From: Prevotella sp. UBA2456
GTDB taxonomy: Bacteria > Bacteroidota > Bacteroidia > Bacteroidales > Bacteroidaceae
Reading direction: 5' to 3'
Assembly: GCA_002342415.1 (NCBI GenBank)
Contig: DDPY01000054.1
Location: 26,662-90,661 of the forward strand
Length of the DNA: 64,000 bases
Part shown: positions 1 through 64,000 of the stretch, in pieces
How the letters are laid out: the number at the start of each line of letters is the position of its first letter
Numbering within the stretch: the stretch's first letter is position 1
Translations under genes and position numbers: made by a program
Notes under the pieces: generated by a model
Told to the model about the DNA's origin: nothing
Seen by the model: the letters and a program-made list of their open reading frames with translations, nothing else
The model's database searches: none

Positions 1-1079
1 AGGGCCGTGCGGACTACGTGGTGAACTACTTCACATTCCTCGCTCAGCAAGTGCGCGAATACCTGGCCGAGATAGGCGTGAGCCGCCTCAAGGACATCAT
101 AGGGCGTACCGACCTGCTGGAGGTTAAGACCGATGGCATGACTCCCAAGCAGCAGACTATAGACTTCTCCCGTCTGCTGCACAAACCCGCTACCGACAAG
201 GCGCTCTACTGGGATCGCAGTGCCTATACCAAGGTGACGGGCGTGAAGGACGAGGAGATTATCCGCGCAGCCCGGAAGGCCATCGAACATGGTGAAGAGA
301 TGGCACTCGACTATGCCATCAAGAATACCGACCGCTCGGTGACCACGATGCTCAGCGGCATCATTGCCAAGAAGTATGGCGAACAGGGACTGCCCGACAG
401 CACCGTCAACATCAAGTTCAAGGGCTCGGCGGGGCAAAGCTTTGGAGCCTTCGCGGTAAAGGGTCTCAACATCAGACTCGAAGGCGAGTGCAACGACTAC
501 TTCGGCAAGGGACTGTCGGGCGGACGCATCTCCATACTGCCGCCCGTCCGGACAAGCGAGGACTTCCGTGCCGAGGATAATATCATTGCTGGCAATACCG
601 GACTCTATGGGGCAACCAGTGGCGAGCTCTATATCAATGGTAAGGTGGGCGAGCGCTTCGGTGTGCGAAACAGTGGCGCGACTGCTGTCATCGAGGGTGC
701 CGGAGACCACTGCTGTGAATATATGACCGGGGGCCGCGTGGTGGTCTTGGGCAAGACGGGCCGTAACTTTGCCGCCGGTATGTCGGGCGGTGTGGCCTAC
801 GTCTATGATCCGGACCATATGTTCGACTACTTCTGCAATATGGATATGGTCGAGCTCTCGCTGGTCGAGGACTCGGTGTCGCGCAAGGAGCTGCTCGAAC
901 TGATTCGTCAGCACTATCTGCACACGGGGTCGGCACTGGCCGGCCGCATGCTCGACGACTGGTCGCACGCGGTGGAGGACTTCATCCAGGTGGTGCCCAT
1001 CGAGTACAAGCGTGTGCTGCAGGAGGAGCAGATGAAGCGTCTGCACCAAAAGATTGCCGACATCCAGAGAGACTACTGA
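1..1079 (+). CDS. gltB: Glutamate synthase large subunit, C-terminal part (5' truncated by window)
   Basis: GXGXG domain motifs GSAGQSFGAF, NDYFGKGLSGG, GERFGVRNSGA, GDHCCEYMTGG; gltD follows. Confidence 0.97.
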   Translation, partial: GRADYVVNYFTFLAQQVREYLAEIGVSRLKDIIGRTDLLEVKTDGMTPKQQTIDFSRLLHKPATDKALYWDRSAYTKVTGVKDEEIIRAARKAIEHGEEMALDYAIKNTDRSVTTMLSGIIAKKYGEQGLPDSTVNIKFKGSAGQSFGAFAVKGLNIRLEGECNDYFGKGLSGGRISILPPVRTSEDFRAEDNIIAGNTGLYGATSGELYINGKVGERFGVRNSGATAVIEGAGDHCCEYMTGGRVVVLGKTGRNFAAGMSGGVAYVYDPDHMFDYFCNMDMVELSLVEDSVSRKELLELIRQHYLHTGSALAGRMLDDWSHAVEDFIQVVPIEYKRVLQEEQMKRLHQKIADIQRDY

Positions 1080-1081
1080 TA

Positions 1082-1188
1082 TTTTCGATTTACGGAATTT
1101 CGATTTACAATTTAAATGCTTGTAGGACGAATTCCGTAAAGAGAAAGGAGTAATAAATCGAAAATCGAAAATGAGTAAATTGTAAATA
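1082..1188. repeat. Degenerate heptamer repeats (GATTTAC/GTAAATC family) arranged as an inverted pair
   Basis: ttttcgatttacggaatttcgatttacaattt ... gaattccgtaaa ... taaatcgaaaatcgaaaatgagtaaattgtaaat. Confidence 0.7.
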
Positions 1189-1190
1189 AG

Positions 1191-2555
1191 ATGGGAAATC
1201 CGAAAGCATTTTTAGAGATACACCGACAGGAGGCTGGCTACCGTCCTGTTCACGACAGAATACACGACTTCGGAGAGGTGGAGCAGACGCTCTCTACCCG
1301 TGAACGTAGGTTGCAGGCCTCGCGCTGCATGGACTGCGGCGTGCCCTTCTGCCACTGGGCATGTCCGTTGGGCAACAAGGCTCCCGAATGGAACGATGCA
1401 TTATATAAAGGTGACTGGGAACTGGCTTTCCGGCTGCTGACAAGCACCAACCCTTTCCCGGAGTTCACGGGCCGCATCTGTCCGGCACTGTGCGAGAAGG
1501 CCTGTGTGCTGAACCGCTTCAACCATGAGCCTACCACCAACCGCGAGGATGAGTGCGCCATCATCGAAGGAGCTTTCCGCGAGGGGTATATCCAGCCGCG
1601 AGTGCCTGCCGTGCGCAACGGGAAGACGGTGGCCGTCATCGGGGCCGGCCCTGCCGGACTGGCTGCCGCCGATGCGCTCAACCAGATGGGATATACGGTG
1701 ACGGTATTCGAGAAGAATGAGGCCGCAGGCGGCTTGCTGCGGTATGGCATTCCGAACTTCAAGCTGAACAAGGCCGTCATCGACCGCCGCATCCGCCTGA
1801 TGGAGCAGGAGGGCATCGTCTTCCGCTATGGCGAGGACGTTGAGTGTGCTGCGATAATATCGCAGCCTACGGGACAGGCTGATGCCGTCGTCCTCGCTAC
1901 GGGCACGCCCACTGCCCGCGACCTTCCTGTTCCCGGCCGTCAGCTCAAGGGCGTCCACTTTGCTCTGGAGCTGCTTGCACAGCAGAACCGCCTACTGGCG
2001 GGTGCCGACATCCCCGCTGCCGAGCGGATCAGTGCCAAGGGCAAGGACGTGCTGGTGATAGGTGGCGGCGATACGGGCAGCGACTGTATCGGTACGGCCC
2101 ATCGGCAGGGATGCAGGAGCGTGACTCAGATAGAGATTATGCCGCGCCCCGTAGAAGGCCCCGATGACCCGCAGAACCCCTGGCCCGACTATCCGCGCAC
2201 GCTGAAGACTACCTCGTCGCACGAAGAGGGATGCACGCGCCGTTGGAATATCAACACGCTTGAGTTCCTGGGCAAGGACGGCAGGCTGACGGGGGTGAAG
2301 GTGCTGGAGATTGACTGGCAGCCGAATCCTGCCGGTGGCCGTCCACTGATGGTGGAGAAGGGGAAGCCCGAGGTTGTCAAGGCGGAGCTGGTGCTGTTGG
2401 CAATGGGATTCCTGAAGCCGGAGCATCCTGAATATGCGGAGAATGTCTTCGTCTGCGGCGATGCCCGGAACGGTGCAAGCCTCGTGGTGCGTGCCATGGC
2501 CAGCGGCATCGAGACGGCCCGGCGCGTGGATGAATACCTCCGCTCCACCAAATAG
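1191..2555 (+). CDS. gltD: Glutamate synthase small subunit
   Basis: RCMDCGVPFCHWACP Fe-S motif, GAGPAGLAAA FAD site, GGGDTGSDC. Confidence 0.97.
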   Translation: MGNPKAFLEIHRQEAGYRPVHDRIHDFGEVEQTLSTRERRLQASRCMDCGVPFCHWACPLGNKAPEWNDALYKGDWELAFRLLTSTNPFPEFTGRICPALCEKACVLNRFNHEPTTNREDECAIIEGAFREGYIQPRVPAVRNGKTVAVIGAGPAGLAAADALNQMGYTVTVFEKNEAAGGLLRYGIPNFKLNKAVIDRRIRLMEQEGIVFRYGEDVECAAIISQPTGQADAVVLATGTPTARDLPVPGRQLKGVHFALELLAQQNRLLAGADIPAAERISAKGKDVLVIGGGDTGSDCIGTAHRQGCRSVTQIEIMPRPVEGPDDPQNPWPDYPRTLKTTSSHEEGCTRRWNINTLEFLGKDGRLTGVKVLEIDWQPNPAGGRPLMVEKGKPEVVKAELVLLAMGFLKPEHPEYAENVFVCGDARNGASLVVRAMASGIETARRVDEYLRSTK

Positions 2556-2602
2556 CGAAATCGACAAGTAAATCGTAAATAGTAAATCGTTAAATCGTAA
2601 AT

Positions 2603-3553
2603 ATGATGATCCGTTTTACCAAGATGCACGGCTGTGGCAACGACTATATCTATGTGGATGCTATGGAGTATCCGCTTGCCGATCCTGCCGGCTGTGCCGT
2701 CGCATGGAGCGACCGCCACAAGGGCATTGGCAGCGACGGTCTGGTGCTGATTGACCGCAGTCCTGTGCCCGAGGCCGACTTCTCCATGCGCATCTTCAAT
2801 GCCGACGGCAGCGAGGCGATGATGTGCGGCAATGCCAGCCGCTGCATCGGCAAGTACCTTTATGAAAGGAAGAAGACCCACCTGCTGCGGGCCCTCCCCC
2901 GGCCCCTCCCTTGTAGGGAGGGGAGTGATTACCAGGAGGCGGAGATACGGCTGCTGACGCTTTCGGGTATTAAGACGCTCTATCTGCATATATATAATAA
3001 TAAGGTGGAGCGCGTAACGGTAGATATGGGCGAGCCTATCCTCGAAGACGAATCCCTCTTCAATCCCAATCTCGCGGAAGGACAATCTACTCCCCGCCCT
3101 ACAAGGGAGGGGGCGGGGGAGGGTCTGCTGGTTGATGGCACCTTCGTCTCGATGGGCAACCCGCATTACGTCATCTTCACCGACGACATTGACCAGGTGG
3201 GTGAAGCGGGGCGTCTGCTGGAGCATCACCCGGCATTCCCTCAGCGCTGCAACATCGAGTTCGCCCGCACTGTGGTTGGCGGTTTACCCGCCGATGCCCC
3301 CGCCACCATCCGTACCCGCGTCTGGGAGCGTGGCAGCGGCATTACTCAGGCCTGCGGTACAGGTGCATGCGCCACCGCCGTCGCCGCCTGTCTCAGCGGT
3401 CGTGCAGGCCGCGAGAGCAGCATCGTGATGGACGGCGGCATGCTACATATCGAGTGGCGCGAAAGCGATAATCACGTCTATATGACCGGCCCTGCCGAGT
3501 TTGTCTTCGAGGGCGAAGTGGAATTGCCAAATAGCCCAATCGTAAATAAATAG
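2603..3553 (+). CDS. dapF: Diaminopimelate epimerase (with two in-frame REP-like insertions)
   Basis: [42 protein letters not shown]. Confidence 0.96.
2891..2926 (+). repeat. REP-like palindromic element inside dapF, copy 1
   Basis: gccctcccccggcccctcccttgtagggaggggagt; near-perfect reverse complement of 3089-3125. Confidence 0.85.
3089..3125 (-). repeat. REP-like palindromic element inside dapF, copy 2 (inverted)
   Basis: actccccgccctacaagggagggggcgggggagggtc. Confidence 0.85.
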
Positions 3554-3584
3554 TAAATTGTAAATCGTCAAATCGTAAATAGAT

Positions 3585-4823
3585 ATGGCATTAGTAAACA
3601 TTCATTTCCTGAACCTGCAGGCGAACTATCTCTTCGCCGACATTGCCAAGAAGGTGAACGCTTTCAAGGTGATGCACCCCAAGGCCGATGTCATCAGCCT
3701 GGGTATTGGCGATGTCACCCAGCCGCTGTGTCCGGCCGTTGTCGAGGCCATGCACCGGGCTGTGGACGAGTTGGCGACGGCTGACGGTTTCCGCGGCTAC
3801 GGACCGGAGCAGGGCTACGGCTTCCTGCGCGAGGCTATTGTGAAGAACGACTTTGCTCCCCGCGGTGTGCGCCTGAGCGCGGACGAGATCTTTGTCAACG
3901 ACGGCGCGAAGAGCGATACGGGCAACTTCCAGGAGCTGTTGCACTGGGACAACTTCATCGGTGTGACCGACCCGATTTATCCTGTATATATCGACTCGAA
4001 CGTGATGATAGGGCGCTGCGGAAGCTATCGCGACGGTCGCTGGACCAACGTGCGCTATATGCCCACTACGGCTGAGAACGGTTTTGTGCCCGACCTGCCC
4101 AAAGGCCGCCCTGTGGATGTCATCTACCTCTGCTTTCCGAACAACCCCACGGGGACGGTCATCACGAAGCAGGAACTGCAGAAGTGGGTGAAATACGCCT
4201 TGAAGAACGATGCCCTCATCCTCTTCGACGCCGCCTACCAAGCCTACATCCGCGACCCGGAGATTCCGCACAGCATCTACGAGATTCGCGGTGCCCGCAA
4301 GTGTGCCGTCGAGTTCCGCTCGTTCTCCAAGACGGCGGGATTCACGGGTGTGCGCTGCGGCTATACCGTTGTGCCCAAGGAGGTGAGCGTGTCTACCTTC
4401 GAGGGCGAGCGCATCCCTCTGCACCAGCTGTGGCTGCGCCGGCAGTCGACCAAGTTCAACGGCACGAGCTACATCTCGCAGCGAGCCGCCGAGGCCATCT
4501 ACTCGCCCGAAGGCAAGCAGCAGGTGCAGGCCATCATCGACTATTATATGGAGAACGCGCGGCTGATGCTCGACACGCTGAGGGGCCTCGGATTCGAATG
4601 TTATGGCGGCGAGAATGCTCCCTACGTCTGGATGCGCACGCCCGACGGCATGTCCAGCTGGCAGTTCTTCGAGGCCCTGCTTTATGGGGCCAACGTGGTC
4701 TGTACGCCCGGCGTGGGCTTCGGTCCCTCGGGCGAGGGATACGTGCGGTTCACCGCTTTCGGTAGCCATGAGCAGACCGAAGAAGCACTTCAGCGAATCG
4801 CAAAATGGAAGAATCAACATTAA
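3585..4823 (+). CDS. dapL: LL-diaminopimelate aminotransferase
   Basis: LGIGDVTQPL, GYGPEQGY, CFPNNPTG, SFSKTAGFTGVRCG; follows dapF. Confidence 0.96.
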   Translation: MALVNIHFLNLQANYLFADIAKKVNAFKVMHPKADVISLGIGDVTQPLCPAVVEAMHRAVDELATADGFRGYGPEQGYGFLREAIVKNDFAPRGVRLSADEIFVNDGAKSDTGNFQELLHWDNFIGVTDPIYPVYIDSNVMIGRCGSYRDGRWTNVRYMPTTAENGFVPDLPKGRPVDVIYLCFPNNPTGTVITKQELQKWVKYALKNDALILFDAAYQAYIRDPEIPHSIYEIRGARKCAVEFRSFSKTAGFTGVRCGYTVVPKEVSVSTFEGERIPLHQLWLRRQSTKFNGTSYISQRAAEAIYSPEGKQQVQAIIDYYMENARLMLDTLRGLGFECYGGENAPYVWMRTPDGMSSWQFFEALLYGANVVCTPGVGFGPSGEGYVRFTAFGSHEQTEEALQRIAKWKNQH

Positions 4824-4845
4824 ATAACACAAAAACAACAGCATT

Positions 4846-7086
4846 ATGGAAACATTGAGATTTCAGGTTGTCGGCGAAGCTTTCAAGAAGAAGCCGCTCG
4901 ACGTAGAAACACCGGGCGAGAGACCCGCGAAGTATTTCGGACGGAAGGTCTTCAACCGCGAGAAGATGTACAAGTATCTGCCCAAGGACGTCTATGAGAA
5001 GATGGTAGAGGTGATGGACAATGGTGCCCGCCTGGACCGCGAGGTGGCCGATGCCGTAGCCTCTGGCATGAAGCAGTGGGCCATGGAGAACGGCGTGACG
5101 CACTACACCCACTGGTTCCAGCCGCTCACCGAAGGCACGGCCGAGAAGCACGACTCCTTTATCGAGCACGACGGCAAGGGCGGTATGGTGGAGGAGTTCA
5201 GCGGAAAACTGCTCGTCCAGCAGGAGCCCGATGCCTCCAGTTTCCCCTCTGGCGGCATCCGCAGCACCTTCGAGGCCCGCGGCTACTCGGCATGGGACCC
5301 CACATCGCCCGTGTTCATCATCGACGACACGCTCTGCATCCCCACCGTATTTATATCTTACACCGGCGAAGCCCTCGACTATAAGGCTCCGCTGCTGCGC
5401 GCCCTGCATGCCGTCAATGTGGCCGCTACGGACGTGTGCCACTACTTCGACCCAAGTGTGAAGAAAGTGACGAGCAACCTCGGTTGGGAGCAGGAGTACT
5501 TCCTCGTGGACGAGGGACTCTACTCCGCCCGTCCCGACCTGCTGCTGACGGGGCGCACGCTCATGGGACACGACTCGGCCAAGAACCAGCAGATGGACGA
5601 CCACTACTTCGGAGCCATCCCCGAGCGCGTCGCAGCCTTCATGCGCGAACTCGAGATTCAGGCCCTCCAGCTGGGCATCCCCTGCAAGACGCGCCACAAC
5701 GAGGTCGCTCCCAACCAGTTCGAGCTGGCTCCCATCTTCGAGGAAACCAATCTTGCCGTCGACCACAACATGCTGCTCATGTCCGTGATGAAGCGCGTCG
5801 CCCGCAAGCACGGCTTCCGCGTACTGCTCCACGAAAAACCCTTCGACGGCATCAACGGCTCGGGCAAGCACAACAACTGGAGCCTCTCTACCGACAACGG
5901 CGTGCTGCTGCATGCTCCCGGCAAGACGGCCGAGCAGAACTTGCGCTTCGCCACCTTCATCGTCGAGACACTGATGGGCGTATGGCGGCACAACGGACTG
6001 CTCAAGGCCAGCATTATGTCGGCCACCAACGCCCACCGCTTAGGTGCCAACGAGGCCCCGCCCGCCATCATCAGCTCCTTCCTTGGCAAGCAGGTTAGCG
6101 AACTGCTCGACCACATCGAACGTGCCGATGTCGATGACATCCTGGCTATGGCAGGCAAGCAGGGCATGAAGATGGACATTCCCGAAATACCCGAACTCTT
6201 CATCGACAATACCGATCGCAACCGCACGTCGCCCTTCGCCTTCACCGGCAACCGCTTCGAGTTCCGCGCCGTAGGCAGCGAGGCCAACTGTGCCTCCGCC
6301 ATGATAGCCCTTAACTCAGCCGTCGCCGAAGCCCTCGTATCCTTCAAGCAGCGCGTCGACCAGCGCATTGCCGAAATCAAGGAAGACCCGATGTTTGCCC
6401 CAGTGGCCGACGGAGAGCCGTCAGCACACAACCCCGTCATGCACGCCATCATCGACATCCTCCGCCAGGACATCAAGGCCTGCAAGCCCATCCGCTTCGA
6501 CGGCAACGGCTACTCCGACGAGTGGGTGCTCGAAGCCCGGAAGCGCGGCCTCGATGTCGAGAAGTCATGCCCCAAGATCTTCGAGCGCTATTTGGACGAC
6601 TCCAGTGTCCAGATGTTCGAGAGCCTGGGCGTGATGACGAGGAAAGAACTCGAGGCCCGCAACGAAGTGAAATGGGAAACCTACACGAAGAAAATCCAGA
6701 TCGAGGCACGCGTCTTAGGCGACCTCTCCATGAACCATATCATCCCCGTTGCCACACGCTATCAGACCCAGCTGCTCAAAAACGTAGAGAATATGGCCGA
6801 GGTCTTCCCTGTCGACAAGGCAGAGAAGCTGAGCGCTCGCAACCTGAAGCTCATCGAGGAGATAGCCGAGCGCACGAGTGCGATAGAGAAAGGCGTAGAA
6901 GACCTTGTCAACGCCCGCAAGCTGGCCAATAAGATTGCCGACGAGCATCAGAAAGCCATCGACTATCACGACAAGGTAGAACCCAAGTTCGACGAAATCC
7001 GCTATCAGATAGACAAGTTGGAACTGATCGTTGACGACTCGCTCTGGCCGCTGCCGAAGTATCGCGAACTGCTGTTCATCCGATAG
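4846..7086 (+). CDS. glnN: Glutamine synthetase type III
   Basis: THYTHWFQPLT, EPDASSFPSGG, HNEVAPNQFE, DRNRTSPFAFTGNRFEFRA, WPLPKYRELLF; 746 aa. Confidence 0.95.
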   Translation: METLRFQVVGEAFKKKPLDVETPGERPAKYFGRKVFNREKMYKYLPKDVYEKMVEVMDNGARLDREVADAVASGMKQWAMENGVTHYTHWFQPLTEGTAEKHDSFIEHDGKGGMVEEFSGKLLVQQEPDASSFPSGGIRSTFEARGYSAWDPTSPVFIIDDTLCIPTVFISYTGEALDYKAPLLRALHAVNVAATDVCHYFDPSVKKVTSNLGWEQEYFLVDEGLYSARPDLLLTGRTLMGHDSAKNQQMDDHYFGAIPERVAAFMRELEIQALQLGIPCKTRHNEVAPNQFELAPIFEETNLAVDHNMLLMSVMKRVARKHGFRVLLHEKPFDGINGSGKHNNWSLSTDNGVLLHAPGKTAEQNLRFATFIVETLMGVWRHNGLLKASIMSATNAHRLGANEAPPAIISSFLGKQVSELLDHIERADVDDILAMAGKQGMKMDIPEIPELFIDNTDRNRTSPFAFTGNRFEFRAVGSEANCASAMIALNSAVAEALVSFKQRVDQRIAEIKEDPMFAPVADGEPSAHNPVMHAIIDILRQDIKACKPIRFDGNGYSDEWVLEARKRGLDVEKSCPKIFERYLDDSSVQMFESLGVMTRKELEARNEVKWETYTKKIQIEARVLGDLSMNHIIPVATRYQTQLLKNVENMAEVFPVDKAEKLSARNLKLIEEIAERTSAIEKGVEDLVNARKLANKIADEHQKAIDYHDKVEPKFDEIRYQIDKLELIVDDSLWPLPKYRELLFIR

Positions 7087-7117
7087 TAGCGGGCAAAAAG
7101 GATAGAACACTATGAAA

Positions 7118-7153
7118 ACAGGCTGGACGCTCAAAGTAGGGCATCCAGCCTGT
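7118..7153. terminator. Hairpin between convergent glnN and DUF349 genes
   Basis: acaggctgga...tccagcctgt. Confidence 0.65.
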
Positions 7154-7162
7154 ATCTTTTGG

Positions 7163-7220
7163 TTGAGTTGACTCAAACGGCCAATCGAGTTGACTCAAAC
7201 GATCATTTGAGTTGACTCAG
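7163..7220. repeat. Three copies of palindromic GAGTTGACTCA at 22-bp period
   Basis: copies start at 7165, 7187, 7209. Confidence 0.85.
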
Positions 7221-7225
7221 CTTTT

Positions 7226-9064
7226 TTACTTGGCTGCGTTCTCGGCATCGATGGCCTTAATCTTGTCGCGCACCAGCTGAACTTCATCCTTCAGCTTCTG
7301 TACCTTGCGGTTCATCTCGTCGATGAGGCTGTTGCCCTTCTTGCTGGAGGCATTGAGGAAACCGAGGTTGTTCTCGTAGGTCTGTACTTCCTGCTTCAGC
7401 TGCTCATACTGGCGCATGAGTCGAGCACGCTCGTTGTCCAGCGCATCGCCTCCACGCTCTGCCACCTGGCGGAGGTTGTCCTTGAACTTGCTGAGGCGGC
7501 GCTTGGCCACGGTGATGTTCATATCCTTGTAGAGCTGGTCGAGCACGGCATGGTATTCCTCGTAGAGCTTATCCTTCTCCTTGAAGGGCACATGACCGAC
7601 GGCCTGATATTCCTCCACGAGCTTCTGTACGCGCTCCTGAAGGTTTTCTCCTGCTTCTTCGGCAGCGGCTTTCAGCTGGGCTATGATGTCGCGCTTCTTC
7701 TCCAGATTGTCGCGCTCTTCGTTGCGGGTGCCGGCTCCGGCGGCATTGCGGGCTTCGAAGAACTTGTTGCAGGCTCCGAGGAACTCGTCCCAGAGCTGGT
7801 CGCCGATGCGCTTGGGTACCATGCCGATGGTCTTCCACTCCTTCTGCAGGTTGATAAGTTTGTCGGAGGTCGACTTCCAGTCGGTGGAGTCTTGCAGGGC
7901 CTTGGCTTTCTCAATGAGGGCGCGCTTCTTGTCGGCATTGACCTTGAACTGCTCCTTGAGGTCCTTGAAGAACTCGGCTTTGCGACCGAAGAAGTCGTCG
8001 CAGGCTGCACGGAAACGCTCGAAGATCTTGACGTTCATCTTCTGTGGGGCAAAGCCAATGGTCTTCCATTCTGCCTGCAGGTCGATAATCTGCTTGGTGT
8101 GGCGCTCCCAGTCGGCACTGCCTTTATTCTCTTCGGCCGCGATGGCCTCTACTTTCTCGCAGAGGACGGTCTTCTTGGCCAGGTTCTCTTCCTCCTTGGC
8201 ACGCAAGCCTTCGAAGTGTTGCTGGAAGCGCTTGTTGATGATGGTGGAGGCTGCTTTGAAGCGGTTCCATATCTCCTCGCGCAGCTCCTTGCTGACGGGA
8301 CCTGTCTCGCGGTATTCCTGATGCAGCTTCTGCAGCTGATGGAATGCGCTGATGACATCGGCCTCCTCGGCCAGCTTCTCTGCTGCCTCGCAGAGCTTGG
8401 TCTTCATCTCAAGGTTCTTCTTGAAATCGTATTCGCGGGCCTCGCTGTTCAGCTTCAGCAGGTCGTAGAACTGCTCGACATAGAGCTGATAGTTGCGCCA
8501 GAGTTCGTTGGCTCGCTCTGCCGGGACATTCTTGATTTCTCTCCATTCCTCCTGCAGCGCCTTGAATTCCTTATAGGATTTGTTTGCTTCTTCGGGCGAG
8601 GTGACCATTGCCTTGATCTTCTCGATGATGTCGAGCTTCTTCTGCAGGTTCTCCTGCTTCTCCTGCTCAAGCTCCTTGAACAGCTGCTGCCGCTTCTCCT
8701 TGATGAGCACCATTTCTGCCTTGAAGGCTTCTTCGTCGCTGTCGGGAGTAATCTGATATTGCTCAGGATCGCCGCCGCCGTCGATATACTCTTTCAGCTT
8801 GGCTTCGCGCTCGGCAATGTGCAACTTGTAGAAGCAGGTCTTCAGATAGTCTATCTCTTCCTTTTGCGGGGCATCCTCGCTATGGGCTATTTCGCGCACG
8901 CGGTCCAGCACCTCTTTCTTGGTGGTGTACTGTTTGCGCTCTGGCTCGACAGCCTCTTTTGCGGTTGTCTCCGGTTCGGTAGTCTGTAACTGGTCTACTG
9001 TCTGCTCTACGTTCTGTTCAACGTTTTGCTCCTCGATGGGAGTGTTTACTTGAGAGTCCATCAT
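7226..9064 (-). CDS. DUF349 domain-containing coiled-coil protein
   Basis: Repeated LQ.EW..IG..P...WxRF..ACD.FF units typical of DUF349. Confidence 0.85.
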   Translation of the reverse strand: MMDSQVNTPIEEQNVEQNVEQTVDQLQTTEPETTAKEAVEPERKQYTTKKEVLDRVREIAHSEDAPQKEEIDYLKTCFYKLHIAEREAKLKEYIDGGGDPEQYQITPDSDEEAFKAEMVLIKEKRQQLFKELEQEKQENLQKKLDIIEKIKAMVTSPEEANKSYKEFKALQEEWREIKNVPAERANELWRNYQLYVEQFYDLLKLNSEAREYDFKKNLEMKTKLCEAAEKLAEEADVISAFHQLQKLHQEYRETGPVSKELREEIWNRFKAASTIINKRFQQHFEGLRAKEEENLAKKTVLCEKVEAIAAEENKGSADWERHTKQIIDLQAEWKTIGFAPQKMNVKIFERFRAACDDFFGRKAEFFKDLKEQFKVNADKKRALIEKAKALQDSTDWKSTSDKLINLQKEWKTIGMVPKRIGDQLWDEFLGACNKFFEARNAAGAGTRNEERDNLEKKRDIIAQLKAAAEEAGENLQERVQKLVEEYQAVGHVPFKEKDKLYEEYHAVLDQLYKDMNITVAKRRLSKFKDNLRQVAERGGDALDNERARLMRQYEQLKQEVQTYENNLGFLNASSKKGNSLIDEMNRKVQKLKDEVQLVRDKIKAIDAENAAK

Positions 9065-9161
9065 CTTGATAGTTTTAGTGAATGATAGGGTTGTTCATAC
9101 AAATCAGGGCAAAGATAGGTAAAATTTTCGAAATGACCTAATTTTTTTTAAGAAAAGTGAA

Positions 9162-10088
9162 TTAAATCAGCCGTTTGTGCCTGAAAACGAGCAGTGAGAT
9201 GACGGAAATGCCTACCGAAAGTATGATGGCAATGATGAATCCTACGGGACTGTTTTCCATGCCGTTGATGAGATTCATGCCAAAGAATGAGGCCACCAGC
9301 GTGGGCAGCATCAGAATGATGGTGACCGACGTGAGCGTACGCATGATGGTGTTCATATTGTTGTTGATGATAGACTGGTAGGTGTCCATGGTCGATTCCA
9401 GGATGTTGGAGTAGATGCTGGTGGTCTCGCGGGCCTGGGTCATCTCGATGTTGACATCTTCGATGAGGTCGGCATCCAGTTCGTCTATCTGGAGCTTGAA
9501 CTTCAGCTTGGACAGCAGGGTCTCGTTGCCTCGGATGGAGGTATTGAAATAGGTGAGCGAGTCCTGCAGGCGCGACAGTCCGATGAGCGACTCGTTGTTC
9601 ACCTCGCGGTCCAGGTTGCGCTTAGCCTTGTCAATGAGCATGGAAATCTGCTTCAGGCGCTTCAGATACCATACTGCCGACGAGAGGAACAGGCGGAAAA
9701 TCATATCGACATAGTCGGTGAAGCCCACACCGCGCTTCTGCTGATACGAAACGAAGTCGATCATCATGTTCGTTTCGTAGTAGCATACCGTGATGGTGAC
9801 ATCGCGCTTGTGGATGATGCCTAATGGAATAGTGGTATAGGGAGTTCGCGACCGCACTTCTTTGACATAGGGTATGCGGAGGATGATGAGCATCCATCCG
9901 TCATCGTACTCATAGCGTGCACGCTCGTCGGTATCGCTGATGTCGGAAAGAAAGTAGTCGGGAATCTTGTACTCCTCTTCCAGCATCTGCTGGTCTTCTT
10001 CTGTCGGACACGTCATTTGTATCCAACAATTGGGCTGCCATTCGTCTATTTGGCTCAGCCCGCCTTGGGTGTTCCAATATGTCTTCAT
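9162..10088 (-). CDS. corA: CorA family magnesium transporter
   Basis: FGMN signature between two C-terminal TM helices. Confidence 0.9.
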   Translation of the reverse strand: MKTYWNTQGGLSQIDEWQPNCWIQMTCPTEEDQQMLEEEYKIPDYFLSDISDTDERARYEYDDGWMLIILRIPYVKEVRSRTPYTTIPLGIIHKRDVTITVCYYETNMMIDFVSYQQKRGVGFTDYVDMIFRLFLSSAVWYLKRLKQISMLIDKAKRNLDREVNNESLIGLSRLQDSLTYFNTSIRGNETLLSKLKFKLQIDELDADLIEDVNIEMTQARETTSIYSNILESTMDTYQSIINNNMNTIMRTLTSVTIILMLPTLVASFFGMNLINGMENSPVGFIIAIILSVGISVISLLVFRHKRLI

Positions 10089-10175
10089 TTTGCTAATCCT
10101 TTTTTTAATGCATAATGCTTAATGCATAATCATTGCGGCAAAGGGATTAGCAGCCTTGCCACTTGTCCCCCGCCA

Positions 10176-10211
10176 TTACGAATTGTAATTTTCCGCCGGG
10201 TAATCGTCCAT
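10176..10211 (-). promoter_or_regulatory. Candidate 11-aa uORF (MDDYPAENYNS) in the corA leader
   Basis: ATG with AT-rich upstream context, just downstream of a minus-strand TACCTTTG -7 element (10241-10248). Confidence 0.35.
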
Positions 10212-10337
10212 AATTTATTGATAAATTGGTTATTCGCCTGCAAAGGTAATAAAAAAAAGTGAAAAGCGAAGAGTGTGGAGGGAAAAATTTGCTACCGCAC
10301 AAGTAATTCACTGATTTTTTCCCATCTGAATATGACA

Positions 10338-10389
10338 ACTACGAATTCCACAAATTCCGCAAATTCGTGAAATTCGTGGAATTCGTAGT
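10338..10389. repeat. 9-mer AATTC repeat hairpin downstream of pepD
   Basis: actacgaattccac ... gtggaattcgtagt with internal aaattc repeats. Confidence 0.7.
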
Positions 10390-10399
10390 CGAAAACGCC

Positions 10400-11860
10400 T
10401 CACTTACAAGGAGCATCCTCGAGGGTTTTCTTCAGTAGCTCCCAGAAGGGCTCTACGGTTTCGATGAGGGCACGCTCTGAGGTGGTGTGAGGCGACTTCA
10501 TCGTGGGACCGAGGCTGACGACGTCCAAATGCGGATACTTGCCCAGGATGACTGAACACTCCAATCCGGCATGGTCTACTTGGATGATGCCGTCCTTGCC
10601 GAATAGTTCCTTGTATTCCTTCAGCAGCAGGTGCAGAATCTCCGAGTCGGGATTGGGATCCCATCCTCCGTAAGAACCGCTGGTCTCCACCTTCATGCCT
10701 GCCATTGAGAAGCAGCTTTCCAGCATGGTGGCTACGTAGTCTTTCATGTCCTCGCGGCTGGAACGGGCCAGAATCTTGATGGCGGCATGTCCGCCTTCGA
10801 TATTGATGATGGCAAGATTCGACGAGGTTTCTACCACGCTGGGGTAGGCAGGAATATAGCGGATAACGCCATCGTGGCAGGCGAAGATGGCATCAATCAG
10901 GTTGTCCTGAATCTCTACGGGCACTTCCTTGGCGGGTGTGGTTACTTCCTCTACAAGGACTTCGATGCCCTGTGGCTCAATTAGCTTAAACTCGTCGTTG
11001 AAGGTCTCTTTCCACTCTTCGGCCATTTCCTTCAGAGCGGCAATGTTCTCTTTGGGCAGCGTTAGCACGGCCTCGGCCTTGAAGGGAATGGCGTTGCGCA
11101 TATTGCCACCGTTCCATGATGCCAAACGGGCTTCCGTCTCGCTGATAGCCTCACGGACAATCTGCACCAGCAGTTTGTTGGCATTGCCGCGGCCCTCGTT
11201 GATTTCCAGACCGCTGTGTCCGCCGCGCAGGTTCTTCACCGTTACACGTATGGCAGCATCCTCGGCATCGGTGTCTGCCTCCTGATAGTCCAGTGTTGCA
11301 GTTACGTCAATACCACCGGCACTACCGATGACAAACTTACCCCAATGCTCAGAGTCGAGGTTCAGCAGGATGTCGCCCTGCAACTCGCCCTCTGGCAGCT
11401 CGTTGGCACCAAACATTCCCGTCTCCTCGTCGCGGGTGATGAGGGCATCGATGGGACCGTGTTTCAGCGTCTTGTCCTCCATCACCGACATGATGGCGGC
11501 CACGCCCAGGCCGTTGTCAGCACCCAGCGTAGTGCCCTTGGCCTTTACCCACTCGCCGTCAATCCATGGCTCTATGGGGTCTGTCTCGAAGTGATGGGTT
11601 GACTCTGGTGTCTTCTGAGGCACCATGTCCATGTGAGCCTGCAGGATGATACCCTTGCGGTTCTCCATACCCGGTGTGGCAGGTTTGCGCATCACGATAT
11701 TGCCGGCGGGGTCCTTGAAGGCCTCTACGTCAGCCTGCTTGCCGAAGTCGAGTAGGAACTGCTGAATTTTCTCGAGATGTCCGCTCGGACGCGGAACTTG
11801 TGTGAGTGCATAGAAGTTTTTCCAGATGCACTTGGGGGTTAGGTTTAGAATTTCGTTCAT
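10400..11860 (-). CDS. pepD: Aminoacyl-histidine dipeptidase (M20C)
   Basis: LQAHMDMV, TTLGADNG, DEETGM, GGHSG, HAGLEC. Confidence 0.93.
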   Translation of the reverse strand: MNEILNLTPKCIWKNFYALTQVPRPSGHLEKIQQFLLDFGKQADVEAFKDPAGNIVMRKPATPGMENRKGIILQAHMDMVPQKTPESTHHFETDPIEPWIDGEWVKAKGTTLGADNGLGVAAIMSVMEDKTLKHGPIDALITRDEETGMFGANELPEGELQGDILLNLDSEHWGKFVIGSAGGIDVTATLDYQEADTDAEDAAIRVTVKNLRGGHSGLEINEGRGNANKLLVQIVREAISETEARLASWNGGNMRNAIPFKAEAVLTLPKENIAALKEMAEEWKETFNDEFKLIEPQGIEVLVEEVTTPAKEVPVEIQDNLIDAIFACHDGVIRYIPAYPSVVETSSNLAIINIEGGHAAIKILARSSREDMKDYVATMLESCFSMAGMKVETSGSYGGWDPNPDSEILHLLLKEYKELFGKDGIIQVDHAGLECSVILGKYPHLDVVSLGPTMKSPHTTSERALIETVEPFWELLKKTLEDAPCK

Positions 11861-11871
11861 TGTATCATTAT

Positions 11872-12858
11872 TTAAGGGTTAGTTCTTATTTTAGTGAAGC
11901 TCAGTGCCAGCCAGGCGTAGATGCCTAATAGAACGACGAGCATGGTCTGGACGGTATGCACGATGAGTACAAAGTAGAGAGCCTGCTCGTCGGCTACACC
12001 ATAGAGGATGAGCATGGTCTTGACGGCAAAATGCCAGGGACCGGCACCGTTGGGAGTAGGTACGATGACGGCAATGGAACCAACGATAAAGGTCACCAGC
12101 GCGCAGCCCAGCCCTAAGTGTGCGGTAAAGTCGAAGCAGAAGAATGTCAGGTAATAGTGCAGGAAATAGCTCCCCCAGATGGCCAGCGTGTAGACGACGA
12201 ACAGGGGGATGTTGCGCACTCCCTTCAGCGAGACGACACCTTGCCAGATGCCTCTCAGTGTCGCGCGTACCTTATTATATATAGACAGCTTGCGAAGCAG
12301 GAAGTGCAGCAGGATGAGGATGGCGGCTGCACAGATGGCTACTACCAGATAACCTGTCCACGAGAATCGGTGGAGAATGCCCTCCAAGCTGGTGCCGGTC
12401 TTCTGGAAGAAAGTGCCGAAGGTGCTCATCTCCAGCAGCAGCACCGTCATGGTGATGCCCATCACGAGCAGGGAGTCGATGGCACGCTCGGTGACCACGG
12501 TGCCCAGCGCTTTGGGAAACGAGATGTTATCGTAGCGCTTCAGCACCCCGCAACGGGTGAACTCACCCACACGCGGAATCAGCAGCGAGGTGGCATAGCT
12601 CAGGAAGATGCTGTGTACGCTGACCGAGCTGCGCGGATGCTCGCCCAGTGGCTCCAGTGTCTGCATCCACCGCCATCCGCGAAACGCCTGTGCCAGGATG
12701 CCAAAAGGAAACGACAGCAGCATCCATGTCCAGTCCATCTCCACCGTAGCCACATGGACAATAGTCTGCCAGTCTTCGCCGCGATACATCCAATAGAGGA
12801 TGCCTGCTCCAAGGAATAGGGGCATCAGTACCTTCAGTATGAAATTGCTTATCTTCAT
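11872..12858 (-). CDS. Lysylphosphatidylglycerol synthase TM-domain (flippase-like) membrane protein
   Basis: RGWRW, IPRVGE, GTVVTERAID, VPTPNGAGPWH; many TM helices; start moved to ATG 12858. Confidence 0.85.
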   Translation of the reverse strand: MKISNFILKVLMPLFLGAGILYWMYRGEDWQTIVHVATVEMDWTWMLLSFPFGILAQAFRGWRWMQTLEPLGEHPRSSVSVHSIFLSYATSLLIPRVGEFTRCGVLKRYDNISFPKALGTVVTERAIDSLLVMGITMTVLLLEMSTFGTFFQKTGTSLEGILHRFSWTGYLVVAICAAAILILLHFLLRKLSIYNKVRATLRGIWQGVVSLKGVRNIPLFVVYTLAIWGSYFLHYYLTFFCFDFTAHLGLGCALVTFIVGSIAVIVPTPNGAGPWHFAVKTMLILYGVADEQALYFVLIVHTVQTMLVVLLGIYAWLALSFTKIRTNP

Positions 12859-12924
12859 AATGCGTCCACAAAGGTACAAAATAATTCATAATTCTTTCTG
12901 CTTTATCCTTATTTTTTTGCATCT

Positions 12925-13037
12925 TTGATACAAATCAACGATTGTCGGGAATGGTTGACTGAGGTCAAAGAATGGGCCTTTTTCCGTCGAAAGTGGTCGT
13001 TCGGTGCTTGCCATGTCGCAAATAGTTCGTACCTTTG
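12925..13037 (+). promoter_or_regulatory. Promoter with two CRP/FNR-type palindromes
   Basis: TTGATACAAATCAA (12925-12938), TTGACTGAGGTCAA (12955-12968), -7 element TACCTTTG (13030-13037). Confidence 0.6.
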
Positions 13038-13120
13038 CATCGTCAAAAGGGAACAAAGAGATGTTCCGACAGACAAAAAAGATTATATAGGATAACAAAA
13101 GATTGAGAAAGGAAAAAGTT

Positions 13121-13213
13121 ATGATGTTAACAATGTTTTCGCTGGTCGTCATGGCCGCTGCAGCCCTTGAGGCTATGTACATTTGCAAGCACGCAAACGT
13201 ACTTTTAAAGTAA
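13121..13213 (+). CDS. Putative 30-aa hydrophobic small protein MMLTMFSLVVMAAAALEAMYICKHANVLLK
   Basis: Own promoter upstream, A-rich initiation context, terminator hairpin 13241-13271 downstream. Confidence 0.5.
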   Translation: MMLTMFSLVVMAAAALEAMYICKHANVLLK

Positions 13214-13307
13214 AAAGAGTTTTCTTAGTAAAATATCCAGAGCCGCAGACCCCGAGTCTGCGGTTTTTTTGTTATCTTTGCACCATGAATCCGAAATACG
13301 TGAGCCC

Positions 13308-14171
13308 ATGAAGCAAGTAAGACCCAAGAAGAATCTCGGACAGCATTTCCTGACCGACCTGTCCATAGCCCGTCGTATTGCCGACACGGTAGATGCCTGC
13401 CCGGAACTGCCCGTCCTGGAGGTGGGGCCCGGCATGGGTGTGATGACACAGTATCTGGTGGAGAAGCCCCGTCCGCTGAAGGTGGTAGAGATCGACCGCG
13501 AGTCGGTGGCCTACCTCAACGAGCATTTCCCCCGTCTGCGTGAGAATATCTTAGGCGAGGACTTCCTGCGCATGGATTTGTCCAAGGTGTTCGATGGCCG
13601 GCAGTTTGTGTTGACGGGCAACTATCCCTATGATATCTCCTCGCAGATATTCTTCAAGATGATCGACAATCGCGAGCTGATACCCTGCTGTACGGGAATG
13701 ATACAGCATGAGGTGGCCCTGCGCATGGCTTCCAAGCCGGGTAGTAAAGCCTACGGCATCCTTTCCGTGTTGATTCAGGCTTGGTATGATGTCGAATATC
13801 TGTTTATGGTCGACGAGACGGTGTTCAATCCGCCTCCTAAGGTGAAGAGTGCCGTCATCCGTATGACGCGCAATGCCACACAGCACTTAGGATGCGACGA
13901 ACAGCTGTTCAAGCGCGTGGTGAAGACGGTGTTCAACCAGCGTCGCAAGATGCTGCGCGTCTCGCTGAAGCAACTGCTATCCGACACTCAACTCTCAACT
14001 CTCTCCTCTCAACTGTCAACTGTCAACTCTCAACTGTCAACTCTCAACTGTCAACTCTCAACTGTCAACTCTCAACTCTCCCTGACCCTCCGTCCTGAGC
14101 AGCTCTCTATCCCCCAGTTTGTAGCGTTGACAAATGGAGTGGAAAAAGTGCTGTGTTCGACCACAAATTAG
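13308..14171 (+). CDS. rsmA: 16S rRNA dimethyladenosine transferase (with in-frame heptamer array)
   Basis: PKKNLGQHFL, LEVGPGMG, GNYPYDISS, FNPPPKVKSAV, FNQRRKML. Confidence 0.96.
   Translation: MKQVRPKKNLGQHFLTDLSIARRIADTVDACPELPVLEVGPGMGVMTQYLVEKPRPLKVVEIDRESVAYLNEHFPRLRENILGEDFLRMDLSKVFDGRQFVLTGNYPYDISSQIFFKMIDNRELIPCCTGMIQHEVALRMASKPGSKAYGILSVLIQAWYDVEYLFMVDETVFNPPPKVKSAVIRMTRNATQHLGCDEQLFKRVVKTVFNQRRKMLRVSLKQLLSDTQLSTLSSQLSTVNSQLSTLNCQLSTVNSQLSLTLRPEQLSIPQFVALTNGVEKVLCSTTN
13987..14077 (+). repeat. 13 x 7-bp (C/G)TCAACT tandem array inside rsmA
   Basis: Directly visible; translated as LSTLSSQLSTVNSQLSTLNCQLSTVNSQL. Confidence 0.95.
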
Positions 14172-14191
14172 GTGTGTTCGCGCACAATCGG

Positions 14192-14274
14192 TTGATTTAC
14201 GTCAAGAATAGGCCCCTTTTTTCATCAAAGAAGGGGCTTTTTGCTACAACATTCCGAAAATCATCGTACCTTTG
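14192..14274 (+). promoter_or_regulatory. Promoter with CRP/FNR-type palindrome
   Basis: TTGATTTACGTCAA (14192-14205) 75 bp before TACCTTTG (14267-14274), same spacing as at 12955/13030. Confidence 0.6.
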
Positions 14275-14280
14275 CATCGT

Positions 14281-14437
14281 CTTCAAGAGAGAAAGTTAGT
14301 ATATAAGGTAAAAGTTTTCAGGAAAAGCACAGACGTCGTGAGACGTTCTTTTTCATAAGAATAGGTTTTTAGTTATTGATAGTTGGAGATACAGCCCACG
14401 GGTGGGAAACCCGAGTGCTGTATCTCTTACTTTATTT
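14281..14437 (+). ncRNA. Candidate small non-coding RNA
   Basis: Promoter upstream, no credible ORF, internal hairpin (gaaaag...acgtcgtgagacgt...ctttttc), terminal hairpin gagatacagc...gctgtatctc plus U-rich tail. Confidence 0.5.
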
Positions 14438-14459
14438 CCCACAATCTCCCAAGATTCAC

Positions 14460-15884
14460 TTACTTCAGCTTCTTCATCCAGCCTCCATGGAAGAGGCGGA
14501 CGAGGAAGATGAGTCCGCGGAAGGTGAGTTCGATGGCCATAGCGGTCCATACACCAGGCAGTCCGTAAGCAGTAGCCAGCAGGGCAGCCAGTGTCAGACG
14601 GACACCCCACATGCTGAACAGACTCATGATGGCTGGCTTCAGCGTGTCGCCGGCACCCACGAAGATGCCGTTGCAGACGATGGCTGCTGCAAACATGGGT
14701 TCTGCATAGGCTTCGATGCGCAGACACTCCGTACCCATGCGGATGATGTCGTCGACAGGTGTCAGCACCGACATCAGCTCTGGAGCGAATACCCACATCA
14801 GTACTCCCATCAGGGTCATCACGCCAATGCCTAATGCTGTCGACATGCGGGCAAATGATTGTGTGAGCAGACGCTTGCCGGCTCCGAAACTCTGGCCTAC
14901 CAGCGTGGTAGCTGCCTCGGCAATGCCGTAGCCGGGCATGTAGCAGAGGCTCTCGACGGTGATACCTAATGAGTGGGCGGCAATCGCAATGGTGCCCAAA
15001 GGGGCCACGATGAGCGTGCTCACCACCTGTGCTCCACCCATGAGCATGTGCTGCACACCCATAGGTGCTCCAATCTTTACGGCCATATTCACCACGTCTC
15101 TCTTAGGACGGAAGTTTTGCCAGCTATTCTCCCTTCTCTCTCCTCCTTCCTCACTCCTCTTTCCATTCTCCTCTCTCCTCTTAAATATCCCCAGTATGTC
15201 CGAGCGATAGAGCAGGAAGTAGAGCATCAGTGTTGCTGTGACGAGCATGGCCATACCTGTTCCGATGGCGGCTCCCGCCACTCCAAGCTTCAGGATATAG
15301 ATAAACAGGTAGTTGAAAGCCACGTCCATGATGCACATCAGGATGTTGAGTGCGGACGGAATCTTCATATTGCCCGAGCATTTCAGCATCGAGCCTGCCA
15401 GACCCTCCATCTGAAAGAAGATGCCACAGCCGGCAAAGATGGCAAAGTAGAGGGTGGCATCATGGGCAATCTCTGCCGAGCCTCCCAGCCAGTAGGGTAG
15501 GAAAGGGCTGATGAGCAAGGCAATGAGCGAGATGGAGACGGCCCATATCATGCAGCATACCATCGACTGTCGGAGTACGCGGCGGGCACGCTCGAAGTCG
15601 TTGGCACCGATGGAGTGGGCCACCTGTACGGAGAATCCCATGTTAGCCGCCGAGGCCAGTCCGCCCAGCAGCCATCCTGTGGTTTCCACCAGTCCGATGG
15701 CTGCCGAGGCTCGCGCACCTAAGTGTCCAACCATCGAGGCATCGATGAAGAACATGATGGTGGCAGATATCTGTGCCAATATGGACGGAATACTCAGGCT
15801 GATGATCAGCCTGAGTTTCTCGCCTTGTGTCATCTCACGCCCCTCGCGGATGTAAGACAGGAGGTCGGTGCTTGCTTTTTTCAA
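14460..15884 (-). CDS. MATE family efflux transporter
   Basis: ~12 TM, IDASMVGHLG, GVAGAAIGT, LVGQSFGAG; in-frame purine-rich insertion in the central loop. Confidence 0.92.
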   Translation of the reverse strand: MKKASTDLLSYIREGREMTQGEKLRLIISLSIPSILAQISATIMFFIDASMVGHLGARASAAIGLVETTGWLLGGLASAANMGFSVQVAHSIGANDFERARRVLRQSMVCCMIWAVSISLIALLISPFLPYWLGGSAEIAHDATLYFAIFAGCGIFFQMEGLAGSMLKCSGNMKIPSALNILMCIMDVAFNYLFIYILKLGVAGAAIGTGMAMLVTATLMLYFLLYRSDILGIFKRREENGKRSEEGGERRENSWQNFRPKRDVVNMAVKIGAPMGVQHMLMGGAQVVSTLIVAPLGTIAIAAHSLGITVESLCYMPGYGIAEAATTLVGQSFGAGKRLLTQSFARMSTALGIGVMTLMGVLMWVFAPELMSVLTPVDDIIRMGTECLRIEAYAEPMFAAAIVCNGIFVGAGDTLKPAIMSLFSMWGVRLTLAALLATAYGLPGVWTAMAIELTFRGLIFLVRLFHGGWMKKLK

Positions 15885-15898
15885 ATCTTTTTTCTTGG

Positions 15899-15948
15899 GA
15901 TTTCGATATGTCGATATGTCGAGATTTCGATGTGTCGAGATGTCGATG
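15899..15948. repeat. Six degenerate 8-mer repeats (GATGTCGA-like)
   Basis: gatttcgatatgtcgatatgtcgagatttcgatgtgtcgagatgtcgatg. Confidence 0.8.
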
Positions 15949-15951
15949 TTT

Positions 15952-18165
15952 CTATTCTGCCTCTAACAGGAGCACGCGGCTTGCCCAGTCGGTCTTCTTC
16001 GACCATTCGGGCTCGTTGCGGTAAGGTACATCCAGACCGTGGTTCATCAGGTAGGCTCCGCTGAACGACTTGCCCTCGCAGTCGAGTGGCTGCAGGTCGA
16101 TGCGGTTCAGCTCGTGTACCTTATACATACGGTTGGGGTTGAGGCCAGCCATCTTCACACGGGGCAGGTGCTCGTTCTGGAACGACTCCGTCTTCCACCA
16201 GTACCATACGGCCTTGCTCTGCTCGTCGTTGACATACATCAGCGATGCCAGCCCCTTCTTGTCGTAGGGCGATACCAGACGGTAGAGGTTGCCAAACTGC
16301 ACGATGGGACGAATCTGCTTATACTCGGCAATGGCCTTGCGGCAGAGTTCCTTCTCGTCGTCGCTCATGTTCTTGGGCTGTATCTCCATGCCTAAGCGTC
16401 CCGACATAGCCACATCGATACGATATTTCATGGCCGTGGTGCGGAACACAGTGTGGTTGGGTGTAGCCGAGATGTGCGAGGCCATAGCAATGGCGGGGAA
16501 GAAGTAGCTGGTGCCCCACTGCATGTAGATGCGCTGCAAGGCGTCGGTATTGTCGCTGACCCAGAACTCATCGAACCAAGGCAGCACGCCCCAGTTGGCA
16601 CGGCCGCCGCCCGAAGCACAGGCCTGAATGGTGACATCGGGATATTTCCCGCGGATGCGCTCGCATACCTTGGCGAAGCCGCGGTGATAGTCGATGTAGA
16701 GGTGGCTCTGGTCGTTCATGGTCAGATATTGCGAACCGTGGTTCATGATGGCCATGTTGGCATCCCATTTGATATAGTCGATCTCAGGATATTTGGACAG
16801 GAGGTTGTCCACTACGCTGAAGACAAAGTCCTGCACCTTGGGATTGCTCAGGTCGAGCACCACCTGCGTTCCTCCGCGTCCTAAGACGGCATCGCGCTTG
16901 GGTGCCTTCACTATCCAGTCGGGATGGGCCTCATAGAGTTCGGAGGTGGTGTTGGCCATCTCGGGCTCTATCCAGATGCCGAACTTCACCCCGTTCTTCC
17001 TGGCATCGCGCAGTAGTCCCTCAATGCCCTCGGGCAACTTGTTGCGGTCTACCACCCAGTCGCCCAGGCTGGAGTTGTCGGTCTTGCGCGGATATTTGTC
17101 ACCAAACCAGCCGTCGTCCATCACAAACAGCTCGCCGCCCATCGAGGCAATGTCCTTCATCATCTGGTCCATGCCCTGCTGGTTGATGTCGAAATAGACA
17201 CCCTCCCACGAGTTGAGCAGAATCTTGCGCTCTCGGTCACCGTGCATCAGCTTATATTTGCGGCCCCACTTGTGGAAGTTGCGCGATACGCCCGATAGTC
17301 CCTGTTGCGAGTAGCTCAGGGCGAGGGCAGGGGTCTGGAAGGTCTCGCCGCGCTTCAGGTGGTACTCCGAGTTGTCTTCGTTGATGCCTGCGAAGAAGTA
17401 GTGGTAGTCGGTATCGTCGGTGACCACCTTCAGGCGGTAGTTGCCCGAATAGCAGATGGCAGCACCGATGACGGCTCCCGTGTTCTCCTGTCCCTTGCCG
17501 TCGAGCGAGAACATCACCTCGCCGTGGTCGGTATGCGAGTTGCGTGTGCCGTCCTTGTTGACAATCACCTTCTGGCCGGGAGTCAGCGGCTCCTCCACCA
17601 GCTGGGCCTCGTTGGCCCACGAGCCGTAGAAATGGCTCAGCCACACGTTGCCCCTGCGGATGGGCAGCATGGCCGAGGCAAAGGTGGTCAGATTGACGGT
17701 GCCTTTCTCGTTGTTGGTAATCTCGGTCCATGCTTCGATGATGTCCTCCTTCACGTAGGCCTTGTAGTTGAGGGTCACGGTGATGGGATAGACGGGGTCC
17801 CGCATCGTGATGCTGGTCACGAAGTTGCCTTCGTCCACTACCTCGCCATGCTCTACATATTCGGCTACGAGGGCGGTCGACAGGTTTCCGTCGCTATGGC
17901 GCATGGCCAGTGCTGCCTCGGCAGGGGTGTTGAGTCCGTAGGCAGGATAAGCCTCCATGCGTCCGAATACGGCAGGCTTCTGCAGATGCTGCAGCTCCTG
18001 TGCGCTCAGCTTTGCACCATAGTAAACATACTTGGGCTGCTGCCCTTTCTCTACCTCCAGCACCAGACTGGTGTTCTGTGTCTCAACAACCACTTGCTCA
18101 GCCCGTACGCCCTGAGCTGTCAGACAGAGCATGGCTGCCATGCAAATCTTCACTAATCTTCTCAT
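15952..18165 (-). CDS. Alpha-galactosidase, GH36
   Basis: LLNSWEGVYF, FVMDDGWFG, FGIWIEPEM, YIKWDAN, CASGGGR, WVSDNTD; signal peptide. Confidence 0.95.
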   Translation of the reverse strand: MRRLVKICMAAMLCLTAQGVRAEQVVVETQNTSLVLEVEKGQQPKYVYYGAKLSAQELQHLQKPAVFGRMEAYPAYGLNTPAEAALAMRHSDGNLSTALVAEYVEHGEVVDEGNFVTSITMRDPVYPITVTLNYKAYVKEDIIEAWTEITNNEKGTVNLTTFASAMLPIRRGNVWLSHFYGSWANEAQLVEEPLTPGQKVIVNKDGTRNSHTDHGEVMFSLDGKGQENTGAVIGAAICYSGNYRLKVVTDDTDYHYFFAGINEDNSEYHLKRGETFQTPALALSYSQQGLSGVSRNFHKWGRKYKLMHGDRERKILLNSWEGVYFDINQQGMDQMMKDIASMGGELFVMDDGWFGDKYPRKTDNSSLGDWVVDRNKLPEGIEGLLRDARKNGVKFGIWIEPEMANTTSELYEAHPDWIVKAPKRDAVLGRGGTQVVLDLSNPKVQDFVFSVVDNLLSKYPEIDYIKWDANMAIMNHGSQYLTMNDQSHLYIDYHRGFAKVCERIRGKYPDVTIQACASGGGRANWGVLPWFDEFWVSDNTDALQRIYMQWGTSYFFPAIAMASHISATPNHTVFRTTAMKYRIDVAMSGRLGMEIQPKNMSDDEKELCRKAIAEYKQIRPIVQFGNLYRLVSPYDKKGLASLMYVNDEQSKAVWYWWKTESFQNEHLPRVKMAGLNPNRMYKVHELNRIDLQPLDCEGKSFSGAYLMNHGLDVPYRNEPEWSKKTDWASRVLLLEAE

Positions 18166-18272
18166 ACGTCTTGCTTCTCAGTTTTGATTATTTATTGGTA
18201 ATACTTGTGCAAAGGTACGTTTTTTTTTGTACATTCAAACATTTTTTGTAATTTTGTGCCGATAAAAACTAA

Positions 18273-18722
18273 ATGACGATGGAAAAAGACGAGAAATACC
18301 GACTGCTGACCGCTCAGGTGAAGGCCCTTGTCGAGGGCGAGGACGACGAGATATCCCTCATGGCCAATATCAGTGCTGCCATTCACGAGACGATGGGCTT
18401 CTTCTGGACAGGTTTCTATATTGTCAAGGGCAACGAGCTGCGGCTCGGTCCGTTTCAGGGACCTGTGGCCTGTATGCATATCCCCTTCGGGCGGGGAGTC
18501 TGCGGCAGCGCCTGGCAGCGGGCCGAGACTATTGTCGTGCCCGATGTGGAACAGTTTCCCGGCCATATAGCCTGTAGCAGTCTTTCGCGCTCAGAGATTG
18601 TCGTGCCCGTGTTCGACCGTCAGCACGAGGTCAAGGCCGTGCTCGACATCGACAGCACCGAGCTCTCTACCTTCGACGAGACAGACCGCCGCTGGCTTGA
18701 GCAGATAGTAGCCTGTCTGTAG
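18273..18722 (+). CDS. GAF-domain protein (free methionine-R-sulfoxide reductase family)
   Basis: WTGFY, LGPFQGPVAC, GRGVCG, FPGHIAC, SEIVVP, LDIDS. Confidence 0.9.
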   Translation: MTMEKDEKYRLLTAQVKALVEGEDDEISLMANISAAIHETMGFFWTGFYIVKGNELRLGPFQGPVACMHIPFGRGVCGSAWQRAETIVVPDVEQFPGHIACSSLSRSEIVVPVFDRQHEVKAVLDIDSTELSTFDETDRRWLEQIVACL

Positions 18723-18753
18723 TTGAAATGCCATTTCTTGGCAAAGTTGTTTC

Positions 18754-19389
18754 CTACAGGTCGGCATTCAGCAGGGCTGTCAGCATGCCTGTCCAGTCTT
18801 CATTGTTCTGCGGACAGAGCGTGTGGATGCCCAGTCGGGAGGCTGCCTCGACATTCCTCTTGCCGTCGTCGACGAAGAGTGTCTGGTCAGGACGGGCCTG
18901 CTGCCCCTCCAGCATCATGCGGAAGATACGCTCGTCGGGCTTCATCACTCCACACTCATAGCTCAGATAGAGGCGGTCGAAGTAGCTGTCTATCGGATGC
19001 CCCAGCCCGTCGAACTCGGTGCTTCGGGCCCACTGCATCATATAGGGATTGGTATTCGACAGCAGGCACAGTTGATAGCCTTGCTGGCGGAGCGTCTGCA
19101 GCATGTCGAGATTGCGGCGGGGTACGCTTCCCACGTATCCGTGCCACGCTTCGTAGCATTCACGGCTGCTGAGCTCGCGGCCTGTCAGCTGGCTCAGGGC
19201 TATGCGGAATTGCTCGGCAGTGATGCTGCCTTCTTCCAGCTGGCCGAAGATGCCTTGCTGCTGGTATACGTCCAGATGCTGGCGTGCATTGCGCAAGCCG
19301 ATGCGCTCGAATTGTCTGACGGCTCCTTCGTAATCGAGTGCCAGTACTACGCCTCCCAAGTCGAAGGCTATGTTCTTAATCTTTTTCAT
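18754..19389 (-). CDS. HAD family phosphatase
   Basis: FDLGGV, LSNTN, MKPD..IF, FVDD. Confidence 0.9.
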   Translation of the reverse strand: MKKIKNIAFDLGGVVLALDYEGAVRQFERIGLRNARQHLDVYQQQGIFGQLEEGSITAEQFRIALSQLTGRELSSRECYEAWHGYVGSVPRRNLDMLQTLRQQGYQLCLLSNTNPYMMQWARSTEFDGLGHPIDSYFDRLYLSYECGVMKPDERIFRMMLEGQQARPDQTLFVDDGKRNVEAASRLGIHTLCPQNNEDWTGMLTALLNADL

Positions 19390-19439
19390 GCTATGATGCT
19401 ATATTTCGTTTGCAAAGTTACAAAATCTTTGTGACATGA

Positions 19440-20519
19440 TCAGCCTGTAGGGTAGTTAAAATTGCTCAATTGTGGTAGTCGTTGGCACGTCAGGCTGACG
19501 TTCCGCAGGGCTGTCTCCTTGCGCATGGCCTCCTCGATAGGGAGACCCGCCGGGTTAATGCATTCCACTTGGGCGAAACCTGCTTTTTGCAATTGGTCTT
19601 TGTCGCTGATTCGTCCGGCTATCAGCACGGTTGGGATTCCTTGTGCTTGTGATAAAATGCCCATCGGCAATTTGCCCATCAGTGTCTGACGGTCGGCCGA
19701 GCCCTCGCCTGTGATGAGAAGGCTGGCATTCCTGACAAGTTCAGGGAAGTGGATGGTGTCGAGTAATAGCTGTATGCCAGACTTGCTTACAGCATTCAGA
19801 TATTCAAGGAAGGCATAGCCGAGCCCGCCGGCAGCGCCGGCTCCCTCCATCATGGAGCAGTCATGACCAAAATGCTTGGCAGAGATGGCTGCAAACTTTC
19901 TGGCCCGCTCGTCTAGAATGGTCACCATTTCAGGAGTCGCCCCTTTCTGTGGAGCAAATACGTGGGCAGCACCATGCTCGCCGCACAACGGATTTCTGAC
20001 ATCGGAGGCCAGGGTGAAGCGTACCTCTTTCAGGGCATCGATGTCGTCCCACGTGCCATGTTTGGCAAATGCGTCGATGAGTGCCCGAAGCATTCCTATG
20101 CCTGCATCGCTGGTTGCACTGCCGCCCAGTCCCACGATGATATGCCTTGCTCCTCGGCGGACGGCATCTGCCACCAGTTGTCCCGTTCCGTAACTGGTTG
20201 CCACCAGCGGGTTTCGCTCTTCTTTTGTCAGCAGGGGCAGCCCGCTTGCCTGGGCTATTTCTATCACTGCCGTCTCGCCCTGCAACAGATATTTAGCGGT
20301 GACGGGACGCATCAGCGGGTCGCGCACCGTCACAGATACTGACTCGCCCCCTATGGCAGCATGGAAAGCCTCTAAGAAACCCTCGCCGCCATCGCTGACA
20401 GGCACTTGCACAATCTCGGCCTCAGGGCATGCCCTACGCACTCCCTCCGCAGCTGCCATATTGGCTTCCACAGAGGTAAGGCATCCCTTAAATGAATCGA
20501 TAGCAACTACAACTTTCAT
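19440..20519 (-). CDS. Glycerate kinase
   Basis: DSFKG, SDGGEG, TSYGTGQL, GLGGSAT, FAPQKGA, GAGAAGGLG, TGEG. Confidence 0.93.
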   Translation of the reverse strand: MKVVVAIDSFKGCLTSVEANMAAAEGVRRACPEAEIVQVPVSDGGEGFLEAFHAAIGGESVSVTVRDPLMRPVTAKYLLQGETAVIEIAQASGLPLLTKEERNPLVATSYGTGQLVADAVRRGARHIIVGLGGSATSDAGIGMLRALIDAFAKHGTWDDIDALKEVRFTLASDVRNPLCGEHGAAHVFAPQKGATPEMVTILDERARKFAAISAKHFGHDCSMMEGAGAAGGLGYAFLEYLNAVSKSGIQLLLDTIHFPELVRNASLLITGEGSADRQTLMGKLPMGILSQAQGIPTVLIAGRISDKDQLQKAGFAQVECINPAGLPIEEAMRKETALRNVSLTCQRLPQLSNFNYPTG

Positions 20520-20590
20520 CACTTCAGCTTGCTTGTGAGTTGCAAAGATAAGAAAAAGTGTGCAATCCGCAAAAGATGGCACACCTTATT

Positions 20591-20746
20591 TTATTGGTAC
20601 ACTTCTCCATCAGTGATAGAGTAGGGGGGCTTAATACCCGATAGGATGATTGAGCTCCAGAAGTGTAGTGGCAGGCTGATTACATCCTGAGCCTGAATGG
20701 TGCCCATTGTCATCAAGGCAAGGGCTAAGACAATCATTTTCTTCAT
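20591..20746 (-). pseudogene. Probable remnant of a secreted protein (signal peptide MKKMIVLALALMTMGTIQAQD, then early stop)
   Basis: Typical Bacteroidota AQ signal peptide and upstream -7 element; only 51 aa. Confidence 0.35.
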
Positions 20747-20899
20747 TTTTATTAGTGTTTAGTTTCTCTTTTGTCATATTTCGTCTGCAAAGATAATCAA
20801 TAATTTCGAAATATTTGCCTGTTCTATGATGATAATTCAAATGCTTTTCTCTGAATACAGGAAAAATTAGTATCTTTGCAAATGATATCATTTTGTAGT

Positions 20900-21673
20900 A
20901 TGATGACGGCAAGGCAAGTGATTGAATACATGGAGTCGCTGCGGGATGAGAAGCAGCGTGAGAATCTGATGCGGTTTTTTAAGACTGGACCAGGTGAATA
21001 TGGCGAGGGCGATGAGTTCCTGGGGTTGAAGGTGCCGCAGACGAGAGCGGTGGTACGGGCAGTGTCCAAGGATTTCCTGCTCGGGGAAGTGCCGGAACTG
21101 CTGCTGTCGAAATGGCACGAGGTCAGGCTATGCGGGTTGTTGATACTGGTGGCGAAATTCGAGAAGTTGGCGACAAAGAGGCTGATGAGTGATGGTGAGG
21201 CTATTCGGAGGCGAGACGAGATTGTAGAGATGTATCTGGAGTATGCAGAGCGGGCAAATAACTGGGACTTGGTCGATTTGTCGGCTCCGAAGATACTGGG
21301 AGGCTGGTTGGCAGATTGTCCCTCGAAAGAGATGCGCGCATATAAGCAGCAGGTAGTGGATGAACAGGCTCGGAGTGAGAATTTATGGCGACAGCGGATG
21401 AGTATGGTCTGTACGTGGAAGACTTCGCATGAGGGTGATCCGTCGTGGTGTTTGCATTATGCCGAGATTCATCTGCATCACCCGCACGACTTGATGCACA
21501 AGGCAGTAGGATGGATGCTCAGGGAGATGGGGAAACATTGTTCGTTGGATTTGCTGCGGGCTTTTCTGAGACAACATGCGCACGAAATGCCACGAACAAC
21601 TCTTCGCTATGCGATAGAAAAGATGTCTGAAGTGGAACGAAAGGAGTGGATGTGTTATGAAGGACTATCCTGA
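20900..21673 (+). CDS. DNA alkylation repair protein (AlkD-like)
   Basis: FFKTGPGEYGEGDEFLG, NNWDLVD, HKAVGWMLRE, MPRTTLRYAIE. Confidence 0.9.
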   Translation: MMTARQVIEYMESLRDEKQRENLMRFFKTGPGEYGEGDEFLGLKVPQTRAVVRAVSKDFLLGEVPELLLSKWHEVRLCGLLILVAKFEKLATKRLMSDGEAIRRRDEIVEMYLEYAERANNWDLVDLSAPKILGGWLADCPSKEMRAYKQQVVDEQARSENLWRQRMSMVCTWKTSHEGDPSWCLHYAEIHLHHPHDLMHKAVGWMLREMGKHCSLDLLRAFLRQHAHEMPRTTLRYAIEKMSEVERKEWMCYEGLS

Positions 21674-21989
21674 CAGGATGACAGCGGAGCAGGCAGGGAA
21701 ATTTGGTGAAGATGTGCTGAACATCGTCAGTCAGATTCCGCGTGGACGAGTGACAACGTATGGAGCCATTGCTGCGTGGGCTGGATGGCCAAGTCATTCA
21801 AGGATGGTGGGACGGATTCTGAGATATTCGCCTGAGGCAGAGGCGTTGCCTTGTCATCGGGTGGTGAACAAGGAAGGGCGTACGGCACCGGGATGGAGTA
21901 GGCAGCGCATGTTGTTGGAGGAGGAAGGCGTATTATTCCGATCTAATGGGCATGTGGATATGAACCGCTTTCTGTGGGAGCCAGAATGA
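21657..21989 (+). CDS. MGMT-family methylated-DNA binding/repair protein
   Basis: IPRGRVTTYG, RMVG, LPCHRVVN. Confidence 0.9.
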   Translation: MKDYPDRMTAEQAGKFGEDVLNIVSQIPRGRVTTYGAIAAWAGWPSHSRMVGRILRYSPEAEALPCHRVVNKEGRTAPGWSRQRMLLEEEGVLFRSNGHVDMNRFLWEPE

Positions 21990-21992
21990 AAA

Positions 21993-22024
21993 AAGAGGTG
22001 CGATGGGGATGTATCGCACCTCTT
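21993..22024 (+). terminator. Intrinsic terminator hairpin
   Basis: aagaggtgcgat...atcgcacctctt. Confidence 0.7.
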
Positions 22025-22046
22025 CTTGTCTGTTCGGATGGTTGTG

Positions 22047-22105
22047 AATTATTTGGGAAATCAATATTTGTGTTGATGAATCATGTACTGACCCCGTGAT
22101 TCTTG
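22047..22105. repeat. Junction repeat A (GAATCA...CCCCGTGATTC palindrome with ~30-bp extension)
   Basis: Repeated at 22487-22520 (core) and 22788-22837 (extension plus partial core). Confidence 0.85.
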
Positions 22106-22197
22106 GCATTCTTCTTCATTTTTGAAATGAAGTTGTTGGTGGTCTTGTCAGAAGAAGCCATAACGACTTCGTGGTTCAATAGGGCATTTTTTTCCAT
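22081..22197 (-). pseudogene. 38-aa N-terminal gene fragment ending inside repeat A (possibly a Fic-family N-terminus)
   Basis: MEKNALLNHEVVMASSDKTTNNFISKMKKNAKNHGVST*; own -7 element upstream; stop codon supplied by the repeat; family guess from recall only. Confidence 0.45.
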
Positions 22198-22486
22198 AAA
22201 TCAATGCTTTGATGGTGCAAAGGTAGCATTTTTATCTAGAAAAGTGAAGATTTTATGGAAAATTTTCCAAATTGAAAGTACAACCTTCCAAATTTGTGCT
22301 CATTCGAAGCACTCTCACTCGAAAAAGTCCATAATTATTTTGGCTTTTTGCTCACTTTCTCGTACCTTTGCAACCGACAAGAGAGTATTAACAATGCCGA
22401 ATCGGCGCAAAATCGGCGCAAATGCGTTTTTGAGGAATGCCGAAGATGCCCATAAACAAAGGGATACTCAAAGAAATTGAATGACA

Positions 22487-22520
22487 GATGAATCATGTAC
22501 CTCTGTCCCCGTGATTCTTG
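22487..22520. repeat. Junction repeat B
   Basis: gatgaatcatgtacctctgtccccgtgattcttg. Confidence 0.85.
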
Positions 22521-22753
22521 TCAAGGTTGTAGTGGTACATATTTCGCTTCACACTTCTTTTACCCTCCTGACGAACTGACAAAAATTTTTTGTGAGTTCG
22601 TTCTGGTGCTTGCGAAGCATCAAACAACTTCATCATCTGCTCTACATTTAGCCATACATCCTCGCCCTCGAATCTTACATTGACTCGAGCAATCCCGTTT
22701 TCATCCTGATAAATCAGGAATGCCTCATTCCTTTTCTCTATTTCGTTTGCCAT
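22493..22753 (-). pseudogene. N-terminal fragment of a RhuM-family virulence/DNA-binding protein
   Basis: FLIYQDENG..VNVRFEGEDVWL..EQM..LF, KKFLSVRQEG..V.R...HYNLD; truncated at repeat B. Confidence 0.8.
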
Positions 22754-22787
22754 ATCTTCAATATCGTTTTTGTTTGCAAAAGTAATC

Positions 22788-22837
22788 AATTATTTGGGAA
22801 ATCTATACTTTGTGTTGATGAATCATGTACCAGTCCC
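22788..22837. repeat. Junction repeat C
   Basis: aattatttgggaaatctatactttgtgttgatgaatcatgtaccagtccc, near-identical to 22047-22095. Confidence 0.85.
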
Positions 22838-23060
22838 TGCGTCTCTCGAGGTAGGGTATCAGAAATGGTGCTCTACCTTTTATTTTGAAGCCGTTTTGCT
22901 CAAGTTAAGAAACAAAAATCACTTAATTTACTACTTTTTTGTAGTTTTTTTGCTGAATATAAAATATTATTGCTACCTTTGGCAACGAGTTTCAAGTACA
23001 CCTGTGTGCAGATGTGCGTTTTAATGGCTCAACTTTGTAAAAGGAGCATTTGATATTATC

Positions 23061-23222
23061 CTTCACTGAAATCTGGACAATTTCAATCATCAAGGGTAAT
23101 AGGCAATATGCTCATGCTTGGGATTATTATATCATTAATATATCTCCTGCATGGGCTGTTGTCTTTATTTGATGATTGGCAGTCCAGAGCCGCAGTGAGA
23201 TAATTTCAGCAGTCCCATGCTT
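23061..23222 (+). promoter_or_regulatory. Long structured 5' leader with alternative pairings upstream of lipoprotein gene
   Basis: cactg/cagtg, tctggac/gtccaga, caatcatcaa/ttgatgattg, gctcatgc/gcatgggc; competing helix 23149-23161 with 23207-23220. Confidence 0.55.
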
Positions 23223-23301
23223 CTTAACTATTAACGCTGACTTCTTGGGATTGGTTGGCATGGAGTTAAATTATACTAATCATTTAAATAAAACAAAATT
23301 T

Positions 23302-23808
23302 ATGAAAGCATTAAGATTTATTGGAATTGCACTTCTCACAGTGCTTATGAGTGTAAGTTTTTCCGCTTGCGGAGGTAGTGACGATGATGACAATAATGGA
23401 GGTGGAAATGAAACACCCACATCCATTGAGGGGACTTGGTACATGAAATCAGTGACGTGGTACAACTACTATACTGATGGAACTAAAGAGGAGAAAAGGT
23501 CAAGTGACAATAGAACATACGCGGACTATGCAGAAGATGAAATCTGGAAACTTGCAAAAAGCGGTAACAATTATATTTGGACTGAAATAGAGAAAGGTTA
23601 CTCCCCAGAGACGCACACTTGGGAAAAACTTGGAAACAATGAATTTAAATGTTCCCTTGATGGTAAGAATCACAAAATTGTTATCACTTCTATTGAGAGA
23701 AACAAGATGGTTTTGGAATGGACTGAGGATTACGATGGAGAGCCTTCTACATCTAAAGGTAGCAAACCACATTACAGCGTTGGAGTACATACTCTATTAA
23801 GAAAATAA
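23302..23808 (+). CDS. Hypothetical lipoprotein (lipocalin-like, AT-rich)
   Basis: Lipobox VSFSA-C followed by acidic GGSDDDD, IEGTW motif; start moved to ATG 23302. Confidence 0.8.
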   Translation: MKALRFIGIALLTVLMSVSFSACGGSDDDDNNGGGNETPTSIEGTWYMKSVTWYNYYTDGTKEEKRSSDNRTYADYAEDEIWKLAKSGNNYIWTEIEKGYSPETHTWEKLGNNEFKCSLDGKNHKIVITSIERNKMVLEWTEDYDGEPSTSKGSKPHYSVGVHTLLRK

Positions 23809-23902
23809 GAATTAGTAACAAGGAAAGGTAGCAAATAACGCTATCTTTCTTTTTTACTGCGTTATAGGTCAATTCCAATTAGTAGTTCATATATAGTTGT
23901 TG

Positions 23903-23928
23903 TTGGGTCAGGGGACTCTGATCCGTTT
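23903..23928. repeat. Junction repeat D (GGGTCAGGGGACTCTGATCC)
   Basis: Direct repeat of 25054-25081. Confidence 0.85.
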
Positions 23929-24114
23929 GGCCCGTTGACTTTTTAGGATAGTCGCAAGCATATACAAGCCTTTCTCAGTAAAAGCCTTAGCTAGTGAACG
24001 GCTTTTGGCTGATAGATTTGTGGTCGAAATTTTCGACCACAAATCCTTTAACTCGTCTGATGTCAAAACAAACATATAATCCTCAGGGAACTTGTCGGGA
24101 TTGTTCTTTACGGC
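23908..24114 (-). pseudogene. Internal fragment of an ORF6N-domain protein
   Basis: AVKNNPDKFPEDYMF.LT..E ... KAFTEKGLYMLATILKS; no proper N-terminus; ends in repeat D. Confidence 0.8.
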
Positions 24115-24265
24115 TTTCTTGGCTAAAGTTAGACAAAAGTTAATTATAGGCTTCACTTTTTTATGAATATCACAAATTGACAACAAAATTAATATATTTT
24201 CTTCACTTTTAAGTGAATTATAAGAAAAAAGTTGTATCTTTGCACCGACCAAATGACAATGAGCA

Positions 24266-24742
24266 ATGAAAACGATTAATTTGAAGACCATCGAGCAGAA
24301 CGACAACGTGAGCCTATACTCTATTTGCTTCAACGGTAGTGACGTGTCAGAGTATGAGGACTTCTTGATGAAGTTCAAGGATAACTCTACGCTAAATTAT
24401 GATTTTCAGCGCATACTCCTTGCATTGGAAAAGATTATTGACCGTGGCGCACTTGAACGGTTTTTCCGAATAGAAGGAAAGATGAATGACAGAGTTTCTG
24501 CTTTGGCTATCGACTCCAGAAAGTTGCGTCTGTATTGTCTGCGTATCTCTGACCAGATTCTCATAGTTGGGAATGGAGGCGTCAAGACCACACGGACTTA
24601 CCAGGAGAATGAGCAACTGAGTGGCTATGTGATGGACTTGCAGCGTTTTGACGAGCTGTTGAAACAGGCTCAGCAGAACGGCAGCATTACAATTGAGAAG
24701 AACATGATAGTGGGAATAGACAACAAAGTTTTTGAGATATGA
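24266..24742 (+). CDS. Hypothetical protein, putative RelE/HigB-like toxin
   Basis: LRLYCLR...ILIVGNGGVK; overlaps downstream HTH gene by ATGA. Confidence 0.55.
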   Translation: MKTINLKTIEQNDNVSLYSICFNGSDVSEYEDFLMKFKDNSTLNYDFQRILLALEKIIDRGALERFFRIEGKMNDRVSALAIDSRKLRLYCLRISDQILIVGNGGVKTTRTYQENEQLSGYVMDLQRFDELLKQAQQNGSITIEKNMIVGIDNKVFEI

Positions 24743-25005
24743 TTACTAATCCGTTATTTCGCGAGTGTCTGGCAAACGTCTCAGATGAGACCCGTGCCGA
24801 GTTCAATCTCTCGTTTGAGATTGCAGACCGCATTGATGCCTTGCTGAAGAAGAAAGGTATCACACAGAAGGAGTTGGCCGCAAAGATGGGTAAGCGGGAG
24901 TCGGAAATCTCTAAATGGCTCACTGGTCGGCATAACTTCACGACTAAAACCCTTGCTGGTATATCGCTGGCCCTCGGCGAACCAATCATTAGTGTGCCAG
25001 CATAA
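24739..25005 (+). CDS. XRE-family HTH protein, putative antitoxin
   Basis: ITQKELAAKMGKRESEISKWLTGRHNFT. Confidence 0.85.
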   Translation: MITNPLFRECLANVSDETRAEFNLSFEIADRIDALLKKKGITQKELAAKMGKRESEISKWLTGRHNFTTKTLAGISLALGEPIISVPA

Positions 25006-25053
25006 AGTTCTTCTATATCCAATGGGCTGTCGATTATCTCGTCAGCCCATTAT

Positions 25054-25081
25054 TTGGGTCAGGGGACTCTCTGATCCGTTT
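25054..25081. repeat. Junction repeat E
   Basis: ttgggtcaggggactctctgatccgttt. Confidence 0.85.
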
Positions 25082-25131
25082 TAGTAGTGTGATTCGGCGG
25101 AGGGGGCTATAGGCTGTCTTTCTCGCGCTCG
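25081..25131. repeat. ~51-bp duplicate of the HU-like gene 3' end
   Basis: ttagtagtgtgattcggcggagggggctataggctgtctttctcgcgctcg vs 26086-26136 (3 mismatches). Confidence 0.9.
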
Positions 25132-25168
25132 TTAGTCAATTCCTTATATAGCATGAGGCCTTTCACCG

Positions 25169-26011
25169 TCAGCAGATAACTTCTGGTGGATCAATCATCA
25201 TATAGCGATTCTTCAACGAATGGCTTTCTCCCAATAGCAGGTTGCGGAAGAATCGTATGAGGAAAGATTCGTCTGCAGCGATGCCTTTTGCTACATTGCG
25301 ATAATTGGCACGTACCAAGGCGTTACGGAAATACCAGGAGTGGTTGGCGAAGAGTTCGTTGCTGACAGTGAAGCCAAGCATGCGCAGATACTTGATGGTG
25401 AAGAGTGCCGTTGTGCGGGTGTTGCCTTCCCTAAACGGATGAATCTGCCACAGTCCAGACACAAAACGGGCTATATGCTCCACGGTCTTATCCTTGCTCA
25501 ATCCGGTATAGTCAAACTGCCGCTCTTGGTCCAAGTCATACTCTATTGCCATTCGCAGGTCTTGCCAGCGGCCATAGAGCACGGAGTCGCCTCTGAGCAC
25601 CCATTCCTTTTTCGAGATGTCATAGTCACGGAAGCGTCCGGCATGCTTGAATACTCCTTCGAAGATGGCTCTGTGGATGGCAGCCAAACCTGCTACGCTA
25701 TAGGTGAAAGCATCCGTCTGAAGCAGTTTGGAGATGTTGCTCGACACGCGGTCAGCTTCTTCTTTATCCTCATCGCCAGCGTCGTGTGCCGTTCTTTTGA
25801 CGTAATACTGCTTGACAAGTTCGCGTGCCTCGTCAATCGTAATCTCGCCTTCGATGTTCTTCCTGGCCGTTTCTCTCAGATAGTCAGACACTTTCAACCC
25901 GTCAACGGCTTGTAGGCCGATGGCAGTATTCCATGCCTCAGCACGTTCTCGCTGTGCCGGCTCGCCCTGACGTATATATTCGTCGAAATTCAAATATTCT
26001 TCATTCATCAT
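25169..26011 (-). CDS. Fic-family protein with N-terminal VbhA-like antitoxin domain
   Basis: AIGLQAVDGL N-terminal motif; HPFREGNTRTT Fic motif. Confidence 0.9.
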   Translation of the reverse strand: MMNEEYLNFDEYIRQGEPAQRERAEAWNTAIGLQAVDGLKVSDYLRETARKNIEGEITIDEARELVKQYYVKRTAHDAGDEDKEEADRVSSNISKLLQTDAFTYSVAGLAAIHRAIFEGVFKHAGRFRDYDISKKEWVLRGDSVLYGRWQDLRMAIEYDLDQERQFDYTGLSKDKTVEHIARFVSGLWQIHPFREGNTRTTALFTIKYLRMLGFTVSNELFANHSWYFRNALVRANYRNVAKGIAADESFLIRFFRNLLLGESHSLKNRYMMIDPPEVIC

Positions 26012-26111
26012 GATTTGTTGTTTGGCTGTAAAATTACTGAAAAATATTCAGACATCGGTGCCTGCGGCTGCATTTTTACATTTTATTAGTAGTGAGATTG
26101 GGCGGAGGGGG

Positions 26112-26504
26112 CTATAGACTGTCTTTCTCGCGCTCGAAGGTGATGCCCTTGTAGAGTTCGGGACTGCCGCCCTCGCTCTCTGGGATGAAGTGGAGACGGA
26201 CACCGCGGATGTGCTTTTTGGCGCGGAATTGCTTGGGATCGTCCACCTTCTCGCTCTCTATCTCGAGCTTCAACAGTCCGATGCCTGCCAGACGCACCTT
26301 GTCGCCCATCTGCAAGCGGCGCATCACTACTTCGCCCATCGCCATCATCAGTCCCTCCATCGTGCCTGCAGAGAGGGTGGTGCCCCGACAGGCTTCCTTG
26401 GCTATCACTTTGCTGTCTACTGTCTGGTTGTGGACAGCTACTGCCTTGTATTTGCCGAATGTGGGCAGGGTGGGCTTTGTTTCTTTCTTGATTTTGTATC
26501 TCAT
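26112..26504 (-). CDS. HU-like (histone-like) DNA-binding protein
   Basis: GDKVRLAGIG, IRGVRLHFIPE pattern typical of long Bacteroidota HU-like proteins. Confidence 0.8.
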   Translation of the reverse strand: MRYKIKKETKPTLPTFGKYKAVAVHNQTVDSKVIAKEACRGTTLSAGTMEGLMMAMGEVVMRRLQMGDKVRLAGIGLLKLEIESEKVDDPKQFRAKKHIRGVRLHFIPESEGGSPELYKGITFEREKDSL

Positions 26505-26630
26505 CGTGCGTTGTGTTTGATTTCGATTGCAAATTTACTGATTTTCTCCGAAAAACTTTCCTATTCTCTAGAAAATATTTTGTTTTTCTGTTTTTCTCCT
26601 GTCTTTGATTCATTTCAAAATCTTATATTA

Positions 26631-27058
26631 GCCTACATGCCTACATAAATTATAGTAAAAGCCCTGTATTTTCTATGTTTTCTTATAGTATAAGCCTACA
26701 TAAAGCCTACATAAAACCTACATATTGCCTACATGTTTTTGGCAAAATACCTGCATATTCCTTGCTTTCCGTAGGGATGTGGGAGATTCGAAAAGCCGTT
26801 GTCTATGAGTTCTTGATGATACATATCTTTTAAATTCTCTAGAGAATTGTAGAGCCAGACGTAATGTATGTGCTGACGGAAGGCGATGTAACCGTTTAAT
26901 TCTCTAGAGAATTGATATGATTGGCTGCGTTTGAATAGTTGCAAGCGTCAGTCTATGTAGGCTTATGTAGGCTTTATGTAGGCTTTATGTATGCTTGTGA
27001 ATGCGTGAAATGCCGATAAACACTGGAGTTTTGCCACTTTCTATGTAGGCATGTAGGC
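26631..27058. repeat. ~105-bp imperfect inverted arms made of CCTACAT repeats around a ~220-bp core
   Basis: Left 26631-26734, right 26954-27058; core has two perfect AATTCTCTAGAGAATT palindromes (26833, 26898). Confidence 0.9.
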
Positions 27059-27168
27059 TTTTTTGGAAATTCCGCAAATTATTTTTGGAATTACGTTATT
27101 TTTTTAGTACCTTTGTGGGAGTTTTTGAAGAGAATGACTATTGAACTATTAATCTTGTAATTAGTATT

Positions 27169-29283
27169 ATGAAAGTAACTTTTCTGAAGAAAGACGGTAA
27201 AAAGGAAGTAATCAACCGTGTGGAGGTGGGCGCAATAGCCACAGCCATCAAAGCGGGCTCGATGGAACATGCGGTAACGAGGTTTCGTGAGCTGTATCAC
27301 TTGATGAGCATCCACAGAAAGGCCGACGGGCAGATAGTGACCAACTGGGTAGGAGGTGTCCGGCTGCCGCGCATCTGCTTTGCTGCTGACTACCGGATGC
27401 TGAAGGGCGAGTGGCGGATGATGGCCTACAGCGGGCTTGTCGTGCTGGAGGTGAACGACTTGCCGACCTACGAGAAGGCGGTGGAAATCAGGGAGCTGGC
27501 TAAGCAAATGCCAGAAACGATGCTTTGTTTTCTGGGTGGTTCGGGTCGCAGCGTGAAGATTGTGTGCCGTGGTGAACTCTTTGGAGGCGGACTGCCGGAA
27601 GGGGAGGCGGAGATACGCCAGTTTCATCTGAATCTGTACAACACAGCGCGCCGGGCTTACCAGAACCAGTTTGGTTTTGACATCGAGTTTCTGGAGCCGC
27701 TGTTGACGCGTACCGTATATATGAGTGCCGATCCGGAGATGGGCATCAATATGCAGGCGCGTCCGTTCTATGCCGATACGGAGCACCACGAACAGCCTCA
27801 GCCCGTCAGCATCAGTCGCGAGGAGGATGTATTGATGCCTGGGCGCACCGTCACCAGGACCTATCACCTGAACTGGACGTTTATTGTGGAGACCATCATG
27901 GGCCATTATTTTGACCTGCCCGATGAAGACAAGACGGCCAAGCTGCTGATGCAGATAGCCTCGGCGTGTCTGGATCAGGGCATCCCCCTAGCTCACGCAC
28001 AAGGCATGACCCTGCTGCACCCTGTGCTGAACACCGACCGGCTGTTGGTGGAGAAGATTTTCCAGACGGTGTATAGTGTGGCAGAGCAGGAGAATTATCG
28101 CAAGACGCATAAGATAAGACCCCTGAAGAGTGTGCCCGACGATACGCTCAATCAGATAAGGACGGAGATATTCCTCAATTCGCATTATGAAATGCGCAAG
28201 AACCTGCTGACCGGCGTGGCTGAATATCGTAAGAAATTCTCTGACAACCAGGACTTTAAGCCCCTTACCCAAGAGGTGCGCAACAGTATGTCGCTCACGG
28301 CAACGGAAATGGGGCTGAAGGGCTTTGACAAGAACATGAACCGATTCATCGACTCGATGCATATCGAGCAGTACGACCCCGTGAACCAATGGCTCGACAA
28401 ACTGCCTAAATGGGACGGGAAGGACAGAATCGGGGAGCTGGCACAGCGTGTTCCTACCGATCAGCCGCAATGGGAGAAATATCTGCGCTACTGGTTGGTG
28501 GGGATGGTGGCACAATGGCGAGAGAGCGACCGCCAGCTGACGGGTAACGCGCTGACACCGTTGCTGATAGGGCGGCAAGGGTGTGGCAAGACGCGATTCT
28601 GCAAGATACTGCTGCCCGAGGAACTGCGCGACTACTACAACGACAAGATTAACTTCAAAAACGAGTTCGACCTGAACATTGCGCTGACCTCGTTTGCTCT
28701 GATCAATATCGACGAATTTGACAAGACTACATCGTCGCAGCAAATTGTACTGAAATACCTGCTCTCGTCAGCCGATGTCAAGTTCCGTCCACCTTACGGC
28801 AAGACCATCAAGCAGTTCCGCCGATACACCTCGTTCATAGGAACGACCAACCAGATGAAACCGCTGGTGGACCCCACGGGCTCACGCCGTTTCGTATGTG
28901 TGGGCGTGACAGGTAATATCAATTTTGAAGACACCATCAACCACCCGCAACTCTATGCCCAGGCGCTCCATCTCTTTAACGCAGGTGAGCGCTATTGGCT
29001 GGACGAAGCCGAGATACAGACGCTGATCAAGGAGAACGAGCCCTTCCAGAAATTGAACGACCTGGTAGAGATGATAGGCGAAACCTTCAGTCGGCCAGAG
29101 GATGATGTAAACGGCAAGTGGCTGAGTCTGAGCGACATCAGTGACATCTTGTCCCGCCACTATCCCAGTTTCGACCCTGACACCCCATTCCAGAAAATCG
29201 GAAATGCCCTGAACGACGTGCAGTTCAACTTCAGGAGCAAGCGTACGATGAAGCACATGGAATACTGGTTGACAGAGAAATAA
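27169..29283 (+). CDS. VirE/VapE-family P-loop ATPase with BT4734-like N-terminal domain (primase-helicase-like)
   Basis: YSGLVVLEVN, GGSGRSVKI N-terminal motifs; Walker A LIGRQGCGKT, Walker B INIDEFD, SFIGTTN, DPTGSRRF. Confidence 0.88.
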   Translation: MKVTFLKKDGKKEVINRVEVGAIATAIKAGSMEHAVTRFRELYHLMSIHRKADGQIVTNWVGGVRLPRICFAADYRMLKGEWRMMAYSGLVVLEVNDLPTYEKAVEIRELAKQMPETMLCFLGGSGRSVKIVCRGELFGGGLPEGEAEIRQFHLNLYNTARRAYQNQFGFDIEFLEPLLTRTVYMSADPEMGINMQARPFYADTEHHEQPQPVSISREEDVLMPGRTVTRTYHLNWTFIVETIMGHYFDLPDEDKTAKLLMQIASACLDQGIPLAHAQGMTLLHPVLNTDRLLVEKIFQTVYSVAEQENYRKTHKIRPLKSVPDDTLNQIRTEIFLNSHYEMRKNLLTGVAEYRKKFSDNQDFKPLTQEVRNSMSLTATEMGLKGFDKNMNRFIDSMHIEQYDPVNQWLDKLPKWDGKDRIGELAQRVPTDQPQWEKYLRYWLVGMVAQWRESDRQLTGNALTPLLIGRQGCGKTRFCKILLPEELRDYYNDKINFKNEFDLNIALTSFALINIDEFDKTTSSQQIVLKYLLSSADVKFRPPYGKTIKQFRRYTSFIGTTNQMKPLVDPTGSRRFVCVGVTGNINFEDTINHPQLYAQALHLFNAGERYWLDEAEIQTLIKENEPFQKLNDLVEMIGETFSRPEDDVNGKWLSLSDISDILSRHYPSFDPDTPFQKIGNALNDVQFNFRSKRTMKHMEYWLTEK

Positions 29284-29325
29284 AGCAATGAGGGTGTGCC
29301 CAAATAGGCACACCCTCATTGCTTT
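29282..29325. terminator. Bidirectional terminator between virE-like gene and dnaK
   Basis: aaagcaatgagggtgtgcc-caaata-ggcacaccctcattgcttt. Confidence 0.85.
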
Positions 29326-29348
29326 TCTAATGATTTACTTATCGGCTC

Positions 29349-31274
29349 TTACTTCACCTCCTCGAAGTCGGCATCCTGGATATTGTCATCCTTGGGGGCG
29401 CCTTGCTGCTGGGCTTGCTGCTGGCCGGCGAAGGGATTGTCCTGAGGACCAGCCTGCGCGCCCTGGGCACCTGCGCCCTGATACATCTGCTGTGAGGCTG
29501 TCTGCCAAGCGGTGTTGAGGGCAGCCATAGCGGTGTCGATGGCGTTGATGTCGCCAGCCTTGTGGGCATCCTTCAGCTGCTGGAGGGCCTGCTCGATGGC
29601 GGGCTTGTGCTGGGCGGGGATCTTGTCGCCAATCTCCTTCAGCTGGTTCTCGGTCTGGAAGATCATCGAGTCAGCCTGATTCATCTTGTCCACGCGCTCG
29701 CGCTCCTTCTTGTCAGCCTCGGCGTTCTGCTCAGCCTCTGCCTTCATGCGGTTGATCTCGTCCTGTGACAGACCGCTGGAAGCCTCGATGCGGATGGCCT
29801 GCTCCTTGCCTGTAGCCTTATCCTTGGCCGATACCTTCAGGATACCGTTGGCATCGATGTCGAAGGTAACCTCAATCTGAGGGATTCCACGACGGGCAGG
29901 AGCGATACCAGTCAGGTTGAAGATACCCAGCTGCTTGTTCTGTGCAGCCATGGGGCGCTCACCCTGCAGCACGCGGATGGTTACCTCGGTCTGGTTGTCG
30001 GCAGCGGTAGAGAATACCTCGCTCTTCTTGCACGGAATAGTGGTGTTAGCCTCAATCAGCTTGGTCATCACGCCACCCATTGTCTCGATACCCAGTGTCA
30101 GCGGGGTTACGTCGAGCAGTACGATGTCGCCTACGCCACCTTCCTTGTTCAGGATGGCACCCTGGATAGAAGCACCTACGGCTACCACCTCGTCGGGGTT
30201 GACACCCTTTGAAGGCTCCTTGCCGAAGTAGTTCTTGACGAGCTCCTGTACGGCAGGGATACGGCTCGAACCACCTACGAGGATTACCTCGTCGATATCG
30301 GCAGTGTTCAGCTTGGCATCAGCGATAGCTTTCTGACAGGGAGCCAGACAAGCCTGGATGAGTCCGTGAGCCAGCTGCTCGAACTTGGCACGAGTGAGGG
30401 TCTTCACCAAGTGCTTAGGTACACCGCCTACAGGCATGATGTAGGGCAGGTTGATTTCTGTTGAGGTTGAAGAAGACAGTTCAATCTTAGCCTTCTCGGC
30501 AGCCTCTTTCAAGCGCTGCATAGCCATCGGGTCGGCCTTCAGGTCGGCACCCTCGTCGTTGCGGAACTCGTCTACCAACCAGTCGATGATAACCTGATCG
30601 AAGTCGTCACCACCCAGGTGAGTATCACCATTGGTAGAGAGCACCTCGAAGACACCACCGCCGAACTCGAGGATAGAGATATCGAACGTACCACCACCGA
30701 GGTCGAAGACGGCAATCTTCATATCCTTGTTGGCCTTGTCGACACCGTATGCCAAAGCGGCAGCTGTAGGCTCGTTGACAATACGGCGCACGTTGAGGCC
30801 TGCAATCTGTCCGGCCTCCTTGGTGGCCTGACGCTGAGAGTCAGAGAAGTAGGCAGGCACGGTGATGACAGCATCGGTCACCTCCTGTCCCAGATAGTCC
30901 TCGGCGGTCTTCTTCATCTTCTGCAGAATCATGGCCGAGATTTCCTGCGGTGTGTACTTACGACCGTCGATGTCGACACGAGGATAGCCGCCCTCGTTGA
31001 CTACAGAATAAGGTACGCGCGAGATTTCCTTCTCGGTCTGCTGCCAGTTCTCACCCATGAAGCGCTTGATAGAGTAGACGGTCTTCTTGGGGTTGGTGAT
31101 GGCCTGACGCTTGGCGGGGTCGCCAATCTTGCGCTCACCATTGTCTACGAAGCCAACGACAGAGGGCGTTGTGCGCTTACCCTCACTGTTAGCGATTACT
31201 ACGGGCTCGTTACCTTCGAAAACGGCAACGCAGCTGTTGGTTGTTCCTAAATCGATTCCAATAATCTTTCCCAT
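29349..31274 (-). CDS. dnaK: Chaperone DnaK
   Basis: [34 protein letters not shown] end; start at ATG 31274. Confidence 0.99.
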
Positions 31275-31325
31275 AATTTTATTTCTTTTTAGTTTATTAT
31301 TTTCAATATGTGACACTGACAAGAT

Positions 31326-31342
31326 AGCAAAGCATGTGCCAA
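31326..31342 (-). promoter_or_regulatory. Sigma-54-type -24/-12 promoter upstream of dnaK
   Basis: TTGGCACATGCTTTGCT matches TGGCAC-N5-TTGC(A/T). Confidence 0.6.
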
Positions 31343-31440
31343 AAACAAATTTTTTTAATAATATTGTGACATTTTGGCACAAGTATCAAAAATAATTTGT
31401 ATCTTTGTCGGCAGATTATCGATAATAGACTAAAAATATC

Positions 31441-32844
31441 ATGATGAAAAGAATGTTTCTACTGGCGGGGCTGGCTGTATTCATGCTGACTGCCGCGGCT
31501 CAAGACAACCCTTACATTGTCAAGACGAAGAATGTGAAGAAGACTGCTGCCAAAACGACTGTCAGCGCAGAGGATGTGGCATCACAGGAGGCAGAGCCAA
31601 AGGACTTCATGGGCAAGAACTTCCGTTATTACAGTATGTGCGACTGGAAGGAGGGCATGCGTTTTATGGTGCTGCCTGAGAAGTATGACCTGCTGGTGAA
31701 CACCTTTCGAGATGCCAATACCGGTAAGGAGGTGAGTAGTGCGCGCCTGCGCCATCATATTATGGTGTATAAGGGACATGAGACGCTGACCAATGGTCGC
31801 GAGCATGTCAATTTCTTCTGCGAGACAGACAACAAAAGCTACTATTACGAATTGCCCAGTGGCACCTTCGATGACTACTGTTACGGTAAGTTGGGTGTGC
31901 CCACATTGGCTTATCTGGGCGATGTCGACAAGGCCCGCGAGCTGCTGATGGGCCAGACGCTGATTACGCGCACACAGTTCTTCCGCATTGACACGGAGTA
32001 TGATGGCGATGGCTTTCAGGAAGTGAAATATCCTAAGAATAAGGTTGTTACGGTGAAGGCGATAGGTGTAGGCACGCGCTCCTTCCCTGTGAAGATTATC
32101 GTGGAGGACGAGAATGGTGAGCAGTTCTATCAGAACGTGGCCATGTCGAAGACCAACAGCGGCATGCGTGACGAGGAGTTTGACGTGGACAATGCCAAGT
32201 TTCTCTTTGAGGGCTCGTTTGAGTTCACGGGTGCCGAAATGGCAGTATCGTCTGACATCAAAAGCTATCTGAACAAGACCGTCCATACGAAGTTCTCGAC
32301 AGCCATGAGTACGAAGGGTGCAGGTAAGGCTCGTGATGTGAAGGTTCCGCGTTTTACTGGTTTCATCATTGACGAGATACAGAATGACAGGAACAGTCAG
32401 GGATACTACACGCTGACCTTGCGCGAGACGGAGACCCGTCGTGTATATTATAAGGATGTGACATTCACTGAGGATGTTCCCAATGCTCCCCGTGACGACT
32501 ATTTTGGCTATTTGTTTGCTATGGGCGAGGGTATGGCTCGCAGCACAACACTGGAAACACGTACTGCCATTCGTGAGGGTCGCGTCATTCCTGGTATGAC
32601 GATGCAGGAGGTAGAGATGGCTGTTGGCGAGTCTGCCACCAAGATAACTACGAGCGACGGTGTGACGGAATGGATGTATCCGCGCTCCAATAGTGTGCTG
32701 GTAGTCAGGTTCAACAACGACGGAATCGTGACGAAAGCAGGTGCCCAGTCGATGGGAGGAAGGGCTACGACGACCAAGCGCAGGATAGCTTCTCAGAGTT
32801 CGAGCGGTATGCGGCTGTCAGGAAACGGGACTCCGCTGCAGTAG
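31441..32844 (+). CDS. Hypothetical secreted/periplasmic protein
   Basis: Signal peptide ending AAAQ, 467-aa ORF, C-terminal GMT..EV...G motif (SmpA/BamE-like). Confidence 0.8.
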   Translation: MMKRMFLLAGLAVFMLTAAAQDNPYIVKTKNVKKTAAKTTVSAEDVASQEAEPKDFMGKNFRYYSMCDWKEGMRFMVLPEKYDLLVNTFRDANTGKEVSSARLRHHIMVYKGHETLTNGREHVNFFCETDNKSYYYELPSGTFDDYCYGKLGVPTLAYLGDVDKARELLMGQTLITRTQFFRIDTEYDGDGFQEVKYPKNKVVTVKAIGVGTRSFPVKIIVEDENGEQFYQNVAMSKTNSGMRDEEFDVDNAKFLFEGSFEFTGAEMAVSSDIKSYLNKTVHTKFSTAMSTKGAGKARDVKVPRFTGFIIDEIQNDRNSQGYYTLTLRETETRRVYYKDVTFTEDVPNAPRDDYFGYLFAMGEGMARSTTLETRTAIREGRVIPGMTMQEVEMAVGESATKITTSDGVTEWMYPRSNSVLVVRFNNDGIVTKAGAQSMGGRATTTKRRIASQSSSGMRLSGNGTPLQ

Positions 32845-32865
32845 GAAGGACTTAGAAGAAAAGCA

Positions 32866-32904
32866 AAAAGGTAAGAAACTGGGCAATCCGGTTTCTTACC
32901 TTTT
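32866..32904. terminator. Bidirectional terminator
   Basis: aaaaggtaagaaactgg...ccggtttcttacctttt. Confidence 0.8.
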
Positions 32905-32940
32905 ATTTTGGGCTTATTGCTTGTTGTCGGCCTTTGTGAC

Positions 32941-33972
32941 TTAGGCGTTCTGCTCCGACAGAGCCTGCTTGATTTTGGCCTCCAGCTCTTCGCAGAGTTC
33001 AGGATTGTCCTTCAGCAACAGTTTGACAGCATCGCGTCCTTGAGCCAGTTTCGAATCGCCGTAAGAGAACCACGAGCCGCTCTTCTTGATGATGTTGAAC
33101 TCTGTGGCCAAGTCGACGATTTCGCCTATCTTCGAGATGCCTTCGCCAAAGATAATCTCGAACTCAGCCTTGCGGAAGGGAGGAGCCACCTTGTTCTTGA
33201 CCACCTTGACCTTCGTGAGGTTGCCCAACACGTTGTCACCGTCCTTGACGGGCGTCGACTTGCGGACATCTATACGGACAGACGCGTAGAACTTCAGGGC
33301 GTTACCGCCAGTAGTGGTCTCAGGGTTGCCAAACATCACGCCAATCTTCTCGCGCAGCTGGTTGATGAAGATGCAGGTGGTATTGGTCTTGGCAATAGTC
33401 GCTGTGAGCTTGCGGAGTGCCTGTGACATCAGTCGTGCATGCAGTCCGACTGCCGAGTCGCCCATGTCGCCCTCGATTTCCTTCTTGGGCGTCAGCGCAG
33501 CCACTGAGTCGACCACGAGGATGTCGATAGCGGAGGAGCGGATGAGCTGGTCGGCAATCTCTAAGGCCTGCTCACCGTTGTCGGGCTGTGAGATATACAG
33601 GTTGTTGACATCGACGCCCAACTTCTCGGCATAGAAGCGGTCGAAGGCGTGCTCAGCATCGATGAAGGCTGCCACACCGCCAGCCTTTTGTGCCTCAGCG
33701 ATGGCATGAATGGCCAGCGTGGTCTTACCTGATGACTCTGGGCCGTATATCTCGATGATGCGTCCGCGCGGATAGCCTCCGACACCCAATGCCACATCCA
33801 GACCTATGGAGCCTGTGGGGATGACATCTACATTCTCAATTTTCTCGTCGCCCATCTTCATGATGCTGCCCTTGCCGAAGTCTTTCTCAATCTTCGCCAA
33901 GGCAGCCTGCAGGGCTTTCATCTTTTCCTGTTGCGGGCTCAGTGCCTCGCCAGTCTCTTCTTTTTTTGCCAT
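32941..33972 (-). CDS. recA: Recombinase RecA
   Basis: [47 protein letters not shown]. Confidence 0.99.
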
Positions 33973-33981
33973 CTTGTTTTA

Positions 33982-34046
33982 TTTACTATTTGACGATTTA
34001 CAATTTACTATTTATTCGCTATTTGACGATTTTTCAATTTTCAAAT
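33982..34046. repeat. ATTTACT/ATTTGACG heptamer-type tandem repeats
   Basis: Directly visible; same family at 35348-35416, 2568-2602, 3529-3582. Confidence 0.85.
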
Positions 34047-35341
34047 TACAGCTCCAGGTCGCCGTCGTGGATTTCGTGCCAGGGGAGGCCCTGCTTGTTG
34101 AGCTCGTCCATGAAGGGATCGGGGTCGAACTCCTCGACATTATGCACGCCTGGCTTCTTCCACAGTCCTTTGCAGAACATCAGGGCTCCAATCATGGCGG
34201 GAACGCCTGTGGTGTACGAGACGCCCTGCATGCCCGTCTCCTCGTAGGCAGCACGGTGCGAGCAGTTGTTGTAGACGTAGTAGGTGTGCTCCTTGCCGTC
34301 CTTGCCGATGCCTCGGATGCGACAGCCAATGGAGGTCTCGCCCTCGTAGTTCTCGCCCAGGTCCTGCGGGTTGGGCAGCACGGCCTTGAGGAACTGCAGG
34401 GGGACGATTTTGACCTTGACTTTATTAGAGGTGAGAGGTGAGAGGTGAGCGGTAAGAGAAGTGTCTGCAAGTTCTGCCTCGTAGACTACCTCGTCGATGC
34501 GGCTCATGCCGATGTTCTGAATCACCTCGAGGTGCTTGAGATACTGCTGTCCGAAGGTCATCCAGAAGCGTGCGCGACGGATGGTGGGATAGTTGATGAC
34601 GAGCGACTCTATCTCCTCGTGGTGCAGCAGGTAGCTGTCGCGCGGTCCGATGTTGGGGTAGGTGAGCGACTTGTGAATCTCCAGTGGTTCCGTCTCCACC
34701 CACTTGCCGTCCTCCCAGTAGAGTCCCTTCTGGGTAATCTCGCGGATGTTGATCTCTGGGTTGAAGTTGGTGGCGAAGGCCTTGTGGTGGTCGCCCGCAT
34801 TGCAGTCCACGATGTCGAGATACTGTATCTCCTTGAAGTGGTGCTTGGCGGCGTATGCCGTATAGATGCTGGTGACGCCAGGGTCGAAGCCGCATCCGAG
34901 GATGGCGGTTAGTCCGGCCTGCTCGAAGCGTTCGCGGTAGGCCCACTGCCAGGAGTATTCGAAGTGAGCCTCGTCCTTGGGCTCATAGTTGGCCGTGTCG
35001 AGATAGGAGCATCCGCATGCCAGACAAGCCTCCATGATGGTGAGGTCCTGATAGGGCAGCGCGAGGTTGATGACCAGGTCGGGCTTATAGCTCGAGAAGA
35101 GTGCCTTGAGCTGTTCCACGTCGTCGGCATCCACCTGTGCGGTCTGGATTTTTAGAGGTGAGTGGTTAGGGGTAAGAGGTGAGAGAATACCTTTTTCCTC
35201 TATCGCCTTCACTATCGCGTCGCATTTCTCCTTGCGGCGGCTGGCAATCATGAACTCTGTAAACACGTCAGCATTCTGTGCAATCTTGAATGCTGCTACT
35301 GTGGCGACGCCTCCAGCGCCAATCATTAATACTCTGCTCAT
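34046..35341 (-). CDS. Saccharopine dehydrogenase family protein (carboxynorspermidine synthase-like)
   Basis: IGAGGVA, YLDTANYEP, GCGFDPG, FATNFNPEINIREI, GVSYTTGVP. Confidence 0.9.
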   Translation of the reverse strand: MSRVLMIGAGGVATVAAFKIAQNADVFTEFMIASRRKEKCDAIVKAIEEKGILSPLTPNHSPLKIQTAQVDADDVEQLKALFSSYKPDLVINLALPYQDLTIMEACLACGCSYLDTANYEPKDEAHFEYSWQWAYRERFEQAGLTAILGCGFDPGVTSIYTAYAAKHHFKEIQYLDIVDCNAGDHHKAFATNFNPEINIREITQKGLYWEDGKWVETEPLEIHKSLTYPNIGPRDSYLLHHEEIESLVINYPTIRRARFWMTFGQQYLKHLEVIQNIGMSRIDEVVYEAELADTSLTAHLSPLTSNKVKVKIVPLQFLKAVLPNPQDLGENYEGETSIGCRIRGIGKDGKEHTYYVYNNCSHRAAYEETGMQGVSYTTGVPAMIGALMFCKGLWKKPGVHNVEEFDPDPFMDELNKQGLPWHEIHDGDLEL

Positions 35342-35347
35342 CTTTGT

Positions 35348-35416
35348 GATTTACTATTTGACGATTTACTATTTACTATTTACTATTTATTTACTGTTTG
35401 ACGATTTACTATTTAC
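35348..35416. repeat. ATTTACT heptamer array filling the intergenic space
   Basis: gatttactatttgacgatttactatttactatttact... Confidence 0.9.
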
Positions 35417-36039
35417 TCTTTCAGTTCATTGGCACTGATGCCGAGTGCGGCCATTAGCGAGTATCCCAGTATCTCCTGGCGGAAGGCTCCTCCCTCCAAG
35501 GGCTGCATGGTAAGCAGGGTGTAGTGCTTGTCTGGGTCGGCTTTGCGCAGTGTCGCGCGTACATTATTATATATATGTTCGCAGTCGGGGATGATGATGA
35601 GTCGGCGCACTTCTGCTGCATTGCTGATAATCTGCAGCGAGTCGGTGAAGAGGTCGTCCATCGTCACCATATCCTCTACGGGCACGCAGCTGATAAGGAA
35701 CTCGCCCAGCGGCCCAGCGAAGGCCTTGCCGTCGAGGTCGGCGAAGGCCGAGGGTTGGAAGTTGCTCATTGCGGGCTGCTTGTGCAGCAGGATGACTTGG
35801 AGCTGGGGGGTGGAGTGGGTGGAGTGGGTGTCGTGGGTGATGTGGGTGTCGTGGGGGGAGGGGGACTGAGGGCGGAGGCCTCCGTCCAAAGCAACGCACT
35901 CCAGCCATCGAGCCATATCGGCCTGCGGAATCCTGCGCCCAAGCATGCGCTCAAAGTTCACAATGAGGTCAAAAGCCACCTTGTCAACATAGTCTGCGTC
36001 TACGAGAATGATGTTTTCGCTCCATTTCGTTTCTTTCAT
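35413..36039 (-). CDS. Conserved Bacteroidales hypothetical protein (DUF6621-like, NYN/PIN-like N-terminus)
   Basis: ILVDADYVD, VNFERMLGRRIP.AD..W...ALDGG, EILGYSLMAALGI; in-frame 9-mer insertion. Confidence 0.75.
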   Translation of the reverse strand: MKETKWSENIILVDADYVDKVAFDLIVNFERMLGRRIPQADMARWLECVALDGGLRPQSPSPHDTHITHDTHSTHSTPQLQVILLHKQPAMSNFQPSAFADLDGKAFAGPLGEFLISCVPVEDMVTMDDLFTDSLQIISNAAEVRRLIIIPDCEHIYNNVRATLRKADPDKHYTLLTMQPLEGGAFRQEILGYSLMAALGISANELKE

Positions 36040-36148
36040 GCTACAAAGGTACAAAATATAATTAAGAATAGAAAAACAAAAAGGAATAAAAAAACAAAAA
36101 ACCGCGCCCTCCTGTTGGGGGCACGGTAGATTTCTCTGTTTAGTAAAA

Positions 36149-36253
36149 TTAGTTGTACCAGATGTTTGCGTTGTAGTGCATGAATCTGTCGTCGTCGTTG
36201 TACTGGTTGTCCAGCTCGTACTCTTCTTCGTTGTACATCTTCTGAGTCTTCAT
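36149..36253 (-). CDS. Putative 34-aa small protein MKTQKMYNEEEYELDNQYNDDDRFMHYNANIWYN
   Basis: -7 element at 36305-36312, GGAGG before ATG, strongly biased codons, terminator hairpin 36101-36127. Confidence 0.65.
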   Translation of the reverse strand: MKTQKMYNEEEYELDNQYNDDDRFMHYNANIWYN

Positions 36254-36501
36254 AGTCTTGCCCTCCAAATATTTTAGTTAGTTAGTATTTTTAGTTCTAC
36301 GCTGCAAATATAATAAATAGTTTCGTAATTTGCAAATTTTTCCGATACTTTTTTCAGTTTTTCTGGTAAAATGGAAACAAATTGTATAAGTATGCGCGGT
36401 AAAGGGTAGTCAGTATGAAAAAGATCGAGGCTGCCTCCCAAAGGAAAGGACAGCCTCGACGGTTATCGCTTGTTAGAATGTCTTCTTACTTTTGAATCAT
36501 C

Positions 36502-36575
36502 TTGACCTAAGGTCGAGGTCGTTCACGTTCGGCAATGAGAGCAGGCTCTCGTTGCTCTTACTTAATCACGACCTT
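36502..36575 (-). repeat. Multi-hairpin MITE/REP-like element overlapping the 3' end of the upstream gene
   Basis: aggtcgt...acgacct outer stem, gagagcctgctctc inner hairpin, cgacct-t-aggtcaa terminal hairpin; similar layout at 22301-22370. Confidence 0.5.
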
Positions 36576-37640
36576 CTTTCCGTTCTGAATCACTACGCCC
36601 TTGAAACTCTTGTCAACCTTCTGGCCAGCGAGGTTGTAGATGGGAGCGTCAGCGTTCTCAGCGGCAGCCTTTACAGTGCTGATGGCAGTCTCGCCGCCAT
36701 AATCCTTAATGGACTTGCCTGAATAGAACTTTACTCCTTGGAATCCAATCTGCCAGTTCTTACCAAATATATAATAGGTTTCACCTACTTTGGCATCAAA
36801 TACAAACCATATAAATTTTCTTGAATTCAGAATACTTGCAGATTTTGGTTCATTGGTTGTAGGATCAGTCCAAGTGTAGTCTGTGGTGGTACCAATTAAG
36901 TAATTTTCTACAGGCATCGAATTAACAAAGACCCAAGAGTTGTCAGAATTCTTAAGATTTTGTGCGTAGCCTTCTATTTTATATTCTGTTGTATTGTTGT
37001 CTTCTGTCCATACTAAAGCTTTTTTATCGCTTTCTCTAGCGATATATAACTGGCGAGTATCGCCAGCTTGTACAAAGCAGCCAATCTTGATAACGCCAGC
37101 TGTTGTTGTTGTAGCCTTGATGTATGCACCACTTGCAGGTAGTCCTAAAGAACCATCAGGATTGTAGTATGTCCAGCCGTCAGTGTCGCCATCACCTTTG
37201 AATCCAGGATAATATCTGTCTGCAAAACCATCGTCAGCATTCCAAAATTGTTTTGATACAAAAGTTGTATAAGGTACACCAGTACCGATTACTGGATAAA
37301 AGCCGTCACCCAATGTAGGCTGTGACTCTTTGTTGTTTCCTCCGACTTTAAAGGAAGCATTATTCCAACCAGCATCGGGCCATTTGTCTGGGGTAAGACC
37401 TGCAGCACCTCCGTCTGCAGAACCAATCTCCTTTGGGTCTTTACTTGCTACATATTCAAGTTTGATAGGACTTTGGTCAATGGTTGCAATGAGGTTAGTT
37501 CCGCTTGCTACTGCCCCAGTAAATTCAGCGGCCTGTGTCCCACCTGGAGCGGCTACATAATCCACGTCGGCAGTCCATTCTTGTGCATTCACACTCATAG
37601 CTGCGAGAGCTACTGAAATCAGCGTAAAGATTTTCTTCAT
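36558..37640 (-). CDS. Hypothetical secreted protein with T9SS-type C-terminal domain
   Basis: Signal peptide MKKIFTL...VNAQ; C-terminus TAISTV...IYNLAGQKV...KGVVIQNGKKVVIK. Confidence 0.85.
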   Translation of the reverse strand: MKKIFTLISVALAAMSVNAQEWTADVDYVAAPGGTQAAEFTGAVASGTNLIATIDQSPIKLEYVASKDPKEIGSADGGAAGLTPDKWPDAGWNNASFKVGGNNKESQPTLGDGFYPVIGTGVPYTTFVSKQFWNADDGFADRYYPGFKGDGDTDGWTYYNPDGSLGLPASGAYIKATTTTAGVIKIGCFVQAGDTRQLYIARESDKKALVWTEDNNTTEYKIEGYAQNLKNSDNSWVFVNSMPVENYLIGTTTDYTWTDPTTNEPKSASILNSRKFIWFVFDAKVGETYYIFGKNWQIGFQGVKFYSGKSIKDYGGETAISTVKAAAENADAPIYNLAGQKVDKSFKGVVIQNGKKVVIK

Positions 37641-37751
37641 AATCGTTCGTTTTTATTTGTTAGTACTATATTAAATAATTTTCTGCCTGCAAATATAGGG
37701 GTTTTCTTCGAAATCTCCAAATTTTTTGCCAATTAGTTGTAAAAAAGACGC

Positions 37752-38429
37752 TTATTCTGCCGTTTTGTCATCATCCGTACGACGAATCCACACTTTGTGC
37801 GAGTGGGAACCGCGCGTGGTGATGCCTGTCGTGGGGTCGTTCGCCAGTTGTCGCAGGTCCTTCGATGCCATCGAGCGGCTCTGGCTGGTGGCGCTGGCAT
37901 AGTCGGCGAGGGTCATGTATCCCTGGCGGTCGATGACGTCGAGGGCCTTGCTTATGCGCTCGTCGCGGCTGTCGCTGGTCTTGCAGGGCACCACGATGTC
38001 TCTCTCCGCGCGCTCGAAGGTGGCTTCCCTGTTCATCTGCTCCAGCAGCTTGGGGTCGGGCTTGAAGTTGATGCCCTTGATGTAGACGTGTCTGTATTTG
38101 TTCCTTGGCTTGCTGTCGTCGTCGCTGTCCTTTTGTTTCATGGCGGCGGCCTCGCTGGGTGTCGACGTGTCGAAGCCCAGCGCCAGCGAGAACACGCCCA
38201 GCCCGTCGATCTTGATGTTGTGGCCCAGGGGCATCCAGCTTTTCATCGTAGTCACCAGCGCGTCCATCACGCCTCGGATGGTGCCCTCGCTGAAGCTTCC
38301 GCCGTAGTCGCGCATGTGGCGTACGACGGTGTCGAAGTCGTGCAGCGAGTAGGTCTGCATGCGTGGATATACCTTCTTCTTTCCGTCGCCCATCTCCTCG
38401 CTCATCTCTTGTAGTACATAGTTTGGCAT
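37752..38429 (-). CDS. HU-like DNA-binding protein with C-terminal HTH
   Basis: GHNIKIDGLGVFS, GINFKPD; C-terminal MTLADYA..T..SRSMASKDL. Confidence 0.8.
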   Translation of the reverse strand: MPNYVLQEMSEEMGDGKKKVYPRMQTYSLHDFDTVVRHMRDYGGSFSEGTIRGVMDALVTTMKSWMPLGHNIKIDGLGVFSLALGFDTSTPSEAAAMKQKDSDDDSKPRNKYRHVYIKGINFKPDPKLLEQMNREATFERAERDIVVPCKTSDSRDERISKALDVIDRQGYMTLADYASATSQSRSMASKDLRQLANDPTTGITTRGSHSHKVWIRRTDDDKTAE

Positions 38430-38499
38430 AGTCTCTTGATGTTTATTTTCTTTGTTCTCTGTTTATTTGTTTTTTCCTGCCTGTGTAAGTTCTGTACCC

Positions 38500-38583
38500 A
38501 ACTTGGAAACATGTGTCTACAAGTTGGAAACATGTGTCGCCAACTTGGCTACAGGTGTTTCTAAGTTGGAAACATAACTTTCC
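38500..38583. repeat. Four 21-bp tandem repeats in the leader of the HU-like gene
   Basis: aa(c/g)ttggaaacatgtgtc... at 38500, 38521, 38542, 38563. Confidence 0.85.
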
Positions 38584-38727
38584 ACGCTGCAAAGATACAT
38601 TTTTCTTTCGAGACGGCAAAATTTCCAGCGAATTATTTGCACAGGCGATAAGTCGGCCCTGATGGTGTGACAAATGGCGGGCTCGTTCGTCGTATATTAT
38701 AAATTAGGTGTAAAAATATAGAACGAT

Positions 38728-41412
38728 ATGAAAAAAACAATGATCATGATGCTGGCTGCCGTGCTGTGCTACGCCTCGGCATTAGCCCAGCGGACGCTGA
38801 CTGTAGCGAAGGACGGCAGCGGCGACTATGCTACGATTCAGGCCGCTGTCGATGCGGTGGCCGAGGGTGAGGAGGCTACTATCCACATTAAGGCAGGAAC
38901 ATACGAGGAAATGGTGAAGATAGGCAAGCGCACCAGTCCCTCGACGAAGCGCATCTCGCTGATAGGCGAGGGCATGGGCTCGACCGTCATCACGGCTGCC
39001 AACGGCAAGAATACCATTGGCAATGGCAAGGACGTGCGCGACTATGCCACGCTGGGCATCTTTGCCCCCCACTTCTATGCCCAGGGCATCACCATCCGGA
39101 ATACGGGCGGCAAGGCTGCCGGACAGGCGCTGGCCGTGCATGTGGACGGCGACTGCGCCACGTTCTACCGCTGCCGCATAGCAGGCTATCAGGACACCCA
39201 CCGCACGAAGAAGGAGACGCGCAGCTACTATAAGGAATGTACCATCGAGGGTGCCACCGACTTTATCTATGCTGGCGGCACATGCTGGTTTGAGCGCTGC
39301 ACGCTGCACTGCGTGGCAGCGGGCTATATCACTGCCCCAGAGGATATTACCGTCAGCACCACTGCCTCGGACGGCACAAAGCTTTGGCTGGGATTCATCT
39401 TCAACGAGTGCGAGGTGACCAAGGGTGCCGATGTCAAGGACAACTCGGTGGCGCTGGGCCGCTGCTGGGGTGCGGAGCAGTGCGGCTCGCTGTTCATGAA
39501 CTGCCAGCTGGGCAGCGCCATCAAGGCGGCAGGCTGGGAGACGATGGGCGGCAACGACGGCTCGAAGTCCTACTATGCCGAGTATAAGAGCAGGAGCGGC
39601 AGAGCGCTGGCAGACGTGTCGAAGCGCATCAGTTGGAGCCACCAGCTGACGGAGGCCGACTACGAGAAGGTGAACACGTGGGCCAAGGTGGACGTCCTCT
39701 TCCGCAGCGTCAAGACGGACAGGGAGCCCTTCGACCCGGAGGCCGTCATTGCCGCCAAGATGACCACCGCCGACTATGCCCCATTGGAGCAGAAACTGCT
39801 GGCCTTCCCTACGGCACGCGGCTTTGGCAAGTATGTCACGGGCGGACGAGGCTGCAAGGTGGTCGAGGTGACCAATCTCGACGACAACCCCTCGAATCCC
39901 TCCGAGGGCTCGCTGCGCTGGGCGCTCACGGTGGCAGGCAAGGAGAATGCCACCATCGTCTTCCGCGTGAGCGGCGTCATCAAGTTAGGCATCAATGCCC
40001 AGAAGAAGCGCGAGATGCGCGCCAACCTGAAGAATGTCACCATCGCCGGACAGACGGCTCCTGGCGAGGGCATCCTCATTCGTGGCGGCAAGATGAATTT
40101 TGGCGGCTCCAACAATGTCATCATCCGCAACCTGCGCTTCCGCGTGGGCGACATCGACGAGGCCGACCTGGCCAAGGCTACGGACAGCCGCTTCATTGCG
40201 GGTGCCGGCTTCGGACTGGAGAATGCCAGCAACATCATCATCGACCACTGCTGCTTCGGATGGAGCGGCGAGGAGAATATGACGATGTACGACAACCACT
40301 TCACCACCGTACAGTGGTGCATCATCCACGAGGGACTCTACGATGCAGGCCACCAGAAAGGCAGTCGCAGCTACGCCAACCAGTGGGGCGGCTCGCCAGC
40401 CACGTATCACCATAACCTGCTGGCGCACAACTATAACCGCAGCTCGCGACTGAACGGCGCCTCCAGCACGACGGAAGACCGCAACGTCTTCATGGAGTAT
40501 ATGAATAATGTGAACTACAACTGGGGCAAGAAGAACTCCTGCTATGGCGGCGAGAACGAGGCTGGCACCTACAGCTCGCACGAGTGCAACTTCGTGGGCA
40601 ACTACTACAAACCCGGCCCCTCGACACCCAGTGGCAGCTACTTCATGGAGATGTCGGCTGCCCGTAGCGGCAAGTCGCTCAACCCCAATCCCTCGCGCTG
40701 GTATCTCGCTGACAACGTGATGGAGGGCAGCACCAGCGCCACCAGCGACAACTGGAGCGCCATCCATAACAACACCTCCTACAAGGTGGCAGACATGAAG
40801 TCGGAGTCGCTCCTCTATCCCTCTGCTGACGTGACCCGTCTGGACAAGTGCAAGTTCGACGACTATGACCGCTATCGCACCCCCACAGAGAGCGCCGAGG
40901 CCGCCTATGAGCACGTGTTGGAGCAGGCTGGCACCATCTGTCGCGACCAGACGGAACGGCGCATCGTCAACGAGGTGCGCAACAAGACGGCTCAGTATAA
41001 GGGCACGGCTCTCAACAAGGCAGGATTCATCGACTCGCCTGACGATGCCGAGGGTTGGCCCGCCTACGCTGAGGCTGCACCCGTGACAGACAACGACCAC
41101 GACGGAATGGCCGACGACTGGGAGCTGGCTCACGGGCTGAACCCCGCCAACGCGGAGGACGGCCAGCAGGTAGCATCTGCTGAGGGCTATACGGCGCTGG
41201 AGGTCTATCTGAACAGTCTGATGGGCGAGAAGATTGAGATGACTACGACAGCCATCCGCACCATCCATGCAAAGGCTGCTGGCGAGGTGGTCGGACGCGA
41301 GTATTTCACTGCCGACGGGCGGCAGACGAGCCGCCTGCAACACGGACTGAACATCGTCCGCGAGCGGATGGCCGACGGCTCTGTACGAACAGTAAAGGTA
41401 ATGACGAGATAG
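38728..41412 (+). CDS. Pectin methylesterase (CE8) - pectate lyase (PL1) fusion with T9SS-type C-terminus
   Basis: VAKDGSGDY.TIQAAV, GQALA, GYQDT, IEGATDFI, LGRCW; then AFPTARGFG..TGGRG, TIAGQTAPG, IIDHC; CTD-like tail. Confidence 0.9.
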   Translation: MKKTMIMMLAAVLCYASALAQRTLTVAKDGSGDYATIQAAVDAVAEGEEATIHIKAGTYEEMVKIGKRTSPSTKRISLIGEGMGSTVITAANGKNTIGNGKDVRDYATLGIFAPHFYAQGITIRNTGGKAAGQALAVHVDGDCATFYRCRIAGYQDTHRTKKETRSYYKECTIEGATDFIYAGGTCWFERCTLHCVAAGYITAPEDITVSTTASDGTKLWLGFIFNECEVTKGADVKDNSVALGRCWGAEQCGSLFMNCQLGSAIKAAGWETMGGNDGSKSYYAEYKSRSGRALADVSKRISWSHQLTEADYEKVNTWAKVDVLFRSVKTDREPFDPEAVIAAKMTTADYAPLEQKLLAFPTARGFGKYVTGGRGCKVVEVTNLDDNPSNPSEGSLRWALTVAGKENATIVFRVSGVIKLGINAQKKREMRANLKNVTIAGQTAPGEGILIRGGKMNFGGSNNVIIRNLRFRVGDIDEADLAKATDSRFIAGAGFGLENASNIIIDHCCFGWSGEENMTMYDNHFTTVQWCIIHEGLYDAGHQKGSRSYANQWGGSPATYHHNLLAHNYNRSSRLNGASSTTEDRNVFMEYMNNVNYNWGKKNSCYGGENEAGTYSSHECNFVGNYYKPGPSTPSGSYFMEMSAARSGKSLNPNPSRWYLADNVMEGSTSATSDNWSAIHNNTSYKVADMKSESLLYPSADVTRLDKCKFDDYDRYRTPTESAEAAYEHVLEQAGTICRDQTERRIVNEVRNKTAQYKGTALNKAGFIDSPDDAEGWPAYAEAAPVTDNDHDGMADDWELAHGLNPANAEDGQQVASAEGYTALEVYLNSLMGEKIEMTTTAIRTIHAKAAGEVVGREYFTADGRQTSRLQHGLNIVRERMADGSVRTVKVMTR

Positions 41413-41433
41413 TTGACAGTTGATAGTTGAAAG

Positions 41434-42918
41434 ATGAGACAGATTACGATATGTTTGGCTGTCATTTGGGCAGTCTGTGCTGTGGCCCAAGAGAAGAGAA
41501 CGCTGGCCTTCCCAACGGCTGAAGGCTTTGGCAAGTACACCTCTGGCGGACGCGGAGGCAAGGTGGTCGAGGTGACCAACCTCAACGATGCGGGCGAGGG
41601 CTCGCTGCGCTGGGCACTGACGGAGGCGGGCCGCGAGAATGCCACCATCGTCTTCCGCGTCAGTGGCATCATCGAGGTGGGACCCAATCCCCAGCGCAAG
41701 GGTGAGCGCGCCATCCGCGCCAAGCTGAAGAATGTGACCATCGCAGGTCAGACGGCTCCTGGCGAGGGCATCCTCATTCGTGGGGGCAAGCTCAATCTGG
41801 GCGGTTCTGAGAATGTCATCATCCGCAACATCCGCGCCCGTCTGGGTACCAAGGAGCTGGAGCGCAACCCTGGCGAGAGCGATGCTGACTACAGGAAGCG
41901 CTGCTTCATCGAGGGCGGAGCCATCGGCATAGAGAATGCACGCGACATCATCATCGACCACTGCTGCTTTGGCTGGAGCGGCGAGGAGAATATGACGATG
42001 TACGACAATCACTATACTACCGTCCAGTGGTGCATCGTGCACGAGGGGCTCTACAATGCAGGCCACCATAAGGGCGTGCGCGGCTATGGTGCCCAGTGGG
42101 GCGGCTCGCCAGCCACCTTCCATCACAACTTGCTTTCGTGCAATGACAGCCGCTCGGCTCGCCTGAACGGTGCCACCAATCCCAAGGTAGACAAGAATGT
42201 GTTTATGGAGTATCAGAATAATGTCAACTTCAACTGGGGCCGCCGCAACTCCTGTTATGGCGGCGAGAACGAGGCTGGCGAGGGCAGTAGTCATGAGTGC
42301 AACTTCGTAGGCAACTACTACAAGCCTGGTCCTGCCCATCCAGAGGACAATGTGCTGATAGAACTCTCGCAGGCCCGCAAGGGTAAGCAACTCACGGGGC
42401 CCTCGCTGTGGTATTTCGCAGACAATGTGATGGAGGGCGTGAAGACGACGGACAGCTGGCAGTTGATTAGCAACAAGACGGGCTTCGCTATCGACCAGAT
42501 GCGCCAGCCCCAGCTCCTCACCACGACGGAGTATCAGGACTATCTCACCCCTGCCGAGTCGGCGCAGAAAGCCTATAAGCACGTGTTGGAGAAGGCAGGC
42601 ACCATTCATCGCGACATCATAGAGCGTCGAATCATCACGGATGTCAGGAGTGGCAAACCCAAATATCAGGGCAAGAGCGCTGGCAAGCAGGGCATCGTCG
42701 ACTCGCCTGCCGATGCTGAAGGCTGGCCTCAGTATGCGCCAGCCACGCCTGTGGCAGACAACGACCACGACGGAATGGCTGACGAATGGGAGCGCGCCCA
42801 CGGGCTGAATCCTGCAGACCCAGAGGACGGCAAGCGGGTGGTATCGAAAGAGGGCTATACTGCCCTGGAGGTTTACCTATGTAGCCTGATGGGCGAAAAG
42901 ATTAAGATGATGAAATAA
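41434..42918 (+). CDS. Pectate lyase PL1 (paralog of upstream PL1 domain)
   Basis: LAFPTAEGFG.YTSGGRGG, TIAGQTAPGEGI, IIDHCCFGWSGEE, DNDHDGMADEWE. Confidence 0.9.
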   Translation: MRQITICLAVIWAVCAVAQEKRTLAFPTAEGFGKYTSGGRGGKVVEVTNLNDAGEGSLRWALTEAGRENATIVFRVSGIIEVGPNPQRKGERAIRAKLKNVTIAGQTAPGEGILIRGGKLNLGGSENVIIRNIRARLGTKELERNPGESDADYRKRCFIEGGAIGIENARDIIIDHCCFGWSGEENMTMYDNHYTTVQWCIVHEGLYNAGHHKGVRGYGAQWGGSPATFHHNLLSCNDSRSARLNGATNPKVDKNVFMEYQNNVNFNWGRRNSCYGGENEAGEGSSHECNFVGNYYKPGPAHPEDNVLIELSQARKGKQLTGPSLWYFADNVMEGVKTTDSWQLISNKTGFAIDQMRQPQLLTTTEYQDYLTPAESAQKAYKHVLEKAGTIHRDIIERRIITDVRSGKPKYQGKSAGKQGIVDSPADAEGWPQYAPATPVADNDHDGMADEWERAHGLNPADPEDGKRVVSKEGYTALEVYLCSLMGEKIKMMK

Positions 42919-42923
42919 AAAGC

Positions 42924-42956
42924 AACTGAGCAACCCTTCTGACAGGTTGCTCAGTT
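42924..42956. terminator. Terminator hairpin between convergent genes
   Basis: aactgagcaacc...ggttgctcagtt. Confidence 0.75.
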
Positions 42957-42961
42957 TTGTC

Positions 42962-44101
<1,140 letters not shown>

Positions 44102-44206
44102 GCTGCAAAGGTAGTGAAATAATCTTAAAAATGCAAACAATTCTATTGCTATTTAGAAGAAACGATGTATCTTTGCGATATCAAAATGATATCAATCTAA
44201 AATTTA

Positions 44207-45178
44207 ATGAATATGGAAATGAAGGAGTTTAAGTTTAAAGGTACTGTGCTGAACGGCTTTCTGATGCTGTTCTTGACTTTGGCATTATGTGTTGCTGCCA
44301 TCGTGGGTGTTGTCTTTGGTATTATTCGGCTTGATGAAACTGACGGCGGTAGTGGTGGCTGGCTGTTGGGAGGCAGTGTGTTGCTGCTGTTGATTGATAT
44401 TGTATGTATGTGCAGTTTCCTACAGCTGGAGCCTAACGAGGCCCGCGTTATCACTTGGTTCGGCAAGTACAGCGGCACCTTTTCAGAGACGGGTTTCTAC
44501 TGGATAAATCCATTCTATGGAACAAAGAAGGTGAGCCTGCGCGCCCGCAACTTGGATGCTGAGCCTATCAAGGTTAACGACAAGACGGGCAATCCCGTGA
44601 TGATAGGTCTGGTGCTGGTGTGGAAACTGAAGGATACGTACAAGGCTCTGTTCGAAGTGGACACTCAGACGATGGCCTCTAATCCGGCCGCAGTAGGCAG
44701 TGACACCAAGGGACTGATGAATGCTCTGGAAAACTTTGTCCGTGTGCAGAGTGATGCGGCCCTTCGCCAAGTAGCAGGTCAATACGCTTACGACGATGAG
44801 GATAACAAGAACGATGAGCCAACCCTTCGCTCGAGTGCCGATGAGATTAACGAGCAGTTGGAACAGAAACTCGATGAGCGTCTGGCATTGGCTGGTATTG
44901 AGGTCGTCGAGGCTCGCATCAACTATTTGGCATACGCTCCTGAGATTGCTGCAGTCATGTTGCGTCGCCAGCAGGCTTCTGCCATCATTACTGCTCGCGA
45001 GAAGATTGTGGAAGGTGCAGTATCGATGGTAAAGATGGCTCTCGACAAACTGACTGACGAGGGTGTCGTGGAACTTGATGACGACAAGAAAGCTGCTATG
45101 GTCAGCAATCTGCTTGTTGTGCTCTGTGGCGACGATTCGGCTCAGCCTGTAGTGAACACAGGAACGCTGAATCATTAG
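44207..45178 (+). CDS. SPFH/band 7 domain membrane protein
   Basis: Two N-terminal TMs, [27 protein letters not shown]. Confidence 0.9.
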
Positions 45179-45222
45179 ACGTAGCAACGTAAAAGGCTTA
45201 ATTCTGTCTTTAAATAGCTATT

Positions 45223-45411
45223 ATGGCAGAAAAGACCACCAAGAGTTTTATCTTGCGCGTTGATGCTGACACCATGAATGCGATAGAGGCTTGGGCTGCA
45301 GACGAGTTCCGTAGCACCAATGGTCAGCTCCAGTGGATTATTACAGAGGCCCTGCGCAAAGCCAAGCGTCTGCCTAAACAGAAGAAAGGAAACAAAATAA
45401 TTACGATATGA
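45223..45411 (+). CDS. Arc/ribbon-helix-helix family small DNA-binding protein
   Basis: KSFILRVD...IEAWAADEFRSTNGQ; usual neighbour of this SPFH family. Confidence 0.85.
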   Translation: MAEKTTKSFILRVDADTMNAIEAWAADEFRSTNGQLQWIITEALRKAKRLPKQKKGNKIITI

Positions 45412-45412
45412 T

Positions 45413-45796
45413 ATGAAAACAGAAGGATATAGACAAAAGGAGTATGGCAGGCCCGTAAAGCGCTATTGCCAGACGCTCGACCTGAAGGATGATGCAGCGC
45501 TGATAGCCAAGTATAAGGAGGCGCACGACCAGTTTCACTTCTGGCCCGAAATCAAGGCCGGCATCCAGGAGGTGGGCATCCTGGAGATGGAGATATACAT
45601 CCTGGGCAACCGCCTGTTCATGATTGTGGAGACGGCCCTCGACTTCGACTGGGATACGGCGATGGTCCGTCTGGCAACGCTGCCCCGCCAGGAAGAGTGG
45701 GAGGCATACGTCGCCCTGTTTCAGGACTGCAAGCCTGGGGCTACGAGCGACCAGAAGTGGCAGCTGATGGAGCGCATGTTCCACCTGTATGAATAG
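45413..45796 (+). CDS. L-rhamnose mutarotase family protein
   Basis: YKEAH...WPEI..GI..VGI.EMEIY, W.LMERMF. Confidence 0.85.
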   Translation: MKTEGYRQKEYGRPVKRYCQTLDLKDDAALIAKYKEAHDQFHFWPEIKAGIQEVGILEMEIYILGNRLFMIVETALDFDWDTAMVRLATLPRQEEWEAYVALFQDCKPGATSDQKWQLMERMFHLYE

Positions 45797-45821
45797 AGTA
45801 CAACCTAAAGCGAAAAGAAAT

Positions 45822-46676
45822 ATGATAGAACTGAAGAACGAACAGCTGACCATCCGCGTGGCAGAGAAGGGAGCCGAGCTCCAGAGTGTGAAGGACGCCG
45901 AAGGGCGCGAGTATATGTGGCAGGCCGGACCTGAGTGGCCCCGCCATTCGCCCATCCTGTTTCCTATCGTATGCAGTGTGAACAACGAGACCTATCGCGT
46001 CGACGGCAAGGAGTATCATCTGCCCCGTCACGGATTCGCTCGCGACAAGGAGTTTACGCTCATCTCGCAGACGGACGATAAGGTGACCTTTGCCCTGCAC
46101 GACAGTGAGGAAACGCTCAAGGTGTATCCCTACCACTTCAACCTCGCCATCACCTATCGTCTGGAAGGCAACAAGATTGGTGTCATCTGGCATGTGGAGA
46201 ATACCGATACACGTGAGATTCACTTCCAGATAGGCGGCCATCCTGCCTTCAATATGCCTGGTGGCAAGACGGAAGGCATCATCAAGCTCGACAACGAGGA
46301 ACCTATGGACATTCTGAAAAGCTATGCCGACGGCTCGCACGACCTCGTCGATGTGCCCTTAGGCGCTGATATGGGTATCTTGGAAATCAGCAAGAGCTTC
46401 TTCGTCAACGACAGTGTGAAGATTCATAAGAGTCAGACCCATCGCGCCATGCTGCTCGACACCAATGGCGAACCCGCTGTCACTGTCGATTACAAGACTC
46501 CCGTCTGCGCCTTCTGGAGTCCGTTTGGCAAGAATGCACCCTTTGTCTGCATTGAGCCTTGGTACGGCATAGGCGACCATCGCGGCTTCGATGGAGAGTT
46601 CAAGGACAAACCGCTGATGAACCACCTGCTGCCTGGGGCCTCGTTCATGTCTAAATATACCATTACGATTGGCTAA
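45822..46676 (+). CDS. Aldose 1-epimerase family protein
   Basis: GAELQS, W..HSPILFP, HGFARD, GGHPAF, FVCIEPW. Confidence 0.9.
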   Translation: MIELKNEQLTIRVAEKGAELQSVKDAEGREYMWQAGPEWPRHSPILFPIVCSVNNETYRVDGKEYHLPRHGFARDKEFTLISQTDDKVTFALHDSEETLKVYPYHFNLAITYRLEGNKIGVIWHVENTDTREIHFQIGGHPAFNMPGGKTEGIIKLDNEEPMDILKSYADGSHDLVDVPLGADMGILEISKSFFVNDSVKIHKSQTHRAMLLDTNGEPAVTVDYKTPVCAFWSPFGKNAPFVCIEPWYGIGDHRGFDGEFKDKPLMNHLLPGASFMSKYTITIG

Positions 46677-46693
46677 GGCAAATACCGCGAAGT

Positions 46694-47668
46694 TTAATAG
46701 GCTTCGCGGTATTTGTTTTCGTCCTTATCTTCCAACATGGAGAGATAAGATTGATAGCGGCTCTGGGCAATGTAGTGGTCCTCGACGGCTTTCAGCACTG
46801 CGCATCCAGGCTCGTGGGTATGGGTGCAGTCTGAGAAGCGGCATTGCTTGGAGAACTCGAAAATCTCCTTGAAGTAGCTGGTCAGCTCCTCGCGCTCCAT
46901 ATCGAAGGTGCCGAACCCCTTAATGCCAGGGGTGTCAATAAGCCAGGAGGATTTACAGTTTACGGATTTACTATCTACTATTTGGAGAGGAATCATCTCA
47001 GAGAAGGTCGTGGTGTGCATTCCTGTCTGGTGGGCATCGCTGATGTCGGCTACGCGCAGGTTGGCATGAGGTGCTAAGCGATTGATGAGTGTCGACTTGC
47101 CTACGCCACTATTGCCGCTGAGCAGTGTAATCTTGCCTTCCAGCAGGGGGCGCAGCTCCTCTACACCATCACCTCGTTCGGCAGAGATGGCTCTGCACTC
47201 ATAGCCTACAGTCTCGTAAAGCTGGATCATCATTTGCTGGTAGTGCCTCTCCTCGTCTGTGAGCAGGTCGGCCTTGTTGAAGATGAGGATGACGGGTACG
47301 CGATAGGCCTCTGCCGAAGCCAGAAAACGGTCGATGAAGGTGGTAGAGGTTTGGGGCTTGCTGACGGTGATGACGAGCAGTGCCTGATCGACGTTAGCAG
47401 CAAGGATGTGGCTCTGCTTGGAGAGGTTGATGCTCTTGCGGATGATGTAGTTGCGGCGATCCTCAATCTCGGTAATCCATCCGTAGCATTCGCCGCTGCT
47501 ATTGTCCTTGTTTTCGAGGATGGTGACCCTGTCGCCCACAGCCACAGGATTGGTGGAGCGTATGCCCTTGATGCGGAAGTTACCCTTTATCTTACAATCG
47601 ACAGTTGGCCCATCATCCGTTAGGACGGTGTACCAACTGCCGGTATTCTTAATGACGAGTCCTTTCAT
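46694..47668 (-). CDS. rsgA: Ribosome small subunit-dependent GTPase A
   Basis: [42 protein letters not shown]. Confidence 0.97.
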
Positions 47669-48229
47669 TTAGACCGTCATAATTTCCTTGTTCTTGGCCT
47701 CCATCAGTTCGTCAAGTTTCTTGATGTACTTGTCGTGAAGCTTCTGCAGGTCGTTCTCGGCGTCCTTCTCGTTGTCTTCAGAGAGTCCGTCCTTGATGGC
47801 TTTCTTCAGTTTGTCCTTGATGTCGGCACGCACGTTGCGCACTTCGACTTTGGCTTTCTCGGCAATCTTGTTGCATTGCTTTACAAGGTCGCGGCGGCGC
47901 TCTTCGGTAGGCTGGGGGATGCCCAGGCGGATAATCTCGCCGTTGTTCTCAGGGGTGATGCCCACGTCGGAGTCCATGATGGCCTTCTCAATATCCTTGA
48001 TTTGCTTGCGATCCCAAGGCTTGATGGCGATGGTGCGCGCATCGGGTGTAGAGACGTTGGCCACTTGGTTGAGGGGAACCTTCTGCCCGTATGATTCTAC
48101 TCGCACGCCACTGAGAATGGCTACATTGGCGCGTCCTGCGCGAATCCTGTTCAGCTCTTCTTCGAGGAACATCGCAGCCATCTCCATGCGCTCCTCGGCT
48201 GCTTCTAATGTCTGTTTAACGTCAATCAT
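47669..48229 (-). CDS. frr: Ribosome recycling factor
   Basis: IRAGRAN, PTEERRRDLVK, VRNVR, KNKEIMTV. Confidence 0.97.
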   Translation of the reverse strand: MIDVKQTLEAAEERMEMAAMFLEEELNRIRAGRANVAILSGVRVESYGQKVPLNQVANVSTPDARTIAIKPWDRKQIKDIEKAIMDSDVGITPENNGEIIRLGIPQPTEERRRDLVKQCNKIAEKAKVEVRNVRADIKDKLKKAIKDGLSEDNEKDAENDLQKLHDKYIKKLDELMEAKNKEIMTV

Positions 48230-48378
48230 TTTCTTTGATAGTTTGATTATTCTTCCGACAAAGATACGAATAAGTGAGTAAAAAACAAAATAAATTCAAG
48301 AAAAATTTGGTGAATGACTTATTTTTTCTTATCTTTGTCGCGTAATCGTACTTATCATCCAGTATCAAAACCTAATCT

Positions 48379-50463
48379 ATGGATTTAAATATCATACTGT
48401 CATCCCAGGTAGAAGTTGTGAAACAGGCGTTCAATCCTGACCACATCGTGGTATATATTATGGCAGCATTTTTGATTAGCGTCTTTGTCCTGCTGTTTTA
48501 TAACAGGTTGTATGTCTTCAAGGAGCAGGATGCCAAGGCACGGAGCCAGAGTATGAACAATCGACTGGCGCTGGTTTTGCAGACAGGCAACCTCAAACTG
48601 TGGCTCTATGATGTGGCGAGCCGTCACTATTTCACGTTGTCCGAGAATGGCGATTACGAGCACGAATACAATCCCGTTGACTTTGCCGATTTTTTTGAGC
48701 GCGACGACTTCGAGCGTATGCGCAAGGAGGTGTTCGACATCTGTGAGGGGCGCGGTTCCTCGTCGTTTGTTAAGCTGAGGAGTAATCCGAAGAACAAGGG
48801 ACAGCAGAGCTTCTATGAGGTGAAGCTCTCGATAGTGGGCACCGACAAGAAAGGCAGGGTCAGGCAGTTGCTTGGTGTCCAGCACGATGTCACAGCCGAC
48901 ATGCTGAAGCAGAAGAAAGTGAACGAGCTGCTGTTGCGCTATCACACGGTTTTCAATACGTCGCTTATCGACATGTTGTTCTACGACAGCAACGGCGTGC
49001 TGCGCGACATCAACGACAAGGCCCTTCGCTCGTTCCATGTTCCCAACCGCGAGTTTGTGCTCAACGGGAAGTTCCTCCTCCAGAACAACCCCTTCTTCAG
49101 CAAGTTCAAGCTGGAAGATGCCAAGGACACCCGTTCCTCCTCTATCATCAACTTCAAGGACTTTCAGGACAAGCGCTACTATACTGAATCGCTCGGGCTG
49201 GAGGGTAAGATGTATTACGAGTCGACCATCAATCCTATTCGCGATGCCCAGGGACGGTTGGAAGGATTCTATATGGCAGGGCGTAATGTGACGGAGATGG
49301 TCGAGTCGTACCATCATCAGCAGGAGAGCACCAACAGGCTGCGTAAGGTCAACGCGGATATTGAGAACTATATCACGAACATCAACTATGCGCTGCGGGT
49401 GAGTGATGTCCGACTGGTGAACTACTATCCGCAGAGCTATACGCTGGAGGTGTCGAGCAATGTCAGTGGCGGCCAGCTACGACTGTCACAGCTGCGCTGC
49501 ATCCGTCTGGCCACGATACCCTTCCGTCGTGTCGTGTCGAGCATGCTCAATCGCATGGACCATCTGACACCTTATTATATATCGCACACCATCGAGACTG
49601 AGATTCGCGACAAGAAAGGCCGCCAGATATGGCTCATGTTCCACATGGTGCCTATCCGGGACAGCGAGGGCAAGGTGGTCCGCTACTTCGGTCTTTGCCG
49701 CAATATGACAGACATGGTGGAAACCGAGCGCCATTTGGCCATCGAGACCAAGAAGGCGCAGGAGACCGAGCTGCTGAAGCAGTCGTTCCTGACCAATATG
49801 AGCTACGAGATCCGCACGCCACTGAATACGGTAGTCGGTTTTGCCGAACTCTTCGAGGCTGAGCACGATGAGGCTGATGAGCCCGTCTTTGTGGAGGAAA
49901 TCAAGCGCAACTCCAACTCGCTGCTTGAGTTGGTGAACGACATCCTCTTCCTGTCGCGCCTGGATGCCAACATGCTGGAGTATAACAAGGCAGACATCGA
50001 CTTTGCCCTTATCTTCGACAGCCACTGCCAGATGGGCTGGAGCGGTGTCACTCCCAAGGTGAAGACCATCATAGAGAATCCGTACGAACATCTGGTGGTG
50101 AATATCGACTTTGAGCATTTAGGCAAGGTGATTGAGAAACTCTGCGCGAATTCGGTCCACTTCACGAGTGAGGGCTTCATCCGTGCCAAGTATGAGTATC
50201 GTCACGGCGAACTGACCATCAGCATCGAGGATACGGGTGGAGGCATAGACCCGGAGGGCCTTGCTCACGCCTTTGATCGTTTTGCCCGCGACCAGCAGGA
50301 GCGGATGTGCGGCACTGGGTTGAACCTGCCTATCGTGCAGTCGCTGGTAGAGCAGATGGGGGGCACTATCGAGCTGCAGTCGGAGCTGAACAAGGGTACG
50401 ACAGCCTGGGTGACTATCCCCTGTGAGGCCAAGCATATTGAGAAGAAACGCGAAATCATATAA
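48379..50463 (+). CDS. PAS-domain sensor kinase homolog with Tyr at the H-box (putative pseudokinase 1)
   Basis: One N-terminal TM, PAS/PAC repeats, FLTNMSYEIRTPLN, degenerate N box (EKLCANSVHF) and G2 (GTGLNL). Confidence 0.88.
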   Translation: MDLNIILSSQVEVVKQAFNPDHIVVYIMAAFLISVFVLLFYNRLYVFKEQDAKARSQSMNNRLALVLQTGNLKLWLYDVASRHYFTLSENGDYEHEYNPVDFADFFERDDFERMRKEVFDICEGRGSSSFVKLRSNPKNKGQQSFYEVKLSIVGTDKKGRVRQLLGVQHDVTADMLKQKKVNELLLRYHTVFNTSLIDMLFYDSNGVLRDINDKALRSFHVPNREFVLNGKFLLQNNPFFSKFKLEDAKDTRSSSIINFKDFQDKRYYTESLGLEGKMYYESTINPIRDAQGRLEGFYMAGRNVTEMVESYHHQQESTNRLRKVNADIENYITNINYALRVSDVRLVNYYPQSYTLEVSSNVSGGQLRLSQLRCIRLATIPFRRVVSSMLNRMDHLTPYYISHTIETEIRDKKGRQIWLMFHMVPIRDSEGKVVRYFGLCRNMTDMVETERHLAIETKKAQETELLKQSFLTNMSYEIRTPLNTVVGFAELFEAEHDEADEPVFVEEIKRNSNSLLELVNDILFLSRLDANMLEYNKADIDFALIFDSHCQMGWSGVTPKVKTIIENPYEHLVVNIDFEHLGKVIEKLCANSVHFTSEGFIRAKYEYRHGELTISIEDTGGGIDPEGLAHAFDRFARDQQERMCGTGLNLPIVQSLVEQMGGTIELQSELNKGTTAWVTIPCEAKHIEKKREII

Positions 50464-50480
50464 TCCCAAACAGGCATGCT

Positions 50481-52514
50481 ATGAGTATTCTGTCCCATAT
50501 ATTCCTACTCTCGGCGGTGAACACTCCCCCGACCCTGTCATTGGTCATGATGACACTGGTCATTATCGTGTTCATGGTTGTGCTGTTATCCAATCGCATG
50601 ATCCTGCTTCGTGTGCATCGGCGCATGAAGAAAACCGAGCATACCACGTCGATGCTGCAGAACGCGGTGGAAATCAGTGGTAACGAGGTAGTGCGCTACG
50701 ATTTGCTCGACCGCCGTATCTATAAACTCTATGGCAAGATGTTCCCTGACAAGGCACTGACGGCAGACGAATGGCGAAAACATGTACACCCAGACGATCT
50801 GGAGGAAACGCTGGAGTGGATACATCAGGTGGCGGAGGGCAGCCTGAAGCGGGCGGAGTTCTACTATCGCTGGAATTTCGATTTCACCGGCCAGTCGCCC
50901 CGCTGGGGATACATGCACAATGTCAGCGTCCCGGAATATCAGAAAGATACCAAGAAGGTCATCAGTGTCATCAGTACGGTGCTTGATGAGACTGCCCGGC
51001 AGCAACAAGAGGAGCGCGAGAAGGAACTGAGCAACAAGTATAAGCTCATCTTCGAGAACTCCATCATCGGACTCTCCTTCTATACACCTGAAGGCTGGTT
51101 GCTCGCCTCGAACAAGATGATGCGTGAGATTTGTCATTTTGAAAGCGATGAGTATGATGACTTCTTCTCCAAGACCAACCTTTTCGAACTGTCACCTTTC
51201 CGCGAGTGTTGCAATCCTGAACATTTGGAAGAACTGTGGATATGCCACCAGAGCATTGTTCCCGAGCGCGATATCCGTGACTATCTGGAAACCCGTCTGC
51301 ACCCCATCTGTGACGAGTCGGGAAAGGTGGTCTATATCGCTGTCGCTACGCGCAATGTCACGCAAGAGCGCGAGCTGTATCTGCAGTCCAAACTTACCGA
51401 CTCGCAGATACAGCAGGCCAACGAGAAGATCAAGGCCTACGAGGAGGAGCTGACCTTCATGATGGAGACTTGCGAGATGCGGGCCTGGCGCACCACTTAT
51501 AAAGAAAAGAAAGTACAGTTCCTGAAAGGTCTGAGCACTGTTGAGCGCGAGATAACTATCAGCGACTATTTGCAGTATTTCATCGACGACGGCGAGACGG
51601 TGGCCAATTATTTCGAGGAACCCGAGAAGCATTTTTCCGCGCCTATGTCCGTGCTCAGGAAGTCGCGCCCCATCTTCAACGAGGCAGAGCCGGTGATATG
51701 GTACCAGATTAACAGCGTTCCCGTCTTTAACAATCAAGGCGAACTGGTGGGCTCGTTCGGACTTATCCGAAACATGACTCCCTTCATTCAGGCTCAGGAG
51801 AAGCTGAAACTGGAGACCGAGCGTGCCAACGACTCTGGTCGCCTGAAGTCCGTGTTCCTGGCCAATATGACCCACGAGATTCGCACGCCGCTGAATGCCA
51901 TCGTGGGCTTCTCCGACCTCCTGCAGGCTATCGACTCGCCGGAGGAGAAGAAGGAGATGATTCGTGTCATTCATAACAATTGCGACATGCTGCTCCGGCT
52001 CATCAACGACATCCTGGTGCTCTCCAACTTCGATGCCAACGCGATGCAGCTCGTGCCTGGAAAGGTTGACTTCTCGCGCGAGTTCGACCTCACCTGCCAG
52101 TCGCTGCAGCAGCGCGTGCAGGAGCCTGCGGTGGAGTTCCAGAAGGACAATCCGCTGCCCTCGCTGCTCATCAATATTGATATCGGGCGCATCCAGCAGG
52201 TCATCACCAACTTCGTCACCAACGCGGTGAAGTACACCCATCAGGGCCACATCCGTGTCGGCTATCGGATGGAAGACAACGGCCTGCTGTATGTCTATTG
52301 CGAAGACACAGGCTCCGGCATCCCCAAGGAGAAGCAGGAGGCCGTCTTCGAGCGCTTCGTGAAACTGAACGACTATATCCAAGGTACTGGTCTCGGACTC
52401 TCCATCTGCAAGGCCATTGTAGAGAAGTGCGGGGGAACAATCGGTGTGGAGAGTGAGGAAGGCAAAGGCTCTACCTTCTGGTTCCGAATACCAGTAGAAG
52501 TACTTAACGAATAA
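50481..52514 (+). CDS. PAS-domain sensor histidine kinase (canonical)
   Basis: [36 protein letters not shown]. Confidence 0.92.
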
Positions 52515-52517
52515 ACG

Positions 52518-55316
52518 ATGGAAATGTTGAAGCATACCTTATTTATATTATTATTGGCTCTGATGCCCGCAGTCACGCTTTGTGCAAACGAAGGCGAGGG
52601 CTACGAGGCCTTTACCGAGGATCATCCGCTGATTTATGAAGATGCATGGGATCTGTGGCCCTACGTCTACCTCAACGGGAACGGCGAGCCGGAAGGCTTT
52701 AATGTCGACTTGCTGAAACTCATCTTCAAGGAGCTCAGCATCCCTTACATGATTAAGCTCAGTCCTACCTCTGAGGCATTGAACCACCTGAAGGCCGGAC
52801 ATGCCGATGTGACGTGCGGCATGGACGCTCATTTCCATAACGACTACGCTCAGTATGGAAAGTCCGTCATCCAGATTTTCACGCACAGCGTGCTCCATCG
52901 TAAGAACGAGCCTGCCAAGATAAAGAATGTGGAGGACTTGTCGCGCAACAAGGTCATCGTCCATGACGGCAGCTTCAGTCATCACCTGATGGTCCGTCGC
53001 GGCTGGGGAGCCAATGCCGTTCCCTATGACGATATGCAGGAAGCTGTCCGTCTGGTACACAATGAGCCTGGTCATCAGATCGTATGGAACACGCTCTCGC
53101 TTCAGGCGCTCATCCGCAAGTTCAACTACGACGACTTGGAGGTCACGCCCGTGAATATCCAGCATGGTGAGTATAAGTTCATGTCAAACAATGCGCGCCT
53201 GCTTCAGCAGATGGACAGTGTGTACACCGTGCTCAGCGCCGAGGGCAGGCTGCAGGCCATCCAGAACAAGTGGTTCTATCCCGAGCGTAAGGACTCGGGC
53301 ATCCCGTCGTGGATATGGTTGGTCATCGGCGCCCTGCTGTTGTTCGTCCTGCTGTCGCTCCTCTTCTTCGTCATCTATCGCCGCAAGGAGAAGCGCATGA
53401 CGAAGTCGCTCCGTAGCAGCAACCGCCGGCTGGCACTCATTCTGAAGACGAGTCATGTGCGGATTTGGCTCTACCATGTAGACACCAAGACCATCACTAC
53501 ATTCAACGAGAACGGGGTGGCAGACAATGACAACCTCACGCCTAACTTCTTCTTCTACTCTATGGTGAAGGAGGACTACGAGCGAATCCTGCAGGCACTG
53601 GCCAATGTCTCGCTGCAGAAGTCGGAGCGAGAGACCCTCGACGTGCGAGCGAAGGACGGTTCTCATGGCGAGCTTCACAGCCTTACAATCGGGCTCTCCG
53701 TCTTCAGTCGCGGCAAGAATGGCGTGCCTGTGGATATTATCGGTACTACCAGCGATGTCACGGAGGACAAGTTGAGGCAGCAGCAGGCTCAGGACACGAT
53801 GCTGCACTATCAGACCGTGTTCAACAGTTCGATGGTCGACATCGTGGCCTATGACGAGCATGGTGTGATAATGGATATGAACGACAAGGTGCGCCGGGCA
53901 TTATCGGGCAGTGTCGACCATATCCTTGCCTCGAAGATTACGCTGCGCGATGTGCTGGGCGCGGAGTTCGACGACTTGGAGCATCTGGACCTTACCTACC
54001 TTACGCAGCTGCTCCATTGGCCAGGCGATGAGCGCGCGCTGAGCCGGCTGTTGCAGCGCGACGAGATGTACTATGAGTTGCAGATGGCCCCCGTGCGCAA
54101 CGAACAGGGCCGCCTGATGGCGGTCTATGGCACGGGACGAAACGTGACAGAGGTGGTCCAGTCGTACAGGTTGTTGCAGCTTAATATCGAGCGTTTGCAG
54201 CATGCTACCGACGAGTTGGACCGTTATGTGCGTAATATCGACTTCGTGCTGAAGAAAGGTGGTGTGCGTATGGTCAGCTATTCGCTCGACACGCATACGC
54301 TGACGCTCTATAGTGAGATTGGTAAAGACCAGCTGACGCTGACCCAGACGCGCGCGCTCACGCTGGTATGCGACGAGTCGAAGCGCATAGCCCTGCAGGC
54401 CTTTACCAGCATGGACAACGGCACGCGCTCTACGGTCGAGGCTACGGTCAAGACGCAGTTGCGCCACGGGGATGAGGGCGACCAGCCTGCATGCCCGTTA
54501 TATCTCTACTTGTCGCTGATGCCCACCTACGGAAGTGACGGGCAAGTGACGGGCTACTTCGGCATGTGCCGCGACGTGAGCCTTATCAAGGCCACTGAGG
54601 ATGCATTGGCTCACGAGGCCGCCCGGGCGCAGGAGGTAGAGACCGTCAAGAATGCCTTCCTCCGTAATATGAGCTATCAGATTCGTACGCCGCTCAACTC
54701 GGTGGTAGGCTTTGCCGAACTCTTCGAGATGGAGCATTCGCCTGAGGACGAATCCGTATTTATTCAGGAAATCAACGACAATGCCTCGCGCCTGTTGGAG
54801 CTCATCAACGACATCCTGTTCCTATCGCGTCTGGATGCCCAGATGATAGAATACAAGCGGGAGATGATCAACTTCGCCGAGTTTTTCGAGTCGCGTTGCC
54901 AGACAGTAGGCTTCCACCATCGGAAATCGGGTGTCGACTTTGTGGTCGATGGCAATTATCAGCGGTTGGTGGTCGACATCGACATGAACAATGTGGGTAT
55001 CATCATCGACCAGATTCTTGCCAATGCCTCCGAATACACATCAGCCGGGCAGGTGCGCTCCAGCTATGACTATACGGGCGAGGCCCTGGTGATGACCTTC
55101 CAGGACACTGGTTGCGGCATGTCCGACGAGCAGCTGAAGCATATCTTCGACCGCTTTGCCTCTTCGGGCAGTCGCGGCACGGGCCTCGGCCTGAACATCT
55201 GTCAGGAGCTGGCCCAGCAGATGGGCGGCAAGATCAAGGTGCACTCTGAACTCGGCAAGGGCACCATCGTGTGGGTCACCATCCCATGCAGTTGTAGTGA
55301 AATAGTAAGGAAATAG
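52518..55316 (+). CDS. Sensor kinase homolog with periplasmic solute-binding (family 3) domain and Tyr at the H-box (putative pseudokinase 2)
   Basis: Signal peptide, WPY.Y...G.PEGFNVD...IQNKWF, TM, PAS; [14 protein letters not shown]; N box [10 protein letters not shown]. Confidence 0.88.
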
Positions 55317-55341
55317 GTGAGGAAGGAGGATTATAGAAAAG

Positions 55342-58089
55342 ATGAAGAGATATTGCCTGTATATTGCTTGTTGCTTATGGGCGCTGACAACCGCCACAAC
55401 GCTGTCGGCCAAGGACACCTTTGGATTCACCAAGGAGCATCCCCTGGTCGTCGTATGCGACTGGGACTTTGCGCCGTTCGAATTTCTGAACTCGGAGGGC
55501 ATGCCCGACGGTTATAACGTCGAAGTGCTCGACCTGATATTCAGCCGGCTGGGCATTCCGCACCAGTTTGTGATGCAGGAGTGGTATGTGGCCATGCAGA
55601 TGTTCGACCATCGCAAGGCCGACCTCATCCACGCGCTGTCGGATCACTATAATCATGCGCCGTACGTGATGACCAAGAAGTACATCAACTACTATAACGT
55701 GAGCGTAGTGCGCAAGGTCGGCACTCCGCCTCTGTTCCGTCTGGCCGACTTGTCGGAGAAATCCACGCTCATCCTCAAGAAGGACGACTATGCCGAGCTG
55801 CGCATGAGGGATATGGACTGCTCCTTCAAGAAGGAATACCGCCCGGCCAAGAGCGCGTTGCAGCGGATACGGCAGGGCAAGGGAAGATATTTCGTATGGG
55901 GCGAGGTGCCGCTGAAGCTCAAGATCAAGGAGCTGGGCCTCGACAGCCTCACGATGGACCGCATAGACATCCCGGCGGGCGAGCTGCGCATCGTCAGCTA
56001 CAACAAGGCGCTCATCGACGTCATCGATGACCAGTACACGCGGTTGGAGCAGGCCGGCGAGCTGGAGAAGATTTACGACAAGTGGTTCCACCCCGAGCGC
56101 GTCCACGACGATGCCTCCCCCGTCACGCTCTATATTCTGGGCGGGCTCATCGTGCTGGGCATCCTCATCTTCCTGCTGAACCGTCTGACCACTTTTCGCG
56201 TCCGGACGGCGGTGCGCAAGAGCGGCGAGGTGAACGGCATGATGCGTCAGGCGCTGAACATGGGCGACTACAGCGTGATGGAATACGACATCATGACGGG
56301 CCATATCCGCAACGTCTACGGAGAGCTGCTCCCGGAGCAGGGCATGTCGATGTACGAGTTCCAGCAGCGGCTGGCGCCCGAGGAACTGGAGGATTTCCAG
56401 AATTCTCTCGACCAGATGCACCGTGGAAAGATGCTCCATTGGACGATGAGGAAGCGCTTTAATGCCGGAACGGCGGAGTCGCCCGAATGGCGGATGCTCT
56501 ACGGCGAGGCCATCGTGGAATATGAGAACGACCAGCCCCGCTACATTGTGAATACGGTGAAGGACATGACCACCGAGGTGGAGACAGAGCGCCGCAATCA
56601 GGAGATTGGAGCGCGCTATATGAAGATATTCGAGACCAGCATGATAGCCATGTCATTCTATGATGCCAAGGGGCGGCTGCTCGACCTGAACCGGAAGATG
56701 CGCGAGCTCTGCGCCTTCGACGAGGACGGCGAGCGCCACTTCCGCGAGACCTCGCTCTTCGACGCGCCCCTGCTGCAGGACGTCATCTGGGAGGGCAGCC
56801 GCGAGCCGGTGCACGTCTGCCAGCACATGTACTATCCGAAGCTGGGCATCGACAAGTATATCGAGGCGCGCATCCTGCCCGTCGTCGACGATGCCGGCCA
56901 GCTCATCTACTACGTCGTCACCAGCCGCGACCTCACCAGCGAGCGCGAGATGTATATGCAGCAGCGCGAGCACGAGCAGCGTCTGCACAGCACCAATGCC
57001 GCCATCAGCACCTACGAGGAGCGCCTGCACTATCTGCTCAAGGAGTGCAACATGTATGTCTGGCAGTTCGACTTCGCCAGCCGTCGCATCAACTTCGCGC
57101 AGACGCTGGGCAAGGTGGAGTTCTCCACCAGCATCGAGGAGCACATGGAGAGCATCGCCCCCGAGGAACGCGAGCAGGCCCTCAACATCAAGACCAGCAC
57201 GGTCATGAAGGGCCAGCCCTTCAACGTGGTCCACCACTTCCTGCACACCCCGCTGAGCGACAGCCCCGGATGGTATGCCCTCAACGGACTGCCCCAGCGC
57301 GACAAGCAGGGCCGCGTGACGGGATACTACGGTCTGGCCCGCGATGTCACCTACCTCATGCAGACCCAGCAGCGCCTGCGCGAGGAGACTGCCCGAGCCG
57401 AGAACTCAGGACTGCTCAAGAGCGCCTTCCTGGCCAACATGACCCACGAGATTCGCACACCGCTCAATGCCATCGTAGGCTTCAGCGGACTGCTCCAGAT
57501 GGTCGAGGCCCCCGAGGAGCGCAGGGAGTTCATCCGCATCATCCGCAGCAACTGCGACATGCTGCTGCGACTCATCAACGACATCCTCGAGGCATCGAGC
57601 ATGGGACAGTCTATGACCATCGAACCTGAGGACATCGACCTGGCGATGGTCTTCGACGACATCTGCCAGACCCTCGAACAGCGCGTCGCAGAGTCCGGCA
57701 TACCCTTCGTCAAGGACAATCCCTACGACACCTGTCCCGCCGTCCTCGACAAGGGCCGCCTGCAGCAGATACTCACCAACTTCGTCACCAATGCCGTCAA
57801 ATACACCAAGCAGGGCCACATCCGCGTGGGCTATCGCAGGGAGGAACGTGGCGGCCGCCAGGGACTCTACTTCTACTGCGAGGACACCGGCACCGGCATC
57901 CCCAAGGACAAGCAGTCGGCCGTCTTCGAGCGTTTCGTCAAGCTCAACGACTACGTGCAGGGCACGGGCCTTGGCCTCTCCATCTGCAAAGCCATCGTTG
58001 ACCGCTGCGACGGCCAGATCGGTGTCGACTCCGAACCCGGCCACGGCTCCACCTTCTGGTTCTGGGTTCCCTCCGCACGGGATCTATAA
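55342..58089 (+). CDS. Sensor histidine kinase with periplasmic solute-binding domain (canonical)
   Basis: DFAPFEF...G.PDGYNVE...IYDKWF, TM, PAS; [29 protein letters not shown]. Confidence 0.92.
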   Translation: MKRYCLYIACCLWALTTATTLSAKDTFGFTKEHPLVVVCDWDFAPFEFLNSEGMPDGYNVEVLDLIFSRLGIPHQFVMQEWYVAMQMFDHRKADLIHALSDHYNHAPYVMTKKYINYYNVSVVRKVGTPPLFRLADLSEKSTLILKKDDYAELRMRDMDCSFKKEYRPAKSALQRIRQGKGRYFVWGEVPLKLKIKELGLDSLTMDRIDIPAGELRIVSYNKALIDVIDDQYTRLEQAGELEKIYDKWFHPERVHDDASPVTLYILGGLIVLGILIFLLNRLTTFRVRTAVRKSGEVNGMMRQALNMGDYSVMEYDIMTGHIRNVYGELLPEQGMSMYEFQQRLAPEELEDFQNSLDQMHRGKMLHWTMRKRFNAGTAESPEWRMLYGEAIVEYENDQPRYIVNTVKDMTTEVETERRNQEIGARYMKIFETSMIAMSFYDAKGRLLDLNRKMRELCAFDEDGERHFRETSLFDAPLLQDVIWEGSREPVHVCQHMYYPKLGIDKYIEARILPVVDDAGQLIYYVVTSRDLTSEREMYMQQREHEQRLHSTNAAISTYEERLHYLLKECNMYVWQFDFASRRINFAQTLGKVEFSTSIEEHMESIAPEEREQALNIKTSTVMKGQPFNVVHHFLHTPLSDSPGWYALNGLPQRDKQGRVTGYYGLARDVTYLMQTQQRLREETARAENSGLLKSAFLANMTHEIRTPLNAIVGFSGLLQMVEAPEERREFIRIIRSNCDMLLRLINDILEASSMGQSMTIEPEDIDLAMVFDDICQTLEQRVAESGIPFVKDNPYDTCPAVLDKGRLQQILTNFVTNAVKYTKQGHIRVGYRREERGGRQGLYFYCEDTGTGIPKDKQSAVFERFVKLNDYVQGTGLGLSICKAIVDRCDGQIGVDSEPGHGSTFWFWVPSARDL

Positions 58090-58090
58090 T

Positions 58091-58164
58091 TGAACACAGA
58101 GAATGCAGAGTTATTTCCATCGCGAGAAATAAAGAACTCTGTGTCTCCGTACTTCTGTGTTCAT
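58091..58164. repeat. Inverted repeat / terminator-like hairpin (AACACAGAG family)
   Basis: tgaacacagag...cagagttatttc ... gaaata..aactctg...tctgtgttca. Confidence 0.65.
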
Positions 58165-58212
58165 TCATTCACTCCGCCGAATTCGTCACCCTCTTCCGCA
58201 TGGCGCGAAACG

Positions 58213-58337
58213 TTAATGCGCATTATCGATGTCGATAATGCGCATTATTCATTTCGTTGATGCGCATGACCGGAACCAATCATGATACATGGGTAAAACG
58301 AATGATGCGCATTATCCGGGAGGACGATGCGCATCAG
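58213..58337. repeat. Array of palindromic ATGCGCAT cores at ~22-bp period
   Basis: cores at 58216, 58238, 58260, 58305, 58327 with a degenerate slot near 58282. Confidence 0.85.
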
Positions 58338-58360
58338 TGACTTCAGCGATGCAGGAAGAA

Positions 58361-59704
58361 TCAGAAGAGGAAGGTGCGCTCGGCCCAGTAGCAGAGGATA
58401 CCGGCGAGATAGCCGACGAAGGCTATCCAGGTGATCTTCTTCATGTACCAGCCGAAGGTGATCTTTTCGAGGCCCATGACTACGACACCGGCGGCAGAAC
58501 CGATGATGAGCATCGAACCGCCCACGCCGGCGCAGTAGGCCAGCAGCTGCCAGAAGATGCCGTCGACGGCCATGTCGCCTGCGGCCTGAACGGGATACAT
58601 GCCCATGCATCCGGCCACGAGGGGCACGTTGTCGACGATGGACGACAGCACGCCGATGATGCCCGTCACCAGATAGTGGTTGCCCTCGAAGGCAACATCG
58701 AGGCTCTTGCCCAGCATGGTGAGCACGCCGATGGTCTCCAGACAGGCTACGGCCATCAGGATGCCGAGGAAGAAGAGGATGGTGGACATGTCAATGCGCG
58801 TGAGCATGGTGGTGACGCGCTTCTGCATGGCGCCTTTCTCCTCGGGGGCCTTCAGGTCGGCATAGAATATCTCGGTGACGGTCCACAGCACACCGAGCAC
58901 GAGCAGGATGCCCACGAACGGCGGCAGGTGGGTGATGGTCTTGAAGATGGGCACGAAGATGAGACCGCCCACTCCCAGGAAGAAGATAATCTTTCGCTGC
59001 GAGGTCGTCAGGTCGCTGGCTCCTACGGTCTGGGCCTGCGCGGCTGTAAAGGTCAGGTTGCCCTTGAGCGACAGCGACAGGATGTAGGCTGGGATGACCA
59101 TCGAGACGAGCGAGGGAATGAAAATCTCCATGATGACGCCGGCGGCCGTGATGACGCCCTTGTTCCAGAGCATGATGGTGGTGACGTCGCCGATGGGCGA
59201 GAAGGCACCGCCGGAGTTGGCGGCGATGACTACCAGTGCGGCATAGATGAGGCGGTCCTTCTGGTCGCTCACCAGCTTGCGCAGAATCATAATCATCACG
59301 ATCGAGGTGGTGAGGTTGTCGAGGATGGCCGACAGGATGAAGGTCATGAAGGCGATGCGCCACAGCAGGGCCCGCTTCGACTTGGTCTGCAGCGTGTCGC
59401 GCACAAAGTTGAAACCTCCGTTCTGGTCTACCAGCTCTACAATGGTCATGGCACCCATGAGGAAGAAGAGAGTGGTGGAAGTGGAGCCCAGGTGGTGCTC
59501 GATGACTTCGCTGACGGCTGAGGCAACCTTGTCGCCCACGGCTCCAGCCACATAGCTGCCCGGATCGAACATGAAGAGCGTCCAGCAGCCCACGAACATC
59601 AGCAAGGCAATGGCAGCCTTGTTGATTTTTGTCAGGCTCTCGATGGCAATGCAGAAATAGCCGATGCAGAAGAGGATGACGATGCAAATTGTTAATGTTG
59701 ACAT
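58361..59704 (-). CDS. nhaD: NhaD-family Na+/H+ antiporter
   Basis: FFLMGAMTIVE, LSAILDNLTT, AANSGGAFSPIGDVTT, SSIVDNVPLV, GGSMLIIGSAAGV. Confidence 0.9.
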   Translation of the reverse strand: MSTLTICIVILFCIGYFCIAIESLTKINKAAIALLMFVGCWTLFMFDPGSYVAGAVGDKVASAVSEVIEHHLGSTSTTLFFLMGAMTIVELVDQNGGFNFVRDTLQTKSKRALLWRIAFMTFILSAILDNLTTSIVMIMILRKLVSDQKDRLIYAALVVIAANSGGAFSPIGDVTTIMLWNKGVITAAGVIMEIFIPSLVSMVIPAYILSLSLKGNLTFTAAQAQTVGASDLTTSQRKIIFFLGVGGLIFVPIFKTITHLPPFVGILLVLGVLWTVTEIFYADLKAPEEKGAMQKRVTTMLTRIDMSTILFFLGILMAVACLETIGVLTMLGKSLDVAFEGNHYLVTGIIGVLSSIVDNVPLVAGCMGMYPVQAAGDMAVDGIFWQLLAYCAGVGGSMLIIGSAAGVVVMGLEKITFGWYMKKITWIAFVGYLAGILCYWAERTFLF

Positions 59705-59777
59705 AATGATTTGAATTTAATAGATTGTAGATATTGCGTGCAAAGGTACAAATAAAATCAGAAAACAAACCAATTTT

Positions 59778-62132
59778 TTATTCTAATTTAAGCGTAACCG
59801 TTTTGGTTTTGTTCCTCGATTTGATTTTCAGTCTCACCGTTCCTGCCTCCCTGCCGGCGCGCAGGATGACGGTTGTGCTGCCCTGCCAGAGGCGGTGGCT
59901 CGCATCGGCGGTCAGCGCGTGGCTCGTGATGTCGCCATTGCTGATGCCCGCGATTCGCGCCGGGCCTTCCAGCTGGAAGGTCAGCTCGTCGTCGGCGGTC
60001 CGGACCTGCCGGCCTTGGGCATCGACGGCCCGGATCAGGATGTGCTGCAGGTCGTAGCCATCGGCTTGCCAGCGGCCATTGTCGGCTTCAGCCTGTAGGC
60101 CGACAGCCTTGCCGGTGGTCTCCAGCGAGTGGCGAGCCACCACCTTCCCCCCTTGATAGCCTACGGCCTCCAGCCTTCCGCTCTGGTAGTCCGTCTCGCC
60201 CCAATGTATCTGGTTGCGCAGCTTCGCCTCGCGAGGATTCTGCCTTCGACCCAGGCTCTTGCCGTTGAGCAGCAGTTCCACCTCGTCGCAGTTGGTAAAG
60301 ATGTAGAGGTCGGCCTTGGTGCCCGCCGGTCGGTTCCAGTTCTCTGTGTAGCGGTCGTTGGCCATCTTCACTCCGTTCCACATCTCGCTGTTCGCGCTTT
60401 CGAGCACCGCCAAGTGGACGGTAGGCTCCTCGGGCTTGAACATCGACTTCATCAGGTAGGCCTTGGGCTTGGGTTGCAGCGAGATGTCGAACACCCCTTG
60501 CGCCCATCCTTTGGCCGGCCACCCCATGCTCTCGCCCAGATAGTCGATGGCTCCCCAGTAGGCCAGCCCGATCACCTTGTCGAGGTCCATCTCGAAGAAG
60601 TTCTTGCCCATCGCCTGCGTGGATGCCTCGCTCTGATAGAATGTCATCCAGGGGAAGCGCCGCCCGTCGCCGGGGAAGTACATGTAGCGGTAGTTGTACG
60701 ACTGCACATCGGTCACGCGGGCCAGGTCGCAGGGCAGCGAGTCAGTCTGGCGGTTGCGGTAGCGCGGGTGCATGGCTACGGTGGTCAGTCGGGTGGTGTC
60801 GTAGCGGTTCAGCAGCGTCCTCTGCAGCTGATAGGCCGTCACCCCCCAGTCGTGATAGCGTGTGTCGTAGATTTGTTGCAGTTCGTTGCCTAAGCTCCAC
60901 ATGATGACGGAGGGAGCGTTGCGGTCGCGCTTCACCCATTCAGTGACATCCTGCTGCCAGTGCTGTTCCCACGGCGAGCGGCCGCCGGCATACTGCTGCG
61001 TCCACTTGTCGTAGAGCTCGTCTACCACCAGTATGCCGTATTGGTTGCACAGTTGGATAAACTCGCGGCTGTACGGATTGTGTGAGGTGCGGATGTGGTT
61101 GATACCAAACTGTTTCATCAGCTGGATGCGCTTCTCGATGGCGCGCGGATAGGCGGCGGCTCCCAGCGCGCCTAACGTATGGTGGTTGGCATAGCCTTTC
61201 AGCAGCACCTTCCGGCCGTTCAGCTTCAGCCCGTATTCCGGACCTATTTCTACCGTTCGGATGCCAAACGTCTCTTCCACCTCGTCGGCCACACTGCCGT
61301 CTTCGCGTAGCAGGCTGACGACTGCCTTATATAAATAAGGTGTCTCGCAGCTCCAGAGCAACGGCTTCTCGATGGTGAGCTCGGGCAGTCGAAACTCCCA
61401 CGAGGATGCCAGCCGCTTCGGCTTCGTGCGCGCTTCCGCCACCAACTGTCCGTCGGGCTGATAGATGCGCACGCTCGCCTCAAACGTTGCCTTGCGACTG
61501 GCGGTCACATCGGCGGAGATGTTCACATACCGGTTGTCGCGAGTCGTGATATACAGCGGATGGCGGTTGAAGAAGATGTCCTTGGCTGTGGTGACGAGGC
61601 TGACATGGCGGAAGAGTCCGCCGCCTGTGTACCATCGTGAGTTCTTTTCCGTCATGGTGTTGGCCTTGACCACGATGACATTCTCCCGGTCGTATCGCAG
61701 ATAGCGGGTGATGTCTGTCTCAAAGCCTAAGTAGCCATAGTCGGTTCTCCCGATATGTTGTCCGTTCAGCCAGACGTCGCCCACCAGCATGATGCCCTCG
61801 AAGTCGAGCAGGATGCGCCTGTCTTTCCACTCCGCACTGTCTGCGGTCAGCGTCTTCCGATACCATCCGGTGCCCATCTCCTTGAATCCGCGAGCCGAGA
61901 GCCGCGACTTGGTGTTGGCTGCCGCGTCGCTGTTGTCGGCACGCTCGTCGGCGGCAGGAGCCACCCACGGCTGTACTATCTGGAAATCGTGAGGCACATC
62001 AACCTTTTCTGTCTGGCTGAACAGCGAGTCGCGGCTGAACTCCCAGCCAAAGTCCATGTTGAGGACCTGTCGTACTTGCGAATGGCCTGCAAGTGATATG
62101 GATGCAAGCAGAATCAGTAGTTGTTGTTTCAT
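59778..62132 (-). CDS. Glycoside hydrolase family 2 (beta-galactosidase-like)
   Basis: RWYTGGGLFR, FGIRT, IRTSHNP, KRDRNAPSVIMWSLGNE, DYLGES; signal peptide. Confidence 0.92.
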   Translation of the reverse strand: MKQQLLILLASISLAGHSQVRQVLNMDFGWEFSRDSLFSQTEKVDVPHDFQIVQPWVAPAADERADNSDAAANTKSRLSARGFKEMGTGWYRKTLTADSAEWKDRRILLDFEGIMLVGDVWLNGQHIGRTDYGYLGFETDITRYLRYDRENVIVVKANTMTEKNSRWYTGGGLFRHVSLVTTAKDIFFNRHPLYITTRDNRYVNISADVTASRKATFEASVRIYQPDGQLVAEARTKPKRLASSWEFRLPELTIEKPLLWSCETPYLYKAVVSLLREDGSVADEVEETFGIRTVEIGPEYGLKLNGRKVLLKGYANHHTLGALGAAAYPRAIEKRIQLMKQFGINHIRTSHNPYSREFIQLCNQYGILVVDELYDKWTQQYAGGRSPWEQHWQQDVTEWVKRDRNAPSVIMWSLGNELQQIYDTRYHDWGVTAYQLQRTLLNRYDTTRLTTVAMHPRYRNRQTDSLPCDLARVTDVQSYNYRYMYFPGDGRRFPWMTFYQSEASTQAMGKNFFEMDLDKVIGLAYWGAIDYLGESMGWPAKGWAQGVFDISLQPKPKAYLMKSMFKPEEPTVHLAVLESANSEMWNGVKMANDRYTENWNRPAGTKADLYIFTNCDEVELLLNGKSLGRRQNPREAKLRNQIHWGETDYQSGRLEAVGYQGGKVVARHSLETTGKAVGLQAEADNGRWQADGYDLQHILIRAVDAQGRQVRTADDELTFQLEGPARIAGISNGDITSHALTADASHRLWQGSTTVILRAGREAGTVRLKIKSRNKTKTVTLKLE

Positions 62133-62171
62133 CGCTGTTGTCGTATTTGCATGTTGCCAAGACGGGAGGCC

Positions 62172-63113
62172 TTAGATGCACTGCAGGTTCTTGGCCAGCT
62201 GTTCAGTGCTGCTGGCTCCTACCAGTACCGAGGTCACGCCCTCTTGGCTCAGTATCCATCGCAGTGCCTTCGCGGCTAATGTCTGCTGCCCGGCCTGCGC
62301 TTCGGCATTCCATACCTTCAGCTGGGCCAGCAGTTCGGGAGTCAGCATGTCGGGACGCAGAAACTTCTCCTTCGCCATGCGCGAGTCTCGCGGGATGCCC
62401 TGCAGGTAGCGGTCGGTGAGCAGTCCTTGTGCCAACGGCGAGAAGGCGATGAATCCCACTCCCTCCTCGCGGCACAGTTGCAGTATACCCTCTTCTATGG
62501 GCTGACGGTGCAGCATGTTGAGCTTGCCCTGATAGATGAGCAGGGGCACATCGTGGCGGCGCAGATACTCGATGCCGTGACGCAGCGGCTCTAACGGCCA
62601 GTTGGAGATTCCCACGTAGAGCGCCTTCCCCTGTCGCACCACGTCGACCAGCGTCTGCAGGGTTTCGTCCAGCGGTGTGTTGGGGTCGTAGCGGTGTGAG
62701 TAGAACAAGTCGACATAGTCCAGATGCATGCGCCGCAGACTCTGGTCGAGCGAGGCCGTCAGATACTTGCGCGAGCCCCAGTTGCCATAGGGACCGGGCC
62801 ACATGTCGTAGCCTGCTTTCGTCGAGATGAACAGTTCGTCGCGATAGGGCCTCAGGTCTTGCTCCATCACCCGTCCGAAGGTCTCCTCTGCCGATCCGTA
62901 GGGAGGGCCGTAGTTGTTGGCCAGGTCGAAGTGGGTGATTCCGTGGTCGAAGGCATACCTTATTATATTACGCGAGCGCTCGTATGGGTCTACCCCTCCG
63001 AAGTTATGCCATAGTCCCAGGCTGACTTTGGGCAGCAGCACGCCGCTGCGCCCGCATCGTTCATACTGCATGCCGCTGTCATAGCGGTCGTCTTTTGCCA
63101 GATAGTTGCTCAT
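62172..63113 (-). CDS. Aldo/keto reductase (YghZ/MgrA-like)
   Basis: SLGLWHNFG, FDLANNYGPP.GSAE, STKAGYDMWPGPYG, FSPLAQGLL. Confidence 0.93.
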   Translation of the reverse strand: MSNYLAKDDRYDSGMQYERCGRSGVLLPKVSLGLWHNFGGVDPYERSRNIIRYAFDHGITHFDLANNYGPPYGSAEETFGRVMEQDLRPYRDELFISTKAGYDMWPGPYGNWGSRKYLTASLDQSLRRMHLDYVDLFYSHRYDPNTPLDETLQTLVDVVRQGKALYVGISNWPLEPLRHGIEYLRRHDVPLLIYQGKLNMLHRQPIEEGILQLCREEGVGFIAFSPLAQGLLTDRYLQGIPRDSRMAKEKFLRPDMLTPELLAQLKVWNAEAQAGQQTLAAKALRWILSQEGVTSVLVGASSTEQLAKNLQCI

Positions 63114-63193
63114 GTCTTTTGATTCGTTTTAGGATTGAGATTGCGAAGTTACGAATAAAAAATGAGTTGACCAAGAAGTCAACTCATTTTCTT

Positions 63194-64000
63194 TTATTTC
63201 TTCACCAGTTTTACCTGTCCTTGGAGTCCGCTGGCTACGGGAGTCCAGTCGGCATAGGTCGTTTTCTTGTAGTTGATGTCCACGATGTTGATCTCCTTCA
63301 TCTTCCGCCACTGCACACCTCGGCGGTCCATGTCGGCAATACGGTTGGCGGGAAGATTGGTCACTTCGATGCGCAGTTCGTTCTGGCCTTTGCGCAGGGC
63401 ATCCCCGCAGTCGAGCACGCAGGGCACTGCCCACGCACAGCCTAAGAACTGGCCGTTCAGGTAGACGCGAGCCGACTCGCGCACGTCGCCCAGATCTATC
63501 TGCCACCGTTGCTGCGACTGCTTTCTGTCTAACTGGAAGGTGGTGGTGTAGACACCCGTGCCCATCGTGACGGCTGTCTCGCTGCTCAGCCCTTCCCATG
63601 TCTGGAGGGATGCGAGCTGGAAGGTCTGTGTCACGCGTGGCTGCTCCTCGATGAAGGAGAGCATCCAGGGACCCTTGATGGCTATCTCCTCGCACTCATG
63701 CGGTGTGGCGGCTGCGGGCTGCGGTCCTGTCTTGGCCGAGGTGGTCAGTATCACCGACTCGCCCGACCGCAGGCAGAGGTCTACCTTGCCATCGACGATG
63801 CGGGCGGGCGAAACCGCTCCCGTCATGGCATCATAGCAGGTGGCGCTCTTGAAGTCGACGCCCAGCGCTACTGGCTGATGGAAGTCGCGAGGGGTCAGGT
63901 TGGCAATAAAATAATGGTAGCCGTCAGCATTTCTGCGACGGATGGCGCGGAGTCCCTGTTGGCGCATCTGCTCTGCCTTTGCCCTCTGAGCCATTGCCTG
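63194..64000 (-). CDS. C-terminal part of a glycosyl hydrolase (GH106/GH2-like beta-sandwich), 5' truncated by window
   Basis: IDLGDVRESARVYLNG..LG.AW.VP, NELRIEVTNLPANRI, SGLQGQV. Confidence 0.8.
   Translation of the reverse strand, partial: QAMAQRAKAEQMRQQGLRAIRRRNADGYHYFIANLTPRDFHQPVALGVDFKSATCYDAMTGAVSPARIVDGKVDLCLRSGESVILTTSAKTGPQPAAATPHECEEIAIKGPWMLSFIEEQPRVTQTFQLASLQTWEGLSSETAVTMGTGVYTTTFQLDRKQSQQRWQIDLGDVRESARVYLNGQFLGCAWAVPCVLDCGDALRKGQNELRIEVTNLPANRIADMDRRGVQWRKMKEINIVDINYKKTTYADWTPVASGLQGQVKLVKK

Follow-up and report, generated by a model that had tools for sequence, protein, structure and literature searches.

SV40 large T antigen and papillomavirus E1 are SF3 helicase-initiators of which two hexamers come together head to head over short inverted repeats flanking a dyad. 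In phage P4, some octamer iterons are directly repeated and others inverted, and a further group of iterons, crr, is separate from ori. SaPI1 Rep1 is a helicase that loads itself; through its C-terminal winged helix it binds iterons that flank the origin on either side (PMC9371898). Within the AEP primases, the BT4734-type family is distinguished by a hallmark lysine in motif II instead of His (PMC11724360). In the literature searched, no description of the DNA targets of BT4734/VirE-type primase-helicases was found.

Here we analysed a 64,000-nucleotide stretch of the genome of the rumen bacterium Prevotella sp. UBA2456 (the window), in which a gene of this type adjoins a mirror-image repeat block. 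We consider it reasonably likely that this block is the cognate docking site of the adjacent primase-helicase, with a layout resembling that of an origin used by a self-loading SF3 helicase-initiator. The protein-coding features are:

27169..29283, + strand: primase-helicase, 704 aa, with BT4734-type AEP primase (residues 65-191), VapE/SF3 ATPase (residues 409-625) and DUF3874 tail (residues 634-704)
29068..29280, + strand: C-terminal winged-helix domain, putative iteron reader as suggested by the AF2 model and covariation; codon of Q675 at 29191-29193

Pfam searches assigned the N-terminal domain to BT4734-like_N (PF08800, E = 1e-37) and the ATPase to VapE-like (PF05272, E = 7.7e-36), with a weak match of the tail to DUF3874. 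The PF08800 domain carries the variant motifs of its family, including the lysine that replaces the motif II His (K130). In 55 homologues E94/N96, S128-V-K130, D188, the Walker A motif GRQGCGKT and the Walker B motif IDEFD are invariant and, judged by sequence, the catalytic motifs of primase and ATPase are intact. The protein shares its VapE-type SF3 ATPase with SaPI/PICI Rep proteins by sequence homology: in a phmmer search against PDB sequences, SaPI1 Rep1 (7PDS_A) was the sole relative with a solved structure (E = 6.9e-8; query 400-644 aligned to chain 114-361). The fusion of primase to helicase is likewise found in SaPI PriRep5, but the Prevotella primase differs from the SaPI/PICI enzymes in being a BT4734-type AEP.

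The AF2 model of residues 596-704 adopts a winged-helix fold (pLDDT 83.5), and residue 675 falls into the opening turn of the predicted recognition helix. The best structural matches of the modelled tail were winged-helix DNA-binding domains with Z scores of 5-6.5; these values are middling, and many winged-helix domains share scores of about 6. One of these matches is the origin-binding domain of phage P4 (1KA8; Z 6.0, rmsd 3.1, 73 residues aligned), and P4 alpha, also a primase-helicase, likewise binds its origin through a C-terminal winged-helix domain; however, sequence similarity between the tails is undetectable and the primase type differs. With Foldseek, no PDB structure matched the tail model at E <= 0.001, and 7PDS was absent from the best 50 structural matches of the tail model. 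In SV40 T antigen and E1, in contrast, the DNA-binding domain precedes the helicase in the chain and has a fold other than the winged helix.

The repeat block upstream of the gene, identified by direct reading and repeat finding, spans window positions 26630-27059 (~430 bp) and consists of:

26604..27064, no strand: whole repeated unit, its limits set by homology to the orphans of contigs C33 and C31 and of the C4 start (blastn against the genome; contig-end sequences)
26630..26735, + strand: distal (left) arm, with head pair at 26631-26647, AT-rich spacer at 26648-26691 and units at 26694, 26705, 26716 and 26727
26741..26952, no strand: centre, 212 bp, GC 0.41
26953..27059, - strand: proximal (right) arm, with units at 26954, 26964 and 26975, a degenerate unit at 26986, spacer at 26997-27041 and head pair at 27042-27059

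Each arm is composed of an abutting head pair GCCTACATGCCTACATA, an AT-rich spacer of ~45-55 bp and four units spaced by 10-11 bp, so that six 8-bp sites face the same way (2 abutting and 4 in helical phase) and the block holds twelve. The right arm is the reverse complement of the left, with a degenerate fourth unit (TATGTATGC) at 26986; the inner arrays of the two arms are 94-100% complementary over 23-33 nt and their outer 42 nt are 76% complementary. The motif RCCTACATA has 8 exact matches in the 64-kb window against an expectation of 0.54, all 8 within the block, and 0 of 100 shuffled sequences reached this number. These data confirm the original prediction of a symmetric two-arm block made of head, spacer and four phased units. 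Rfam analysis of window positions 26000-27600 returned only a chance lncRNA match (E = 1) and no known RNA, and no GC-skew switch was found at the block.

The layout recurs with the gene. A strict two-arm array, defined as three or more copies of a 7-mer and, after them, three or more copies in inverted orientation, was present within 800 bp upstream in 49 of 57 primase-helicase homologues (63-96% identity), at about -620 to -90 and in constant orientation and position relative to the gene. The same pattern was found in 0/57 CDS interiors, 0/57 shuffled sequences and 0/54 regions from -1800 to -1000. The expectation that homologous genes would be preceded by the same arrangement was thus borne out, and this array-gene linkage supports the proposed cis site tied to the adjacent VirE-like gene.

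The 8-bp unit itself is locus-specific, with GCCTACAT, AACTACAT, ACTGACAT, AATGACAT, TCCGACAT, TTCGACAT, AACATACAC, CCTTCACT and more being used, and a single genome with four paralogous modules has four distinct units. Across about 50 loci the unit co-varies with the DUF3874 tail, namely residues 659-693. When loci with GCCTACAT (n=11) were compared with loci with AACTACAT (n=7), the best four discriminating columns of the 704 were 675, 673, 659 and 666, with residue 675 separating the classes perfectly (Q/H vs R/K). In an independent contrast of ACTGACAT/C (n=5) with AATGACAT (n=6), column 675 was the sole perfect one (E vs T/Q/V). Residue 675 was the only perfect discriminator in both contrasts, each of which comprises few independent unit switches (about 2-3) because the unit classes partly track phylogeny. 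Furthermore, at matched divergence of residues 1-639, tail divergence was always higher between loci with different units (0.234 vs 0.035 in the closest bin), and at locus L026 the full-length protein groups with that of the window while the tail groups with those of other AACTACAT loci. A locus-specific unit co-varying with the protein C-terminus had been anticipated, and this covariation makes recognition by the C-terminal helical domain, as originally proposed, most likely. It marks residue 675 as a candidate specificity residue. A C-terminal winged helix specifying short element-specific repeats, here predicted from the model and the covariation, is a further feature shared with SaPI/PICI Rep. 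Taken together, binding of the protein to the block is well supported, and the neighbouring replication-type enzyme very probably uses the block as its landing site.

The centre of the block contains two copies of a palindrome, and a third copy lies outside the arms:

26833..26848, no strand: palindrome P1, AATTCTCTAGAGAATT, the same across loci with differing iteron units
26898..26913, no strand: palindrome P2, AATTCTCTAGAGAATT, exactly 65 bp from P1
26563..26576, no strand: third, imperfect palindrome copy, ATTCTCTAGAAAAT, adjoining the HU promoter (repeat finding)

The spacing of P1 and P2 is 65 bp in 31 loci and 66 bp in one, and the palindrome-pair pattern was found at 28 sites in 12 of 151 genomes of the genus, compared to 0 for the reversed control pattern. 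The original prediction mentioned neither this pair nor the additional copies of the block at contig ends described below. A TCTAGA-like copy at about -600 to -780 was seen again in 13 loci. A 31-nt core of the centre (26774-26804) is identical in the C33 orphan; the multiple alignment of the entire centre from 50 loci was too divergent to inform beyond the palindromes. An AT-rich unwinding element was sought in the centre and not found (GC 0.41 vs 0.31 and 0.41 in the arms); AT content is highest in the spacers within the arms and in the promoter regions beyond the arms. The oppositely pointing repeats on both sides of a centre resemble the SaPI/PICI origin and imply two oligomers. However, the Prevotella site lies upstream of its gene, whereas the SaPI origin immediately follows rep; its arms are composite (2 + 4 sites around an AT-rich spacer), and its centre is not AT-rich and bears the invariant palindrome pair. 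The SV40 and papillomavirus origins, in turn, are compact, at about 64 bp, and have AT tracts on their flanks.

The block is located between two divergent promoters:

26112..26504, - strand: HU-HIG family gene, 130 aa (PF18291, E = 3.8e-16), divergent from the primase-helicase gene
26530..26537, - strand: Bacteroidota-type -7 motif TAAATTTG of the HU-HIG promoter
27108..27115, + strand: -7 motif TACCTTTG of the primase-helicase promoter, with a second candidate at 27080-27087

Both -7 motifs had been predicted and are present, and the gene calls agree as well. TAnnTTTG is enriched in the window (47 matches vs 17.7 expected) and has no match within 26630-27060. Since the site lies upstream of the gene and between two promoters, autoregulation alone could explain binding: the tail would bind the arrays as operators and control both divergent promoters, copies elsewhere would serve as sinks, and no DNA synthesis would start. 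Iteron-binding initiators commonly autoregulate. We regard such an operator or titration array as unlikely. In its favour, the HU and virE -7 motifs enclose the block exactly, with the head pairs 45-90 bp away from them, the third palindrome copy overlaps the HU promoter region and the centre has no AT-rich unwinding element. Twelve phased sites over 430 bp in a strict mirror layout with a conserved 65-bp palindrome pair, however, far exceed the needs of a promoter operator, and the orphan copies adjoin unrelated genes. Moreover, because the primase and ATPase motifs are invariant, the enzyme probably acts on DNA.

A divergent HU-HIG gene precedes the primase-helicase gene in 29 of 57 homologous loci and is lacking in the others, so that the HU-like protein, originally proposed as an architectural cofactor, is not an obligatory partner. 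HU as the primary iteron reader was rejected: the HU columns that discriminate unit classes lie in the variable helical body and not in the conserved arm, and HU is physically linked to the array and missing from half of the loci. With regard to HU as a possible reader of the palindromes, two loci with the palindrome variant TCTCGAGAGA had no private HU residue in common (n=2). Neighbouring genes encode HU-HIG, Fic/VbhA, ORF6N, dnaK and recA; the module is flanked downstream by dnaK in the window and in four related loci, and variable defence-type cargo adjoins the sites. A 76-aa ORF at 29288-29518 is probably not a gene (no Pfam or PADLOC match, no counterpart in 63 related loci).

Gene-less copies of the block, here called orphans, occur at least twice more in this genome, at contig ends (C33 end, C31 start, C4 start), and their homology with the block stops at the outer head pair. 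They are closer to each other than to the virE-linked copy. Of the 19 palindrome-pair sites in five relatives, 11 lack an adjoining virE gene, and all 11 have full arms. Five aligned copies from genome G073 show sharp boundaries at the level of the block, with the ends themselves fuzzy and no target-site duplication recognisable there. For the orphan at the C4 start, the seven closest relatives have an empty site, without an array, in front of the orthologue of the gene at C4:195; the intergenic sequences compared have diverged too far for insertion ends to be placed. These observations would suit a MITE-like non-autonomous mobile element of 460-700 bp with ~110-bp terminal inverted repeats, for which the place beside virE is one insertion among many. 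Like MITEs, the block is non-coding and shorter than 700 bp, has long terminal inverted repeats and is dispersed in several copies per genome. However, one copy always lies beside a primase-helicase gene that is outside the repeats and whose tail matches the unit; its position and orientation are fixed at the 49 homologues, and the unit co-varies with the tail. As position and orientation are constant and unit and tail co-vary, random insertion cannot account for the block. Neither a transposase or recombinase near any block copy examined nor a target duplication was found. We therefore hold the MITE explanation to be quite improbable as an account of the whole. The original prediction had taken genome-wide dispersal independent of virE genes as the sign of a MITE; since gene-less orphans are indeed dispersed, the block does behave in a MITE-like manner, while also keeping its constant position next to virE. 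Orphans have indeed spread, but this is secondary to the role as cis site. The orphans are reminiscent of the crr cluster, with the difference that they are complete copies scattered over the chromosome rather than one nearby cis element as in P4.

Long inverted repeats around a 212-bp segment could also be recombination sites that invert the centre, or represent a circle or telomere junction, and assemblies of this genome break inside the block; such breaks are expected because multiple copies exist. An invertible promoter switch would differ from what is seen here: no TAnnTTTG lies inside the block, no recombinase was found on the contig, and centre-to-flank orientation is identical in all five G073 copies and between the window and C33. 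A tyrosine recombinase (PF00589) had no match on the 101-kb contig, in agreement with the original statement that an integrase is absent, and none of the ORFs scanned near the block (about 13.3-34 kb of the window) encodes a recombinase. Furthermore, the centre is not a continuous palindrome, unlike a hairpin-telomere junction. With the centre not palindromic overall and centre-flank orientation constant in the copies compared, the earlier idea of a fused end-to-end junction is unlikely, and we consider inversion or joined element ends together very improbable.

For the cognate docking site that we favour, a bidirectional loading origin would, judging from the analogous SaPI Rep and P4 alpha systems, be the best mechanistic explanation. 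The DUF3874 winged-helix tail would read the 8-bp sites, and because the two arms face each other, two oligomers may assemble head to head around the centre. The centre would be marked by the invariant palindrome pair with its 65-bp spacing, presumably the target of a conserved accessory factor for which HU-HIG is one candidate. Loading of hexamers, melting of DNA, priming and any replication at the block are likewise steps that we infer. Orphans with the matching unit in the same genome may be extra sites for the primase-helicase acting in trans. The module has no integrase, repressor or packaging genes and is accompanied by dispersed orphans, which sets it apart from SaPI/PICI elements, and P4 differs as well in being an integrase-bearing satellite. 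As there is no integrase on the contig, it is not a classical excisable island. A bolder proposal, which we think rather unlikely, is an integrase-less, chromosome-resident replicon module that upon a trigger such as phage attack would fire in situ at the linked site and in trans at orphans, thereby over-replicating the adjoining variable cargo of toxin-antitoxin and defence genes, with orphans spreading by primase-helicase-dependent copying. If true, this would amount to a mobile cis element of a new kind, driven by replication and free of a transposase.

In gut and rumen Bacteroidota, few uncharacterised multi-copy genes are commoner than those for BT4734/VirE-type primase-helicases, and the relatives examined here have up to 22 matching stretches per genome. 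The family gains a concrete cis site, a predicted reader domain and, with residue 675, a candidate for the specificity residue. If the sites only bind the protein, they would provide a matched protein-DNA recognition series useful for studying the evolution of specificity. If they fire, they would be secondary chromosomal origins affecting gene dosage, the dynamics of defence islands and, because contigs break at the sites, metagenome assembly.

Direct reading and repeat finding confirmed the mirror-symmetric iteron block between the HU-like and VirE-like genes proposed in the original prediction, and both Bacteroidota-type -7 motifs named there were found.

Features of the block and its flanks
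26112-26504, minus strand: HU-HIG protein gene
26630-26735: left arm, with the abutting head pair GCCTACAT-GCCTACATA at its outer end, an AT-rich 44-bp spacer and four units
26694, 26705, 26716, 26727: starts of the left-arm units
26953-27059: right arm, reverse complement of the left arm, one unit degenerate
27169-29283, plus strand: gene of the 704-aa primase-helicase, with BT4734-type archaeo-eukaryotic primase and VapE/SF3 ATPase domains and a weak DUF3874 tail

RCCTACATA has eight exact matches in the 64-kb window (chance expectation 0.54), all of them inside the block, and a motif scan detected no -7 motif within the block. The block centre (26741-26952) additionally contains two AATTCTCTAGAGAATT copies 65 bp apart, which the original prediction did not mention.

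To look for the same two-arm layout upstream of homologous genes, we retrieved 63 loci whose products are homologues with 63-96% identity. A strict array, requiring three or more copies of a 7-mer and, after them, three or more in inverted orientation, was present within 800 bp upstream of the gene in 49 of 57 loci, compared to 0/57, 0/57 and 0/54 in three controls; most of the remaining eight had looser arrays. The layout is constant, with the outer head pair followed by about 55 or 66 bp and an array of 10-11-bp period; the centre measures 70-430 bp across loci, and the mirror arm stops about 90 bp ahead of the start codon. The unit proved locus-specific (GCCTACAT, AACTACAT, ACTGACAT, AATGACAT, TCCGACAT, TTCGACAT, AACATACAC, CCTTCACT, CTATCCAC and others), and four modules in one genome carried four different units. 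Our literature search returned no description of this two-arm arrangement for the BT4734/VirE family.

As predicted, the unit co-varies with the protein C-terminus, since tail columns discriminate unit classes in two contrasts. Between GCCTACAT and AACTACAT loci, the best four discriminating columns of 704 were tail positions without exception (675, 673, 659 and 666), with perfect separation at residue 675 (Q/H against R/K). In the independent contrast of ACTGACAT/C with AATGACAT in another clade, 675 was once more the sole column to separate the classes perfectly (E against T/Q/V). Furthermore, at equal divergence of residues 1-639, tail divergence was greater in different-unit pairs in every bin. 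The L026 homologue is overall the sister of the window protein, but its tail groups with the other AACTACAT loci, which is supportive only because one gene-conversion patch could give the same pattern. The AlphaFold prediction for residues 596-704 (pLDDT 83.5) is a winged helix whose recognition helix carries residue 675 in its first turn; residue 693 belongs to the wing. Its structural matches are winged-helix DNA-binding domains with middling, tied values (Z 5-6.5), among them the phage P4 alpha origin-binding domain 1KA8 (Z 6.0, rmsd 3.1, 73 residues aligned). Altogether, the arrays are very probably bound by the primase-helicase tail.

HU-HIG also has some unit-discriminating columns. Because these fall within its variable helical body, because gene and array are in physical linkage, and because roughly half of the loci with an array lack the gene, we rejected HU-HIG as primary unit reader. 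Conserved linkages of HU-HIG genes are almost entirely absent (PMC5499826).

Independently of the iteron unit, the palindrome TCTCTAGAGA occurs twice in 29 loci, spaced by 65 bp in 28 and by 66 bp in one. Three further loci have a variant (TCTCGAGAGA or TCTCATGAGA), likewise at 65 bp, and looser pairs of TCTAGA, with a spacing of 63-67 bp, occur in another seven. The pattern TTCTCTAGAGAA-N53-TTCTCTAGAGAA gave 28 sites in 12 of 151 genus genomes and the reversed control pattern none. The pair is flanked by one arm on each side, at a distance of about 125-135 bp in most loci, giving the element as a whole a dyad. All HU-bearing loci have the pair in some form, as do 8 of 28 HU-less loci, and a third copy is frequently found at the HU promoter. 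An invariant palindrome target would fit the conserved beta-arm of HU; covariation supporting HU as palindrome binder was not found (n=2).

Related loci place the host in the Xylanibacter ruminicola group of rumen Prevotella. The module is surrounded by housekeeping genes, DNA-alkylation repair and MGMT to the left, dnaK and recA to the right, and the succession of primase-helicase gene and dnaK recurs in four other species. At about 20-26 kb, upstream of the HU gene, lies a low-GC island (22000-26011 between MGMT and HU; GC 0.42-0.44, surroundings 0.52-0.59), in which a Fic/VbhA gene, an ORF6N gene and a third ORF each match PADLOC candidate defence families.

Genes of the low-GC island
within 22000-26011: Fic/VbhA gene, PADLOC PDC-S72 (7e-123)
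23908-24378: ORF6N/PDC-S05 ORF
24266-24742: PDC-M64B-like ORF
within 22000-26011: two unknown ORFs

Except for Fic in loci L025 and L077, this cargo is not common to related loci. HU-less loci are adjoined upstream by HepT, MNT, PIN, AbiEii or DUF3990 genes, indicating that this flank is variable cargo. Elsewhere in the window, ARAGORN called a tRNA-Ser (58478-58565) whose anticodon, ACT, has an unusual loop position (30); possibly the anticodon was mis-called or the tRNA itself is odd. Concordant with the integrase-free module originally described, no tyrosine recombinase was found on the whole 101-kb contig. That the block is an invertible switch or an end junction is highly improbable.

Blocks with the GCCTACAT unit also occur at three other contig ends of the same genome, implying at least two further copies.

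Gene-less (orphan) copies in the genome under study
C33 end: left arm and half of the centre
C31 start: right arm
C4 start: right arm

Their homology ends at the outer head pair, and adjoining genes are unrelated. Five related genomes contain 19 palindrome-pair sites, 8 adjoining a primase-helicase gene and 11 without; these orphans all have complete arms, and their unit is mostly that of a linked copy in the same genome. Orphan neighbours are defence-candidate genes for some and housekeeping genes for others. In one relative (G073), five copies can be aligned between and including their two head pairs and over about 150 bp more on the distal side, all in a single fixed orientation.

The original prediction had named a MITE as the explanation should the structure be dispersed independently of virE genes. 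Gene-less copies are indeed dispersed in this genome and five relatives, and the block is thus partly MITE-like in behaviour. However, the linked copy is fixed beside the primase-helicase gene and is matched by the tail of the protein, which indicates a functional cis site rather than a chance insertion; a MITE as its primary identity is quite unlikely.

The G073 copies (L097, L106-L109) share an extension, about 60-130 bp past the distal head pair, with a 13-bp perfect hairpin (TTCGTTACGTTTT ... AAAACGTAACGAA) for which the window copy offers no equivalent on its HU side. Two lipoprotein-like ORFs flank a GCCTACAT/GCCTACAC-type orphan in L009 (1040-1610, G034:C283); the centre of this orphan is longer and contains the palindrome variants AATTCTCTCGAGAATT and AATTCTCGAGAGAATT. 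The C4 orphan arm sits upstream of the conserved gene at L115 195-1337 (G000:C4, outside the window), and in many genus genomes the contig begins 100-700 bp upstream of its orthologue, which suggests an assembly-breaking repeat at this position across the genus. Another BT4734-type gene of the genome under study, outside the window (C8:21337, 689 aa), is preceded by a different compact array (C8 ~20950-21336) of GGGTGTCAGGGTGTCAG, a 36-bp spacer and three inverted GGGTGACA units, in a region also containing TTTTTCGAGTGCRGGGGA and AATAATGGCAGGTTATT four times each. At the C33 end, the GCCTACAT orphan is preceded, at a distance of about 120 bp, by a gene-less paralogue of this region (C33 119700-119990, L001 ~11390-11680), so that two orphan types are adjacent.

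The only sequence relative with a solved structure is SaPI1 Rep1 (7PDS), matched in the ATPase domain (E 6.9e-8). SaPI Reps are self-loading helicase-initiators whose C-terminal winged helix binds element-specific iterons flanking an AT-rich centre in opposite orientations, and loading of one hexamer per side of the origin is thought likely (PMC9371898). Enzyme type, reader-domain logic and opposed arrays are common to SaPI Reps and the Prevotella module. Unlike in SaPI, its site lies upstream of the gene, its arms are composite, its centre is not AT-rich (GC 0.41), and it has a palindrome pair and orphan copies and is without integrase. In 55 homologues there is no variation in Walker A, Walker B or the BT4734-type primase motifs, among them the motif II lysine that PMC11724360 notes, so selection acts on the protein as an enzyme. 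Autoregulation or titration alone is an unlikely account of the block, and its best overall mechanistic reading is an origin-like loading function, which is somewhat more probable than not.

Follow-up and report, generated by a model that had tools for sequence, protein, structure and literature searches.

Tyrosine-bearing pseudokinases encoded beside canonical histidine kinases in Prevotella

Why would a bacterium keep, twice within one gene cluster, a histidine kinase-like gene with tyrosine at the acceptor position directly upstream of a complete kinase gene? The question is raised by a locus of Prevotella sp. UBA2456 (GenBank assembly GCA_002342415.1, contig DDPY01000054.1). It was analysed within a window of 64,000 nucleotides, the whole stretch of DNA to which all positions below refer. 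The tyrosine-bearing type is called A here, and the canonical type B.

Organisation of the four-gene locus

The four genes are co-oriented and separated, in order, by 17, 3 and 25 nt (Table 1). The candidate promoter, which we take to resemble the −33 TTTG / −7 TAnnTTTG consensus, ends 41 nt 5′ of the gene 1 ATG. Between the four genes there is no site comparable to the 3′ terminator-like hairpin, and they probably constitute a single operon built of two paralogous A–B modules. The locus is flanked by frr and rsgA on its 5′ side and by CitMHS and GH2 genes on its 3′ side, and no REC domain was found in these flanks within the window.

Table 1 Coordinates of the operon and its parts
Feature	Position	Strand	Description	Source
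Candidate promoter	48306–48337	+	Bacteroidota-type; TTTG 48306–48309, 20-nt spacer, TATCTTTG 48330–48337	Sequence reading
Gene 1	48379–50463	+	A type, pair 1, 694 aa	
Gene 1 acceptor position	49804–49806	+	Tyr476 (TAC), motif NMS-Y-EIRTPLN	
Gene 1 N box	50146–50166	+	ANSVHFT, degenerate; Asn retained, Lys replaced by His	
Gene 1 G2 box	50311–50328	+	GTGLNL	
Gene 2	50481–52514	+	B type, pair 1, 677 aa, canonical HisKA kinase	
Gene 2 acceptor	51873–51875	+	His465 (CAC)	
Gene 3	52518–55316	+	A type, pair 2, 932 aa	
Gene 3 SBP_bac_3	52656–53276	+	Periplasmic, residues 47–253	Pfam
Gene 3 acceptor position	54675–54677	+	Tyr720 (TAT)	
Gene 4	55342–58089	+	B type, pair 2, 915 aa, canonical kinase	
Gene 4 SBP_bac_3	55444–56091	+	Residues 35–250	Pfam
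Gene 4 acceptor	57445–57447	+	His702 (CAC)	
Terminator-like hairpin	58214–58257	+	15-bp stem, T-rich tail; 125 nt past the gene 4 stop	

HisKA, HATPase_c and PAS domains are present in all four products, the first two above the Pfam cut-offs. In gene 1, a short N-terminus and a single hydrophobic segment accompany PAS domains, HisKA and HATPase_c, without a periplasmic domain. Gene 3 runs from a signal peptide through SBP_bac_3, a transmembrane segment and PAS to HisKA and HATPase_c. By Pfam, SBP_bac_3 is limited to genes 3 (2e-14) and 4 (2.1e-15) and absent from genes 1 and 2; in both carriers this family-3 fold is placed between the signal peptide and the transmembrane segment. The two SBP_bac_3 domains share 28% identity; among solved chains, 3h7m (deposited under the name ‘Sensor protein’) comes closest to the gene 3 domain (1.8e-14). 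Overall identity is 38% between genes 1 and 3, 25% between gene 1 and either of genes 2 and 4, and 41% between genes 2 and 4. No specific NCBIfam family was matched at cut-off, the best partial matches being to hybrid-type kinases such as TorS, BarA, ArcB and LuxQ.

Genes 2 and 4 have the acceptor His and the intact boxes of canonical HisKA kinases (N, G1, F and G2 all intact in gene 2; N box TNAVKYT in both). Genes 1 and 3 carry Tyr and so lack this feature of the class. The N box of gene 3, ANASEYT, likewise keeps Asn and has lost Lys. Among the 24 HisKA matches in this genome, Tyr stands at the acceptor only in genes 1 and 3. A preliminary description of the locus had reported the Tyr/His/Tyr/His alternation, the degenerate N boxes of the Tyr copies, the G2 sequence of gene 1, an A-B-A′-B′ paralogy and a periplasmic family-3 domain confined to pair 2. 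Its coordinates and motifs for the alternation were confirmed to the base, and the other features are as it described them.

Acceptor residue and motif pattern of the A family

Genes 1 and 3 belong to a large family that descends from a duplicated kinase and is restricted to the Prevotella lineage; roughly 30% of the 401 species sampled from the genus carry it. In a tree of 197 kinase modules (FastTree alone; the best 150 representatives by similarity to gene 1, plus ORFs from fetched loci), A members form a superclade of 114 tips (support 89) whose sister group comprises the B kinases of Prevotella together with kinases related to them. The acceptor residue in the superclade is Tyr in 78 tips, His in 17, Phe in 8, Gln in 8, and Ala, Arg and Ile in one each; outside it, His is found in 77/77. 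The non-Tyr residues stem from 14 lineages for His, seven for Phe and two for Gln, besides Ile, Ala and Arg.

Tyr is present in 120/120 gene-1 orthologues, down to 61% identity, and is therefore not there by chance. The emphasis that had been placed on its retention nevertheless holds only in part: Tyr is the commonest residue of the family but not fixed in it, and because the position toggles between Tyr, His, Phe, Gln, Ile, Ala and Arg, the Tyr hydroxyl is not the conserved feature. The trait that A conserves is ‘no obligatory His’, not Tyr phosphorylation. Since His has been regained in 17 members, some of them may still be phosphorylated.

The ATP-binding motifs were scored in the same 114 members. 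The N-box Lys is retained in 8, the N-box Asn in 76 and the third Gly of G2 in 57, while G1 is well kept (Asp in 109, one Gly in 107 and the other in 111); only four members are intact at all scored positions of the N, G1 and G2 boxes. The A member of the cultured Xylanibacter oryzae DSM 17970, which branches basally in the A clade, has Phe at the acceptor position with intact N and G2 boxes. In the B clade, all motifs are intact in 47/47 and the acceptor is always His; B is fully equipped alone and has no need of A for catalysis. Around the A acceptor, the residues at +1 (Glu, 102/114), +3 (Arg, 111/114), +4 (Thr, 101/114) and +5 (Pro, 113/114) are kept, and A and B are nearly the same in helix 1 between +1 and +12. 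The charge of the DHp hairpin is flipped by class, being Glu in 104/114 A and Lys or Arg in 47/47 B.

A precedent for the Tyr is DivL of Caulobacter crescentus (PDB 4q20), a pseudo-histidine kinase that binds DivK~P and modulates CckA without kinase activity; it shows neither autophosphorylation nor phosphatase activity, and its Tyr has been called unique, with an Ala variant in Magnetospirillum (PMC4211667). DivL and A are alike in the Tyr that replaces the acceptor His, the multi-PAS and DHp–CA layout, the retained surroundings of the acceptor and the occasional non-Tyr variants. The comparison with DivL, drawn in the preliminary description, thus stands as one of analogues but not of relatives, as 4q20 ranks fifth among generic kinases (5.2e-22) and is no specific relative. 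Moreover, DivL keeps all its N, G1, F and G2 boxes, whereas the A family is without the N-box Lys and often without G2; DivL is a single gene unpaired with its target, whereas A genes adjoin B; and CckA is a hybrid kinase, which B is not.

These data bear on whether Tyr might itself be a genuine phospho-acceptor in a Tyr-based relay on the histidine-kinase fold. Its majority in the family and its fixation among gene-1 orthologues would accord with such a relay, which we nonetheless regard as very unlikely, given that Phe, Gln, Ile, Ala and Arg substitute for Tyr in intact, paired genes, that the ATP-binding motifs of A are degenerate and that DivL does not autophosphorylate.

Gene pairing and the proposed action of A on B

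In all 46 A genes with readable downstream DNA, a B module follows on the same strand (31 loci, among them a sister genus and X. oryzae). The gaps range from −4 to +54 nt, plus one of 223 nt. Short partners always go with short and long with long, a match that recurs in independent lineages, including pairs without SBP_bac_3 that branch separately among the A genes (L080, the P0156 locus and L082). At L014 and P0129, the B of pair 1 and the A of pair 2 are fused in one frame of 1583–1594 aa.

Selection on the two partners is the same, with pN of 0.16–0.25 against pS of 0.67–0.76 in A as in B; pN and pS are given in place of dN/dS, which is unusable because synonymous sites are saturated. Mean pairwise identity in pair 2 is 61% for SBP, 70% for DHp and 53% for CA in A, and 52%, 75% and 73%, respectively, in B. 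The homologues thus bear out what had been proposed from the single locus, namely that Y-type genes lie directly upstream of H-type genes under purifying selection, that the unit duplicated and kept is a pseudokinase/kinase couple of matched architecture, and that the Tyr genes are not decaying. Although the missing acceptor His and the degenerate N and G2 boxes are what functionless duplicates heading for loss might display, that reading is scarcely credible: over 100 species have intact A frames of 650–970 aa, pN lies far under pS with A conserved as well as B, the sensor and DHp parts of A are better conserved than its CA, and the pair has been duplicated and kept several times.

With moderate confidence, we favour a role for A as a non-catalytic co-sensor that acts on the adjacent live kinase B via DHp. 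The pairing is conserved, the architectures are matched, the motif pattern is consistent by class and purifying selection is evident; we infer in addition that A touches B, that control runs from A to B and that the output is a receiver protein encoded elsewhere. B (genes 2 and 4) is a sensor kinase of the ordinary HisKA sort. The A family (genes 1 and 3) has given up the obligatory acceptor His and lost part of the ATP-binding machinery, with its sensor domains and DHp helices still under strong selection. A would join the downstream B through DHp to form a heterodimer or hetero-oligomer, with an extra contact in pair 2 between the periplasmic solute-binding domains of the two partners. In this arrangement A would set the kinase/phosphatase balance of B, so that each A–B couple would integrate two inputs, and B would pass the signal to the unlinked receiver.

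Structure prediction is consistent with such contact. The predicted A–B DHp–CA complex scored 0.51 against 0.00 for the best control, a result classed as ‘weak support’, with at least 93% of contacts agreeing between runs and a partner pLDDT of at least 83. The mark for this score is reached by 58/80 solved complexes and 2/110 mismatched pairs, and at 0.60 or below lie only 7 of the 80 solved complexes together with both passing mismatches. The score could also come from likeness to solved kinase dimers, as HisKA pairs resemble solved homodimers. Adjacency and matched architecture would also fit two sensors acting separately on one regulator, and the completeness of B and the return of His in 17 A members likewise speak against the favoured reading.

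Control of the favoured kind has a precedent in RetS–GacS of Pseudomonas aeruginosa (PDB 6dk7, 6dk8), which operates through DHp–DHp contact and not phosphotransfer (PMC8498467). RetS and GacS, however, are unlinked hybrid or unorthodox kinases without the conserved gene pairing of A–B, and RetS, unlike A, keeps its His and receiver domains. Its match to gene 1 (2.8e-17) is a generic one in the kinase core, weaker than the best ones.

The subfamily-2 ethylene receptors of plants also have degenerate kinase domains without catalytic residues and work beside subfamily-1 receptors. They differ in being eukaryotic, in their ligand and its domain, in signalling via CTR1 and in their unpaired genes. 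Genes 3 and 4 resemble SBP-type sensor kinases (BvgS/EvgS; 3h7m) in the series SBP_bac_3, transmembrane segment, PAS and kinase core. BvgS and EvgS, however, are homodimeric unorthodox kinases with a receiver and an Hpt domain, and each of their chains carries two binding domains, whereas genes 3 and 4 encode one binding domain per chain on two different chains, one of them without the acceptor His.

Another type of joint action is found in FasB/FasC of group A Streptococcus, which form heterodimers and no homodimers in two-hybrid assays; of the His residues only FasC His246 is required, and FasC can do without its own kinase domain (PMC12675982). The likeness lies in two adjacent sensor-kinase-like genes, one partner supplying the accepting His; FasB and FasC work only together. 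By analogy, A and B might form an obligate heterodimer in which the ATP-binding domain of A phosphorylates the B His in trans, a reading that the well-kept G1 of A and the intact N and G2 boxes of the basal, Phe-bearing X. oryzae member would suit. We consider it decidedly improbable, because the defects are not complementary (B is intact in 47/47, A is without the N-box Lys in 106/114 and the G2 Gly is often gone) and CA is the least conserved part of A. In Fas, by contrast, the two partners complement each other and the operon also encodes the regulator, FasA, whereas here B is complete, A is degenerate in both halves and the regulator is unlinked. The Fas sensors, with six transmembrane segments, are also unrelated to those of A–B.

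Candidate outputs and the meaning of the family

Canonical HisKA kinases usually, though not always, have their response regulator encoded alongside. An unlinked regulator had been predicted here at the outset, and no REC domain was found in the first-fetched 24 A–B loci (314 kb). AraC-type regulators without receiver domains adjoin some basal or divergent pairs, though not this operon, and X. oryzae has a separate OmpR-type regulator/kinase pair 2 kb upstream of A–B. In this 85.6%-complete genome no Hpt domain was found, and a classical phosphorelay is therefore unsupported.

Co-occurrence was scored in 35 genomes of at least 90% completeness, 22 of them A-bearing and 13 lacking A. REC-HTH_8 (13/22 A genomes against 3/13 non-A genomes) and REC-DUF5932 (universal, 35/35) were rejected as partners. 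REC-SpoIIE was present in 18/22 against 1/13, a small sensor-less hybrid kinase in 20/22 against 0/13, and two single-domain receivers in 22/22 and 21/22 against 0/13. One single-domain receiver, of 122 aa, is 93–100% identical across 89 of 401 species, and 83 of these 89 genomes have a strong A match. On the marker tree (rows G344 and G083, products of wrong-frame extraction, are to be disregarded), the A-bearing genomes form one clade; the co-occurrence is thus explicable as a single lineage event and is treated as a lead only.

These receivers would be central if A acted on the regulator instead of on B, docking B’s receiver via its conserved H-box surface, either as a dedicated phosphatase or as a sensor of receiver phosphorylation in the manner of DivL with DivK~P. 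The kept Glu, Arg, Thr and Pro beside the acceptor and the near-identical helix 1 of A and B would serve such docking, DivL keeps the same surface for binding DivK~P (PMC4211667), and the two single-domain receivers track A. We judge this reading rather unlikely, although not negligible: the tracking reduces to one evolutionary event, the matched loss of periplasmic domains, strict gene order and tiny gaps are left unexplained, and DivL itself has no phosphatase activity. A convergent DivL-like circuit of gut Bacteroidota, in which the Tyr pseudokinases read the phosphorylation of the near-invariant 122-aa receiver, itself confined to the A-bearing clade, and relay it to the live neighbour kinase, is a still more speculative and quite improbable extension. 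If true, a single hetero-complex would combine two solute inputs, PAS inputs and a feedback signal. The favoured reading remains that of A as a co-sensor of B.

To our knowledge, only a few isolated examples of pseudo-histidine kinases have been described, namely DivL, RetS-like modulators, PsmA and a ChrS variant. A search of the literature on Prevotella pseudokinases or tandem kinases returned nothing relevant. The A family has a functional likeness to DivL, RetS and FasB/FasC and is a member of none of these; it is a whole pseudokinase family, each member hard-wired to a live partner gene. The His-to-Tyr replacement of DivL is accordingly not unique, having arisen again in an unrelated lineage, a genus that is dominant in gut and rumen and has hardly been studied for its signalling. 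Automatic annotation labels all these proteins ‘histidine kinase’, which misleads for half of them.

With natural acceptor variants (Tyr, His, Phe and Gln) and pairs with and without periplasmic sensors on offer, the A–B family provides a comparative system for what a kinase fold does after ceasing to be a kinase. It also lends itself to asking how two ligands are read together by heteromeric sensor kinases.

A probable four-gene operon of alternating kinases

The four co-oriented sensor-kinase genes alternate between a kinase look-alike lacking the obligatory phospho-acceptor histidine (type A, genes 1 and 3) and an intact histidine kinase (type B, genes 2 and 4); genes 1 and 2 form pair 1, and genes 3 and 4 form pair 2. 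When the sequence was re-read, the four ORFs, their gaps (17, 3 and 25 nt, in order) and their H-box residues were exactly as first described. Pfam places PAS, HisKA and HATPase_c domains in each gene and confines the periplasmic solute-binding domain SBP_bac_3 to both members of pair 2, again as described. Gene 1 shares 38% identity with gene 3 and just 25% with genes 2 and 4, which are themselves paralogues at 41%, as measured for gene 2 against gene 4. The gene order is therefore A-B-A′-B′, in agreement with the proposed paralogy. The degenerate N boxes noted in the Tyr copies retain Asn and have lost Lys (ANSVHFT in gene 1, ANASEYT in gene 3, versus TNAVKYT in genes 2 and 4), and the G2 box of gene 1 indeed reads GTGLNL.

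A TTTG / TATCTTTG pair, a candidate Bacteroidota-type promoter, lies 41 nt 5′ of gene 1. At the other end, 125 nt past gene 4, is a 15-bp hairpin followed by a T-rich stretch, and none comparable was found between the four genes. The simplest reading is that genes 1–4 form one operon. It is flanked upstream by frr and rsgA on the opposite strand, and downstream by genes for a CitMHS transporter and a GH2 enzyme. No receiver domain (REC) was found in these flanks or in the first 24 loci retrieved (314 kb), consistent with the reported lack of a linked response regulator.

The region 3′ of gene 4 also holds a cluster of GATGCGCAT / AATGCGCATTAT motifs, with 4 of the window's 5 matches to GATGCGCAT falling within 80 bp. 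Some of these motifs build the terminator-like hairpin, and the rest sit immediately short of where the convergent CitMHS gene ends. An ORF antisense to that gene, with no Pfam match, is probably a spurious frame in a GC-rich stretch. Genome-wide (2.99 Mb, 85.6% complete), HisKA has 24 matches, and only genes 1 and 3 carry a Tyr acceptor; one HisKA-like protein has Asp there.

Features of the A–B system and its surroundings (positions without prefix, window; G000, the window's own genome, with C-numbered contigs; L, fetched loci; P, database proteins)
Feature	Location	Strand	Details
Gene 1, type A	49804		Acceptor Tyr476 (TAC), read from sequence
Gene 2, type B	51873		Acceptor His465, read from sequence
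Gene 3, type A	54675		Acceptor Tyr720 (TAT), read from sequence
Gene 4, type B	57445		Acceptor His702, read from sequence
Motif cluster	58214-58345
Antisense ORF	58289-59521	plus	410 aa
CitMHS gene	58361-59704	minus
HisKA-like protein, Asp acceptor	G000 C15:77822-78019	minus	HITDELRAPMN; 654-aa frame
Single-domain receiver	G000 C56:101051-101416 (L028:3049-3417)	minus	122 aa; 93-100% identical in 89/401 species of genus
Hybrid kinase	G000 C40:21277-22389 (L035:3260-4510)	minus	416 aa; HisKA + HATPase_c + REC (Pfam)
B–A fusion	L014:5440-10191	minus	Frames 1583-1594 aa, with P0129
B–A fusion	P0129
Inserted short genes	L016:6027-8477		411 and 400 aa
AraC-family regulator	L036:11509-12378
AraC-family regulator	L039:4200-5675
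AraC-family regulator	P0156 locus

Conservation of the A–B pair

Pairing was surveyed in 31 loci (30 fetched loci and the window) containing 47 A-type genes, one of which runs off the locus end. A B module follows on the same strand in 46/46 readable cases, at a spacing of −4 to +54 nt with one exception at 223 nt, and the acceptor is His in every B. The expected position of A directly upstream of a His-type gene was thus consistent throughout. Partner architectures match in every pair, such that a missing solute-binding domain is missing from both. The short pairs include ones that stand apart on the A tree (those of loci L080 and L082 and of the P0156 locus), and the matched losses of the periplasmic domain are independent. 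The A–B pair is the conserved unit, as had been proposed for a duplicated and retained pseudokinase–kinase couple.

Type-A matches occur in 119/401 species of the genus, among them 36/183 high-quality genomes; in a family-wide sample of 200 genomes, clear relatives were confined to this genus and one sister genus. Some genomes have a third A–B pair, whose A carries a Gln acceptor. Fusion of the pair-1 B to the pair-2 A in a single frame of ~1590 residues was seen in at least one genome and in an independent metagenome protein, and frames of similar length occur in two further genomes. In L014, the pair-2 kinase 3′ of the fusion is broken into 658-aa and 223-aa pieces. L016 has two additional short genes between pairs 1 and 2, the second with a Gln acceptor (NMRQELRTPLS). 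AraC-family regulators without receiver domains directly adjoin three basal or divergent pairs; in Xylanibacter oryzae, one overlaps the end of B and is followed by rhamnose-utilisation genes.

Acceptor residue and catalytic motifs in type A

The 120 nearest relatives of gene 1 in the database, with identities as low as 61%, all carry Tyr, and all named sources are Prevotella sp. A FastTree phylogeny of 197 kinase modules was computed without the acceptor column; the modules comprised 150 representatives (50% identity level) of an exhaustive search together with ORFs of the fetched loci. In this tree, 114 tips make up an A superclade (support 89), separate from 77 others that all bear His and include the B clade (47 tips, support 98). 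Within the A clade the acceptor is Tyr in 78, His in 17, Phe and Gln in 8 each, and Ala, Arg and Ile in one each. Tyr is fixed among the close relatives of gene 1 but only the commonest residue family-wide. Parsimony gives 26 changes, with 14 separate lineages bearing His, 7 Phe and 2 Gln; the count is 26 when the root is Tyr or Phe and 27 when it is His. The acceptor site of A, then, no longer has to be His and switches back and forth through single-base changes, with Tyr favoured but not obligatory, which counts against Tyr phosphorylation as the conserved function.

The surrounding residues are fixed (Glu +1, Arg +3, Thr +4 and Pro +5, each in 101–113 of 114). The ATP motifs of A are eroded: of 114 members, 8 retain the N-box Lys, 76 the N-box Asn and 57 the third Gly of G2, versus 47/47 for each in B. 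The A members that bear His are no better preserved, with all motifs in 0/17. The X. oryzae member, basal in the A clade, has a Phe acceptor and intact N and G2 boxes, which suggests that decay of the catalytic domain followed loss of the acceptor.

Orthologue comparisons give 0.16–0.25 non-synonymous and 0.67–0.76 synonymous differences per site (the latter saturated), with equal values for A and B, which agrees with the earlier view that the Tyr genes are not simply decaying. Mean pairwise identities in pair 2 are 61% (A) and 52% (B) for the solute-binding domain, 70% and 75% for the dimerisation/docking helix pair (DHp), and 53% and 73% for the catalytic domain. Together, these sequence comparisons indicate that A is maintained as a sensor with a DHp, not as an enzyme.

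Partner contact, candidate outputs and known systems

The tiny or overlapping gene junctions and strict order would fit subunits of one complex. The two pair-2 solute-binding domains are homologous (28% identical). In the DHp hairpin loop, Glu occupies a position in 104/114 A that is Lys or Arg in 47/47 B, a charge reversal that would disfavour A–A and favour A–B contacts. Complex prediction with the DHp and catalytic parts scored 0.51 (best control 0.00), with run agreement ≥93% and partner pLDDT ≥83, a result graded as weak support. Of solved complexes, 58/80 reached the mark, as did 2/110 mismatches; 7 of those 80 and both mismatches scored ≤0.60. Because kinase homodimers are solved, the pass for the proposed A–B heterodimer may reflect mere likeness to them.

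The genome encodes nine receiver proteins without a fused kinase core, treated as unpaired, and no Hpt domain was found in it (85.6% complete). Co-occurrence with the A–B genes was seen for two single-domain receivers, two REC-SpoIIE proteins and a small sensor-less hybrid kinase. One single-domain receiver, of 122 aa, keeps 93–100% identity among species in which A and B are only 45–75% identical to the window's. The A-bearing genomes form one clade in a marker tree, so this co-occurrence counts as a single event and is a lead. The 122-aa receiver, conserved far above the other proteins compared, lies directly 5′ of a Bac_transf sugar transferase and an OEP-like gene. The 416-aa hybrid kinase is the genome's top-scoring HisKA match, with no sensor domain detected by Pfam. 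Similar ~420-aa frames, matched via a receiver 46–55% identical to the single-domain receiver of contig C48, occur in 20/22 genomes with A and 0/13 without.

DivL shares with A the acceptor Tyr and a multi-PAS layout, and acts independently of kinase activity (PMC4211667). However, it is no closer to A in sequence than any other kinase, has every ATP box and does not come as a gene pair. FasB and FasC are encoded side by side and form heterodimers, but have complementary roles and are linked to their regulator (PMC12675982). RetS controls GacS via DHp contact (PMC8498467), yet their genes are unlinked. No NCBIfam model specific to the A and B proteins was found, and literature searches found no paper on them. 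Overall, the unit and its retention stand as proposed, heterodimerisation is still a proposal, the view of the role of Tyr calls for correction, and the A–B pairs are a new, large, gene-paired form of the pseudo-histidine-kinase theme.
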